Below, piece by piece: positions 1 to 64,000 of a stretch of DNA of 64,000 nt. The translations under genes and the position numbers were made by a program. The notes under the pieces are model-generated. The model did not search any database and was not told the origin of the DNA. It was given only the letters and a program-made list of their open reading frames with translations. The stretch spans positions 896,001-960,000 of the forward strand of contig OY730476.1 of assembly GCA_963422735.1 (NCBI GenBank). The letters run 5' to 3'. The first letter of the stretch is position 1. The number at the start of each line of letters is the position of its first letter. The stretch comes from Candidatus Latescibacterota bacterium (GTDB taxonomy: Bacteria > Latescibacterota > UBA2968 > UBA8231).

Positions 1-35
1 ATATTGACGACAACCCTACACAAGACAGAGCATTC

Positions 36-2645
36 ATGGACTACGCGAATTTGTTGCTGGTCTATCTCCACGATCCGGTCGATAAGGCCCTCGACATCCG
101 CAAGCACGAATCCCGCGCTGCCCGCTATGCTTCCCGGGCCCGCGGCTGGGACGCGACCCGCCGAGAAATCAAGCATTCGGCTCAGCTAGCGGACCCACTC
201 GCCGCCATCGCCGACCGCATCCCCATGCCGACCGCGGGCCGCAATGGCGAGCGTGCCATCGGTCCGGAAGACGGGAAGATCGAGGTACGCCATCCGGTGA
301 GCGCACAAGAGTACGTGCTGACCGGACTGGCCCTCGACGAGAACCGCGTACTGGATATTATCGGCTCTATCGTGGACGACCTGCCCGACGATCCGCGCAC
401 GCGCTTTCTCGCACTCTGGCGGCTGCTGCCCGAAAAGCTCGGTCTGCAGTTCGCCCTGCTGCCGGCCGACACCCGCGTCCCCGACCACACTCTGATCCAG
501 CACACGGGCATCACAAGCGGCCTTTGGGCTAGTGATGGAGCGCGCGGCCGCGCGTACCTGTCGCTGTCGCTCGGGCCGGTGCAGACATTCATTGCCGCCG
601 CCCGCAGCGTACGCGACCTGTGGTCGGGAAGCGCCATTCTGTCGTGGCTCGTCTTTCAGGGCATCCGTCCGGTACTCGACAAACTCGGCCCGACTGCGCT
701 CGTCTATCCAGCCTTGCGCGGCAATCCGCTGATGGACCTGTGGCTGCGCGAGCAGAATGGCTTGGAGGACATCGCACCGCTTCCGTCGAAGGAATCGCGC
801 CGGGCACCGTCCATTCCCAACCGCTTTGTCGCGCTCGTACCGTGGGGGACGGACGGCGCGGATGCACACGCCATGGCGGATGATTGTGTAGAGGCGGTCC
901 GTGCGGCTTGGCGGTGCCTCGCGGACGATGTGCGCGGCAGCCTCAACCCGACGTTATCGGGCATCGATCCCGGTTGGGCGCGCCGTTGGCAGGAACAGGT
1001 GGACCGCTTTTTTGAGTTGAGGATAGCTACCCTGCCCGAGCGCGACCTAGACGACAAGACCTTGGCCAAACTGATCGGCGGCGATAACTCGTTTGACGAC
1101 GTGTGGCCGGAGGCCGCCAAGGTGCGCGGGCTGGCCGACGCGATTCCATCGGCCGAGCGTCCCGGTTACGACCAATGCTCGGCCGGGCGCTGGCAGGCCC
1201 AGCTTGAAGCCTCAGCGCGGCTGATGGAAGCGCAGCGCTCCATTCGCCATGTCCCAAACACCCTGCAAGCCGCGTCGGGCGAACCTTCACCACCCAAGTG
1301 CAGCCTGCTCGGCTCCTATGAGCAAATGGGGCCGGCGGCTCTCGACGATTCGCGCGGCTTCTGGGAAGAGGCTGCTGCGAAACTTTCTGTAGAAGGCGTT
1401 CGACTGCGCACTGGTGAGCGCTTTTCCGCGGTCGCATTGTGCAAGCGGTTTGCGGCTCCGGCGACACTCGCCAAAGAGCTTCACCTCACACCGTCCGACT
1501 TGCGGTTCCCTGACACCGCGACCGTCGCCGCCGCGGAATGGTTGCACGACGCGGGTATCAACGCGAACGCGGTCCGGCGTGAACACGGCGACTGGAACGG
1601 ACGCTGGCTTCACCAAAAACGGCGGGATGACGTGGAGAAGGGCGACAAGTACCCGCCGGAGGTGGTTTGGGAGAAGATCAACGCGGCACGGAAGAAGAAT
1701 TCGCCTCCCTCCTACTACGCCGTCCTGGCCATGGATGCGGACCACATGGGCCACTGGCTCAAGGGCGACCACGCCCCCAAGGTGCGCGAGGTGCTGCACC
1801 CGAAGATGGTCGATTACTATGAGCAGGTTAACAGTGAGAAGGCCAGGGAGGGCCTTGATGCGAAGCGACCGGTCGGGCCGGCCCTGCACGCCTCCATCAG
1901 CGAAGCCCTCAACAATTTTGCCAGTCACGTTGCCCCCGGTATTGTGGAAGAGCACAAGGGCACGATGATCTACTCGGGCGGTGACGACGTCCTAGCCTTG
2001 CTGCCGGCGCGTCGAGCGGTCAATTGCGCGGCTGCCCTGCGCCGTGCGTTTCGCGGTGAGGACGGATCTGTACCCGGCTGGACGGAGAGAGACGGCCGCC
2101 AACTTCTGGTGATGGGCAATCGGGCCACCCTGTCCGCGGGTATTGCCGTCGTCCACTTCATGGAGGATCTGCGGTTGGCCTTGGGCGCTGCGCGCGACGC
2201 AGAGAAGGCGGCCAAGAACTCCGGACGGAACTGGCTGACGTTGCGCTTCATGCGCCGTTCCGGAGAGCATTCCGAGGCCGGTCTGTCGTGGGCGCTGGCA
2301 CAGTGGTTCCGAGAGTTGATCGCGATCTTCGCCGGCGGAGCTACGGACCGTTGGGCCTATCGGCTGCGTCAGGAACTACCGACCTTGCAAGCCCACGGCC
2401 TTCCCGAAGCGGCTGTGAGCGCCGAGATACGCCGTCTCGTGGACAGGACGATGGACGGTGCCGCATCGGATTCAAGCGGCCCGTCGGGTAAAGACGCGGA
2501 GCAGTGGTGGCGGGACTTTTCCGGCGCCGTTCTCCGGCATTCGAGGGAGAGCCAACGGGAGATCCCTACCCAGGCAAAGCGTCTTGAGACGTTCACCCTT
2601 TTGTGTCAAGGGGCGTCGTTCGTAGCGCGAGGTCACGATGGCTGA
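36..2645 (+). CDS. cas10: Type III-B Cas10/Cmr2 (869 aa)
   Basis: N-terminal LHDPxDK, PADTRVPDH, GPVQTFIAAARSVRDLWSGS, palm motifs MDADHMG and YSGGDDVLA, LSAGIAVVH; first gene of a cmr operon. Confidence 0.96.
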   Translation: MDYANLLLVYLHDPVDKALDIRKHESRAARYASRARGWDATRREIKHSAQLADPLAAIADRIPMPTAGRNGERAIGPEDGKIEVRHPVSAQEYVLTGLALDENRVLDIIGSIVDDLPDDPRTRFLALWRLLPEKLGLQFALLPADTRVPDHTLIQHTGITSGLWASDGARGRAYLSLSLGPVQTFIAAARSVRDLWSGSAILSWLVFQGIRPVLDKLGPTALVYPALRGNPLMDLWLREQNGLEDIAPLPSKESRRAPSIPNRFVALVPWGTDGADAHAMADDCVEAVRAAWRCLADDVRGSLNPTLSGIDPGWARRWQEQVDRFFELRIATLPERDLDDKTLAKLIGGDNSFDDVWPEAAKVRGLADAIPSAERPGYDQCSAGRWQAQLEASARLMEAQRSIRHVPNTLQAASGEPSPPKCSLLGSYEQMGPAALDDSRGFWEEAAAKLSVEGVRLRTGERFSAVALCKRFAAPATLAKELHLTPSDLRFPDTATVAAAEWLHDAGINANAVRREHGDWNGRWLHQKRRDDVEKGDKYPPEVVWEKINAARKKNSPPSYYAVLAMDADHMGHWLKGDHAPKVREVLHPKMVDYYEQVNSEKAREGLDAKRPVGPALHASISEALNNFASHVAPGIVEEHKGTMIYSGGDDVLALLPARRAVNCAAALRRAFRGEDGSVPGWTERDGRQLLVMGNRATLSAGIAVVHFMEDLRLALGAARDAEKAAKNSGRNWLTLRFMRRSGEHSEAGLSWALAQWFRELIAIFAGGATDRWAYRLRQELPTLQAHGLPEAAVSAEIRRLVDRTMDGAASDSSGPSGKDAEQWWRDFSGAVLRHSRESQREIPTQAKRLETFTLLCQGASFVARGHDG

Positions 2646-3720
2646 CGGTGATACTTTGCTCCGGCTGGAGATTGAGCCCGTCGATACGCTGTTCTTCCGC
2701 GACGCGCGGCCGTTTGAAGCGGCCAGCCGCGGAGCATCGGGTTTGCCCATGCCGCAGACCCTGACCGGTGCCGTGCGCAGCCTGCTACTGGAGCGGCACG
2801 GGGTGGATTTTAGGCGGCTGGGAGAACAGATGAAGAACGGGGCATCCTTTGCCCAAGCACTCGCCGAGTTCGGCCCTGAAGCCAGGGCTGTGGCTGACGT
2901 GCGGGTACGCGGCCCTTATTTCACGCTGTGCGGTGAGGTGCTGGTTCCAGCTCCGGCCAGCCTGAGACGAGAGAAGAAAACCGGAAAGCTCGTGCGAATC
3001 GACCCGCTCAAAACCCCACTGCCCGGTTGGCGACCAGAAGCTCAGGAGATGCGGCCGCTGTGGCGGCGTGGCCGGGAAGCCGTTGAAGCGGCGGATGGGT
3101 TCCTCAAGCCATCGGGCCTGCGCTGCTTCCTCAACGGAGACGTGCCGGACCCGGACGCATTGGTGCCACAAAAAGAAGTCTATGAATTTGACGACCGCAC
3201 CGGCATCGGCATTGACCCTAAGAGCAACGCCGCGGCCGAAAGTCTCATCTATGCCGTCAGTATGCTGGTGCTACGACCCAAAGCCGGCCTTTACGCCGAG
3301 GTGCGCGGCCCAGTTGACGCCTTGACCCCGCTTATTAAAACGAAAGACGAGCCGATCCTCATGCGCTTGGGCGGCGAAGGCCGGCATGTCGTCGTCCGCT
3401 CCAACGGTCAAGGCGCGGACTGGCCGGCGATTCCGCCCGTCTCGAACACGGGCCGGCTAGTGCTCCTGACCACGCCGGCCTATTTCAACGGCTGGAAACC
3501 GCCGGCATTCGAGCCGGTCGCCGCGGCTGTCGGCAACGGTCAAGCTGTCTCCGGCTGGGACTTGGCCCAAGGCGGCCCCAAGCCCAATCGCTTCATGGTG
3601 CCGGCCGGATCGGTCTATTTCTTGCAACCAAACGCCCCAAGCCCAGCCGAATTGGTCGCTGACGAAGACGCGAGCGTCGGCTGGGGCTGCTTTCTGGAGG
3701 GAAACTGGAACTATGTCTGA
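2638..3720 (+). CDS. cmr3: Cmr3 (Cas5-family RAMP)
   Basis: EPVDTLFFRDARPF, PMPQTLTGAVR, RLGGEGR, GWDLAQGGPKP..VPAGSVYF; overlaps cas10 stop. Confidence 0.95.
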   Translation: MADGDTLLRLEIEPVDTLFFRDARPFEAASRGASGLPMPQTLTGAVRSLLLERHGVDFRRLGEQMKNGASFAQALAEFGPEARAVADVRVRGPYFTLCGEVLVPAPASLRREKKTGKLVRIDPLKTPLPGWRPEAQEMRPLWRRGREAVEAADGFLKPSGLRCFLNGDVPDPDALVPQKEVYEFDDRTGIGIDPKSNAAAESLIYAVSMLVLRPKAGLYAEVRGPVDALTPLIKTKDEPILMRLGGEGRHVVVRSNGQGADWPAIPPVSNTGRLVLLTTPAYFNGWKPPAFEPVAAAVGNGQAVSGWDLAQGGPKPNRFMVPAGSVYFLQPNAPSPAELVADEDASVGWGCFLEGNWNYV

Positions 3721-4612
3721 CAAAACCTTGCTGTTCATTCACGCCCTGACCGGACTCCATCCCGGCAGCGGCACCGCCCTCGGCGTGGTCGATCTGCCGG
3801 TGCAGCGCGAGCGCCACACCGACTGGCCGACCATCCCCGGCTCGTCGCTCAAGGGCGTGATGCGGGCCGAATGCGCGAAGAATAACGAACAGAATGAAGA
3901 TGTCTTAACGGCATTCGGGTCAGCGACCAGTGCTGCGTCTAACCACGCCGGCCACGCCGGCGCGGTCGCTTTTTCAGACGCACGTATTCTCGCTTTCCCG
4001 GTGCGCTCACTGACCGGGGTGTTTGCTTGGGTGACGTGTCGCGACGTGTTGGACCGGTTTTCACGCGATCTCGGGCTTATCGGCGAAAACGACTTCCCGG
4101 CGGTTCCCGCGGTCGAGAAAGACAAAGCCGCCTGTGTCGAGCACAGCCCGCTGCTGGCGCACGACGGGTGCCTGATGTTGGAAGAGTTCGAGTTCTCGCG
4201 TGGTGGAGACGCACAGGAAATTGCGGACTGGATCGCAGCGCGGGCCGTGGAAGACGCCGGCACGGAAGACAGGCTGCGCTCGCATCTGGCCGTCCTCCAC
4301 AACGACGATTTCAACCACTTCGTCCGCAATGCCACCGAGGTGGTAGCTCGCGTCGGGCTTGACTCCGCAACAAAGACCGTGCGCACGGGCGCACTCTTCT
4401 ACGAGGAATACCTGCCGGCCGAGACCCTCTTTTACTCGCTGGTGATGTGCAGTGATAGCCGGCGCGAGCCACACACTAAGAGCGCGGCGGAGATTCTCGC
4501 ATGGCTGCGCCACATAGCACCCAAGTCTCTGCAAATCGGCGGCGGCGAGACGGTCGGCAAGGGCTTTTGCGCGGTTCGCTTTGACGGCACGGCAAGGGAG
4601 ACAGCGCGATGA
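3713..4612 (+). CDS. cmr4: Cmr4 (Cas7 backbone RNase)
   Basis: LHPGSG..VVDLPVQRE (catalytic Asp present), PGSSLKG, LFYEEYLPAE, LQIGGGETVGKG. Confidence 0.96.
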   Translation: MSDKTLLFIHALTGLHPGSGTALGVVDLPVQRERHTDWPTIPGSSLKGVMRAECAKNNEQNEDVLTAFGSATSAASNHAGHAGAVAFSDARILAFPVRSLTGVFAWVTCRDVLDRFSRDLGLIGENDFPAVPAVEKDKAACVEHSPLLAHDGCLMLEEFEFSRGGDAQEIADWIAARAVEDAGTEDRLRSHLAVLHNDDFNHFVRNATEVVARVGLDSATKTVRTGALFYEEYLPAETLFYSLVMCSDSRREPHTKSAAEILAWLRHIAPKSLQIGGGETVGKGFCAVRFDGTARETAR

Positions 4613-5022
4613 GCGACAACCGGCCCACCCTTGACCAACGTCGTGCGCAACACGCTTGGCAAGCCGTTGAACGCGCCCGCAACCTAAAGGATTCCAACGA
4701 CTTTGCCCGCGAGGCCAAACGTTTACCGATTCGCATCAAAACCGCCGGCCTAGGGCAGGCCCTCGCCTTCCTCCACGCCAAGGGGAAGGACGGCGAAGAC
4801 CATCGCAGTCAGTTGCTAAAGGAACTAGGCGATTGGATCCTGAAGGAGCGCAAATTGGCGGCTCACTCGCCGTGCAAGGACGCCCTGCTGCAAGCCATCA
4901 TCAACGGCAACGCCAACCTACTGCGCCGCGCCACCGAAGAAGCCCTGCTCTACTTGCAATGGCTGACCCGGTTCAGCGAGGCCGAACTCGGGACTGGAGA
5001 GGATGTGAGCGATGGCTCGTAG
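4609..5022 (+). CDS. cmr5: Cmr5 (Cas11 small subunit)
   Basis: TLDQRRAQHAW, LPIRIKTAGLGQALAFL, LQWLTRFSEA; ATGA overlap with cmr4. Confidence 0.93.
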   Translation: MSDNRPTLDQRRAQHAWQAVERARNLKDSNDFAREAKRLPIRIKTAGLGQALAFLHAKGKDGEDHRSQLLKELGDWILKERKLAAHSPCKDALLQAIINGNANLLRRATEEALLYLQWLTRFSEAELGTGEDVSDGS

Positions 5023-7327
5023 CTCCAGCCGTCCCCAACGCCGGGCGCATACCATGCCAGCCCCCAGAGCCGACCAACTTCTCGCAGGGCCGATTCTGCC
5101 CCAGCCCACGCGCAAGCTGATCGAGAAGGTTCGGGTCGAGTGTCGCCATGCCGGTCTGCAACTCGACAAGCTGTCGCCTGTAGGTGATGGTACGATGGAG
5201 GACCAGAAAGATGCCCTAGTCAAGGTACGCCAAACGCTCCGGGACGAGCCGCTGCTCAAAAACCTCCTCGATCGCCGCCGCGCCATGCTCCATTCGCTCG
5301 GTGCAGCGCGTCTCCCAATGACCACACGCGGCCCCTTGACCCTGCACCTGTCTCGGTCAGGCGCGTTAGAGAACGCCGGCATTGCCCTGCACCCCGTCTA
5401 TGGCTTCGTGTATTTGCCCGGCAGCGGCATCAAGGGTTTGATCCGCGCCTATGCCGAGACCGTGTGGGCGGCGGCTCAGCCCAACGAAGAGCAGGCGTGG
5501 CGGCGGATCGAAGAAGCCTTCGGCTGGAGCCCCGGGTCGGAGCGTCATAAGAAGGATTGGCGGCCGGGCGAAATAGAACCACAGCAAGACGCCGCGGCCG
5601 GCCGGCTAGTGTTTCACGACGCTTGGCCGACCCGCTGGCCCCGCCTGATCCTCGACGTCGTCAACAACCACCACGTCAAGTACTACGCGGGCGAAGACGA
5701 CCCCGGCGACTGGGAAGACCCGACCTTGGTCTATTTTCTCGCCCTTAACGGAGGCGAGAAGTTCGAGTTCGCAATCTCCGACCGTAAGCCGAACGATGAC
5801 GGCCTGCTGAAATTGGCAAGCGGCTGGCTAAAAGACGCGCTGACTGCCGAGGGTGCTGGCGCCAAGACCGCAGCCGGCTATGGCCGCTTCAAGCCGGCTG
5901 AAGGCCAAACTTCCGGGACACTCTCGCCCGATTTCACCAAGGCCGGTTTTGCCAGCGCGAGCTTTGACTTGAAGCTCGCCACCCCAGCCTTTCTCGCCGG
6001 TGCCGATCAGAAACGAGAGGACTGCGACCTGCGCCCGGCCACCCTGCGCGGCCTGCTGCGCTGGTGGTGGCGCACTATGCACGCGGCCCATCTCGACCGG
6101 GATTCGCTGAAGAAGCTGGAGACTGCGGTGTGGGGCGACGCGGAAGCGGGTAGCCCGATGCGGATTGCGGTGGACAATGTCAAAGTTGGAGAGCCAGAGC
6201 AGTACAATAAGAACGATCCACAATTCCAGTCCTTGCCGAGACCATCGCACGGGCAGCAAGTCACTCAGGGCTTATTCTACGCTTCTTACGGCATGGCAGA
6301 ACGCCACAAGCGTTGGTTTTGTCCTGACAGATCGCTTTGGCGCATAACCCTGACGGCCCGGCGCGGTTATTTCCAAAAAAATAAAAAAGACCCTGCTATC
6401 CTCCTTCCGCCCGACCAACTCTTGGAACAGGCCGCGGCGACCCTGTGGCTGCTGTGTCGCTTTGGTGGCGCAGGCTCGCGGTCGCGCAAGGGCTTTGGGT
6501 CCTTTGACGATATTGAGGTTGAGGGCATCGGATCGAAAGAGGACTGCATCGCATCGGCAAAGCGGTTGCGACAGCATTGCAAACTAGATGGACAACAAAG
6601 TCAGCCTGTCAAAGCACCCTCTTTAGAGGAGGCTCTGATTCTGGAACAGCGCACAGAGTGGACCAACTCTTGGTATGCGCTTGATCAAACCGGAATGGTA
6701 CTCCAACGGTTCGCCAAATCAATGAACGCCGAAGACCGGATTCCGCTCGGCCTGCCGCGCCGAGTGGGTCGAAGCCCCGATGCACGGAATCTCAAGGCTA
6801 AAAAAGGAGAGCGGTACGCCTCCCCGGCCCTTTGGAGCCTCGCGACGTGCAAAGACGGGACCCTGCTGGTCCGTCTGATCGCGTTCCCCGCTGCCTACCT
6901 GCCCGACAAGCACACCAGCAAGGCGACGCTCCAGAAACTCATTGCGTCTGCGCGGCAGGAATTGAGACAGCAAGCCCAGCAGTCCTCGCGCACAGGCGGG
7001 CGAGGCCGCGGACCGTCAGGCCCCAGAGCAGATCTCCCGAAAGCAAATGAGCGCGTCCAAGCTGAACTCTTAGAGGAGAAGACGAAGAAAGGCGGCTGGA
7101 AGGCCAAACACGTGGACAGCGGTTTACAAGGCCCGATACAAGACCCTCAGAATACGCCCGCCGACGCCGAGCCGGGCCAGTGCGTCGAACTTACGGTCGC
7201 CTATGTACGCGAGAAGGAAATGGGGTTCAAATGGGCCGCACCGCCGCCCAAAAAGAAAGTACCCGCCCAAGGCGGCGGTCGGAGACAGGGCGGCAACCCA
7301 AACTCCCGCTTGGGGAGACAACCATGA
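5012..7327 (+). CDS. cmr6: Cmr6-Cmr1 fusion with an extra C-terminal beta-rich domain (771 aa)
   Basis: Cmr6 motifs (LHPVYGFVYLPGSGIKG, FHDAWP, DVVNNHH, GAGAKTAAGYG) followed in frame by Cmr1 motifs (LATPAFLAGA, LRPATLRGLLRWWWR, FGGAGSRSRKGFG, RYASP). Confidence 0.9.
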   Translation: MARSSSRPQRRAHTMPAPRADQLLAGPILPQPTRKLIEKVRVECRHAGLQLDKLSPVGDGTMEDQKDALVKVRQTLRDEPLLKNLLDRRRAMLHSLGAARLPMTTRGPLTLHLSRSGALENAGIALHPVYGFVYLPGSGIKGLIRAYAETVWAAAQPNEEQAWRRIEEAFGWSPGSERHKKDWRPGEIEPQQDAAAGRLVFHDAWPTRWPRLILDVVNNHHVKYYAGEDDPGDWEDPTLVYFLALNGGEKFEFAISDRKPNDDGLLKLASGWLKDALTAEGAGAKTAAGYGRFKPAEGQTSGTLSPDFTKAGFASASFDLKLATPAFLAGADQKREDCDLRPATLRGLLRWWWRTMHAAHLDRDSLKKLETAVWGDAEAGSPMRIAVDNVKVGEPEQYNKNDPQFQSLPRPSHGQQVTQGLFYASYGMAERHKRWFCPDRSLWRITLTARRGYFQKNKKDPAILLPPDQLLEQAAATLWLLCRFGGAGSRSRKGFGSFDDIEVEGIGSKEDCIASAKRLRQHCKLDGQQSQPVKAPSLEEALILEQRTEWTNSWYALDQTGMVLQRFAKSMNAEDRIPLGLPRRVGRSPDARNLKAKKGERYASPALWSLATCKDGTLLVRLIAFPAAYLPDKHTSKATLQKLIASARQELRQQAQQSSRTGGRGRGPSGPRADLPKANERVQAELLEEKTKKGGWKAKHVDSGLQGPIQDPQNTPADAEPGQCVELTVAYVREKEMGFKWAAPPPKKKVPAQGGGRRQGGNPNSRLGRQP

Positions 7328-7392
7328 CATCCCCCAACAGCGACCACAAGTCCCTCGTCCGCCCGTCGGCACCAGCGATATTGAAAACCCGC
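7324..7392 (+). pseudogene. Frameshifted 5' relic of a CARF-protein gene
   Basis: ATG overlaps cmr6 stop (ATGA); reads MTSPNSDHKSLV-[1-nt deletion]-VGTSDIEN, versus MTSTNTSKKALVLTVGTGNVND at 8202. Confidence 0.6.
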
Positions 7393-7455
7393 TTAACCCA
7401 ATGCCTAGAGACCCCCTTCTCTGCATCATTGGAAATGCGATTGGAGGATGCCACT

Positions 7456-8205
7456 ATGGAGGTTGCACACTCATTTGCCGATGAACAAAAAAGAACCCCG
7501 AATGCTCCAACCGGCGAGCAAGGCTCGTCCGCTGCGGCTACTCTGCCGCCCCCATTGGAAAACGGCGATCGGCTCACGCGGGAGGAGTTTGAGCGACGCT
7601 ATGAGGCCATGCCCGACGTAAAGAAGGCAGAACTGATCAATGGAGTCGTATATATGGGTTCACCTGTTCGCTTTCGTGGTCATGGCAGACCGCACGTTCT
7701 ACTGCTCACTTGGCTAGGGATGTATAGTGCGCTCACGCCCGGGGTTCTTTGTGCGGATAACACCACAGTTCGCCTCGGGGCAGATAGCGAGCCGCAACCG
7801 GATGTCTTGCTGCGCCTAGAGCCAGAAACGGGTGGAAATTCGCGGATTAGTGCAGACGATTATGTGGAAGGCGCACCAGAGTTGTTGGCCGAAATCGCGG
7901 CTAGTAGTGCCTCGTACGATATGCACGATAAAATGGACGTCTATCGCCGCAGCGGAGTACAGGAATATCTCGTCTGGCGCGTGTACGACGAGCAGATTGA
8001 CTGGTTCGCTCTTCGTGACGGTGTGTACATCCGTCTGAGGCCCGATGAGTCTGGCGCGATTTCCAGTCGGGTATTTCCGGGGCTGCGGTTGTCCCTGTCC
8101 GCATTGTTGATGGGCAATGCGGCTCAGGTCGTGGCCGAGTTGCAGAAAGGACTGGGGACGGCCGAGCACACCGCGTTTGTCACCCGCCTCGGAGAACATA
8201 GATGA
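7456..8205 (+). CDS. Uma2/DUF820-family PD-(D/E)XK nuclease
   Basis: LENGDRLTREEFERRY, KAELINGVVYM, EPQPDVLL, GAPELLAEIAASS, KMDVYRRSGVQEYLVW; GGAGG RBS at 7443; frame is also open from 7324. Confidence 0.88.
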   Translation: MEVAHSFADEQKRTPNAPTGEQGSSAAATLPPPLENGDRLTREEFERRYEAMPDVKKAELINGVVYMGSPVRFRGHGRPHVLLLTWLGMYSALTPGVLCADNTTVRLGADSEPQPDVLLRLEPETGGNSRISADDYVEGAPELLAEIAASSASYDMHDKMDVYRRSGVQEYLVWRVYDEQIDWFALRDGVYIRLRPDESGAISSRVFPGLRLSLSALLMGNAAQVVAELQKGLGTAEHTAFVTRLGEHR

Positions 8206-9533
8206 CCAGTACCAATACCAGCAAAAAAGCACTAGTGCTGACTGTCGGCACGGGTAACGTCAATGACGTCGAGCGGACCTTGCTCGGGCCTATGCTTTTG
8301 AGCATTCGGGACGGCAAATGGGAGCGGATCGTCCTGCTTCCCTCTCACGAGACGCAAGAGGCTGCACAAGTCCTGTCCAAACGACTACAAGAAGAAAGCT
8401 ATTCCAACACCGCCATTGAGACGCTCCCTAAGCAGGGGCAGGAAAACGACGCCGATGCCTGTTTCGGGCATTTTGATTCCGCGTTGGCCCGGCTCGTCAA
8501 AAAGGGCTTTAAGCCGAACGATATTGTCGTGGACTTCACCCGGGGGACCAAGGCGATGAGCGCGGCCTTGGTGCTGGCGGCGATCGGCCGCGACATTCCG
8601 ATCCTGCGCTACGTTCACAGCGAGCAGTGCGGCGACGATCGCGGCATGGTCATCCCCGGCACCGAGAAGATCGGCGAGATCCAGACGACCTTGGCGACCG
8701 CACGCCGCCGCCTCGATCAGGCGAAAAATTTTACGCGCCAAGGCGACTTTGGCGCGGCCGTCGAACTGCTGCCCGATCTCGATGGACCTCTCGCCGGATT
8801 GTTTCCAGAGAAGTTGCGTACAGAAGCCCAAGCCCTGCGTGCAGCAGCGCGAATCTACGCTGCTTGGAATCGGCTCAACTACAAAACGGCACTCAAAGAG
8901 ATGAAGCAGCTTGGACCGACAGCAGCCAAGGCGGGCGAGTTCGCTCCCACGCCAGCAATGCGTACATGGCTCACGCGGCTGGCGAAAAAACCCGACCAAG
9001 CTAACCACACGGCGATGGCGGCGTATCTGCGGGCACTAGCCTGCGATCTGCTGGCCAACGCGGAACGGCGTCTTCGCGACGGGCATTTTGAGGACGCCCT
9101 GATTCGCGCTTACCGGGTGCTGGAACTGATCGGGCAGATCCGACTGTTCGACCAGGGCTACGACAGTGCCGCCCTGCCGTCGGATGATAAAACGATTGAG
9201 GCACTGCGCAAGAAACTGCGCAAGAAGAAGAGCAACAACTTCAGTACAGACGGAAAAACGGGGAAGTTGCAAGCACCCCGCGATTTGACCGCTCGGCTAC
9301 TGAACGATCTCGGCGACCCTCTCGCCAAACGATTGCTCAATTTCGCCGAGCAAGGCAAAGTTAAAACCAAAAGCCGCAACCACAGCATCCTGATCCACGG
9401 CTTTGCGGCCACCGCGCCAGCAGAAAAAGACCCTTTATGCGAGGTTTTGGCCAACCTCGAAAGCCTGCTGAACGAGGATGATCCAAAGGCCGGCGAGCGG
9501 CTAAAGGTGGCCAGAAGCTTGTCGTTTTCCTAA
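8202..9533 (+). CDS. CARF-HEPN cOA-activated ribonuclease (TIGR02710/Csm6-like effector)
   Basis: CARF LVLTVGTG and VDFTRGTKAMS; helical DLLANAERR..DALIRAYRVLE; HEPN-like RNHSILIHG. Confidence 0.88.
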   Translation: MTSTNTSKKALVLTVGTGNVNDVERTLLGPMLLSIRDGKWERIVLLPSHETQEAAQVLSKRLQEESYSNTAIETLPKQGQENDADACFGHFDSALARLVKKGFKPNDIVVDFTRGTKAMSAALVLAAIGRDIPILRYVHSEQCGDDRGMVIPGTEKIGEIQTTLATARRRLDQAKNFTRQGDFGAAVELLPDLDGPLAGLFPEKLRTEAQALRAAARIYAAWNRLNYKTALKEMKQLGPTAAKAGEFAPTPAMRTWLTRLAKKPDQANHTAMAAYLRALACDLLANAERRLRDGHFEDALIRAYRVLELIGQIRLFDQGYDSAALPSDDKTIEALRKKLRKKKSNNFSTDGKTGKLQAPRDLTARLLNDLGDPLAKRLLNFAEQGKVKTKSRNHSILIHGFAATAPAEKDPLCEVLANLESLLNEDDPKAGERLKVARSLSFS

Positions 9534-9544
9534 GGAGCAGCGTC

Positions 9545-10582
9545 TTGCTCACCCTGTACGTCACCGAACCGGCCGCCGTCGTCCGCCGCTCGGCCGGCTC
9601 CATCATCGTCACGCTCGACAAAGACCCCGACGGGTCGGGACCGCTGCCCGAGCGTCGCCGCCGCTTAATTGAGGTTGAGCCGCACCGCCTAGAGCTGATC
9701 GCGCTGGTGGGCCGTGCCCACATCACCTTAGACGCGACGCGGCTCTGCTTAGAGCAGGGCATTGCGATCGCTTGGTTTCGCAGGAACGGCGACTTCGTGG
9801 GTCGGCTCGTTCCGGAGCTATCGCGCACGGCAGATCTCCGCTTGGCCCAGTTTCGCCTAGCCGACGACGAGCGCCAAGCACTGCCGCTGGCCCAGACTTT
9901 TGTCGCGGCCAAACTCCACAATGCCGTAGGCGTACTCGCGGCCCTGCGCTCCAACCGCCGCAACGAGCCGACCTTGGGCCGCGCCATAACCGAACTCAAG
10001 GCCCTAGCCGCCAAGGTTTCCCAAACCTCTACCCGCGAGGTCTTGCTCGGGTTTGAAGGCGACGCCGCCCGCCGCTATTTCTCGGGCCTCAAAATCGGCT
10101 TCACCAGCGACATCCGCTTTACCGGCCGGGTCCGCCGGCCGCCGCCGGACCCGGCCAACGCCCTGCTCTCGTTTGGCTATGTGCTGTTGGCCAATGCCCT
10201 CGCCAGCCTGTTGGAGGCCCGCGGCTTTGACCCGTATCTCGGCTTCATGCACGTGGTGCGTTCTGGTCGGCCCAGCTTGTCCCTCGACCTGCTCGAAGAG
10301 CTGCGGCATCCGGTCGTCGATCGCTTTGTCTTGCGGGCCTGCAACTTGCGCCAACTGCGGCCCACGCACTTTGAGGCTGATCCAAAGCGGGGCGGCGTAC
10401 GGCTTACGCAAGCTGGATTGCGTATTTTCTTTTCTATTTGGGAAACGTTTATGGATACTCCCCTACCTGGAATTGGAGACAACATTTCGCCGGAAGACTT
10501 GATCCGCCGTCAGGCCGACCGCCTAGCCGATCATGTGCGTGGACGCGAGCCATACCAGCCCTTGCTTCTGCGCCGCGTATAA
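9545..10582 (+). CDS. cas1: Cas1 integrase
   Basis: LLGFEGDAARRYF, RRPPPDPANALLSFGY, DPYLGFMH, LDLLEELR; TTG start after TAAGGAG. Confidence 0.96.
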   Translation: MLTLYVTEPAAVVRRSAGSIIVTLDKDPDGSGPLPERRRRLIEVEPHRLELIALVGRAHITLDATRLCLEQGIAIAWFRRNGDFVGRLVPELSRTADLRLAQFRLADDERQALPLAQTFVAAKLHNAVGVLAALRSNRRNEPTLGRAITELKALAAKVSQTSTREVLLGFEGDAARRYFSGLKIGFTSDIRFTGRVRRPPPDPANALLSFGYVLLANALASLLEARGFDPYLGFMHVVRSGRPSLSLDLLEELRHPVVDRFVLRACNLRQLRPTHFEADPKRGGVRLTQAGLRIFFSIWETFMDTPLPGIGDNISPEDLIRRQADRLADHVRGREPYQPLLLRRV

Positions 10583-10593
10583 GGAGCGTTGCT

Positions 10594-10881
10594 ATGTCTC
10601 ATTATGTCGTCTGCTACGATGTGGTCGATAACCGCCGCCGCTACAAGGTGGCCGCTTGTCTGGATGCCTATGGCGACCGCGTACAGGACAGCGTGTTTGA
10701 ACTGCCGATTGATCGGGCGTTTTTGGACAAGTGCATCGCCGAACTGGCAGGTTTGATCGATGCGGACAAAGACAACATCGCCGTCTATCGCCTCTGCGCT
10801 GCTTGCGCGACCGAGCGTTTCTATCTTGGGACGGGCGAAGAGGCCATGCGCATCGGAGATGAGAAGGTCTTTATTGCCTGA
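10594..10881 (+). CDS. cas2: Cas2
   Basis: YVVCYDV..RRRYKVA..GDRVQDSVFE; AAGGAG RBS. Confidence 0.95.
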   Translation: MSHYVVCYDVVDNRRRYKVAACLDAYGDRVQDSVFELPIDRAFLDKCIAELAGLIDADKDNIAVYRLCAACATERFYLGTGEEAMRIGDEKVFIA

Positions 10882-11078
10882 GTGTCATTCGTAACCATTG
10901 CTCCCTCCACAAACGAGCGGAGGTTACGAATTTGACTAACCCGTTGAATTTCTTACTTTTATGCTTCACGCACTCACACGGACGCCACCTTGGCAATCAG
11001 CTTTTGCACTTCCACCCACTGGGTTACGAAAAACGTCCCAGCAAAGCCTTGTGAGACAGGCAGATAGCTGGCACAGGG
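10882..11078 (+). promoter_or_regulatory. CRISPR leader
   Basis: Non-coding, lower-GC stretch between cas2 and the first repeat; TTGACT-N16-TACTTT at 10932-10959; repeated GGTTACGAA motif. Confidence 0.7.
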
Positions 11079-12124
11079 GTGTGAAGTGCTGCCCCGCTTA
11101 TCAGGGGATTGAAACGAGAGAAGAGTCAGTTTCTCTCTCCACCGCGGAGTGGTGTGTGAAGTGCTGCCCCGCTTATCAGGGGATTGAAACGGATAGGGCG
11201 GCGTGCTCAATGACGTTCGTCATGCCATGCCCGGTGTGAAGTGCTGCCCCGCTTATCAGGGGATTGAAACTCAAGCTCAAGCCGAAAATCAAGGCGTTTG
11301 ACCTTAACCACTTCAGTGTGAAGTGCTGCCCCGCTTATCAGGGGATTGAAACTCTGCAATAGCCTCCCAGTCTTTTGTTCCCAGTGCTAGGGTTCGTGTG
11401 AAGTGCTGCCCCGCTTATCAGGGGATTGAAACCGGAAACTTCGCGTCGTTGGCCAACGCCAACGCCAGGGCGGTGTGAAGTGCTGCCCCGCTTATCAGGG
11501 GATTGAAACGAGAGCTTCCTGACGCTCGGCGTTATCGCGAACTTCGTGTGAAGTGCTGCCCCGCTTATCAGGGGATTGAAACCTACTAATGCCGGATCTT
11601 TCAATCCAGCAAGAAATTCGTGTGTGAAGTGCTGCCCCGCTTATCAGGGGATTGAAACTGGCGGCCCATCAGATATAGAATCCGCGAGTGAAAAATCGGT
11701 GTGAAGTGCTGCCCCGCTTATCAGGGGATTGAAACCTCCTCGGGGTCGGCCAGGTAACGGACTTCGTCGCCGCGGTGTGAAGTGCTGCCCCGCTTATCAG
11801 GGGATTGAAACTTGATATCGCCGGCTTGCTCGGAATCGATTTCAAGCGCGCGGTGTGAAGTGCTGCCCCGCTTATCAGGGGATTGAAACATACTGTGCGT
11901 TGTTCATCTGTGTGCTCCCTTGCGTTGGGTTGGGTGTGAAGTGCTGCCCCGCTTATCAGGGGATTGAAACCTTATCTTGTCTTCGCTCCATAATTCCAGG
12001 CAAGCTTTCCGTGTGAAGTGCTGCCCCGCTTATCAGGGGATTGAAACCTTATCTTGTCTTCGCTCCATAATTCCAGGCAAGCTTTCCGTGTGAAGTGCTG
12101 CCCCGCTTATCAGGGGATTGAAAC
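11079..12124 (+). CRISPR. CRISPR array: 14 identical 37-bp repeats GTGTGAAGTGCTGCCCCGCTTATCAGGGGATTGAAAC, 13 spacers of 36-45 bp
   Basis: Repeats start at 11079, 11154, 11234, 11316, 11396, 11473, 11546, 11622, 11699, 11775, 11853, 11934, 12011, 12088; CCCC/GGGG stem; 3' ATTGAAAC handle gives orientation. Confidence 0.99.
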
Positions 12125-12186
12125 AAAACCGTAGAGGCCGCCCCTATGGCTACCCTAACCATTCCTTTTCTTGTAACTTCCCCTTT

Positions 12187-13023
12187 ATGGATTGGCGCGA
12201 CTTCCTCAAATTCCTGCTCTCTGGTGTTCAGATAAAAGCGTGGCAACTACGGCTGGAAACGCCCGAAGTCCAAGCGACTACGCCGATGTTGCGGGGCGTC
12301 TGGGGACGGGCATTGCGGCATTTGGACGAGAAAGCGTATCGACGGGTATTCACCGGCGACCCACTAGGGCACCGGCGCATCCTCCGCTACATCCTGCGGC
12401 CGGCACCGCCCGACCCAGCCACCGCACCGGCCATTGAGTGGATCCTGCTCGGCGTAGAAGAGCACTTAGAGGACGTGTTATGGCGGGCTTGGGATGTGGC
12501 GGCCGGCATGGGGCTGGGGCCGCAGCGCGTACCATTCCGCATCCGAGCGCGGCTGCCGCTGGGCGCAGACTGCTGGAACCTAGCCGCTGCAGACTGGCCC
12601 CTGCCCGGCTGTCCGGCCACCACCCCCTGCCGCCTCCATTTCCCTACCTCCGTGCGCTTGCTCCGCCGCGGACACCTACTCACCGCTCCCAATGCAGAGG
12701 ACCTAGCCAAAGCGGCTGTGCGCCGCATCGCCGGGCTAGCGGGCATAACCGGTGGAGCCGATTATAGCTACTTAATACAGGCCGTCAGTCAACAGGCCGC
12801 CGGCCTAGAAGCCGCCCTTTGGCGCGGGCAGCGGCTCGACTTTGTGCGCTGGTCCGCTAGCCAACAGCGAGAGCTGAACATGCACGGCGTGGCCGGCGAT
12901 TTAAGTCTTCCGACCGGCCTCGGCCCACTCTGGCCGTTATTCGCCGCCGCTTGCTGGACCCACATTGGCAAAGGCACGATCTTTGGGCTAGGCCAACTAC
13001 ACATCACAAAAAATGGCGAGTAA
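12187..13023 (+). CDS. cas6: Cas6 crRNA-processing endoribonuclease
   Basis: MLRGVWGRAL near the N-terminus, C-terminal G-rich loop HIGKGTIFGLG, position next to the array. Confidence 0.88.
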   Translation: MDWRDFLKFLLSGVQIKAWQLRLETPEVQATTPMLRGVWGRALRHLDEKAYRRVFTGDPLGHRRILRYILRPAPPDPATAPAIEWILLGVEEHLEDVLWRAWDVAAGMGLGPQRVPFRIRARLPLGADCWNLAAADWPLPGCPATTPCRLHFPTSVRLLRRGHLLTAPNAEDLAKAAVRRIAGLAGITGGADYSYLIQAVSQQAAGLEAALWRGQRLDFVRWSASQQRELNMHGVAGDLSLPTGLGPLWPLFAAACWTHIGKGTIFGLGQLHITKNGE

Positions 13024-13096
13024 AGAGCAGCCCCTTGCTGAAGAAGGAACCTCTCTACTCGCCATCTTTTAATGCATTGCGTACCGGCCGCGCTGC

Positions 13097-14284
13097 CTAT
13101 ATAACCCCCCCAGCCCGCAGCTGTTCCATCTCCCCTTGCGTCAGCCCCAAGACGCCGCTTAAGACCTCTTCAGTGTGCTGCCCCAACAAAGGCGCTGACC
13201 CGCGCAGCTCGACCGGCGTCGCGGAAAACCGCAGCGGCGAGTTGGCCACTGCTTGCCGACCCGCGACCGGGTGCTCCAGCTCGACGATCATCCCTCGCGC
13301 CGCCACCTGCTCATCGCCAAAGACCTGCCCCACATCGCACAACGGCCCGCTCGGTACGCCGACTGCAGCTAGTATGGAACACCATTCATCAACAGTTTTC
13401 TCAGCCAATACCCCCTCTAATACTGGCTCTAAGACTGCGTGATTCTCGGTGCGGAGCGCGTTGTTGGCAAAGCGTGGGTCGTCGGCCAACGCGCCGAGGC
13501 CCAAGGCGTCGCAGAGTTGGTGCCAGAGCCGGTCATTGCCCGCGGCAATGACGATGTACCCATCGCAGGCGGCGAAGAACTGGAAAGGGGTAATGGCCGG
13601 ATGCCGCGATCCGAGCGGCTTGGGCACTTCGCCGGATACGGCGTAGCGGGCGAGGGCGTTTTCCAGCAGTGCCACCTGACAGTCGAGCATGGAAATATCG
13701 ACTTGTTGCCCCTCGCCGGTGCGTCGCGCCCGCTCTAAGGCCGCGAGGATACCAATGGCCCCAAAGAGAGCCGCGCTCAAGTCGGCAATCGACGAGCCGA
13801 CCCGGACCGGCGGACCGTCGGGCTGCCCGGTGATGCTGGCCAGCCCCCCCATCGCCTGAATGAGCACGTCGTACGCAGGCCGCTGCGAGTACGGGCCGGT
13901 CTGGCCAAAACCCGAAATCGACGCATACACCAAGCGCGGATACAGCGCGTGTAGATCCGCGTACCCCAACCCAAAGCGATCCATGCTGCCGGGGCGAAAG
14001 TTTTCAATCAACACGTCGCACTCGCCGGCCAAACGCCGCGCCAAGTCCTGGCCCCGCACCTGCCGCAAGTCGATCGTCGCGCTCTTCTTGCCGCGGTTGA
14101 CGCTGGCAAAGTACGCACTCTCGCCGTTTTGGAACGGCCCGAACCCCCGCGCCTCGTCGCCTGTGCCCGGCAGCTCGACCTTGATCACTTCCGCGCCCAA
14201 GTCGGCCAACACCATGGACGCGTATGGACCGGCCAAGACCCGCGTCAAGTCGAGCACCCGCACGCCGTCCAATAAATGTTCCAT
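13097..14284 (-). CDS. CaiB/BaiF class III CoA-transferase
   Basis: LDGVRVLDLTRVLAGP, NRGKKS, ENFRPG, SISGFGQTGP, APLLGQHT. Confidence 0.93.
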   Translation of the reverse strand: MEHLLDGVRVLDLTRVLAGPYASMVLADLGAEVIKVELPGTGDEARGFGPFQNGESAYFASVNRGKKSATIDLRQVRGQDLARRLAGECDVLIENFRPGSMDRFGLGYADLHALYPRLVYASISGFGQTGPYSQRPAYDVLIQAMGGLASITGQPDGPPVRVGSSIADLSAALFGAIGILAALERARRTGEGQQVDISMLDCQVALLENALARYAVSGEVPKPLGSRHPAITPFQFFAACDGYIVIAAGNDRLWHQLCDALGLGALADDPRFANNALRTENHAVLEPVLEGVLAEKTVDEWCSILAAVGVPSGPLCDVGQVFGDEQVAARGMIVELEHPVAGRQAVANSPLRFSATPVELRGSAPLLGQHTEEVLSGVLGLTQGEMEQLRAGGVI

Positions 14285-14285
14285 C

Positions 14286-15992
14286 TCAACCTCCTTGGGG
14301 CGCGGCGAGCAAACCGGCCCCTTCGCCGGGCACGGCTACTGCTAGCTCCGGCTCACAGCCCAGCTCCGATCGCAACATCTTTGCAAATGCGGCGCGGCGT
14401 TCCCCATCTAAGAACGCACGGTGAACCAACCCGCCAATGTTGCCGCCCCAGCCAGCACCTAGCCGCTGCACGGCCCCCGCCGTTGGTCCCTCGGCAGTGA
14501 GAAACCGATTGACCGCACGCACGGTCCGATCATAGGCCGGCGTCATCCGTCCGTAGCCCCCTCGCAAAAAGCGCAGTTGCGCTCGCTCTTCCCCGCGCTC
14601 GGCTCGCTCTATAAGCTGAGCCAAGACCTCGTCTCCGACTTCCCGATCCAGATCGCCGTCGTGCGAAATGCGGATCAGTTCCAAAGCCGTGGCTATATCG
14701 CCCGCCTTGAGGCATTCGAGCATACCGGCCACCCGATCCTGCTCGGCCAAGCCATAAACACAGCGCCGGCGGATAAACAAAGGCGTGTCTTCGGACAGGA
14801 ACTGGAACTTGCCGGCAATATCCCGCTGGTACATTTCCTCAAAGTGCTCTCTGACCCCGGCAGCCTGCGCTTCCGCCGCAACCTGCGCCAGACTGGTCTT
14901 TTTCGGCATCTGACCCAAGACCCGGTACAGCCCGGGGAGCGATAGCCCCAGCGGCTCGGGCGCAATATCTCGGAGATAGCGGACGCGCTCGCACACGGCG
15001 TGACTTTTGCCCAGTCGCGGCAAAATCAGCTCGCGGGCGATAAATGTGCCGAGCGGATAGGCGATGACCGTCTCTTCCTTGACGGCCTCGTCGTATTTGC
15101 GGACGACGCCGCTGTCGAGCACTAGGGCTGCGTACTCGTCGGGCAACGCGGCCTCGCCTTGTACGCGAGCCGGAAAGACGCCGACGCCGACTAACTTGCC
15201 CGCCCGGCCCAAGATCATCCCTCCGTGGTCGGCCGTGCCGCCGTGCGTACCGCGCATCCACTCGGAGGTGCCTAACCCATCGACCAAGTCCGCTTCAGGC
15301 ATATCGAGGCGCGGCACCAATCCGTGAACCCCCATCGCCGCCAGCGCCGTTGCCACCACCAGTGCCGAGGACGAGCTCATGCCCCCGCTAGGCGAAACAT
15401 TGCTCCACACTAGCCCATCGAAGCCGCCCAAAGCCACGCGACCGCGAAAATAACTCTCCAAATACACGAGCTGCCCCGCGACCAGCACCGACCAATCGCT
15501 GGCCAAGGCACTACCCGTGTGCTCCAAGCGCTGGCGGCAAACTTGGCCCGCGTAATCCATCAGCGCCTGCCGCTCGGCCACGCGGGCCTTCGGTAGGATT
15601 TCCTCCAAGTCTAGCTCAATGGGCGCGAAGCGATCTACGGGCGCACCCGGACTACGCAGGAAGCTGGCCAGCCGCACCTGTCGGCTGGAGGCGGCCCGCG
15701 CCACCACCAACGTATCCGCGCCGCGCACGGCCATCCGCACCGAGGGCATGCCTCCGTAGTCAATGTGCATCCCCATGACGTTCATCTGCCCGGGGCAACG
15801 CGCCACTACCAAGCGGCCCCCGCAGCCGTAGCGAGCGGCAAAGTGCCGCAGGGCCTCCAAGTAGTTGGCCCGCCAAGCCGCCACCTGTTCCCGCCCGTAG
15901 ATCCTCCCTAACTCGCAGTCGAAGCAGCCCTGCTCAATGGCAGTCTCCCACTGGGATAGACTAGCTGTATAGGGATTGTTAGAGCGCACCAT
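14286..15992 (-). CDS. GHMP-family (galactokinase-like) kinase
   Basis: CPGQMNVMGMHIDY, SNVSPSGGMSSSSA, RLGAGWGG. Confidence 0.75.
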   Translation of the reverse strand: MVRSNNPYTASLSQWETAIEQGCFDCELGRIYGREQVAAWRANYLEALRHFAARYGCGGRLVVARCPGQMNVMGMHIDYGGMPSVRMAVRGADTLVVARAASSRQVRLASFLRSPGAPVDRFAPIELDLEEILPKARVAERQALMDYAGQVCRQRLEHTGSALASDWSVLVAGQLVYLESYFRGRVALGGFDGLVWSNVSPSGGMSSSSALVVATALAAMGVHGLVPRLDMPEADLVDGLGTSEWMRGTHGGTADHGGMILGRAGKLVGVGVFPARVQGEAALPDEYAALVLDSGVVRKYDEAVKEETVIAYPLGTFIARELILPRLGKSHAVCERVRYLRDIAPEPLGLSLPGLYRVLGQMPKKTSLAQVAAEAQAAGVREHFEEMYQRDIAGKFQFLSEDTPLFIRRRCVYGLAEQDRVAGMLECLKAGDIATALELIRISHDGDLDREVGDEVLAQLIERAERGEERAQLRFLRGGYGRMTPAYDRTVRAVNRFLTAEGPTAGAVQRLGAGWGGNIGGLVHRAFLDGERRAAFAKMLRSELGCEPELAVAVPGEGAGLLAAPQGG

Positions 15993-18231
15993 CCACGCTC
16001 AGAGAGATGCGACGCAAAGGGCGTATTTTGCGCTCGATCGTCGCGTAGTAATACTGCAGCGCATTGTCCACCCGCAGGTTGAGCCGCAGGGGGCCTAGCT
16101 GTCGGCTTAGCTGCACGTCGAGCAAGTAAATGGGCACATAGTCGCGCCCGCACTCGGCAAAGAGGCCGGATACTCGTTCAAAACGGCTGAGGTATTGGAA
16201 GTTTACCTGCCCACTCGTGGGGCCGCGCTCCCCTTCCAGACCCAGATTGAGGATGTGGCGCGACCGGTAGGGCAGCGGTGCCTGATCGCCGTAGTCGCCG
16301 TGGCAATAAGGCGGTAGCACTTGGTCCGCATCGAGAAACTCCACGCCATCAACCAAGGTATAAGCCGCCCTAGCCCCCAAGCCCAGCGGCAAGGCACCCA
16401 AGATCTCGCTTTCAAACCCGGCGACCCGCGCCCGCGCCAAGTTCAGGAAGCGAGCTACGGGCACGGCCCCATTGGCATAGGGGTCTGGACGCCCCTCAAT
16501 CAGCCCGCGGTACTCGTTCCAAAACAGGGCCATATCGAAGGCTAGCCACTTTGCCAGCCCCTGCTTAATCCCGACCTCGCTAGACCAAGCCTGTTCGGGA
16601 TCCAAGGCGGGGTTCGGGCAAACCCGGATACCAGAGGCCTCGGCCTGAGAAAAGACCTCAAATACCGAAGGCACGCGAAAGCCGCGGCCGAGCGAAGCCC
16701 GCAGCGCGGTCGCCTCGGACAGCCGATAGGAAAAGCCGACTTGGGGGCTAAATTCCCCAGTGCTTTTACTCTCGACCGGCGGTGCCCCGCACGGCCCGCC
16801 CGTCAGCCCAGCGGCCGCGGAGAGCCGACTCCAGTCGTAGCGCAACCCCACCGTCCACTCGGCCAGCGGACTGAGTTCGTACACGCCTTGGGCATAGCCA
16901 GATACGGTCATCAGGGAGCGCACGCCGAGGAAATCGCTGGGCGAGCGCACCAAATCGGCCGTCGAGGCCAGCCCCAGCGTCCAATTCCAACCGCGCAACC
17001 CCGTATAGTCGAACTGACCTTCGCCCGACAGCTTGTTACCTTCCGAGGCCAAGCTCCCAGCCGCCGCGTTGTTGGCAAAATCCGTGCGGTAATACCCCAG
17101 CTTGAACCGATAACCCAACTCGCTGCGTACCAAGTGGTAATACTCGGAATTGAGGTGCAGCTTCCACGAGGTGGTGTGGGCCGGGGCGTCGTTGGCGGGC
17201 ACGGCCAGCGGCTGGCTGCGGTCGCGCCACTGGACGAAGACCCCGTGGTCGTCCAGTGCCCAGTGGCCCATCACGCGCCAATAGCTCGTCGGCGAGAAGC
17301 GATGCACGGCCTTGGCGTAGAGATGATAGCGGCGGGCATCGCCGTTTTGGTGGTACCCCGTGCCCCGGTTGTGGCCCCCGCTCAGCGCCAAGCCGGTCCG
17401 GCTCCAGACCCGATTGTGGCTTATGTCAAACCCGAGAAAGTGCATGGGTTTATCGCTCCAGCGCCACTGGCGGTACGCTGGCTGACTATACAGCCCGCTG
17501 AGCAGCCGAAAGCGGGTGCCCGACGGACTCGCCGGATCGCGGGTCAGCACGTTGATTACACCGCCCAAGGCCCCCGTGCCGTACAGGGCCGAGCCAGCCC
17601 CTTTGACCACCTCCACGCGCTCGATTTGCTGCAGGGGCACGGCATCCCACTTAATGTCGCCCAAATCCGACGACAGCAGCGGAAATCCATCCACCAGCAT
17701 CAGCAACCGACTGCCCGTGCCGCGACTGAAGCCGCTCGACCCGCGGACGACGGGCTGGCTGCCTACTTGGCTGATGCCCGAGACATAGCGCAGGGGGCCG
17801 GTCAGCGAGAAGGCGTTGTGAGCGGCGATGCGCTCGGCATCAGCTACTGAGATGCTAATGGGGGCTTGGGCAAAGGTCTGGGAGCGGCGAGCAGCGGAAA
17901 CGACTAGCTCAGGGACTTCGACGGCCGTAGGTTCGAGGGAGACGACATGCTCCTCCTCCCCGGGCGCAATGCCGTGCAGGGTGTGCGAGCGATAGCCAAT
18001 ATGCGAACAAAGCAGATCGTAGCGGCCGGGAGGCAAGCCCTCGACCCGGCCGCGTCCCTCTTCGTTGGCGTAACTCCCAAATTCCGTCCCCAGCACCGCC
18101 AACGTCGCTCCGGGCAGCGGGGTTTGGTCGCCAGCGTCGAGGACGCGAACCGCGATATCAGCGGCCGAACTCGGCCAAGAGTTCAGCAGGCAAAACGCGC
18201 TCGCACAGAGCAGTGCTAAGCTCGGTCTCAT
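15979..18231 (-). CDS. TonB-dependent receptor with N-terminal carboxypeptidase-regulatory-like domain
   Basis: Signal peptide, LVVSAARR, IERVEVVKGAGSALYG..ALGGVINVLT, beta-barrel pattern; start uncertain (ORF open to 18276). Confidence 0.9.
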   Translation of the reverse strand: MRPSLALLCASAFCLLNSWPSSAADIAVRVLDAGDQTPLPGATLAVLGTEFGSYANEEGRGRVEGLPPGRYDLLCSHIGYRSHTLHGIAPGEEEHVVSLEPTAVEVPELVVSAARRSQTFAQAPISISVADAERIAAHNAFSLTGPLRYVSGISQVGSQPVVRGSSGFSRGTGSRLLMLVDGFPLLSSDLGDIKWDAVPLQQIERVEVVKGAGSALYGTGALGGVINVLTRDPASPSGTRFRLLSGLYSQPAYRQWRWSDKPMHFLGFDISHNRVWSRTGLALSGGHNRGTGYHQNGDARRYHLYAKAVHRFSPTSYWRVMGHWALDDHGVFVQWRDRSQPLAVPANDAPAHTTSWKLHLNSEYYHLVRSELGYRFKLGYYRTDFANNAAAGSLASEGNKLSGEGQFDYTGLRGWNWTLGLASTADLVRSPSDFLGVRSLMTVSGYAQGVYELSPLAEWTVGLRYDWSRLSAAAGLTGGPCGAPPVESKSTGEFSPQVGFSYRLSEATALRASLGRGFRVPSVFEVFSQAEASGIRVCPNPALDPEQAWSSEVGIKQGLAKWLAFDMALFWNEYRGLIEGRPDPYANGAVPVARFLNLARARVAGFESEILGALPLGLGARAAYTLVDGVEFLDADQVLPPYCHGDYGDQAPLPYRSRHILNLGLEGERGPTSGQVNFQYLSRFERVSGLFAECGRDYVPIYLLDVQLSRQLGPLRLNLRVDNALQYYYATIERKIRPLRRISLSVDGAL

Positions 18232-18670
18232 GGTCCAGCACAGCGAAATTGATCTCAATGTCGATACCGGTGGCAACCTCTCCGGGGCCGATTTCCACCG
18301 GCGCGGGGCGGTCGGCTTCGGGGAGATGATAGCAGCCCAAAAGCGAGGTAAAGTCCCAGAATTGGTCCTCCTCGCGCCAAGCCACGATAATCCACTGATA
18401 TAGGCCTTCCCCGTCTAAGGGAACGAAATAGTTATATGACTCGGCTCCGAGCACGACCTCGGTATCCCAGCCGTTGATTCTAAAAAAATCGGCAAGCGAA
18501 GCCGGTGGCTCGCGATAGACGGCCACGGCCACCTGTCCCACATTCGCGGGCCACTCGCCAACAAAGTGCAGCCGACCGGCGATTCCGGTCTGCCCGGTGG
18601 CCTCGGCATTGAGACCGCGATCGCAGCCCCAGCACAAGGCTAGGGCCGCGATCAAACGCCAACATCGCAC
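18158..18670 (-). CDS. Hypothetical lipoprotein
   Basis: Lipobox-like LALCWGC; lies in the operon upstream of the TonB receptor. Confidence 0.65.
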   Translation of the reverse strand: MRCWRLIAALALCWGCDRGLNAEATGQTGIAGRLHFVGEWPANVGQVAVAVYREPPASLADFFRINGWDTEVVLGAESYNYFVPLDGEGLYQWIIVAWREEDQFWDFTSLLGCYHLPEADRPAPVEIGPGEVATGIDIEINFAVLDHETELSTALCERVLPAELLAEFGR

Positions 18671-18676
18671 GGCCTA

Positions 18677-19192
18677 CTATCCAGCAGCCTCGGCAGCGGC
18701 AGCAGCGGCGGTAGCAGCAGCCGAGAGTTCGGCAACGTCAAATTCTGCGCCGTCAATGGCTATCGTCCCGGTGGCCGATAATTCGGTGCCCTCGATCGCG
18801 ATCGCCATATCGAGTACTAGTTCGGCTTCCTGCGATCCAGAAAGGGTCACCGTCCCACTCAACGGAACGGGCGTCTCGGTCACGCCGACGTTCAAGGTGC
18901 CGTTGATTATCAACGAGCCGTCGGGTGAGAAGTCCTGCAATGTCCATTCGTTGCCGGCGATTTCCACCGAGCCGCCGCCCTCCCCTTCCACCGACGTCCC
19001 ACCGACCGCCACGGCGAAGAAGACATTCTGAAAACTGGAAACCAGCGTACCGTACAGACCTACGACTTCAGGCGTTATCTCAGCCACCGGTTCCGGCTCC
19101 ACCGGCGTGGATTCGTCGTCGTCGCCACAAGCGGCCAGCATCAGAGCACTGCACAGGACTAGGGCCGTGGCTTTATCCAACCATTTGCACAT
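18677..19192 (-). CDS. Hypothetical acidic lipoprotein
   Basis: LMLAACGDDD lipobox; GGAGG RBS; poly-Ala tail. Confidence 0.75.
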   Translation of the reverse strand: MCKWLDKATALVLCSALMLAACGDDDESTPVEPEPVAEITPEVVGLYGTLVSSFQNVFFAVAVGGTSVEGEGGGSVEIAGNEWTLQDFSPDGSLIINGTLNVGVTETPVPLSGTVTLSGSQEAELVLDMAIAIEGTELSATGTIAIDGAEFDVAELSAAATAAAAAAEAAG

Positions 19193-19265
19193 GATACGAT
19201 CCTCCTAAAGGGATTAAGTGCGCCGAGCCGTGCCCAACGCACAGATTGTAAATAGGTTGCCCCGC

Positions 19266-20372
19266 TCAAGCGGCAATCTCGCACGCCCGAGCGTAGCGCA
19301 CTAGGGCTTTTTCGTCCAGCACACAACCCAAGCCCGGCTGCATGGGCGTGGGCACAAAACCCTCGGCAAAGGGGATCGGCTCGACAATCAGGTCGTCCTC
19401 GCGGGTCCAGCTCCCCACAAAGTCGGAAGCCATCGTGCAGTTGGGCGCGGCCGCGGCCGCGTGGACGTACGCGGTATCGACAATGCCCAAGTCGTTGCCC
19501 GAGCCGTGCCAGCAGCGCAGGCCCGCCGCCGCCGCGATGGCCGCGTTCTTCTGAAAGCCCACGAGGCAGCCGCCCAAATTCAGGCAATCGACGACTTCGG
19601 CCTTGATGGCACCGATGATAGCTGGCCCGCTCCCCAAGTGCATGGCCACCGGCAGGTCAATCGCCTCGTGGATCTGGACGTAGCCTTGCAAATCGGATTT
19701 GGGAATTGGGTCTTCAAAAACCTCGACATTGCCCACCTCAGCAAGCTGCTGGGCCAGTTCAATCGTCTGCTCAGCCGTATGGAAGCGCTCGTTGGGATCG
19801 ACTGTCACCTTGAAATCCACTCCGCCCACCTCGCGCATGGCCTGGAGCCTCTCGACCATCGGCTCCTCAATTTTGCACTTGATCTTGACGCCTTTAAACC
19901 CGTGCGCGAGCGCACGCTCGACCGCCCGCTTGCCGTCTTCCGGCGTCTGGTGCCCCATCCAGTAGTCGGCCCGCACTCGGTCGCGCACCGCGCCGCCCAA
20001 AAGCGCGTGTACCGGCACTTGGCGAGCCTTGCCCACCAAGTCAAAGATCGCCATCTCAAAGGCGTCGTACGCCGGGCCAGCCCCCACCGTCGGCAACTCC
20101 TCGGTCCCGTCGTGGCGGTCGGCGAAAATATCCTGCATAGTTAGAGCTTCGGGATCTTTGCCCAGCAGCCGGGCCGCCCCTTCCCGGACCTGTTCTATCG
20201 GCACGCCGCGCCCGGTCTCGCCCAAGCCCGTCAGTTCGGTATCCGTATTCAGACGCACGATGTGCTTGGGCATTTGGTCCCACCCAGTCTCGGCGACCCA
20301 TTCCGGGCTGTGTACCCGCCCGGGGATCGTCGGCACCACTACAGTCCAAATATCGACAGACGTTATTTTCAT
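19266..20372 (-). CDS. Mandelate racemase/muconate lactonizing enzyme family
   Basis: MKITSVD, GLGET, EMAIFDLVGKARQVPVHALLGG, KxK, DPNE, EDP. Confidence 0.9.
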   Translation of the reverse strand: MKITSVDIWTVVVPTIPGRVHSPEWVAETGWDQMPKHIVRLNTDTELTGLGETGRGVPIEQVREGAARLLGKDPEALTMQDIFADRHDGTEELPTVGAGPAYDAFEMAIFDLVGKARQVPVHALLGGAVRDRVRADYWMGHQTPEDGKRAVERALAHGFKGVKIKCKIEEPMVERLQAMREVGGVDFKVTVDPNERFHTAEQTIELAQQLAEVGNVEVFEDPIPKSDLQGYVQIHEAIDLPVAMHLGSGPAIIGAIKAEVVDCLNLGGCLVGFQKNAAIAAAAGLRCWHGSGNDLGIVDTAYVHAAAAAPNCTMASDFVGSWTREDDLIVEPIPFAEGFVPTPMQPGLGCVLDEKALVRYARACEIAA

Positions 20373-20398
20373 GGTACCCCTGCGTGAACGCCGTTAGG

Positions 20399-20596
20399 CT
20401 ATTTGCTGAAAATCTGAAAGAGAATCCCCACTACAGAGACCAATGCCGCAGCCACCACCACAAACAGCACTTGGCGAAGCTCGCGAATATCCTGGCGCAA
20501 TTCGCGGATATCGCCCTTCAAGTCTTGGTGATTTTCCGTGACGCGACGCTCTAAAGACTCAATTTGTTTGTCTCTCAATTCCTCAACAGTTGCCAT
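20399..20596 (-). CDS. Small coiled-coil plus single-TM protein (65 aa)
   Basis: AAAAAGAGG RBS; DIRELRQ heptad duplicated; C-terminal hydrophobic helix. Confidence 0.6.
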   Translation of the reverse strand: MATVEELRDKQIESLERRVTENHQDLKGDIRELRQDIRELRQVLFVVVAAALVSVVGILFQIFSK

Positions 20597-20671
20597 TACT
20601 TTTGCCTCTTTTTGATTCAGGCAATTGACTACGCACCCGAAAGCACCAACGCGAAGAAACGCTTGCAATTT

Positions 20672-21736
20672 TCACGGTATAAAACTCGCCTTTTCATCGA
20701 CGGCCAGCGCGAACTCGGCCAACAGCTGTGCGGTGTGGTCCAAGTCGGCCAAGGACGCGACCTCGACCGGCGTGTGCATGTAGCGCTGCGGCACACTGAC
20801 CAAGCCAGTGGCCACCCCGGCCCGACTGAGCTGGATGGCGTTGGCGTCCGTGCCCGTGCCCCCTGGATCGGCTTGGATCTGATAGGGTATTTTCTTCTTT
20901 TTCGCCACCTGCACCAGCCGCTCGTACACAACCGGGTTGGCGTTGGCCCCGCGCAAAATGACCGGGCCCCCGCCCAGCTTGCATTCGCCGACTTGGCGCT
21001 TATCGCTATCTGGATGGTCCGTCGCCCAAGTAACATCCACGGCAATGCCCACCAGCGGATCGACTCCGTACGCACTGGTCTTGGCCCCGCGCAGCCCCAC
21101 TTCCTCCTGCGCGGTGGCCACCGCATACACAGCGGCGCGGCACTCGCGCTTGGCGCGGCTTATCCGCCGCAGCACCTCGGCGACCACCCAAGCACCGGCC
21201 TTATTGTCAATCCCCCGCGACACCACCAGCCCGTTGCGTAGCTCCTCGAAATTGGCGTCGTAAGTCACCGGGTCGCCGATGGCCACTAGCTGCTGAGCCT
21301 CGTCCGCGTCGGCTGCGCCGATATCGATCCACAAGTCGCGTTTGTTCGGCACCTTGAGCCGATCCGCTTCCTTCATCAGGTGAATGGGCTTTTTGCCCAA
21401 CACGCCGAGGATTGGCCCTGCGGCCGTATGAATGCGCACCTTGCGGCCTGGCACGATCTGCAAGTCAAAGCCGCCGATGGTGTCAAAGTACAGATAGCCT
21501 TTGTCGTCGATGTACACGACCTGGAAACCCAACTCGTCGACGTGCCCAGCGAACATGATCTTGGGGTGGCCGGCCTCGTTGTGGACGCCGATGGTATTGC
21601 CGTGGACATCGACATCGACTCGGTCGGCGTACTTTTCCACTGTGGCCTTCCACACCGCCCGCACCGGCCCCTCGTAGCCCGAAGGACTGGGGGCACTGAG
21701 TAGATCGACGAGAAATCGCTTGGATGCTGGACGCAT
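20672..21736 (-). CDS. M42 family metallopeptidase
   Basis: PSPSGYE, AGHVDELG, IDNKAG, QEEVGLRGA, GTDA, RYMHTPVE. Confidence 0.93.
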   Translation of the reverse strand: MRPASKRFLVDLLSAPSPSGYEGPVRAVWKATVEKYADRVDVDVHGNTIGVHNEAGHPKIMFAGHVDELGFQVVYIDDKGYLYFDTIGGFDLQIVPGRKVRIHTAAGPILGVLGKKPIHLMKEADRLKVPNKRDLWIDIGAADADEAQQLVAIGDPVTYDANFEELRNGLVVSRGIDNKAGAWVVAEVLRRISRAKRECRAAVYAVATAQEEVGLRGAKTSAYGVDPLVGIAVDVTWATDHPDSDKRQVGECKLGGGPVILRGANANPVVYERLVQVAKKKKIPYQIQADPGGTGTDANAIQLSRAGVATGLVSVPQRYMHTPVEVASLADLDHTAQLLAEFALAVDEKASFIP

Positions 21737-21751
21737 AGGTCTCCTTTTATA

Positions 21752-23206
21752 CTATGATGTAGTCGGTTTGCAGCAGGTGCCGATGGCGCAGATCGCCGCG
21801 TTGACGCCGAGACCAATCACCCCGGCGTGAAAGCCCCATATCATCGGTTTGCCCCCCAAGGTCAACCCCAGTGCCACCGCCAGCCCGCAGACCATGCCGA
21901 TCAGCACCGTCCGCGCCGAAAGCCGCTTCGAGTACAGCCCGAAAAAAAAGCACGGCACAACCTGGATCAAGACCTCGAACTTCAGCTCCAGCAGCCGCAC
22001 CAAGGTCGCCTTGGTGCCAATCGCCATTGCGACCAGCAAAGCGACGATGATCCACGAGCATATCTTGCCCACCTTCGTCAGCTCGGCCTCGGTGGCCTGC
22101 GGCCGGAAATACGGCAGGTACATGTCCTTGGTGAACATCGACGAGATTGACAACAGCGCCGAGTCCGCGGTGGACATCAGCGCCGCCAGCACCGCGGCAA
22201 AGATCGCCACCACCAGCCAGTAGCCCAGCACAGACTCGCTCATCACCAGCGCACAGAGCCGGGCCAGCACTTGGTCACTTTCGGCTTTGCTCAGATCGGG
22301 CAACACCACCGCGGCCGTCAAGCCGCACACCAAGGCCACCAGTGTAGTAGTCAGCGGCATAAAGGCCATCAGGATCAGCGATCGCTTGAGCACCGCGACC
22401 GAGCGGCTGGCGTACAGCCGTTGGATCGCCTGCGGGTAAATGGCCGCCCCGCAGCCCAACAGCAGCGCGTAGCTGATCCACTTGTTGGCCCCCTCCAGAT
22501 TCGGCGCTTGGACCTTGGGCGGATCCATTTCGCTCAGTTGGCTCACCACCTGCCCCAAGCCTCCCCCAAGCTCCTGCGGGATAAGAAAGACCAAGATGCC
22601 GAATCCCAACAGCAGCACACCTCCCTGCATGACATCCGTCCACGCCACCGAGCGCATCCCCCCCAAGGTCTCATAGACGACCATAATCACCGCCAAGCCG
22701 ATAATGCCGTAGCTGCCGGGGACCGCGCCATCGGTAATCCCCTCGACGGCCGCGCCCATCGCCTTGAGCTGAGCCAGCGCGTAGTTGCCCAGCGCGTAGA
22801 TCATCAAGACTGTGCTCAGTAGCGTCAGCACCGGCGAGCGGAAGCGATGCGTAATGTAGTCGCCAGGGGTGATAAACCCCTCCTTGCGTGCCAGCGCGAC
22901 CAAACGCGGGGCAAAGAGCATGTAGCCGACGATGACCGAGAACATAAAGAGTACCGACGCCGTCCACTCAAAGCCGATGCGGTAGGTCTTACCCGTGTAG
23001 CCAAAGAGCGTATTGCCGCTGTATTGGGTTGCATACAGCGTCAAAAAGAGCACCAACAGGCCCATCGAGCGCCCCGCCAGATAGAAGTCGGCCATGCTGT
23101 TGGAGCGGCGGCGCGTGCGCGCAATCCACCCCACGCCGATCATCGAGACCAGGTACAGCCCCACCGCGATGAGTGCGCCCGGACCAAACACCATGCCGCC
23201 CATCAC
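21752..23206 (-). CDS. Sodium:solute symporter
   Basis: DFYLAGRS, GGMRSVAWTD, AALMSTADS, many TM helices. Confidence 0.92.
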   Translation of the reverse strand: MMGGMVFGPGALIAVGLYLVSMIGVGWIARTRRRSNSMADFYLAGRSMGLLVLFLTLYATQYSGNTLFGYTGKTYRIGFEWTASVLFMFSVIVGYMLFAPRLVALARKEGFITPGDYITHRFRSPVLTLLSTVLMIYALGNYALAQLKAMGAAVEGITDGAVPGSYGIIGLAVIMVVYETLGGMRSVAWTDVMQGGVLLLGFGILVFLIPQELGGGLGQVVSQLSEMDPPKVQAPNLEGANKWISYALLLGCGAAIYPQAIQRLYASRSVAVLKRSLILMAFMPLTTTLVALVCGLTAAVVLPDLSKAESDQVLARLCALVMSESVLGYWLVVAIFAAVLAALMSTADSALLSISSMFTKDMYLPYFRPQATEAELTKVGKICSWIIVALLVAMAIGTKATLVRLLELKFEVLIQVVPCFFFGLYSKRLSARTVLIGMVCGLAVALGLTLGGKPMIWGFHAGVIGLGVNAAICAIGTCCKPTTS

Positions 23207-23451
23207 TCTTCCTCCTTGTCATCAATCCAGTAGCGGTGGATCACCCAGCCCGTCCAAAGCGCCAACAGCAGCACCGCCCCCAGCGACACGGCCACCCACA
23301 GCGGAAAGCCCAACACCAGCGGCCCCCGATACCCCTCGGGCCAATACCAAGGAACGGCCAGCGCGTAGAGCAGCAAATAGACGATCCAGACATAGCCGAC
23401 CTTGCGCGGCTCAGAGACGAGTTGTTCTTGAGAGTCATTCACAAACAGCAA
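23203..23451 (-). CDS. Small two-TM partner of the SSS transporter
   Basis: AVPWYW..LVLGFPLW; overlaps the symporter start. Confidence 0.65.
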   Translation of the reverse strand: MLFVNDSQEQLVSEPRKVGYVWIVYLLLYALAVPWYWPEGYRGPLVLGFPLWVAVSLGAVLLLALWTGWVIHRYWIDDKEEE

Positions 23452-23452
23452 A

Positions 23453-24403
23453 TCAAAGCGCAGACACTGGAATTGACAAGGCCGCTTCCGCCAGCGGCAG
23501 CGATTGTTCGGCCAAGCAAATCACGTCGCCGCATCCTACGGGCCTGTCTAATTTTTCTAGTGCTTGGAAGTGGCGGATGTGGTTTTTATTGGGAGAAGCG
23601 GTCTTTTTAAACTCCAGCGGATAGATCGCGCCGTCCTGCAGAATGAGCAGATCAACTTCTTTGCCGTCTCGGTCTCTGTAATAATAAAATGGGGCTAGGC
23701 GACCGTTGTGCCGGTAGCTTTTCAGCAGTGTTTAGCATTTGCCCGGTTCGGGCCGCAGCCGACCTCAGAAAGCGGAGAAAGGACAGCTCATCGCCTACTC
23801 AGGCGAGGTCGCGAATATCGCGCTGGAGGTAGGTCTGCAAGTAGGCATTGTAAAAAAGGCCCCAATCCATTTGCTCATCCAGTGCAACAGCGGGAAAATC
23901 GCCGCGCCATATAAGCCTGTAGAGCTCCTTTAAGCCGAGAGATCCGCCCGTGCAGACCCTATCGCCCATAGCGTCGGGGGTCGGCAAAACCTTGCTCATC
24001 CGCTCGCGCCTTGAAAGCCCCAAAAGCTGCACAATGCCCACTCGCCCAGCCAAGGATTCGGATACGCCTTGCATCAGGTGGAATTGCTGAGAACCTGTAA
24101 GCCAAAACTGGCCGGGCGTGCGCTCTCGATCTACAGCCATTTTGATATGGGGTAACAGCTGTGGCGCGTACTGGATTTCGTCGATGAGCACCGGCGGCGA
24201 GAACCGCTGCATGAACAGGGGGTCTTCTCTCGCCAAGCTCTATACAAGGGGATCGTCCAAGGTAACGTATGTGCGGTCTGGTTTGCTTGCATGCTTGAAC
24301 AGGGTCGTCTTGCCGACCTGTCTGGCTCCGCAGACCATGAGTACGGGGAATCGACAAGACGCAATGAAGGCTTCAAGAGTTCGGGCAACGTACCTATTGG
24401 CAT
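23453..24403 (-). pseudogene. AAA ATPase-DUF4143 protein, disrupted
   Basis: GARQVGKTT, in-frame TAG, IDEIQYAP, TGSQQF, SESLAGR, internal deletion, C-terminal YYYRDRDGKEVDLL..PLEFKK. Confidence 0.82.
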
Positions 24404-24540
24404 TTATCGGCTAATTTGCAGTGCGATTGCAAATCAGCCGACCTTTAGACACTGTCAAGAGGAGCAGCACTGCTGTTGCCCGGAGCTAGTGGATTGGAGT
24501 TATGCGGTCTAAGGTATCAGACGGCGGGTGGATCGGACAC

Positions 24541-25090
24541 TCAAAATACATCGGCCATCTTCAACGCAAAGCCTTGCAATGTCGGCGAAGTCAATGTCGC
24601 CCCTTCCCCGTAGGTGTCCACGACATCGAAGCCGCGTTCGCCGCGCCGCAAGACCGTTATCGTTTTGGCGACGGTGTCCACCATCCAGTACTCGTTCACG
24701 CCATGTCTGGCATATAGCGTGCGCTTGAACGTCCTGTCGCGTTTAGCTGTGGAGGGAGATAGGATTTCGACGACCAAGTCCGGCGCGCCCTGAATGTTCG
24801 CGGGAGTGATGATGTGACCGCGCTTATTGGAGACGAACAGCAGATCGGGCTGCAGCACGTCCACATCCGACAGCACCACGTCGAAGGGTGCATCATAGAC
24901 CCCTCCCAAGCGATGCTCATTCACAAACTGAAACAGTGTCGATCCTAAGCGGGATGGAAACTCTCTGATGCAGTTCTCCAGGAGCAGGAATCATAACCAA
25001 CTCTCCGTCCAGAAGCTCGTAGCGTTTGTCTTCCGGCGTATTCAGGTAGTTTTCGTAGGTAAACTTGACTATGGGACTGGGGATAGTCAT
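24541..25090 (-). pseudogene. Uma2-family nuclease, frameshifted near 24950
   Basis: KFTYENYLNTPEDKRYELLDGEL in one frame; APFDVVL..VLQPDLLF..GAPDLVVEILSPST in another. Confidence 0.85.
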
Positions 25091-25158
25091 GGTTGCCGTC
25101 CTCTCTCTGGTGATGCACTGCTTGCGTGGCACAGACTTGAGCCTAATCTGCTTCCGGC

Positions 25159-25457
25159 TCACGCTACCGCCTGTAATCTTTTTCTCGCGACAGAAGCCCC
25201 GTGCGGATGCCTTTCGCCACACTCCCACGGGCTCACCAGGCCCGCCGGGACATTCAGATAGCGGGCGAAAACCGATTGACTCACCTTCTCGCGTAGCCGG
25301 ATTTGCCGGATCTGTTCGGCGTCAACGCTTCGACGGGCGTCAGGCACATCTCGTCGAATGTCTTCATGGTCATTTTGTTCATAACGCCCGCCTCATGAAG
25401 CCCAAGAGCCGTCTCGTGTACGGTCGCCAATACCTCGCTTTTGTACTGTTCACTCAT
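25159..25457 (-). pseudogene. HigA-like HTH antitoxin, frameshifted
   Basis: MSEQYKSEVLATVHETALGLHEAG..TMKTFDEMCLTP then frameshift near 25318 to EQIRQIRLREKVSQSVFARYLNV. Confidence 0.8.
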
Positions 25458-25824
25458 CGCAGATAACCTCCGCGATCGTTCCCTTCTTCACCGCTACCCT
25501 CAACTCTTTATTGTCGAGGACAAGCATCTCGCTGGCAAGTTTGCGAAAAGCTTGCAACTCGTCCCGCTGGATGTTGTCTCGGTCACCCTTGGCGAAACCA
25601 TAAACGAAAAACGCCCTTTCGGCCCGCCGGAAGAGTATAGTGCTTCGGTATCCACCGGACTTGCCCTGCTCTTTCCGTGCCAGACGCTGCTTGATTACAC
25701 CGCCGCCCAGATCAGCATCAACGAGTCCCTTCTCGGCCTGCCGAACAGCCTTGCAAAGCTCTGCCTCGGCTATCCTCTTGCGGTTCGCGAAGCGGTCAAA
25801 TGGCTTGGTCTTAAAAACTCGCAC
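25450..25824 (-). CDS. RelE/ParE (HigB-like) toxin
   Basis: RVFKTKPFDRFA, DADLGGGVIKQRLAR..GKSGGYR, FFVYGFAK. Confidence 0.85.
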   Translation of the reverse strand: MRVFKTKPFDRFANRKRIAEAELCKAVRQAEKGLVDADLGGGVIKQRLARKEQGKSGGYRSTILFRRAERAFFVYGFAKGDRDNIQRDELQAFRKLASEMLVLDNKELRVAVKKGTIAEVICDE

Positions 25825-25926
25825 CTCGCTCCACTGTTGGCTCAGTACCGAAACCGAGGGGTCCAGCTCTCTTTCAACGCCTCGTCAGAGTCTTCGCCCT
25901 CGTCCATATAGACTTCATCAACAAGA

Positions 25927-26270
25927 CTAGGACATGTGAGAACCGTCAATACGCGCCATTACTTCCTCCCATGCGGTGATTGACCTTTGGCCGCCAAACC
26001 AAGCCGTGATGTCAACCTCGCCTTCGGCTTGGTAGAGCGCGATATAAATCTCGTAACTCGGGTCCATATCGCGGTTGCAGACCTTGGTCATAACCAAACC
26101 AAAAGGCTTGAAGTCGTTGGTGACGGTCTGGTCCGCGAGGAACAGCACCCGTTTGACCTTCTCGGCTTTCCATAATCGCCATATAATCTGAAAAACCGAG
26201 AACGTCTTGCCGGTGCCGGTGGCCATGACTATCAGCGCCCGGCACTGTCCCCGCGTAATGGCTTCGACTA
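25927..26270 (-). pseudogene. Type I restriction HsdR fragment
   Basis: [40 protein letters not shown]. Confidence 0.78.
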
Positions 26271-26350
26271 CGGCGAGCGGAAGGTTCGTCTACGTCTATA
26301 CATCTAGTAAAATAGCAAATAGTCAGCGCACTTTTTCTCGCCACGCGAGC

Positions 26351-28519
26351 CTAGCTTGCCCCGGACAATGACCCCGCGGCGTACACCGGACTCGACCAAG
26401 CCATCTGCCCGTCGCACTGGATGGCCTTGACGAAATAAGCGGCCTGCCCTTCCCCCGGCGGCTGATCCACAGTCTCCAGCGTCAATTCCAGCACTTCCAC
26501 CTGCTCGGGATAGCGCTGCACCACCAACTGCATGTCCAAGCCACCGTAGTCGAAGCACCTTGGCTTATGGCCCAGTCCCGCCAGATCAATCTCCCTCGTC
26601 CCCGCCGCAGAATCGAACACCACGCTGCCGACCTGCCCATCGTTCAGCACCAGCTCAATACCGTCGCAATCCCCCGTGGTCTGCGATTGAAAAGCCACGG
26701 CCTGCGGCTTGGTCGCGGTGATGCCGTCAGCCGCAGAGTCAAAGCTGACCGTGGTCGCCTCCACAATGGTGGCCTGAGTGGTGCGGATAACCCCAGACCA
26801 ATCCACCCGCCGCCCGCGCCCGCGCATCCGCGAGCCAGACCACATCAGGCGCAACCTGTTGGAATGCACCAAATCCCGACCGAATTCAGGTGGCTGGACC
26901 TCGGCGAGCAAGGTCCGACCGCGATACACTTGCAGCACCTCCAGCGGTGCCGCCCCCACAACCCGGGCGCGAATATCCACCGAGTCCACATTTGTCACCA
27001 CCGCCCCCATGAACGCACCGGCTATCTGTACATCTAGAAGTATGCGCGCTCCAGTCGTGCCGTAACAGCGCCTGCTACACAGGGCCTCCCACACGCCCGA
27101 GCGCGACAACTCGCCGGCCAACACGCAGGTCAAGCCGCCGGCAATGCCAAACTCGCCAGCCCCCGGCCCTTCGGCCCCGGGCCGTCCCTTGTGGCCGTCG
27201 CTGTTGCATATTACCCCGACCACGTGGCCGCAATCCAGCGCGTCGAACAGCATCCACTCGAACACGCCCCAGCACGAGACGATCTCCACGAGATTGTGCG
27301 CCTCGGGGTCGAAATAGGCTTTGACGTCGGCCCAGCGCCCGCCTACGTGCGAGCCGATAATCACGTTATCGCGTGGCACTAAGCGGGCGAGCCGGGCGAA
27401 AAAAACATCGGCCGGATGTGCGGGCGACACCGCGTCCTCGGAAACGTGCGGGATCTGCCAGTGGCTGTTGCGCACAATAGGTAGCCCCTCCGCCAAGTAA
27501 AAGACGTTGCGATCCCCGCCAGCCGGGGAATTAGCCGACCACTCGTAGCCAGGAAAGACGACGAACTCGCCGTCCCGGTGAAAAGCCCGCACCGTCTCGT
27601 TGAGCCGCTGCCAGTCTTGGTCATCAACCTGGAAATCATTGCCCTGATGCGAGGCGAAATCTACCCTCGCCCAGTCGCGGGCAAAGGTGAAGTACTCCAC
27701 TTCGGTGCCCACGCCGACGGTGGCGTCGGACTGGGCGTGCAAATCTCCCCAGTAGCGGTACCACTGAGGCGCTGTCGCAAAGACGACGACTGGATTGCTG
27801 TAACAGCGCAATCCGCCCGCCGCCGCAATCAGCCGTCCGCTACCCGAAGCGCAAAAGGACACCCTACCCCCCTCGGCCACAACCTCCCCTTCTCCTTCCC
27901 AACCCAGTTCGACCGGCCCTGCCACTGCCGTCGGATTACCCCACATATCCTGTCCTTTAACAAAAACCTCGACCGCCTCCCCCACTAGTGCTTGGCTCGG
28001 CGCTATGCACACCAGTTCCACGGCCTCGCCAGCGACAATGGGAAACTTGGGCGATTTCGCCACGGCCCGAGCCACCGAAGCATTGGTCGGATCGACGAAG
28101 GCGCGGAATTCGTGAGCCGACTCGATAAAAGTCTGCGCTCGAATCCCCGGCGAGCCACCGCTCCGCTCTCCCAAGACCACGCTCACCGCATCGCCGGGTG
28201 CGAGGGAACCATCGCACACGTCAATCACCACGCACCAGCGCATCCAAGGGCGCTCGTGGCCCTTGGGGGCAAAGCGCGGCATCAGCTTGGCCGCTCCGTT
28301 GGTCTGCGCCGTGCAATAGGCCGGCGCAGCCGGATCGCTGAACTGGGCCGGCTGCATGTCGCAGGCAAAGCGCTGGGCGATCTTAATGGTGCCGCACTCG
28401 TCAATGCCGTAGCTGCCCACGGTCAGGGTCAAGGTCCATTGCTGGTAGGTGCCGGCCACTACCGGCGCGCAAGGTTCCAGCGTCACCGTCCCCAGCCGTT
28501 CTCGCCATTGCTGCTGCAT
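26351..28519 (-). CDS. DUF3604-like PHP-fold hydrolase
   Basis: YWGDLHAQS, FPGYEWS..GGDRNVF, NSDGHKGRPG, RRCYGTTG, MAWSSPV. Confidence 0.75.
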   Translation of the reverse strand: MQQQWRERLGTVTLEPCAPVVAGTYQQWTLTLTVGSYGIDECGTIKIAQRFACDMQPAQFSDPAAPAYCTAQTNGAAKLMPRFAPKGHERPWMRWCVVIDVCDGSLAPGDAVSVVLGERSGGSPGIRAQTFIESAHEFRAFVDPTNASVARAVAKSPKFPIVAGEAVELVCIAPSQALVGEAVEVFVKGQDMWGNPTAVAGPVELGWEGEGEVVAEGGRVSFCASGSGRLIAAAGGLRCYSNPVVVFATAPQWYRYWGDLHAQSDATVGVGTEVEYFTFARDWARVDFASHQGNDFQVDDQDWQRLNETVRAFHRDGEFVVFPGYEWSANSPAGGDRNVFYLAEGLPIVRNSHWQIPHVSEDAVSPAHPADVFFARLARLVPRDNVIIGSHVGGRWADVKAYFDPEAHNLVEIVSCWGVFEWMLFDALDCGHVVGVICNSDGHKGRPGAEGPGAGEFGIAGGLTCVLAGELSRSGVWEALCSRRCYGTTGARILLDVQIAGAFMGAVVTNVDSVDIRARVVGAAPLEVLQVYRGRTLLAEVQPPEFGRDLVHSNRLRLMWSGSRMRGRGRRVDWSGVIRTTQATIVEATTVSFDSAADGITATKPQAVAFQSQTTGDCDGIELVLNDGQVGSVVFDSAAGTREIDLAGLGHKPRCFDYGGLDMQLVVQRYPEQVEVLELTLETVDQPPGEGQAAYFVKAIQCDGQMAWSSPVYAAGSLSGAS

Positions 28520-28674
28520 TTTAAACTCCTTTGCTCCCCAAGTAGTCAAAAGCCAAAAATCTCCGCACTGCCCACCCGCTTTTTTTGCAATCTCTTTTTT
28601 CACTAACTTAACCAGTATTATTTATAAAAAGATCTGCGCGGAATTGAAATTTGACCCTGAGAAAGGATAGCAGT

Positions 28675-29631
28675 GTGAAGGTCGTACTGACGTTTGATAT
28701 GGGGGCAGCCTACGTCGAGGAATTGCGGACGGCGTTCCCCGAAGTGGATTTTTGCCCGGCGCATAGCGAAGCGGAGCAGGTGCGCGAGGTGGTGGATGCA
28801 CAGGTGGTGTTTGGGTTGATGACGCGGCCGGTGTTTTTAGCCGCCCACCAACTCAAGTGGTTTCACTTTGTGGGCATCGGCTTCGACCCGAGCGTGCGCA
28901 ATATACCGGAGTTTCGCACGGGTGCTGTGGTGATGACCAACGCGCGCCAGGCGCATGTAGTGCCAATGGCCGACCACGTCTTCGCCGCGATACTTGCACA
29001 CGCCCACCGGATCCCCGAACTGCTCGAGGATCAGCGCAAGCACCATTGGAATACCAAGCGCTATGTACGGCGCATCATCGAATTGGAAGGAACCAAGATG
29101 GGGGTGCTGGCGATGGGTGATATCGGGCGGGCCGTAGCCACGCGGGCCGCAGCGTTCGGGATCGAGGTTTACGCAGTGGATATCTTGCCGATGGAGCCGC
29201 CGCCGGGCGTGTGTGCGGTGTGGCCGGTCGAGCGATTGGACGAGATGCTGGAAAGGATCGACTGGCTGGTGGTGACGGCCCCGCGCACCCAAGCGACGAC
29301 GGGGATGCTCAATCGGCAACGGCTCGCCTTGCTCAAAGAAGGAGCGTTTGTAGTGGTCGTCTCGCGCGGGGGAATAGTCGATGAGGAAGCACTGGCCGCG
29401 GGCTTGCACGCCGACCGGCTCGGCGGCGCCGCGCTCGACGCGACCGAGGTCGAACCGCTGCCGCTAGACAGCCCGCTGTGGGACGCGCCCAACATGCTGA
29501 TCTCGCCGCATGCCTCGGCCGAGTCCGTGCAATTGATCGAGCGCCGCAAGGCGATCTTCAAGGAAAATCTGCGCCGCTATCTGGCGGGCGAAGCGTTGTT
29601 GAACGTGTGCGATACAGAGAAAGGGTACTAA
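28675..29631 (+). CDS. D-2-hydroxyacid dehydrogenase
   Basis: MGDIGRAVA, SRGGIVDE, ALDATEVEPLP, ISPH. Confidence 0.9.
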   Translation: MKVVLTFDMGAAYVEELRTAFPEVDFCPAHSEAEQVREVVDAQVVFGLMTRPVFLAAHQLKWFHFVGIGFDPSVRNIPEFRTGAVVMTNARQAHVVPMADHVFAAILAHAHRIPELLEDQRKHHWNTKRYVRRIIELEGTKMGVLAMGDIGRAVATRAAAFGIEVYAVDILPMEPPPGVCAVWPVERLDEMLERIDWLVVTAPRTQATTGMLNRQRLALLKEGAFVVVVSRGGIVDEEALAAGLHADRLGGAALDATEVEPLPLDSPLWDAPNMLISPHASAESVQLIERRKAIFKENLRRYLAGEALLNVCDTEKGY

Positions 29632-30885
29632 ATGACGGCGAAACCCCACCTGCCCCCGTCTCCCATCGACGAGGGCAAAGTTACCGTAACTGCGATCGAG
29701 TCGGTACAGCCGCTTGACTTGTTCCCCGACTTGCTGCTGGTGCGAATCCACACCGACGCCGGGCTCATCGGCCACGGCGAAACGCATTACTGCGCCGAGG
29801 CCGTACAGGCCATGCTGCACGACTGGATGGCGCGCCGCCTGCTGGGTGAAGACGCGCTGGCCATTGAGTCGCACTGGCGCTTTCTCTACGAGCGTGCCGC
29901 GAATTTCGGCGTCCGCGGCACGGAACTCCGCGCCTTGTCGGCGCTGGACGTGGCGCTGTGGGACATTCTCGGCCAAGTCTGCAAGCAGCCGATCTATCGC
30001 CTGCTCGGCGGGCCAGTGCGCGACAAAATTTTAGTGTACAATAGCTGCGGCAACCCACAATACGGGCCGAGTACCACCGGGCGCAAGGGCTGGCCGGGCT
30101 TTGGCACCATCGGCGAACCGGGGCCGCTGGGCGATTCGTGGAAGCTATTCCACGAGCCAGTGGCGCTAGCCGAGGAACTGGTCGAACTGGGCTATCGCGG
30201 GCTAAAAGTCTGGCCCTTTGACCAAGCCGCCATCCAGTACGGCCCAGCGCGGATTCCGCACCGCGCAATTGAGGAAGGCGTGCAGCCCCTGCGCGAGATC
30301 CGCGACAAGGTAGGAATGGACCTCGACATCTTCGTCGATGGCCACGCGCATTTCCAGCTACCAGCGGCACTGCGCATCGCCGAGGCATTGCGCGAAGTCG
30401 CGCCGCTGTGGCTGGAGGACGTGATCAAAATGGACAACCTCGACACAGTAGCCGACTTTCGCCGCCAGAGCCGGATGCCCATTTCAGTGAGCGAGATGCT
30501 GTTGAGCCGGGCCGATTACAACTCCGCGCTGATGCACCAAGCCGCCGATTACGTGATGATCGACCCGACTTGGGTCGGCGGGATTTCCGAGACCACGCGG
30601 ATCGCCCATCTGGCGCAGACCTATAATGTGCCGGTCAGCATGCACGACTGCACCGGCCCGCTGACGCTTTTTGCCGGCTTGCACGTGGGGGCCGCGGTGG
30701 CCAACTGCTGCTATCAGGAAACCGTGCGGGCGCAGATCCAGACGGTGTATCGAGAACTGATCGACGTCGAGGTGGAGATTGGCCAAGGGTACGCGAGCCT
30801 GCCCCAAGGCTGCGGTTTGGGGGTCAGGCTGAATCCCGATTTGTTCAAGCCGGAACGGCCGGGCTATCGAATTTCGAGATGTTGA
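29632..30885 (+). CDS. Mandelate racemase/enolase-superfamily dehydratase
   Basis: IHTDAGLIGHGET, SALDVALWDILG, WLED, HDCTGP. Confidence 0.9.
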   Translation: MTAKPHLPPSPIDEGKVTVTAIESVQPLDLFPDLLLVRIHTDAGLIGHGETHYCAEAVQAMLHDWMARRLLGEDALAIESHWRFLYERAANFGVRGTELRALSALDVALWDILGQVCKQPIYRLLGGPVRDKILVYNSCGNPQYGPSTTGRKGWPGFGTIGEPGPLGDSWKLFHEPVALAEELVELGYRGLKVWPFDQAAIQYGPARIPHRAIEEGVQPLREIRDKVGMDLDIFVDGHAHFQLPAALRIAEALREVAPLWLEDVIKMDNLDTVADFRRQSRMPISVSEMLLSRADYNSALMHQAADYVMIDPTWVGGISETTRIAHLAQTYNVPVSMHDCTGPLTLFAGLHVGAAVANCCYQETVRAQIQTVYRELIDVEVEIGQGYASLPQGCGLGVRLNPDLFKPERPGYRISRC

Positions 30886-31170
30886 TTTGCAATGACGACC
30901 CAGATGCGTCTATCAGGACGGCTTTCGGCTGCACGGGTCGCCATAGCAGGTGCCAACTCCGAGGGACCGTCGTCGACAATCCCGTCTGTCGCGGAGGTGC
31001 GTCTCGCCGCTAAATTGACGGCTCTTTCCAACTCGCCCGGCTTGAGCAGTTTGTCCTTTGGTACTTCCGTCAAAACGCCGGCCGCGGCCGGATGCAGGGC
31101 GACTTCAAGTTCTTCAATGGCCATCAGTCCCGCCGGTCCCTAACAAGGCCACGAGTACGCCGAATGACCA
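30864..31170 (-). pseudogene. Remnant of an AAA_21/ABC-type ATPase C-terminal half
   Basis: LMAIEELEVALHPAAAGVL resembles the Walker B/D-loop IEEPExxLHP. Confidence 0.45.
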
Positions 31171-31178
31171 TATACGCC

Positions 31179-32465
31179 TCACGCGCCTCGCAGGACCTTC
31201 TCGATAGCGGCGCACACGATTTTTTCCGACCGACCCGACACAAAGGCGTCCACCGGCTCGTATCCCCCCTCGGCAAAGGAACTCGCCAGAGTTATGTACC
31301 CGGTCCCCAAATCCCCGTATCCCGCCACGGCGACAAAGGCATCTGGGCGACTCGCCTGCGCGTACAGTTGGTATTCGATAAATATCTCGCCCGGCAAATG
31401 GACCACCGCCACCCGGTCGTTGAGCTGCAGACAAGTGATGGGAATGGGCCGCTCGCGGCGGCGCAGATACGTCAGCATAAGGGCGGCTTTGCTGTGCACT
31501 TTGGCCCCGGTGGCTGCCGAGGCGATTTGCGCCAGCAGGTTTTCCTCGGCCAGATCCTCTCTCGGTGGCAGCCGCACCGGCTCGACCGTCCAGCGCATGC
31601 GCTCTAGCGGCTGCCGCGTACTTCCCTGCTCCGCCTCCAACATGGCCCGGTGGATGCGCTCGGTAAACAACTCCCGGTTGTCAGCTAGGCCGTCGTTGTA
31701 TTTGCCCGCGGTGACATTGCCCGCACAGCCGGTGAAGTATAGGTGCGGCACGCCGCTTTCCTCCCTGCGGCGGTTGCGCGCCAAGCCGACGAATTCGGGC
31801 GTCACCAGCCCAGTGCCGTCCTCGCTGGTGGGATGGACGGCATAGTAGTGCAACAGGGCCAAGGCCGTCTCTCTTTGGTAAAAGCCAATCGTCTTTAGCA
31901 TGGGGTCAATGACGCCTTCGGGAGCGGCTCGCACTTGCGGATCAAGGCACCGAGTCCAGCGCACCGCAGCCACCTTGCCGTCTGGCCCCATCACCCGCCG
32001 ATTGGAGGCGATCCGCTCAACCTTGGCCTGACCCACCGCAATATCCGTGCAGGGCTGTAGCTTGGTCATGGCCACACCCGCCGATTGTGCCGCCTCGGTC
32101 CGCACCTTTTCGGCCCAATCTCCGGCCATAATGATATTGGGACGGCCGTGGGCGTCGAGAATGTTCTGGGCATCGCGGTCGGGCCAAGGCGTATCGTGGG
32201 CGTGGATACAATGCACGGCCACTCGCTCAGCCTCGGTGCCTACGGCCCGGGCTAGTTCCTCGCGCCAGCGGTCGTAATCGCCGTTGCTCAATTCGGCCCA
32301 GTCTAGGGCGCACAAGACGAGCGGCAATTGATCGTCCGGCACTAAAATCAGTCCCAAGGTGGACAGCGGGTCGGCGATACCCTTGGCCGGAGGATACCAT
32401 CCCGCGCAGAGCGGATGGCCCAGCGGCGGCGTGACGTCGGATTGGAACGTGGCGAGTTGGATCAT
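31179..32465 (-). CDS. Neutral-ceramidase-like metallohydrolase
   Basis: DVTPPLGHPL, HAHDTP, NRR, HYYAVHP, GCAGNV, LPGEIF..YQL. Confidence 0.65.
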   Translation of the reverse strand: MIQLATFQSDVTPPLGHPLCAGWYPPAKGIADPLSTLGLILVPDDQLPLVLCALDWAELSNGDYDRWREELARAVGTEAERVAVHCIHAHDTPWPDRDAQNILDAHGRPNIIMAGDWAEKVRTEAAQSAGVAMTKLQPCTDIAVGQAKVERIASNRRVMGPDGKVAAVRWTRCLDPQVRAAPEGVIDPMLKTIGFYQRETALALLHYYAVHPTSEDGTGLVTPEFVGLARNRRREESGVPHLYFTGCAGNVTAGKYNDGLADNRELFTERIHRAMLEAEQGSTRQPLERMRWTVEPVRLPPREDLAEENLLAQIASAATGAKVHSKAALMLTYLRRRERPIPITCLQLNDRVAVVHLPGEIFIEYQLYAQASRPDAFVAVAGYGDLGTGYITLASSFAEGGYEPVDAFVSGRSEKIVCAAIEKVLRGA

Positions 32466-32762
32466 GGTTTCTCAATGCGGGAGATTGCAGGTATTACACC
32501 GATGGCCGCGCCGCCCTAATATACGTGGGCACCGCCCAAGCCGCCGCTCGCGCCCACCTGCCTAGATACAACTATATCGGCGTACTGCATTTGCCGGCGG
32601 CCACAAATCCTACAGCTTGGGCAGCCCCAATATCAATCGCCTGACCGGCACTGAAGAAAGCCGCCTCTAAGGCCTCAACTTTGAGTACTGGACCGACGAC
32701 AGCTCAGCCGAATACGCCCGCGTCCTCAAGCACTTGCGGGAGGAAGGGCCGTTTACCGAGGG

Positions 32763-33125
32763 CTAGGAATGCACAATATGCGGTGAGTTTCGCCAGTATC
32801 GCTGGCTGGGATTGAATCTGCGTTGCTTAGCCGAGTATTGCGTTAGGGAGTAGGATTCACGGAATCTATAGGAAGGCTTGCAAAAGGTGACGCTCCAAGC
32901 CAACTGCCCATTCTCATTCTCTGCCGTCAGCAGGGACGCGGCCCCCCAATGCCAACCCATCGCGGTATTTAGCGGGAAATCGCAACACTCGGCAATCAGT
33001 TGCAGACCATCGCTCAGCGTACTTTTGCCGACGGCATTGGCACCAATCACCACGGTTAGCGGATTGAGGTCGGCCTTAAACTCGTCGAGAAGCCGATAGC
33101 CCCCGATCTCAATTTGCGTAATCAT
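32763..33125 (-). pseudogene. Truncated AAA/SMC-like ATPase N-terminus
   Basis: ITQIEIGGYR..LTVVIGANAVGKST Walker A, then the sequence degenerates. Confidence 0.7.
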
Positions 33126-33196
33126 GCGATACTACCTTTTGCTCCAATTGTCCACAGTCTGACTGGGCGCAGGGTCATGGCGAGATCGCTTCCCTT

Positions 33197-34666
33197 TCAG
33201 AATCGAGAATACCAGTCCCGCAACGCCGGATAAAGCGCCCGGTAGCGATCAAAAGCTCGTCGGTAGTATTCTACCCGCTCCCGGTCGCAGCGCACCGTCT
33301 CGGCCAACTTGACCGTGCGCTGGCAGGCGGTGGCAAAATCCGCATAGAGTCCGCCGCCAACGCCCGCCAACAGTGCCGCCCCTACTGCCGACAGATCGTC
33401 GGTGGCGAGCCGCACCACGTCGCGCCCCAAAATATCGGCTTGGATTTGCCGCCACACCTCCGAATGCGAGCCGCCCTCGCCGATTCGCAGTTCGTCGATG
33501 GGCAAGCCAATTTCGGCGAAGCAGTCGAGCGAGTGCCGCAAGTCGAAGACAACCCCCTCCAACACCGCCCGCACCAGATGCCCCTTCGCGTGTCCCAGCG
33601 ACAGCCCGACAAAGCCGCCGCGAGCGCGGGCGTCGGGACGCGGCGTAGCCCTTCCTTCGAGCCAAGGCATAAAAAACACCCCATCGGCACCAGCGGGAAC
33701 CGCAGCCGCAGCCTCGGTTAACTCTTCGTAGCTGCCCCCGAACTCCTCCTTGAACCACTTGAGCGAGGCGCCCCCGGTAAACGAGCAGCCCAGCCAAGCG
33801 TATTTGCCGGGGATGGGGTGGCACATCGGCCAGAGCTTGCCAAAGGCCCGTGGATCCAAGGTTTCGGCAAAAGCCGTGGCGTGCGCCGCCGTACCGATGC
33901 CCAAGCTGATAATGCCCGGCTCAATGACCCCGGCACCGAGGATCATGCAGGGCATGTCCCCGCCGCCAGCGACGACGGGCGTGCCCGCAGCCAGTCCGGT
34001 CTGCTCGGCCGCGACTTGGGTTATGGCGCCGACTACGGCCGGCGAATCGGCCAAGCGCGGGAACAGCCCAATATCGACTTCCAATGCCTCCAAAATGTCC
34101 CCGGACCACTGGCGCTCGCGTAGATCAAAAGCCGCAGTTGTCGAGGCATCCGACACCTCTGCCGCCACCTGCCCGGTGAGCCGGTAGCGCAGCCAATCCT
34201 TGGGCAGCAGCACCCAGCGGCTCTGTTGGTAAACATCTGTCGCATGGTCTTTTACCCATAGCACTTTTGCTAGGGTATTAACCGGCCCCAACCGCATTAG
34301 CGTCCGCTCCCGCAGCAAGTCACCCGCGCGCTGCTCGGCCCAATCGCACTCTGCTTGCGAGCGGTGGTCGAGCCAAATCGGCACCCGCTGCAGGGGCTCA
34401 ACGGCGCTGTCGACAAATACCGCCCCGTTGATCTGCCCCGACAGGCCGACGCAGGCAACCTGCGCTGGGTCCATATCGGCGAGCACATGACGCACAGACG
34501 CGCACAGCCCCCGCCACCAGTCCTCCGGGTCCTGCTCGACCCACCGAGGATGCGGCTTGTAAAGCGGATACTCGGCCTGCCCTCTGCCGATGAGGTCGCC
34601 CGCCTCGTCGAGGAGGACGGCCTTGGTGCTTCCCGTGCCCAAGTCAATTCCCAGTGCGTACCGCAT
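33197..34666 (-). CDS. xylB: Xylulokinase (FGGY family)
   Basis: LGIDLGTGSTK, EQDPEDWW, LSGQ, AGGGD, RAVLEGV. Confidence 0.8.
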   Translation of the reverse strand: MRYALGIDLGTGSTKAVLLDEAGDLIGRGQAEYPLYKPHPRWVEQDPEDWWRGLCASVRHVLADMDPAQVACVGLSGQINGAVFVDSAVEPLQRVPIWLDHRSQAECDWAEQRAGDLLRERTLMRLGPVNTLAKVLWVKDHATDVYQQSRWVLLPKDWLRYRLTGQVAAEVSDASTTAAFDLRERQWSGDILEALEVDIGLFPRLADSPAVVGAITQVAAEQTGLAAGTPVVAGGGDMPCMILGAGVIEPGIISLGIGTAAHATAFAETLDPRAFGKLWPMCHPIPGKYAWLGCSFTGGASLKWFKEEFGGSYEELTEAAAAVPAGADGVFFMPWLEGRATPRPDARARGGFVGLSLGHAKGHLVRAVLEGVVFDLRHSLDCFAEIGLPIDELRIGEGGSHSEVWRQIQADILGRDVVRLATDDLSAVGAALLAGVGGGLYADFATACQRTVKLAETVRCDRERVEYYRRAFDRYRALYPALRDWYSRF

Positions 34667-34675
34667 CCGAACCTC

Positions 34676-35932
34676 CTATCCGAACCGATCCACGTTGCAC
34701 AAGCTCAGATCAAAACCCGGCTCCTCCCCCTGCACCATGCGCGCGGTCACCGCCCCGGTCACCGCCCCTAGCGAGACCCCAATCATGGCGTGTCCGGCCG
34801 CCACCGTGAGATTGTCGTAGGCTTGCGCCCGCCCCAAAAAGGGCAAGCCGTCCGGCGTACAGGGCCGCAGGCCCCGCCACACTTCGATTCGCTCTAGCGC
34901 ATCCGGCGTCCACGCTGGTACGTAGCGCGGCACCGCATTGACAATCGCGGCGACCCGGCGGCGGTTGATCGACGTATCCATGCCCGCCAGTTCGAGCGTA
35001 CCGGCAAAGCGCAGCTTGTCCCCCATCGGAGTGGTGCCGACGCGGGCCTCCACCAACATCAGCGGTACCGCCGGGCACGGATTTGGCTTGTAGTAGGTGA
35101 CGCTGTAGCCCTTGGCCGGCTGCACCGGCAGGGACAGACCCAGCCCGCGGGCCACGCCCGGAGACCACGCCCCACTGCACAGCACGACTTCGGCCGCGGC
35201 AAAATCCCCGCGCGTCGTCTCGACCACTTGGACGCGACGCCCTTTTTTGTTAAACCCCAACACCTCGGTTTTCTCGTTGAGCTGGGCCCCGCGCTCGACG
35301 CAGCGCGCGGCCAAGGCGCGCACAAGACGCGCCGGATCCAAGTGGGCGTCCTGCGCGTAAAACGCCCCACCCACGCAGTCCAATTCCACGGCAGCAGCGC
35401 GCTGCTGCGCCTGTTGGGCATCGACCATTTCCACTTCCAACCCTACCTCCTGCATCAGCTCGGCCTCTTCGCGGACGCTTGCAAGCCCCTGCTCGGTCTT
35501 ACACAGCAAAAGCCGCCCTTCGTGCCCAAAGGCAAAATCCGATTCAGCGGCCAAGCTCTGATAAAGCCGAAAGCTCGCCAAGTGCATATCGCGCAACAGC
35601 GGCATGGCCTGCCGCACCCGCCGCATGGTGCTGGCCTTGCGGAATTGCCACAGCCAAGCCACGAGGTCGCGATCCCAGCGCCATTTGATGTAGAAGGGGC
35701 TGTCCGGGTCAAACATCCACCGCAGGCCCTCGGCGATGACCCCGGGCTCGGCCAGCGGTACGCTGTGGCTGGGCACGATTAACCCAGCGTTGCCATACGA
35801 GCTACCCGCGCAGACCTCGTCCTTTTCGACCACAGTAACCTCGCGGCCCTGCTCCTGGAGAAAGTGCGCCGCGCAGATACCGACGACTCCGCCGCCGATG
35901 ACCAGCACATCTACCTGTTGCGTCATAGCCAA
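34676..35932 (-). CDS. FAD-dependent D-amino acid dehydrogenase family
   Basis: VIGGGVVG, SSYGNAG, PAKGYS, WRGLRPCTPDGLP, AGH. Confidence 0.88.
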   Translation of the reverse strand: MAMTQQVDVLVIGGGVVGICAAHFLQEQGREVTVVEKDEVCAGSSYGNAGLIVPSHSVPLAEPGVIAEGLRWMFDPDSPFYIKWRWDRDLVAWLWQFRKASTMRRVRQAMPLLRDMHLASFRLYQSLAAESDFAFGHEGRLLLCKTEQGLASVREEAELMQEVGLEVEMVDAQQAQQRAAAVELDCVGGAFYAQDAHLDPARLVRALAARCVERGAQLNEKTEVLGFNKKGRRVQVVETTRGDFAAAEVVLCSGAWSPGVARGLGLSLPVQPAKGYSVTYYKPNPCPAVPLMLVEARVGTTPMGDKLRFAGTLELAGMDTSINRRRVAAIVNAVPRYVPAWTPDALERIEVWRGLRPCTPDGLPFLGRAQAYDNLTVAAGHAMIGVSLGAVTGAVTARMVQGEEPGFDLSLCNVDRFG

Positions 35933-36040
35933 GCCTCGCGTTTGTCCTACACCTTGACGCCGGTTGTGTTTCGCTCTACGTATTCAGGGAGATTATACGC
36001 TGAAAACTTGCGTTGAGCCATAAGAAGGAAGGAACTATCT

Positions 36041-37084
36041 ATGCTAGATCGCGCCGTGCGCATCGGGACGATCGGCTGCGGCACCCAAGCCAACGTCCAC
36101 TTTGCCGGCATCAAAGCTCTGGGCGCCGACCAAGCGACGGTTGCCGCTGTCTGCGACCTCGACGACGAGCGCCTCGCCGCCGCCTGCCAGCTCTGGCCCC
36201 AAGCCCGCGCGGCCAAAGACTACCGAGACATGCTCGCCCCCGGCGACCTCGACTTGGTCATCGTCGCCACCATGCCCAACACGCACGAAGCCATGTCGTT
36301 GGCCAGCCTCGACGCCGGGGCCTCTGTGCTGTGCGAAAAGCCTTTTATGATGAATGTCGCGCAAGCCGAAGCCGTCCTCACCAAGGCCGCCGAGACCGGG
36401 CTACAAGTCCAGCTCGGTACCAACATGCGCTATATGCCGAGTTCGCAGTACTTGCATGACCTAGTCCAAGGCGGCACCATCGGCGAGCCAGTATTCTCCA
36501 AAGCGTGGGGCTGCCACCACGACCCGCCCGTCTGGGGGCCGCACTACCACCTCGCTATCTCCGGCGGCGGGGTTCTCGCCTCGACCCTAGTCCACGCGCT
36601 CGACTTGGCGATGTGGGTCGGCGGCTCGCCCAATCCGCTCACCGTCAGTGCGGCGACCAAGCGCCTCTTCCCCGGCAAGCGCGGGCCCAAGATCAACGAC
36701 GCCATTCACGCGCGCTACGACGCCGAAGACCTCATCAGCGCCTTGGTGCGCTTTGACAACGGCGCATTTTACTCCTTGGAGGGCAACTGGTGCAGCGAGA
36801 AAACCGACTTCCACAGCTTTGAACTGACCACCACCCAAGCTACCATCACCGGCGCGCCCTTTGCGGTCAAGGTCGATGTCGAAGGCGAGATCGTCGATCA
36901 GACGCCCCAACTCGACGACGACGACTGGTTCCAAAGCGTCCACACCCAAGACGCCACCCTCATCGCCCAACTCCGCGCTGGCAAGCCTTGGGACATGCAG
37001 GACGTCCGCCAACTCCGCAACCTGCAAAAGGTCGTCGATGCCTGTTACGAGTCCGCGCGTACCGGTAGAGAGGTCGCATTATAA
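36041..37084 (+). CDS. Gfo/Idh/MocA oxidoreductase
   Basis: IGCGTQA, VLCEKP, GGGVL..VHALD. Confidence 0.9.
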   Translation: MLDRAVRIGTIGCGTQANVHFAGIKALGADQATVAAVCDLDDERLAAACQLWPQARAAKDYRDMLAPGDLDLVIVATMPNTHEAMSLASLDAGASVLCEKPFMMNVAQAEAVLTKAAETGLQVQLGTNMRYMPSSQYLHDLVQGGTIGEPVFSKAWGCHHDPPVWGPHYHLAISGGGVLASTLVHALDLAMWVGGSPNPLTVSAATKRLFPGKRGPKINDAIHARYDAEDLISALVRFDNGAFYSLEGNWCSEKTDFHSFELTTTQATITGAPFAVKVDVEGEIVDQTPQLDDDDWFQSVHTQDATLIAQLRAGKPWDMQDVRQLRNLQKVVDACYESARTGREVAL

Positions 37085-37126
37085 CTTGCACGTCCACAAC
37101 GAGTTGACGCTCTGTAAGGAAATTCC

Positions 37127-37975
37127 ATGACCCAACCCAACGTCTGGACGCCCGTCGAGGGCCGCAGCACAACCGCCCTGCTGCACAGCCTGCCCCGACC
37201 TCTCACCGCCTTGGCCGCCGGCGATGTCCCCGCCGTGGTACTGCGGGGAGCCTATCCGCCCGACCACTGCCGAGACTTGATGCGCCGCTTTGAGGAGCGG
37301 GGCTATTTCGACCCGGCCACCGTGGGCCAAGCTTCCCAGCTAAGCGGCGGCCCCTACCTCGACTTGGGCACCAGCCTCGGACGGCTCGGGGCCGACCCAG
37401 ACGCCTTCTTCGCCCATGCCGCCCGCACCCACGAGCTGTTCGCAACGCTCTTCGAGGGATTTGCAGACCCGCTGCACACGCTGTACGCTGCCCTATCCGA
37501 CCTCGCTGAGGGCAAAATAGTACAAACAGCGCGCGAACCGGACGGGCGGCTCTACGGACCGGCCATCTTCCGCATGTATCACGCCGCCGAAGGCCACAGG
37601 CCCCACTACGATTCCGTAGCCAAGCGCTCCCGCCCCGGCTACGAATACGCAGTCGCCGACTTCCAGCACCAATTCGCCGGGGTGTTGTGCTTGCAGACTG
37701 GCGATGACGCCAGTGCCGACGAACCCTTTATCTACCGGTGCTGGGGCAACCAGCCCCATATCGAGGAAGTCCTGCGCCAAGACCGCTTCGCCGAGTGCGC
37801 GGCCGAGCACCGCATCCCCTGCGTCCAAGTCCGGTTGACGCCGGGCGATCTCTACTTCTTCTGCACCGAAAACATCCACGAAGTAAAACGCCTAGCGCGC
37901 CAGCGCCGCCGCGTTGTGCTGGCTTGCTTTTTCGCCATGTCGGCGGACAAACCAGAGCTTTTCGTCTGGTCCTAG
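37127..37975 (+). CDS. 2OG-Fe(II) oxygenase-like protein
   Basis: HxD (PHYD), PGDLYFF..IHEV, distal Arg. Confidence 0.7.
   Translation: MTQPNVWTPVEGRSTTALLHSLPRPLTALAAGDVPAVVLRGAYPPDHCRDLMRRFEERGYFDPATVGQASQLSGGPYLDLGTSLGRLGADPDAFFAHAARTHELFATLFEGFADPLHTLYAALSDLAEGKIVQTAREPDGRLYGPAIFRMYHAAEGHRPHYDSVAKRSRPGYEYAVADFQHQFAGVLCLQTGDDASADEPFIYRCWGNQPHIEEVLRQDRFAECAAEHRIPCVQVRLTPGDLYFFCTENIHEVKRLARQRRRVVLACFFAMSADKPELFVWS
37927..37974 (+). repeat. 48-bp direct repeat, copy 1 (3' end of oxygenase gene)
   Basis: CTTTTTCGCCATGTCGGCGGACAAACCAGAGCTTTTCGTCTGGTCCTA identical to 42739-42786. Confidence 0.95.
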
Positions 37976-38079
37976 GGGAACTTCTCGTCGGCCCGATGTT
38001 TTGCGGCCTCCCCCGCCAATTGACAAGCTGCCCCAGTCCACACATTACCTATCGCACGGCCTGATCCCAGCCCCAAGGC

Positions 38080-39161
38080 AATGCCGATGTCTGACTTTAC
38101 TTGATTCAACACTACCCCGACGATTTGTCCGCTTCACCCTTGGTCGCGACGACGTCGAAGTCTTAGACGTGCTCGATACCGAGCAACCCCACCGTCGCAG
38201 CCCGCCGCACTGATAGAAGGAGGTGTTGGTTCAAACCACCGACCGGACCGACCTGCCCATGCCGCGGCTTGTTGAGCAATACGGCCTGCCGGTGTATGCC
38301 ATCGCGATCTACCTGCGGTCGGAGGCGGGTCGGCGCGATTCGGGACACTATTTCCAAGAGCAGCCCGGCCACCGCATCTTGATTGAGTACCAGGTGATCC
38401 GGCTGAGCGAACAGGACGGCCGTCGGGGCCTGTGGGACTGCTGCCGTTTGCGCCGTTGATGAAGCCGGCGGCGGGGCAAGCGTCGGGGGATTGGCTGCGG
38501 CGCAGGCACACGCGTTGGACCGGTCGGCGAAAGCCGATTTTCTGGCCGGGATGTCGCTGCTGAGCGGGTTGGTGTACGCGCCGGACACCGTTTCTGCCGT
38601 TTTCTTTACGTGATGTTACGCAGCCTTACGATCTCTTGGTCTATGTCCGGTCGCGTCGTGTCATGCCTGCTCTTCACCGCGCCACAAGGCGTACCAAGCA
38701 GGCATTCAGAGTACTCTTCGGCGGTTCGGGCTTGGGCGACGGATCGACCGAGCGACTCAACGGAGCGCGTCGAAGCCGGTCCCCGTGCAGACGGGGGTCC
38801 GCCTCGGGCGCGGGGCTGGATTCCCGCTTTCGCGGGAAGGACCATGGACGGCGGCGGGAAGCCGCAGAGTCTGCCCCCGCGTAGGCGGGGGATAACGACT
38901 GCGGAACGTCAGTTCTTCAAGGAGGATCTAATGGATATCATCCGCGAATCACCCGTTGCCCAGTCCGCAATCAAGGTATTGAGGAAGGGCTGGAGCAAGG
39001 CATTGAGCAGGGGAGCCGAGAATTGTTGGCCCTGCGCTTTCAGCCGAAGGAAGCCCGCCGGTTGGCCAACCCGATTGCGGCCATTGACGATGTGCAGCAC
39101 TCAAGCAGTTACATCGGGCAGGCCCGAAGCCTTTAGACGCCTGTTAGAAGCCGACGAGTAG
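38080..39161 (+). pseudogene. Rpn/transposase_31-like PD-(D/E)XK protein, fragmented and interrupted by an insertion
   Basis: FVRFTLGRDDVEVLDVLDTEQP, YGLPVYAIAIYLR..EYQVIRL, GLLPFAPLM, DIIRESP..GIEEGLEQGIEQG spread over several frames. Confidence 0.65.
38609..38912. mobile_element. Putative MITE inserted in the Rpn-like pseudogene
   Basis: Ends (C)GTGATGTTACGCAG / CTGCGGAACGTCAG; flanks TTCTTTA / TTCTTCA; host frame ..VSAVFF|FFKEDLMD.. resumes after it; internal palindrome ATTCCCGC-TTTC-GCGGGAAG. Confidence 0.65.
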
Positions 39162-39272
39162 GCCCGCCTGTGATATCGCCGTGATTCAGACCGCTACCTC
39201 AAGGCCAGCACCTCGTTCAAACATCCCTCTTGTGCGACGATCTCCACCGCCGCCCAGAGGCGTCTTTGGCTC

Positions 39273-42176
39273 CTAGTCCGCCGCCTTCTCCACGGCCGCT
39301 TGATAGTACTCCCGCAGCAAGTCGTCGAGGACCGCAGAAGTTTGGTTGTAGTTGGTCCATCCGTAAGGCGTGTTGTCAAAGCGCACATCGCCCACGAGGG
39401 AATCGGCTCCCCGCGACAGGAGCAAGCGGGCCATTTCGAGCTGGTCGGCGATGACGGTTTTGTGCAGGGGCGTACTCCCGCGGTCGTAGGACCGGAATGC
39501 GCCGGCAAAGCCGTTGATGTCGGCCCCGCGATCCAGTAAGAAGGCCGCTGATTCCAACGCACCGCTGTAGGCAGCAAAGTTGAGCGCCTCGACGAGGATC
39601 TGCTCGTCGGTGAGCACGGTGTCCGGGTTGGGGTGATATAAATGGCCGGTCCCCTTTTTCAGCTTGCCCTCGGCGTCGAAGAACTCGGCCATCAGATCGA
39701 CGCGGTTGGCTCCGGCGGCAAAGCGCAAATCAACCGTGGCCCCGGCCTCGATCAACAGACGCGCCAGCCCTCGGTTTTCGGCGATCAGGGTCTTCCACAG
39801 TATCCGGCCGCGATTGCGGTCCAAATCACCCCCCCGATCAATCAACGAGCGGACCAACTCGGCCTTCGTACCGGCCCAGTCGAGCTGGGCACTTTGGGCC
39901 ACCAGTTCCAGCACCGTAACAGCATCGTAGGTGGCGGCATTGGGATCGGCTCCGGCGGCGAGTAAGACAGCGGCCAGCTCAACGGCGTTTTCAGGCAGCG
40001 GCACTCGCTGCGGCTCGCCGGCTACGTGGTGCAAAAGGGTGGCTCCACGGAAGTAGGAGTACTCGTAGTACTCGTCGAAATAGCCGCGCGCTGCCGTTAG
40101 TTGGGGCTGTTCGGCGAGTAGGTTCCTGAGCGTCTCCACGTCCCCTGCGTCGATAGCTTGGACGGCCCGGTAAAAGTCTGGGTGCTCGGCGTCGCCGCGG
40201 TCTCGGCCTTGCGGCGGCAAGGATTCGCCCTCGCGCGGAATGGCCAGTGCCACCAACTCGGGCGGGCGATCAGGGTCGCCAAAATCATTGCCTACTGGGA
40301 CGACCACGTACTGGCGGCCATTCGCCACATAGCTCATCGGCGCACCGTAGGCATTGCTGGGTAACTCGACGCGGCCGATTTCCCTGCCCAACGCCAGATC
40401 GTAGGCGCGTAGGTAGGCGTCGCGATCAACGAAGTAATCCGCCCCAGCGTCGCTCAGATCGTGCGGGTCTTGCGAGGCGGCCATTAGCAACCGGGGGGTG
40501 GTCAGCACAAAGGTGCGATTGTCCCAGCCCATGTCCGGCAGGTCGAGACCCTTGAGTGCCAAATGGTCCACCGGCCCCTTGCCCACCGTCGTCCGCCATA
40601 TATGCTCGCCGGTGTTGAGGTCAATCGCCGTGATGCTGCCATAAGGGGGCTTGACCAGCGGCAGCCCTTGCGGGCCGAGAACGTGGAATTCGTTGGTGGC
40701 AAAAAACGCCGAGTGGGCCTCTGGGGCTTCCACGCGGTGCAGTTGCACCGTGGTAATGGCCATGTGCGACGGCACGTAGAGCACACCCGTGCGCGGATCC
40801 GCAGCACCTCCGGCCCAATCGGGGCCCCCCCATTGGCCGGGAACCAACAAGACGCCCTTCTCGGTCGGCGGCGCGTAGAGCGGGCCGTAGTCGTAGCGAG
40901 CGAGGATCGCCTTGGCTTCTTCGCGCAGTTCGGGCGTGAAGTCGATCAGGTCGTCTTCGCCAATGCCTTGGCGTTCAAATGGTGCAGGTTTGGTCGGGAA
41001 GGGCTGGGTCGGGGAGGTCTGCTCGCCCGGCACCTGCGACTGGGGCACCGGCCTTTCGACGATTGGCCAGATCGGCTCGCCGCTTTTGCGATCAAACACG
41101 AAGCAAAAGGCCTGCTTGGTCAGCACGGCGACAACTTGGCGCGGACGACCTTCTACTTCCACATCCAGCAACACCGGAGGGGCCGGTGGATCGTAGTCCC
41201 ACAGGCCGTGGTGGACTAGCTGATAGTGCCAGACCCGCTCGCCGGTCTCGGCATTCAGGCAGACGAGCGACTCGCTGAAGAGGTTGTCGCCGGGGCGCTC
41301 GCCGCCGTAGTAGTCGTGGCTGGCCGTACTCACCGGCAAGTAGAGGTAGCCCAACTCTTCGTCGGCCGTCATTGAGGCCCAGACATTGGCCGCACCGTAG
41401 GTCTTCCAAGCGTCGCTTTGCCAAGTCTCGTTGCCGTATTCGCCCAACTGCGGAATCGTGTGAAACTCCCAAACCTTGGCCCCGGTCCTTGCGTCGAAAG
41501 CCTGCACGTCGCCGGGGGGCGTGTACTCCGCCGGGGGGCGACCGCGCCAGTCGCCAATGGCCGAACCGACCGCGACCACGCCGCGGCAGATCACGGGCGG
41601 GGCAGTAACTCCGTAGTTCCAGCGGTCGCCGTCGGTCAGAGGGCGACGCAGGGCCGCGCCCAAGTCAACCCGGCCATCTTGGCCAAACTCCGGGTCTGGG
41701 AGGCCGGTCTTGGCATCAATGGAGTACAAATAAGCGGTTGAAGTGGCGAGAAAAATCCGCTCGACTTCGCCGTCGGTCCAGTAGCTTGCGCCGCGCAGAT
41801 TGCCCAAGAAACGAGGCTCAATGCGCCAAGCTTCCGGATCAAACGCCCACAGTTTTTCGCCGCTAGCCCCGTCGAGGGCGACGAGGATATTGAACGGCGA
41901 GGCGTAGTATAGCACCCCATTGACGGCGATCGGCGTACCGCGGTGCTCGTCAAAATCTAGGTCGAGATTGGCCGTCTCGTATATCTGCTGATCGGGCGGG
42001 CGAAAGCGCCACACGACGCGCAATTGGTCGAAGTTGTCCGGGCCGATCTGGGCGGCGGGCGAGTACTTGGTGCCGCCCAGATCAGAGGTGTAGTAAGGCC
42101 AATCGACCGCTTGGGCTGCGGCTACCGCTATCAGCATCAGCCAGACGGTCAGGGTACTGTAGGCGCATTTGTTCAC
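39273..42176 (-). CDS. Secreted PQQ-dependent (glucose-dehydrogenase-like) enzyme fused to C-terminal ankyrin repeats
   Basis: AAGGAG RBS and GTG; signal peptide; DWPYY..GTKYSP, WHYQLVHHGLWDYD, GLPLVKPPYG; then GATLLHHVA, GADPNA, GADING, GSTPLHKT. Confidence 0.88.
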   Translation of the reverse strand: MNKCAYSTLTVWLMLIAVAAAQAVDWPYYTSDLGGTKYSPAAQIGPDNFDQLRVVWRFRPPDQQIYETANLDLDFDEHRGTPIAVNGVLYYASPFNILVALDGASGEKLWAFDPEAWRIEPRFLGNLRGASYWTDGEVERIFLATSTAYLYSIDAKTGLPDPEFGQDGRVDLGAALRRPLTDGDRWNYGVTAPPVICRGVVAVGSAIGDWRGRPPAEYTPPGDVQAFDARTGAKVWEFHTIPQLGEYGNETWQSDAWKTYGAANVWASMTADEELGYLYLPVSTASHDYYGGERPGDNLFSESLVCLNAETGERVWHYQLVHHGLWDYDPPAPPVLLDVEVEGRPRQVVAVLTKQAFCFVFDRKSGEPIWPIVERPVPQSQVPGEQTSPTQPFPTKPAPFERQGIGEDDLIDFTPELREEAKAILARYDYGPLYAPPTEKGVLLVPGQWGGPDWAGGAADPRTGVLYVPSHMAITTVQLHRVEAPEAHSAFFATNEFHVLGPQGLPLVKPPYGSITAIDLNTGEHIWRTTVGKGPVDHLALKGLDLPDMGWDNRTFVLTTPRLLMAASQDPHDLSDAGADYFVDRDAYLRAYDLALGREIGRVELPSNAYGAPMSYVANGRQYVVVPVGNDFGDPDRPPELVALAIPREGESLPPQGRDRGDAEHPDFYRAVQAIDAGDVETLRNLLAEQPQLTAARGYFDEYYEYSYFRGATLLHHVAGEPQRVPLPENAVELAAVLLAAGADPNAATYDAVTVLELVAQSAQLDWAGTKAELVRSLIDRGGDLDRNRGRILWKTLIAENRGLARLLIEAGATVDLRFAAGANRVDLMAEFFDAEGKLKKGTGHLYHPNPDTVLTDEQILVEALNFAAYSGALESAAFLLDRGADINGFAGAFRSYDRGSTPLHKTVIADQLEMARLLLSRGADSLVGDVRFDNTPYGWTNYNQTSAVLDDLLREYYQAAVEKAAD

Positions 42177-42254
42177 TCGTTTGCTCCTTTTTGCGCGGTT
42201 TCTATAAGGCGTCTTAAAATGGAAGACGGGGCGTTGAACAGTGTCAAACAAAGT

Positions 42255-42730
42255 GGGCAAGCGGGTGGCCGACTGGGAGACTTGGGTGCTGGAATCGTCC
42301 GATGATGGCCAAACTTGGACCGAGCTGCGGGCGCGGGTCGGTCAAAAACAAGCTCCTCGCGCTCGCCGACGACACGTGGCTGGCCGGGGCCTCGCTGGAA
42401 AAGGACGGGTGGGAGGTCTTTGTCGATAGCACGTGCGAACCGAGGCGCGACTTGGCAGGCCAGCGATCTCATAGTACGCGACCGCTCGCTCTTTACCGAC
42501 CACGGAGCGATCCAGCCCACGCTTTGGGAATTGGCTCCGGGGCAGGTGCATCTGCTGGCCCGCAGCTACTCAGCGGACGGGGGGCGGACTTGGGCACCGC
42601 TCTATCCGACGGATCTGCCCAACAACATAGCCCGCCTCCACGACGGCACTCTCGCCCTCGTCTGCAACCCGGTGGGGCGAACGCGCACCCCGCTCTCGAT
42701 CCTACTCTCAACGGACAACGCCGCGGCGAG
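42255..42730 (+). pseudogene. Sialidase/BNR Asp-box protein remnant
   Basis: ESSDDGQTWT, VKNK, IQPTLWE, SYSADGGRTW, RTPLSILLSTDN across frameshifts. Confidence 0.75.
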
Positions 42731-42738
42731 CTGGCCTA

Positions 42739-42786
42739 CTTTTTCGCCATGTCGGCGGACAAACCAGAGCTTTTCGTCTGGTCCTA
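42739..42786 (+). repeat. 48-bp direct repeat, copy 2
   Basis: Identical to 37927-37974; includes the stop codon of the convergent gene at 42784. Confidence 0.95.
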
Positions 42787-43842
42787 AGGCTGCATATCCT
42801 CGCCGCGCAGCAGGAAGGCGCGAATGTCGTAGCGGCCCGGGCGCTCTATTGGCAAATCCCCGGCCTCGATCATCACCTCCAACGGCGAGGCCATCGTCCG
42901 CAAAGGCAGTGTCGCAACCTCGTGTAGCCGCGCCGACTCGTAGGTGGCCATGATGATCTCCACCGCCGCCCGGCCGTTTTCCGCTTGGCCGCGATGCTCA
43001 ACCTTGCCTTCGATCCACTCCACAATCTCGCGCTGCTGCCCAACGCAAGGATCCTCGCCCTTGCCCGGACGCTCCTCCCAAGTGCCGGTCTTACTGTTGA
43101 GCAGCCGCACCTTGCTCTCGTCGAGTTCCATTATACCCTCCGCGCCGTAGAAGACCCCGCCTTGGTAGTTGGGACCAGCCAACTCCTGCAAAAGCTGGCC
43201 GATGGCCCGGTTGTCGAATTGCACCACGCACAGACTGCGATCCTCGATGGGGATGTCGCGCTCAAAACGCTCGGTCTTGCGCTCGATATTGCCCATCACC
43301 CATACCGCCTGTGGATCGCCCATCACATAGCGCATCATGTCCAACAGGTGCGAGCAATCGTTGAGCAGGCCCTGTCCGCCGCGTGCATTGACCTGCCGCA
43401 CCTCGCCAATGGCCCCTGCTGCCACCAGTTCCTTGGCCAAAGTCCACGCCGGATTGAAGCGGCGCTGATGGGCAATGGCCAGCTTGACGCGGTTGCGCTG
43501 GGCGGCGATGAGCATGGCATCGCAATCGCCTAGACTGGTTGCCATGGGCTTTTCGCACAGCACGGCTTTGGGCTTGCGCGCACAGGCGGCAATCGTCATT
43601 GGCGCGTGCAACTTGTGCCAAGTGCAAATCGAGACGATATCGAGTGCCTCCTCGTCGAGCATCTGGCGGAAATCCTCGTAGCGTTGAGCGATCCCATGCC
43701 GCTGGCCGAACTCTTCTCGCGCCTCAGCCGCCGGATCGGCCAGCGCCACGACCTCGACTTGATCCACTCCGCTCCAGCCTTGCACGTGGTAGTTGGCGAT
43801 GCTACCGCAGCCGATAATGCCCACTCGGTACTTTTCTGCCAT
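42784..43842 (-). CDS. Gfo/Idh/MocA oxidoreductase
   Basis: GIIGCGSIA, VLCEKPMA, HQRRF. Confidence 0.92.
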   Translation of the reverse strand: MAEKYRVGIIGCGSIANYHVQGWSGVDQVEVVALADPAAEAREEFGQRHGIAQRYEDFRQMLDEEALDIVSICTWHKLHAPMTIAACARKPKAVLCEKPMATSLGDCDAMLIAAQRNRVKLAIAHQRRFNPAWTLAKELVAAGAIGEVRQVNARGGQGLLNDCSHLLDMMRYVMGDPQAVWVMGNIERKTERFERDIPIEDRSLCVVQFDNRAIGQLLQELAGPNYQGGVFYGAEGIMELDESKVRLLNSKTGTWEERPGKGEDPCVGQQREIVEWIEGKVEHRGQAENGRAAVEIIMATYESARLHEVATLPLRTMASPLEVMIEAGDLPIERPGRYDIRAFLLRGEDMQP

Positions 43843-43863
43843 GTCATCTTCCTTTGTTGGAGG

Positions 43864-45756
43864 TTAGTTGATCCACCCGCCAATCGCATCCGCTCCCATC
43901 CCCTCAGCCTCGACCACGAGCTGTGCTCCCTTGCCCACCGCACGATAACATCGCCTGGCGATGCGCTGCGGGAAGTGATCCCCGGCCCCGTGTACCAACA
44001 GCCATCCCGGCGCACACAACGCCAGTGCCGTCCGCACATCGCCCAACGCGCGAATCCCCGGCGCGAAAAGTGCTCCGCTCCACGCTTGGTCGCCTCCTAA
44101 ATCGCGACCACCCCAATCCACCACTGTGCGGCCGATGCCACTAGCCAACGCCCGGGCAAACAGGCAGCAAATGCCGGCCTCGCCTTGGCCGACGAGGTGG
44201 CACTTGCCCACGCGCAGATGCTGGCCCAGATAGGCCAGACCCGTGAGGATGTCCTGCACCCGGCAAGCCAGCGTCGCCTGATTGTACGCGTGGTACAGGG
44301 GATCCGCCTCGTCGTGCCCGGCCCGCTCTGCTCCGTCGGTCGGGAAGGGAGCAACAGCTAGCACGGCCGCGCCCGCCTGCAACAGGCCCTGTACCAGCGC
44401 GCCCGGCGCATCGGCAATCAGCGTCGCCGGCACCTTGCCTTGGGGGCCTCGCGGTATAAAAAACACCGCACGCACCCGCTCCCCTCGCCCCGTGTGCCCC
44501 AAGACCAGCTCTTCAGCGACATAACCCGCCTCCCGCCGAAATCCCAAGCTCTCAACCGCGACTTGAGGCGCAGTATCCACCCCGAGCAGACTCGCCAGTG
44601 CCGGGCGCGTCTCCCGCTGGAAGCGCCGGATGCGAGCGGCTGCCAACCGAGTGGCCAACCGCTGCTCGCTGCGCGCGATCACGGCCGCAAAGACCCCTCG
44701 CGCGTCGAGCGCATGGGCCGGTTTTTTGCGCCCGTTGAACACCAGCAAATCCTCGTCTCGCTCCACGGCAAACGGCCGTTCAGAAACCCTGCCACGCCCG
44801 CCCAACAGGTGGCGCTTGAAAAACGCGTACACGGCCTCACGGCTCAGCTTGTTGTAGTTGTGCGGGGCGTCTATCTGGACCTCGCGCACCTTGTTTTGCG
44901 CTCCGTAGAGGCCGTAGATCGCGCGCACCGCCGGGAATTCGACCTCCGGCGTGTTCGCCGTCCAGTCGCCGGTACACGATACCAGCAACAAGGGCCTCGG
45001 CGCCATGCAGCTCGCGATTTCCACATTGTTGATGTCCAGCCGCAGGTGGCCCTGATTCTCGCAGCGACAGCCGCCCTGCATAAAGGCCGAGACCATGTTG
45101 ACAGGAGCCGCCGCCTTGACCCGCTCATCAACGGCCATCAGCAAAAAGGTCTGCGTCCCCCCACCAGATGCGCCCGTGCAGCCGATGCGCTCGGCATCTA
45201 CATCCGCCAGCGCTGCGAGGAAGTCAACCACCCGCCAACTGTTCCACAGTTGCAAGCTCAGCGCACCGATCCCCCACAGGGCCTCGCGCCGCCCCCCAAT
45301 CTCCCGATGCACGAGTTGGTCGCTGTCGTTGTAGCCAACCATGTCGTGCGAAAAGGCCACCATGCCCTGCCGCGCAAAGTTGATGCAGCGCCCAGCAATC
45401 GATCCCAACTCGGAGTTTTCGAGACGTCCTCGCTCCCAGTGGCCGTGCGGACAAGCAAGCGCCGGAAAAGGGCCCTCACCTAGCGGCCGGTACAGATTGC
45501 CGCAGACGAAGAAGCCGGGCAGGCTCTCGAAAAAGACCTTTTCCACCGCATAGCCCTCCCGCTCAATCCGCCCGAAAATCCGCGCCTTGAGCGGCGTCTT
45601 TGCCGGCAGCGGCCACAATCCCGCGCAGACGAGAATGTGCCGACGGATCGCCGCTGCCCGCTGCTCCCACTCCGCCAGCGTCCTATAGCGGCGCAAGGCC
45701 CACGGCGTATTAACGTTTTTGGCTGGACCCAGCCGCTCATCACTTGCAACAGCCAT
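43864..45756 (-). CDS. Acetylxylan-esterase-like alpha/beta hydrolase (tandem domains)
   Basis: YAVEKVFFESLPG, ACPHGH, IGCTGASGGG nucleophile elbow, HNY. Confidence 0.8.
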   Translation of the reverse strand: MAVASDERLGPAKNVNTPWALRRYRTLAEWEQRAAAIRRHILVCAGLWPLPAKTPLKARIFGRIEREGYAVEKVFFESLPGFFVCGNLYRPLGEGPFPALACPHGHWERGRLENSELGSIAGRCINFARQGMVAFSHDMVGYNDSDQLVHREIGGRREALWGIGALSLQLWNSWRVVDFLAALADVDAERIGCTGASGGGTQTFLLMAVDERVKAAAPVNMVSAFMQGGCRCENQGHLRLDINNVEIASCMAPRPLLLVSCTGDWTANTPEVEFPAVRAIYGLYGAQNKVREVQIDAPHNYNKLSREAVYAFFKRHLLGGRGRVSERPFAVERDEDLLVFNGRKKPAHALDARGVFAAVIARSEQRLATRLAAARIRRFQRETRPALASLLGVDTAPQVAVESLGFRREAGYVAEELVLGHTGRGERVRAVFFIPRGPQGKVPATLIADAPGALVQGLLQAGAAVLAVAPFPTDGAERAGHDEADPLYHAYNQATLACRVQDILTGLAYLGQHLRVGKCHLVGQGEAGICCLFARALASGIGRTVVDWGGRDLGGDQAWSGALFAPGIRALGDVRTALALCAPGWLLVHGAGDHFPQRIARRCYRAVGKGAQLVVEAEGMGADAIGGWIN

Positions 45757-45877
45757 ACTATCTCCTCCTGTTAGCGCGGCTAGGGCAGCACTTGTTATAG
45801 ATCAAGCCGCGGGGGCTGTCGCGCCGTTTAGCCGCCGCAGAAAAGGAAGGTTTTCGTTTGGCGTACCAGACCGCGTC

Positions 45878-46115
45878 TCACGCCTTAACTGCACCCGACA
45901 TCAAACCGGCCGTCAATCGCTTTCTCACCAGCAGGAACAGCAAGAGGGTGGGTACCGTCGCCACCACTGCGGTGGCCATCAAATAATTCCACTCCACCAC
46001 GTTGTTTTTTCTCAAGCGTAGAGCACCATAGTAATCGGCTGCATGGTCTGTTTGGAAACTAGCACTAGCGCAAAGATGAATTCGTTCCAAGCACTGACAA
46101 AGGTGAAAATGGTGT
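45878..46115 (-). pseudogene. Carbohydrate ABC permease C-terminal fragment
   Basis: FTFVSAWNEFIFAL (frameshift) WNYLMATAVVATVP..GLMSGAVKA. Confidence 0.75.
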
Positions 46116-46149
46116 AGCCCCCGGTCGAGCCGCTACGTCCTGATACTAG

Positions 46150-47040
46150 CGTCGTCGATGTGCATGACAATATCGTAGAACCCCATCCTCGCGGGTTTCC
46201 ACGCATGAGACCAGAGCGTCCAAGTGTCGTTGGTCTCCTGCACGTAGAGCATGTTGACCGGAACTGGATCTTGGTCTCGGCCGAACCGAATCATCAATTT
46301 GTCGGTCGGCCGCTCGCCCCCCCATCAGACCGACCACCCGGTAAACGATCCGATCGGAGAAGCACCATTTTTCAACGCGGATGGGCAGTGCCGCCGGGTC
46401 GAAGTCCTAGCGATCTTGGGGTCCCCTGCTGGTTGATGCGGCCGGCAAATTCCAGCATCCGACTCGTCGCCTTTTCGCCGTCGTCCACCAACGGATCTCA
46501 TTGACCCATTTGATGTCCACGCAGCTAAACCACCGAGGCACGACTAGCGCGCACTGGGAAACCGCGATCGCGCGGCAGCGGTTCGCCGTTCATCTCGATG
46601 GCCAAAAAGGCTCCGTATTTCTCAAGGTCCGCAAAGGTAAAAATCCAACTCGCTCCCGGAATCGAAGAGTGCGGCTTGACTGAGTACTCGTCAAAGCCCG
46701 AATCAGGACGCGGGTCGCCTCGGCTTTGATGCTCAGCCGCTTTAGCACCCCGGTTAGGGGAACGCCCGACCACTAGGCCGCGCTCATAAGCCCAAAGGGT
46801 CGGCGTTGATTGCCGGCGCACTCCAGCAGCACGGTGCCCATGGGGTTAACCCGGGGCTTTAACTCGTCTAGCTCGATTGCCACTGGTCGCTCGACCAGTC
46901 CGCGCACTGCGATCTTCCACGGCTGGGCAAAATCGATCCGATCGGAACAGCGCGTATGCACAAAGAAGTGCTCATTGGGGATGATCAAGGTAGCGGACGT
47001 GAGCGCGGTCAGAAATGAAGAGCACTTTTTGGGGATTTCT
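46150..47040 (-). pseudogene. Sulfite-oxidase-like molybdopterin protein, fragmented
   Basis: IIPNEHFFVHTR, VRGLVERP, LLECAGN, LAIEMNGEPLPRDRGFPVR, IKWVNEI. Confidence 0.75.
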
Positions 47041-47077
47041 CCGCCTTGCAAAATGTCCTTTTGGCGATCATCCGCGC

Positions 47078-47797
47078 CTAGCATCCCCCATTATCGTCGG
47101 CGTGCAGCTTTTCTAGCACCTGCCGCTGTTGGTACTGGCGGCTTTCGGCCGAGTCGAAAACCTCGCGGATGAACTGGCCCCGGCTTTTGCCACTGGCCAG
47201 TTCGGCCAAGCGGTTTTGCAAGTCGTCGTGTGAGGGGTCGCGGTCGAGCGCTGCACGGTAAACCCCACGCACGAAATCCGCCTCGGCCGCTTCGTCGAGC
47301 AAGTCTTGGGCCTCGTAGGCAAAGGCTTTGAGGGTATGCGCTAAGGAAGCAGCTAACCAAGCCTTGTGCTCTCCAAGCGGACCCAACGTGGAGTATAACT
47401 CGGCGCACAGTTCCGAGTTGCCAGCCACCTGCTGAGCTTCCTCCACAGACTTGCCTGCGGACCAAGCTTGCAGGGTTTGCATATAGGTCTTGGCCCGGCC
47501 CCGGCGCTGGTCGTCTATTTCCCAAGCCCGGGTGAGCACATCGACAGCTGGCCGGCCGGGGTAAGTGCCGTCGCCAATGGCGCGGATGAGTAGATCGAGG
47601 TTGTCAAAGGCTCGGTAGTGGGTCAGCGAGTCAAATCGAGATATCAAGGCGCGGATGTGGCGCACCGCGTCGGGCAACTCCTCCAGCCGAGCGATCTGAG
47701 CGTCGATGCGCTGCATGGCCTCGTCGGGTTCGCCGTCGTGGTGCAGAATATTGCGCCAGTGGGAAGGGGGCATCTGGTCTCCTTTCGAGTTAGGCAT
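47078..47797 (-). CDS. Hypothetical protein with C-terminal DUF4214-like motif
   Basis: FVRGVYRAALDRDP..LASGKSRGQFIREVFDSAE; probable start at the second Met after an AAAGGAG RBS. Confidence 0.6.
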   Translation of the reverse strand: MPNSKGDQMPPSHWRNILHHDGEPDEAMQRIDAQIARLEELPDAVRHIRALISRFDSLTHYRAFDNLDLLIRAIGDGTYPGRPAVDVLTRAWEIDDQRRGRAKTYMQTLQAWSAGKSVEEAQQVAGNSELCAELYSTLGPLGEHKAWLAASLAHTLKAFAYEAQDLLDEAAEADFVRGVYRAALDRDPSHDDLQNRLAELASGKSRGQFIREVFDSAESRQYQQRQVLEKLHADDNGGC

Positions 47798-47812
47798 TGA
47801 GCCGATTGTGGG

Positions 47813-48853
47813 TTATGCGCGGAACAAATGGCCCTCGATGGGCAGGCTCACTTCCACGCCCGAGGTGGCCGCCTGCAGGCCGGCTTCCATAATCTCCTGG
47901 GCGTGGCGCGATTGGGTGGCGTTGGTCGTGCCTTGGGGCGGCTGGCCCGAGCGGATGCAGTGGAGGAAGTGCGTGGCGGCATTGCGCTGGGAGGCGGGTA
48001 ATTCGTCGAGGTCCGCCTCCCTTCCCTCTCGATTCTGACGGGTGTACACAGTTACCTGATTTCCCACCACTAAAGTGCCTTCCGTGCCGTAGAGCACCAC
48101 GTCGTGGGGTGGCACGTGGGGCACGGCTTCGGTCCAGGTCATTTCCAAGCGGCACAGGGCCTGGGGGTAGCGCAGCACCACGATGCCGTTGTCGTCAACT
48201 GGCAGGTGGGTCTTGAGCAAGCGGCCGACCATGGCCACGACGCTGTGCGGTCGGCCCAAAAAGTGGACGCACAGGCTGGCGCCGTACCCGCTGTAGTCGT
48301 TGAAGGCACCGGCCCCGTTGAGCTGGGAATCGAAGAGGAAGCCGCAGAATTCGTCGGAGCAGCCCAATTCGTCGGGGCCGCAGTGGCCGCCGCGCCAAGT
48401 GAGCTGCCACACTTGCCCGATGGCCCCTTCCCGCACTAGGCGGTGGGCCGTGTGGACCGGCCGCGACCAAGCCGTGGGCCAGTTGACCATCAGACATATC
48501 TGGTGGCGCTGGGCTGCGGTCAACATGCGGTCGGCCTGTTCGAGGGTGGCGGCCATGGGTTTTTCGGCCATCGCGTGAATGCCCCGGGCCGCACACAGTT
48601 CGACAATGGGGGCGTGGTGCGCGGTGGCCGAAAAGACGAAGACCGCGTCGGGGGTCTGCGCGTCGAGCAGGGCTTCGTACTCGCCGTACACTTGGTCGCA
48701 GCCGGTGCGCTGGCGGAAGCGGTCCTGGAGCGCGGGGTCGGGGTCGGCACCCCCCACGAGGAGGGCCTCCTCCTGATCGGCTAGTTCCTTGAGGTTGCCC
48801 CATAAGTGGTCGTGGGCCATGCCCAGCACGGCGACTTTGATCGGGTCAGTCAT
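47813..48853 (-). CDS. Gfo/Idh/MocA oxidoreductase
   Basis: KVAVLGMAHDH, AEKPMAAT, GAGAFND; CAGGAG RBS. Confidence 0.9.
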   Translation of the reverse strand: MTDPIKVAVLGMAHDHLWGNLKELADQEEALLVGGADPDPALQDRFRQRTGCDQVYGEYEALLDAQTPDAVFVFSATAHHAPIVELCAARGIHAMAEKPMAATLEQADRMLTAAQRHQICLMVNWPTAWSRPVHTAHRLVREGAIGQVWQLTWRGGHCGPDELGCSDEFCGFLFDSQLNGAGAFNDYSGYGASLCVHFLGRPHSVVAMVGRLLKTHLPVDDNGIVVLRYPQALCRLEMTWTEAVPHVPPHDVVLYGTEGTLVVGNQVTVYTRQNREGREADLDELPASQRNAATHFLHCIRSGQPPQGTTNATQSRHAQEIMEAGLQAATSGVEVSLPIEGHLFRA

Positions 48854-49302
48854 GGATAACAAGCTCCTGAGTATAGTTAATGATGAGGTGTGCGGTATGG
48901 GGACGCCAACTGCTCTGGTCAATCTATACCCTTGGGGACGGCGAGGGCAAGCACCTTGAAAGAGAAAGGGCTGCCTGCTATAATACCCTTGCGCGGAGGG
49001 TGCGTGGCTTGAAGGAGACATGGTCGCCGTCATTTGCGAAACAGAAGGAAAGGATGAGATATGAAAATCGCTTTGGCACTCGGACCAGACGCCAGCGCCG
49101 CATCGGCCTTCGGTGCCCAATTCGGCGTCGAACATGCCGTCGGCACCTGAGGGCTTCGTCGATATGCACTCGATGGAGTGTCTCTACGCCATTGGATACA
49201 TGAGAGGCCTGATCGAAGCGGTGTACAGCCAATGACTGCGGAGCTGCTCGCCCGCCGGTCGCAGATCCCCGGCTGCGATGCCTTTTCTCAGGAGAAGTGC
49301 TT

Positions 49303-50046
49303 GTGAAAGTGGCCATCATGGGTGCCGCCGGGTGGGTCGGCCGGGCCGTATTGAAAAACTTCGCCGGTCGCCACCAAGTGCGCGCCTTCGATTACAGCCC
49401 CGAAGCTTGGGCCGTGTACCACCGATTCGACGGCGACTGGGAGGGAGAAAAGCGCTACGGGGACATCGCCGACTTCCACGCCGTCCACAGCATGCTCGCA
49501 GGTATGGACGGCGTCGTCCATCTGGCCGCCTACTTCGGCTACGAGGACCCGCCCGAGGACAATGCGAACCCCTTTCTCATCAACCTCAAGGGAATGTGGA
49601 ATGTCTTGGAGTCGGCCCGGCGTCACCAGCTCAAACGAGTGGTACACATGAGTTCCTGCGTCGTACAACATCCAGATGGCGTTTTCCTATCGTCGGAAGT
49701 GCGCAGCAAGGAAGGCGACCTGTACGGCATCTCAAAGCGCCTGCAGGAGGAAATGTGCCGCCAGTTCCACGACGCCTACGGTCTGCGGATCATCGTTTTC
49801 CGGCCCTGTAGCATTGGCGACAGCAGGCTCGGGATCAGCCGAGATGGTGCTCCCGCCCGCGGCGGTATTAGCTGGGTCTGCCGGCACGATCTGGCGGAGG
49901 CCTGCCACTTGGCACTCACATCCGCGACCCTTGATTTCGACATTATGCACACGGCTAGTCACCCGGACGCAGACCAGTACTGCAATGTGGCCCGGTCTCG
50001 GGAGCTACTCGGTCTGGAGTACCAAGGGCACTTTTCCGGCGACTGA
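49303..50046 (+). CDS. NAD-dependent epimerase/dehydratase
   Basis: MGAAGWVG, VVHLAA, YGISK. Confidence 0.88.
   Translation: MKVAIMGAAGWVGRAVLKNFAGRHQVRAFDYSPEAWAVYHRFDGDWEGEKRYGDIADFHAVHSMLAGMDGVVHLAAYFGYEDPPEDNANPFLINLKGMWNVLESARRHQLKRVVHMSSCVVQHPDGVFLSSEVRSKEGDLYGISKRLQEEMCRQFHDAYGLRIIVFRPCSIGDSRLGISRDGAPARGGISWVCRHDLAEACHLALTSATLDFDIMHTASHPDADQYCNVARSRELLGLEYQGHFSGD

Positions 50047-64000: not shown

What the first reader, a model, noticed from the sequence alone, without database searches (positions are those of the whole stretch)
7324..9533. Coupled Uma2-CARF cassette appears to have displaced an older CARF effector inside the type III-B operon
Seen: an ATG overlapping the cmr6 stop begins MTSPNSDHKSLV and, after a 1-nt deletion, VGTSDIEN. 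This is a diverged copy of the N-terminus of the intact CARF gene (MTSTNTSKKALVLTVGTGNVND). Between them lies an intact Uma2 nuclease whose stop overlaps the CARF start (ATGA, 8202-8205). Established: Uma2/DUF820 is a PD-(D/E)XK family of unknown role and is not a standard cas gene. Inference: an effector swap brought in Uma2 plus CARF as a unit, making Uma2 a candidate type III accessory nuclease (effector, ring nuclease or prespacer trimmer, since no Cas4 is present). The alternative is that Uma2 is a promiscuous passenger.
Basis: partly seen in the sequence, partly recalled or inferred. Interest (0 to 1): 0.75.

Follow-up and report, generated by a model that had tools for sequence, protein, structure and literature searches.

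The report
Uma2 gene lodged in CRISPR effector slot
A type III-B CRISPR operon carries an intact Uma2 nuclease gene wedged into the start of its signal-sensing RNase gene, leaving dead stubs of two sensor genes, and the nuclease looks more like a long-term lodger than a working part of the immune system.

Summary
The ATG at 7324 (ATGA with the cmr6/1 stop) opens a dead copy of the TIGR02710 CARF-HEPN N-terminus. It is the only non-self hit among 123,848 ATGs in the genome.

A second stub follows at 7401-7439. It holds 13 codons of an APE2256-type CARF gene that is intact in sister loci.

In relatives the usual layout is cmr6/1 directly followed by the CARF gene: 43 of 49 loci have a gap of 50 nt or less, and 27 have a stop/start overlap. 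So 7324 marks the gene's original start, and about 0.88 kb was inserted there.

Uma2 (7456-8205, own Shine-Dalgarno) has an intact PD-EXX-K motif and is under purifying selection (dN/dS 0.13-0.26). Intact Uma2 sits beside a CARF gene in eight related loci.

Against an accessory role:
- Only 4 of 80 TIGR02710 loci and 6 of 54 APE2256 loci have Uma2 nearby, all from one group of MAGs.
- Its closest relatives in other phyla sit beside lepA, DUF885 and similar genes.
- No CARF fusions were found.

Effector turnover is supported. Arrival of Uma2 and CARF as one unit is not. Uma2 is most likely a hitch-hiking mobile nuclease gene.

The parts
36..2645 (+). cmr2/cas10
   Evidence: TIGR02577 232 bits (cut-off 79.4); Cmr2_N and palm2 domains. 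GGDD at residues 648-651.
2638..3720 (+). cmr3
   Evidence: PF09700 199 bits.
3713..4612 (+). cmr4
   Evidence: TIGR02580 252.6 bits.
4609..5022 (+). cmr5
   Evidence: PF09701 90.9 bits.
5012..7327 (+). cmr6-cmr1 fusion (771 aa)
   Evidence: TIGR01898 matches residues 121-294 and TIGR01894 matches residues 321-499. DNA homology to sister loci ends near 7234-7258, so the last ~70 nt are specific to this locus.
7324..7397 (+). Dead 5' stub of a TIGR02710 CARF gene (remT): MTSPNSDHKSLV, a 1-nt loss at 7360-7364, then VGTSDIENPLN
   Evidence: It sits at the usual start position of such genes. The VGT-DIENPL part is shared with L016, L017, L019 and L020.
7401..7439 (+). Dead 5' stub of an APE2256/TIGR02619-type CARF gene (remM): MPRDPLLCIIGNA
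   Evidence: Unique among 123,848 ATGs. 28/39, 28/39 and 26/39 nt identical to the starts of the intact genes in L016, L019 and L022. Those genes match PF09651 at E 1e-30 to 1e-33.
7440..7455 (+). Uma2 leader with Shine-Dalgarno GGAGG (7443-7447)
   Evidence: The leader TGAYTGGAGGAYGNSACTATG is conserved in L017, L018, L059 and L131. In L131 it begins with the stop codon of the APE2256 gene.
7456..8205 (+). Uma2 family PD-EXX-K nuclease gene (249 aa)
   Evidence: PF05685 104.3 bits. H76, D116, E146 and K159 are invariant in 55 sequences. dN/dS 0.13-0.26.
8202..9533 (+). TIGR02710 CARF-HEPN gene (Csm6-like), intact
   Evidence: TIGR02710 135.6 bits (cut-off 83.9). R392, N393 and H399 invariant in 62 sequences. 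A profile of the family matches Csm6 chains 8jbb and 5fsh at E 8e-10.
9545..10582 (+). cas1
   Evidence: PF01867 279.5 bits.
10594..10881 (+). cas2 (start corrected to ATG 10594 behind AAGGAG)
   Evidence: PF09827 65 bits on ORF 10438-10881. Frame check.
11078..12124 (+). CRISPR array, 14 repeats of 37 nt
   Evidence: Weak CRISPR-DR10 matches, below the gathering score.
12118..13023 (+). cas6
   Evidence: PF10040 41.7 bits.

Best explanation
Interval 7324-9533 is the accessory-effector slot of an otherwise ordinary type III-B (Cmr) CRISPR-Cas operon.

Ancestral state. It is still seen in most relatives across many phyla. The stop of cmr6/1 overlaps (ATGA) the start of a TIGR02710 CARF-HEPN gene, a Csm6-like RNase presumably switched on by the cyclic oligoadenylate that Cas10 makes. 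cas1-cas2 follow.

What happened here (inferred). In one group of uncultured bacteria, DNA was recombined into the first ~25 codons of that gene. It carried an APE2256-type CARF gene and a Uma2 nuclease gene. The junction was duplicated or re-supplied, so a full-length TIGR02710 gene survives downstream. Its old 5' end (7324-7397) was left dead upstream. The APE2256 gene was later deleted down to 13 codons (7401-7439).

Uma2 in the operon. No promoter-like or plus-strand terminator-like site was found between cmr6/1 and cas1, so Uma2 is probably read from the cmr transcript. It is probably translated from its own ribosome site at 7456, and its stop overlaps the CARF start.

Uma2's likely role. 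It is a horizontally mobile, self-maintaining PD-EXX-K nuclease gene that lodged in the slot and is inherited with it. It is not a component that signalling or interference needs. Its repeated copies, together with the conserved CARF 5' ends, supply homology for further reshuffling of effector genes.

Shown: the anatomy, the stubs, the usual layout in relatives, selection on Uma2 and its gene contexts. Inferred: the order of events, the mode of recombination and Uma2's lack of an immune role.
For: Stubs:
- Both are statistically unique in the genome.

Usual layout in relatives:
- 49 of 80 TIGR02710 loci have a long cmr6/1 match upstream.
- In 43 of those 49 the gap is 50 nt or less. One of the 43, L092, is counted because my stop-finder misread it.
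- In 27 of 49 the overlap is 4 or 1 nt.
- The 4 gaps over 500 nt hold Uma2 (L058, L059) or an APE2256 gene (L056, L112).

Uma2 is dispensable or optional:
- Only 4 of 80 TIGR02710 loci and 6 of 54 APE2256 loci have a Uma2-like ORF within 4 kb. All come from records labelled Binatia or Latescibacterota. The home-made HMM recovers all 13 Pfam-detected places in the own genome.
- Orthologous cmr loci without Uma2: L054, L061, L130, L136 and G018.
- Decayed or truncated copies: L117, the second copy in G007, L022 and L135.
- The CARF homolog P0024 carries a leftover of the Uma2 leader.

Mobility:
- 18 of 24 loci holding close Uma2 relatives show no match to this locus's Cas proteins.
- Their neighbours are lepA (2), DUF885 (2), DUF1508, an MmeI-type R-M gene and transporters.
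- None of the 25 families listed for 92 neighbour ORFs is a Cas family.
- L023 is a non-CRISPR copy nested inside the cmr-linked clade (support 99/98 with L017).
- 7,994 of the 8,000 scored homologs reach E 1e-20 or better, at 60-88% identity in several phyla.
- The own genome has 13 Uma2 matches.
- None of the 9 longer fused forms carries a CARF or Cas domain.

Separate history from its neighbours:
- Uma2 dS is below every cmr gene's dS in 5 of 5 loci, and below the CARF gene's in 2 of 2.

Rearrangement footprints at Uma2's borders. The clearest is L059, where a 26-nt direct repeat (81% identical, 836 nt apart) flanks Uma2.

Literature:
- COG4636/Uma2 proposed as proliferating selfish elements (PMC551604; abstract and section 6 read).
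- Proposed as a likely solo toxin that forms paralog cassettes (PMC2701414; passage read).
Against: - Uma2 is not decaying in the cmr-linked loci. dN/dS is 0.13-0.26 in 15 of 15 pairs, the same range as cmr genes (0.17-0.27) and cas1 (0.11-0.22). The PD-EXX-K residues are invariant.
- Intact Uma2 lies beside a CARF gene in 8 related loci: window, L016, L017, L018, L019, L020, L059, L131. It stays there when the CARF gene behind it differs (TIGR02710 or APE2256 type) and when the effector-complex module in front differs (Csm5-type in L017).
- Its stop overlaps the next start for both CARF families: ATGA in the window, AATGCCTAG in L019 and in the G007 fragment.
- Uma2 genes also lie inside two type III-B clusters of Microcystis aeruginosa FACHB-524 (PMC11855584, passages read) and near type V-A systems (PMC9067536, passage read).
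- All Uma2-bearing loci here are kin, so both the presence counts and the absence counts rest on few independent events.
- Synonymous distances above 1 (NG86) are close to saturation.
Confidence: 0.55

Rival explanations
1. Uma2 is a real accessory nuclease of the type III system in this lineage. One version: a DNA-cutting arm working with the CARF effectors, like a Can2/Card1 enzyme split into two genes (that comparison is recalled, not tested here). It would be kept because it improves immunity.
For: - Purifying selection equal to that on cas genes.
- Intact catalytic motif.
- Constant position in front of two unrelated CARF families in 8 loci, with overlapping stop and start codons.
- Co-transcription is likely: no promoter-like or plus-strand terminator-like site in 6900-9700.
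- Uma2 inside Microcystis type III-B clusters (PMC11855584, passages).
Against: - 76 of 80 TIGR02710 loci and 48 of 54 APE2256 loci lack Uma2.
- Same-group cmr loci lack it.
- The nearest relatives in other phyla sit in unrelated contexts.
- It has no sensor domain. None of the 9 longer forms is fused to CARF, SAVED or Cas.
- Truncated and frameshifted copies are tolerated inside loci.
- Strong sequence conservation is a property of the whole subfamily whatever its context.
Confidence: 0.25
2. A foreign cassette carrying Uma2 plus a TIGR02710 gene replaced an older, diverged TIGR02710 gene. The stub at 7324 and the present gene would then be different alleles, not two copies of one 5' end.
For: - The two N-termini share 10 residues, but 7 of the 9 shared residues other than Met use different codons (Ser TCC against AGT, for example) (counted by hand). 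That fits long separate evolution as coding sequence.
- An arrangement of APE2256 gene, then Uma2, then TIGR02710 gene exists on its own in L131. It could serve as a donor.
- One-sided homologous recombination anchored in cas1 would give exactly this layout (inference).
Against: - Uma2 and the adjacent CARF gene have different synonymous distances in 2 of 2 loci.
- CARF identity tracks cmr6/1 identity across loci: 68 and 69% in L059, 66 and 65% in L054, 63 and 64% in L058, 55 and 63% in L061. This suggests the CARF gene is resident.
- The stub shares M-T-S-x-N-x-x-x-K with this locus's own gene in the hypervariable first nine residues. Orthologs elsewhere share less.
- The codon differences are also what neutral decay of a duplicate would give.
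- In L059 the flanking direct repeat points to duplication of the junction.
Confidence: 0.25
3. The similarity at 7324 is chance or compositional, and there is no gene remnant.
For: DNA identity is low. The best exact run is only 8 nt.
Against: - Unique among 123,848 ATGs; 3 of 1500 random segments reach its score.
- It sits at the usual start position, with ATGA.
- Homologous stubs occur in L016, L017, L019, L020 and L059.
- It resembles family N-termini such as P0036, MTTHSDSKKALILTVGTGNIDNPE.
Confidence: 0.02

Closest known systems
Usual type III-B loci with a TIGR02710 (Cas02710, Csm6-like) CARF-HEPN gene between cmr6/1 and cas1
   Same: Same gene order and families: cmr2-3-4-5, a cmr6/cmr1 fusion, TIGR02710, cas1-cas2 and an array. 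Cas10 has GGDD; the HEPN motif has R-N...H. The family profile matches solved Csm6 chains (5fsh, 8jbb).
   Different: Here the cmr6/1-CARF junction is split by ~0.88 kb: two dead CARF 5' stubs plus an intact Uma2 gene. 43 of 49 relatives have no such insert.
Type III-B clusters 4 and 5 of Microcystis aeruginosa FACHB-524, reported with 'accessory' Uma2, Csx1 and CARF genes (PMC11855584; passages read)
   Same: A Uma2 gene lies inside a Cmr operon that has a cmr1-6 fusion and a CARF gene. Its function is untested there too.
   Different: In cluster 4 the listed order places Uma2 between cmr4 and cmr5, not in front of the CARF gene. The host is a cyanobacterium very rich in Uma2 copies. No stubs or selection analysis are reported. 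I did not compare those sequences.
Uma2 / DUF820 / COG4636 family of PD-(D/E)XK proteins (PMC551604; PMC2701414)
   Same: Pfam match. PD-EXX-K arrangement with the conserved His. Multi-copy in the genome (13 matches). Horizontal spread. Truncated extra copies.
   Different: This copy belongs to a very conserved subfamily with an N-terminal leader and a C-terminal tail (…ELQKGL.TAEHAAFVARLG). In this lineage it is fixed at one operon position.
Can1/Can2/Card1: CARF domains fused to PD-(D/E)XK nucleases
   Same: A CARF sensor and a PD-(D/E)XK nuclease in one type III effector slot.
   Different: Here they are separate genes. Uma2 has no sensor domain, no fusion was found, and the CARF protein already has its own HEPN effector domain.
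APE2256 / TIGR02619 family CARF proteins (deposited as 8phb, 7pq2, 3qyf)
   Same: The 13-codon stub at 7401-7439 matches the start of this family's genes in sister loci.
   Different: Only the stub remains in this genome. No intact copy was found among its ATG starts.

Membership tests
Type III-B (Cmr) CRISPR-Cas | Cas10/Cmr2 with a cyclase palm domain | tested here: met
   TIGR02577 232 bits; palm2 domain; GGDD at 648-651.
Type III-B (Cmr) CRISPR-Cas | Cmr3, Cmr4, Cmr5, Cmr6 (and Cmr1) subunits; array and Cas6 | tested here: met
Uma2 (PF05685 / COG4636) | Profile match above the curated cut-off | tested here: met
   104.3 bits against 27.
Uma2 (PF05685 / COG4636) | PD-EXX-K active-site arrangement with a conserved His (as defined in PMC551604, section 6) | tested here: met
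   H76, P115-D116, E146 and K159 are invariant in 55 aligned sequences. Matching these positions to the paper's residues is my own reading.
Uma2 (PF05685 / COG4636) | Nuclease activity | not testable with these tools
   No biochemical report on any Uma2 protein turned up in the searches.
TIGR02710 / Csm6-like CARF-HEPN | Profile match above the cut-off; HEPN R-X(4-6)-H motif | tested here: met
   135.6 bits against 83.9. RNHSILIH at residue 392, with R392, N393 and H399 invariant.
TIGR02710 / Csm6-like CARF-HEPN | cOA-activated RNase | not testable with these tools
   Inferred from family membership only.
Type III accessory (CRISPR-linked) gene, as a label for Uma2 | Repeated co-location with type III genes in independent lineages | tested here: not met
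   4 of 80 and 6 of 54 loci, all from one group of kin. None of the 15 loci from other phyla matches this locus's Cas proteins. The Microcystis case (PMC11855584) is the one independent instance I saw.
Type III accessory (CRISPR-linked) gene, as a label for Uma2 | A sensor domain (CARF/SAVED), or fusion to one | tested here: not met
   Only PF05685 in Pfam and no NCBIfam family. None of the 9 longer homologs carries such a domain.
Cas4 (the prespacer-trimmer idea) | Cas4 profile match and a four-cysteine Fe-S cluster | tested here: not met
   No Cas4 family. The 249-aa protein has a single Cys. The usual loci have cas1-cas2 with neither Cas4 nor Uma2.
Ring nuclease (the idea for Uma2) | CARF-type or other known ring-nuclease fold or profile | tested here: not met
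   No such family. The NF040951 ring-nuclease model weakly matches the APE2256-type genes of sister loci, not Uma2.
Self-inserting mobile nuclease gene (homing-like) | Insertion flanked by a duplicated target, in different contexts | tested here: inconclusive
   A 26-nt direct repeat flanks Uma2 in L059. The window's two CARF 5' copies flank it too. No convincing flanking repeat in 6 non-CRISPR loci.

The most novel reading that the evidence does not exclude
Uma2 genes are the recombination module of a cassette-exchange system for CRISPR accessory effectors. The nuclease, or simply its repeated and highly conserved gene copies, provides the break and crossover points. Units of Uma2 plus a CARF effector then move between type III loci, leaving the 5' stubs seen at Uma2's borders.
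Probability: 0.15. Interest if true: 0.7.

Novelty: new member of a known kind. Interest (0 to 1): 0.4.

Why it matters
Type III CRISPR systems are known for swapping accessory effectors, but the physical traces of a swap are rarely this legible. Two nested gene stubs, a preserved ancestral start codon, and sister loci that still hold the intact versions let the order of events be reconstructed and tested.

The case also gives a clean natural set for asking whether Uma2 does anything for immunity. Uma2 is one of the most abundant bacterial nuclease families with no known function. Closely related cmr operons exist with Uma2, without it, and with broken copies.

If Uma2 is only a lodger, annotators should stop listing it as a Cas accessory gene on position alone.

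Tried and rejected
- Complex prediction of Uma2 with the TIGR02710 protein, using alignments A3 and A2: no verdict. It counts neither way.
- RNA evidence: no RNA holder was listed. The one run guessed to be RNA gave only short chimeric pieces, so nothing can be said on expression.
- Laid contigs: one contig of a separate study spans 7019-8700 with the same layout. No joints skip Uma2.
- The search for related loci with the single CARF protein found nothing. I repeated it with alignment A2.
- DNA-level alignment of the two CARF 5' copies is uninformative.
- Idea that ATTGAAAAC in the stub is a decayed CRISPR repeat: no Rfam match in 7000-11000 at E 0.1 or better. Dropped.
- I first read PLLCI (7416-7430) as a continuation of the TIGR02710 stub. 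The APE2256 stub explains it better.
- Flanking target duplications around Uma2 in non-CRISPR loci: none convincing.
- Fused Uma2-CARF proteins: none.
- Earlier notes of this scan: nothing on Uma2.
- Error of mine: the 'cas2' query was translated in the wrong frame (found). Its hits show DNA-level homology only. Its identities and dN/dS values are void. The script stopped on it after printing the other rows.
- Rows left out of the tree as partial: L035, L038, three partial own paralogs, and L039.
- Systematic type III accessory-gene surveys that I recall (Shmakov 2018, Shah 2019) were not seen here.

Full report
OBSERVATION. The window opens with a complete type III-B operon on the plus strand:
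- cmr2/cas10 36-2645
- cmr3 2638-3720
- cmr4 3713-4612
- cmr5 4609-5022
- a cmr6-cmr1 fusion 5012-7327
- a Uma2 gene
- a TIGR02710 CARF-HEPN gene 8202-9533
- cas1 9545-10582
- cas2 10594-10881
- a 14-repeat array 11078-12124
- cas6 12118-13023
.

The ATG at 7324 shares ATGA with the cmr6/1 stop and reads MTSPNSDHKSLV. Five bases later (the intact gene has six) the +2 frame reads VGTSDIENPL. The intact gene reads MTSTNTSKKALV-LT-VGTGNVND. DNA identity is low, but the protein-level match is not chance:
- Among all 123,848 ATGs of the genome, only the gene itself and 7324 score 33 or more over 12 codons.
- Only 3 of 1500 random 132-nt segments reach the frameshift-tolerant score of 36.

The stub also resembles natural N-termini of the family, such as P0036 MTTHSDSKKALILTVGTGNIDNPE.

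A SECOND STUB. Directly after the first stub, 7401-7439 reads MPRDPLLCIIGNA. This is the start of a different CARF gene, MPRHTL(L/I)CT(V/I)GTS. That gene is intact (374-394 aa) in sister loci L016, L019, L022 and in G007. There it matches Cas_APE2256 (E 1e-30 to 1e-33) and TIGR02619. The stub is 26-28 of 39 nt identical to those starts. It is the only ATG of 123,848 scoring 41 or more. The composite VGT-DIENPL...MPR..LLC is shared with L016 over about 75 nt.

THE USUAL LAYOUT. An alignment of 62 homologs of the CARF protein brought in 80 loci from many phyla.
- In 49 a long cmr6/1 match lies upstream.
- In 43 of those 49 the gap to the CARF start is 50 nt or less. For one, L092, my stop-finder misfired; one search shows cmr6/1 ending at 4000 and the CARF gene starting at 4001.
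- In 27 the stop and start overlap by 4 or 1 nt, typically as ATGA.

So 7324-7327 is the ancestral start of the CARF gene, still in place. The four gaps over 500 nt hold either Uma2 (L058, L059) or an APE2256-type gene (L056, L112).

UMA2-BEARING RELATIVES. A search with Uma2 gave 24 loci. Six also match this locus's Cas proteins.
- L016, L018, L019 and L020 (L020 duplicates the G007 locus) carry cmr2 through cmr6/1, then Uma2, a CARF gene and cas1.
- L017 carries a Csm5-type module, then Uma2.
- L022 is a decayed locus.

With L059 and L131, intact Uma2 lies beside a CARF gene in eight loci. All come from records their depositors label Binatia or Latescibacterota.

The gene behind Uma2 varies:
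- TIGR02710 in the window, L018, L020 and L059.
- APE2256 type in L016 and L019.
- A distant APE2256 type in L017.
- Both in G007.

Footprints of rearrangement surround Uma2:
- L016 has a TIGR02710 stub (MPTTRTNSSK-VGTNDIENPL) behind Uma2.
- L017 has MMCAKNDKKVLVLTIDT* behind Uma2.
- L019 has the APE2256 start twice.
- G007 has a truncated, frameshifted second Uma2 between its two CARF genes.
- L059 has MTTYTSVQSDA* in front of Uma2, and a 26-nt direct repeat (81% identical, 836 nt apart) made of the cmr6/1 end plus ATGACGA on both sides.
- L136 has a ~170-nt duplication of the cmr6/1 end and CARF start around another insert.

In L131 the order is APE2256 gene, Uma2, TIGR02710 gene. That is the order of the window's stub, gene and gene. 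There the Uma2 leader begins with the APE2256 stop codon.

LOCI WITHOUT UMA2. Of the 80 TIGR02710 loci, 76 have no Uma2-like ORF within 4 kb. Of 54 APE2256 loci, 48 have none. The HMM used recovers every Pfam-detected place in the own genome. Within the same group of MAGs, several orthologous cmr loci lack Uma2:
- L054 (cmr6/1 65% identical, ATGA overlap)
- L061
- L130
- L136
- G018, where cmr6/1 runs straight into the 3' part of cas2 and a 29-repeat array

More distant CARF homologs in G044, G053, G037 and G018 have no Uma2 nearby, although those genomes hold 13-21 Uma2 matches each.

UMA2 ITSELF. The frame from 7324 is open into Uma2 (293 aa). The region upstream of 7456 differs in length, frame and stops among relatives. 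All share an ATG behind a GGAGG-like site, so 7456 is the likely start.

The protein matches PF05685. H76, D116, E146 and K159 are invariant in 55 sequences. This is the PD-EXX-K arrangement described for the family (PMC551604, section 6). By sequence it matches two solved chains, 6okh (named only 'Uncharacterized protein') and 9y1l.

dN/dS among the six cmr-linked genes compared is 0.13-0.26 in 15 of 15 pairs. That is like cmr genes (0.17-0.27), cas1 (0.11-0.22) and the CARF gene (0.12-0.23).

In a tree of 29 sequences, the six cmr-linked copies plus one non-CRISPR copy (L023) form a clade (95/91). Two further non-cmr copies of the same group (L021, L022) are its sister. The seven own-genome paralogs placed in the tree are very distant.

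The subfamily is huge and strongly conserved. 7,994 of the 8,000 scored homologs reach E 1e-20 or better, at 60-88% identity, including cyanobacterial and Poribacteria records. The 15 loci from other phyla show no match to this locus's Cas proteins. Immediate neighbours include lepA (2), DUF885 (2) and DUF1508. None of the 25 families listed for 92 neighbour ORFs is a Cas family; 98 families matched in all and 73 were not shown. Nine longer homologs are fused to unrelated domains, never to CARF or Cas.

UNIT OR NOT. Uma2's synonymous distance to each sister locus is below that of every cmr gene in 5 of 5 loci. It is below that of the adjacent TIGR02710 gene in 2 of 2 (0.73 against 1.38; 0.90 against 1.22 or 2.68). 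It is closer to that of cas1.

CARF identity tracks cmr6/1 identity across loci. This suggests that the CARF gene is resident and that Uma2 has been exchanged or homogenised more recently. Values above 1 are near saturation, so this is an indication only.

The stub shares M-T-S-x-N-x-x-x-K with this locus's own gene in the hypervariable first nine residues, which fits a duplicated 5' end. Seven of the nine shared residues other than Met use different codons. That fits either an old duplicate or a foreign allele.

HOW IT MOST LIKELY WORKS. The immune system is a standard Cmr complex. Its Cas10 has the GGDD cyclase motif. It has a Csm6-like CARF-HEPN RNase with R392, N393 and H399 intact. cOA signalling is inferred from these families.

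No promoter-like site and no plus-strand terminator-like site lie between 6900 and 9700. Uma2 and the CARF gene are therefore probably read from the cmr transcript.

The insert is best explained by recombination into the first ~25 codons of the CARF gene, with the junction duplicated. Either a single crossover of a circular intermediate or a one-sided homologous event anchored in cas1 would do this. Both are established routes and are inferred here. Deletion of the APE2256 gene followed.

Uma2 behaves like the proliferating, horizontally moving gene described for COG4636 (PMC551604 abstract; PMC2701414 passage). It is under selection wherever it sits. It is optional for the systems it sits in, and it is able to leave (L023) or decay (L117, second copy in G007).

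I rate:
- the lodger reading at about 0.55;
- an accessory role at about 0.25;
- an active role of Uma2 in effector shuffling at about 0.15, as the boldest reading not excluded.
These readings overlap.

LITERATURE. Searches for Uma2, DUF820, COG4636 and PF05685, with or without CRISPR, found no functional study of a Uma2 protein. They found one paper that lists Uma2 as an accessory gene inside type III-B clusters of Microcystis aeruginosa FACHB-524, without testing it separately (PMC11855584, passages). Another passage notes Uma2 genes near type V-A systems (PMC9067536).

So the presence of Uma2 in Cmr operons is in print. I did not find these in those searches:
- the stubs;
- the ancestral junction;
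- the lineage-wide conservation;
- the selection data.

Supplementary tables of the systematic accessory-gene surveys could not be seen.

LIMITS.
- All Uma2-bearing loci are kin, so the counts are not independent.
- The order of events is inferred.
- There are no expression data.
- The complex prediction gave no verdict.
- My cas2 query was mis-framed until, so its numbers are void.

Noticed in passing
G000:C1:894877-895446 (-), about 0.6 kb upstream of the window start; window 24544-24990 (-): Two further Uma2 paralogs lie within 26 kb of the CRISPR locus, one just upstream of cmr2. In the tree they are distant from the cmr-linked copy.
   Followed up: partly
window 7304-7327: The last 8 codons of cmr6/1 (SRLGRQP*) resemble the Uma2 C-terminus plus ATGA junction of L017 (ARLGDSR*). 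The cmr6/1 tail after ~7258 is specific to this locus. It may be a third stub, from a Uma2 3' end, but only 13 of 24 nt match.
   Followed up: partly
window 7365-7397, compared with L016:6770-6803, L019 and L020: The non-coding stub segment GTCGGCACCAGCGATATTGAAAACCCGCTTAA is 27 of 32 identical between the window and L016. That is more conserved than synonymous sites of the neighbouring genes, and it lies on opposite sides of Uma2 in the two loci. No Rfam match. Unexplained.
   Followed up: partly
window 11934-12087: Two adjacent repeat-spacer units are 100% identical over 77 nt, so a spacer is duplicated in the array.
   Followed up: no
L136:3290-3760 and L117:3325-3560, 3715-3960: A small coiled-coil gene (MTAYTIDTHETVRQ...) is inserted at the cmr6/1-CARF junction in L136, between ~170-nt direct repeats and next to a 22-codon TIGR02710 stub. 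Copies of the same gene interrupt the decayed Uma2 in L117.
   Followed up: no
L053 (G018:C1:4678000-4697000, reverse strand): An orthologous cmr operon runs from cmr6/1 straight into the 3' part of cas2 and a 29-repeat array. It has no cas1, CARF gene or Uma2.
   Followed up: partly
L014:8776-8950 (-) in G007: A truncated, frameshifted second Uma2 copy (C-terminal ~55 residues) lies between the TIGR02710 and APE2256 genes. Its stop overlaps the APE2256 start.
   Followed up: yes
protein P0024 (homolog of the CARF protein): Its N-terminus, MPIHHSSKIADEQKSTRHAPTSKKALVLTVGTG, contains a piece resembling the Uma2 leader (FADEQKRTPNAP). This suggests a locus where Uma2 was deleted. Its context could not be fetched.
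   Followed up: no
L131 and L061 (adjacent stretches of one record): An APE2256 gene, Uma2, a distant TIGR02710 gene and a cas1 fragment sit directly upstream of a second, complete cmr operon that has its own TIGR02710 gene and no Uma2.
   Followed up: partly
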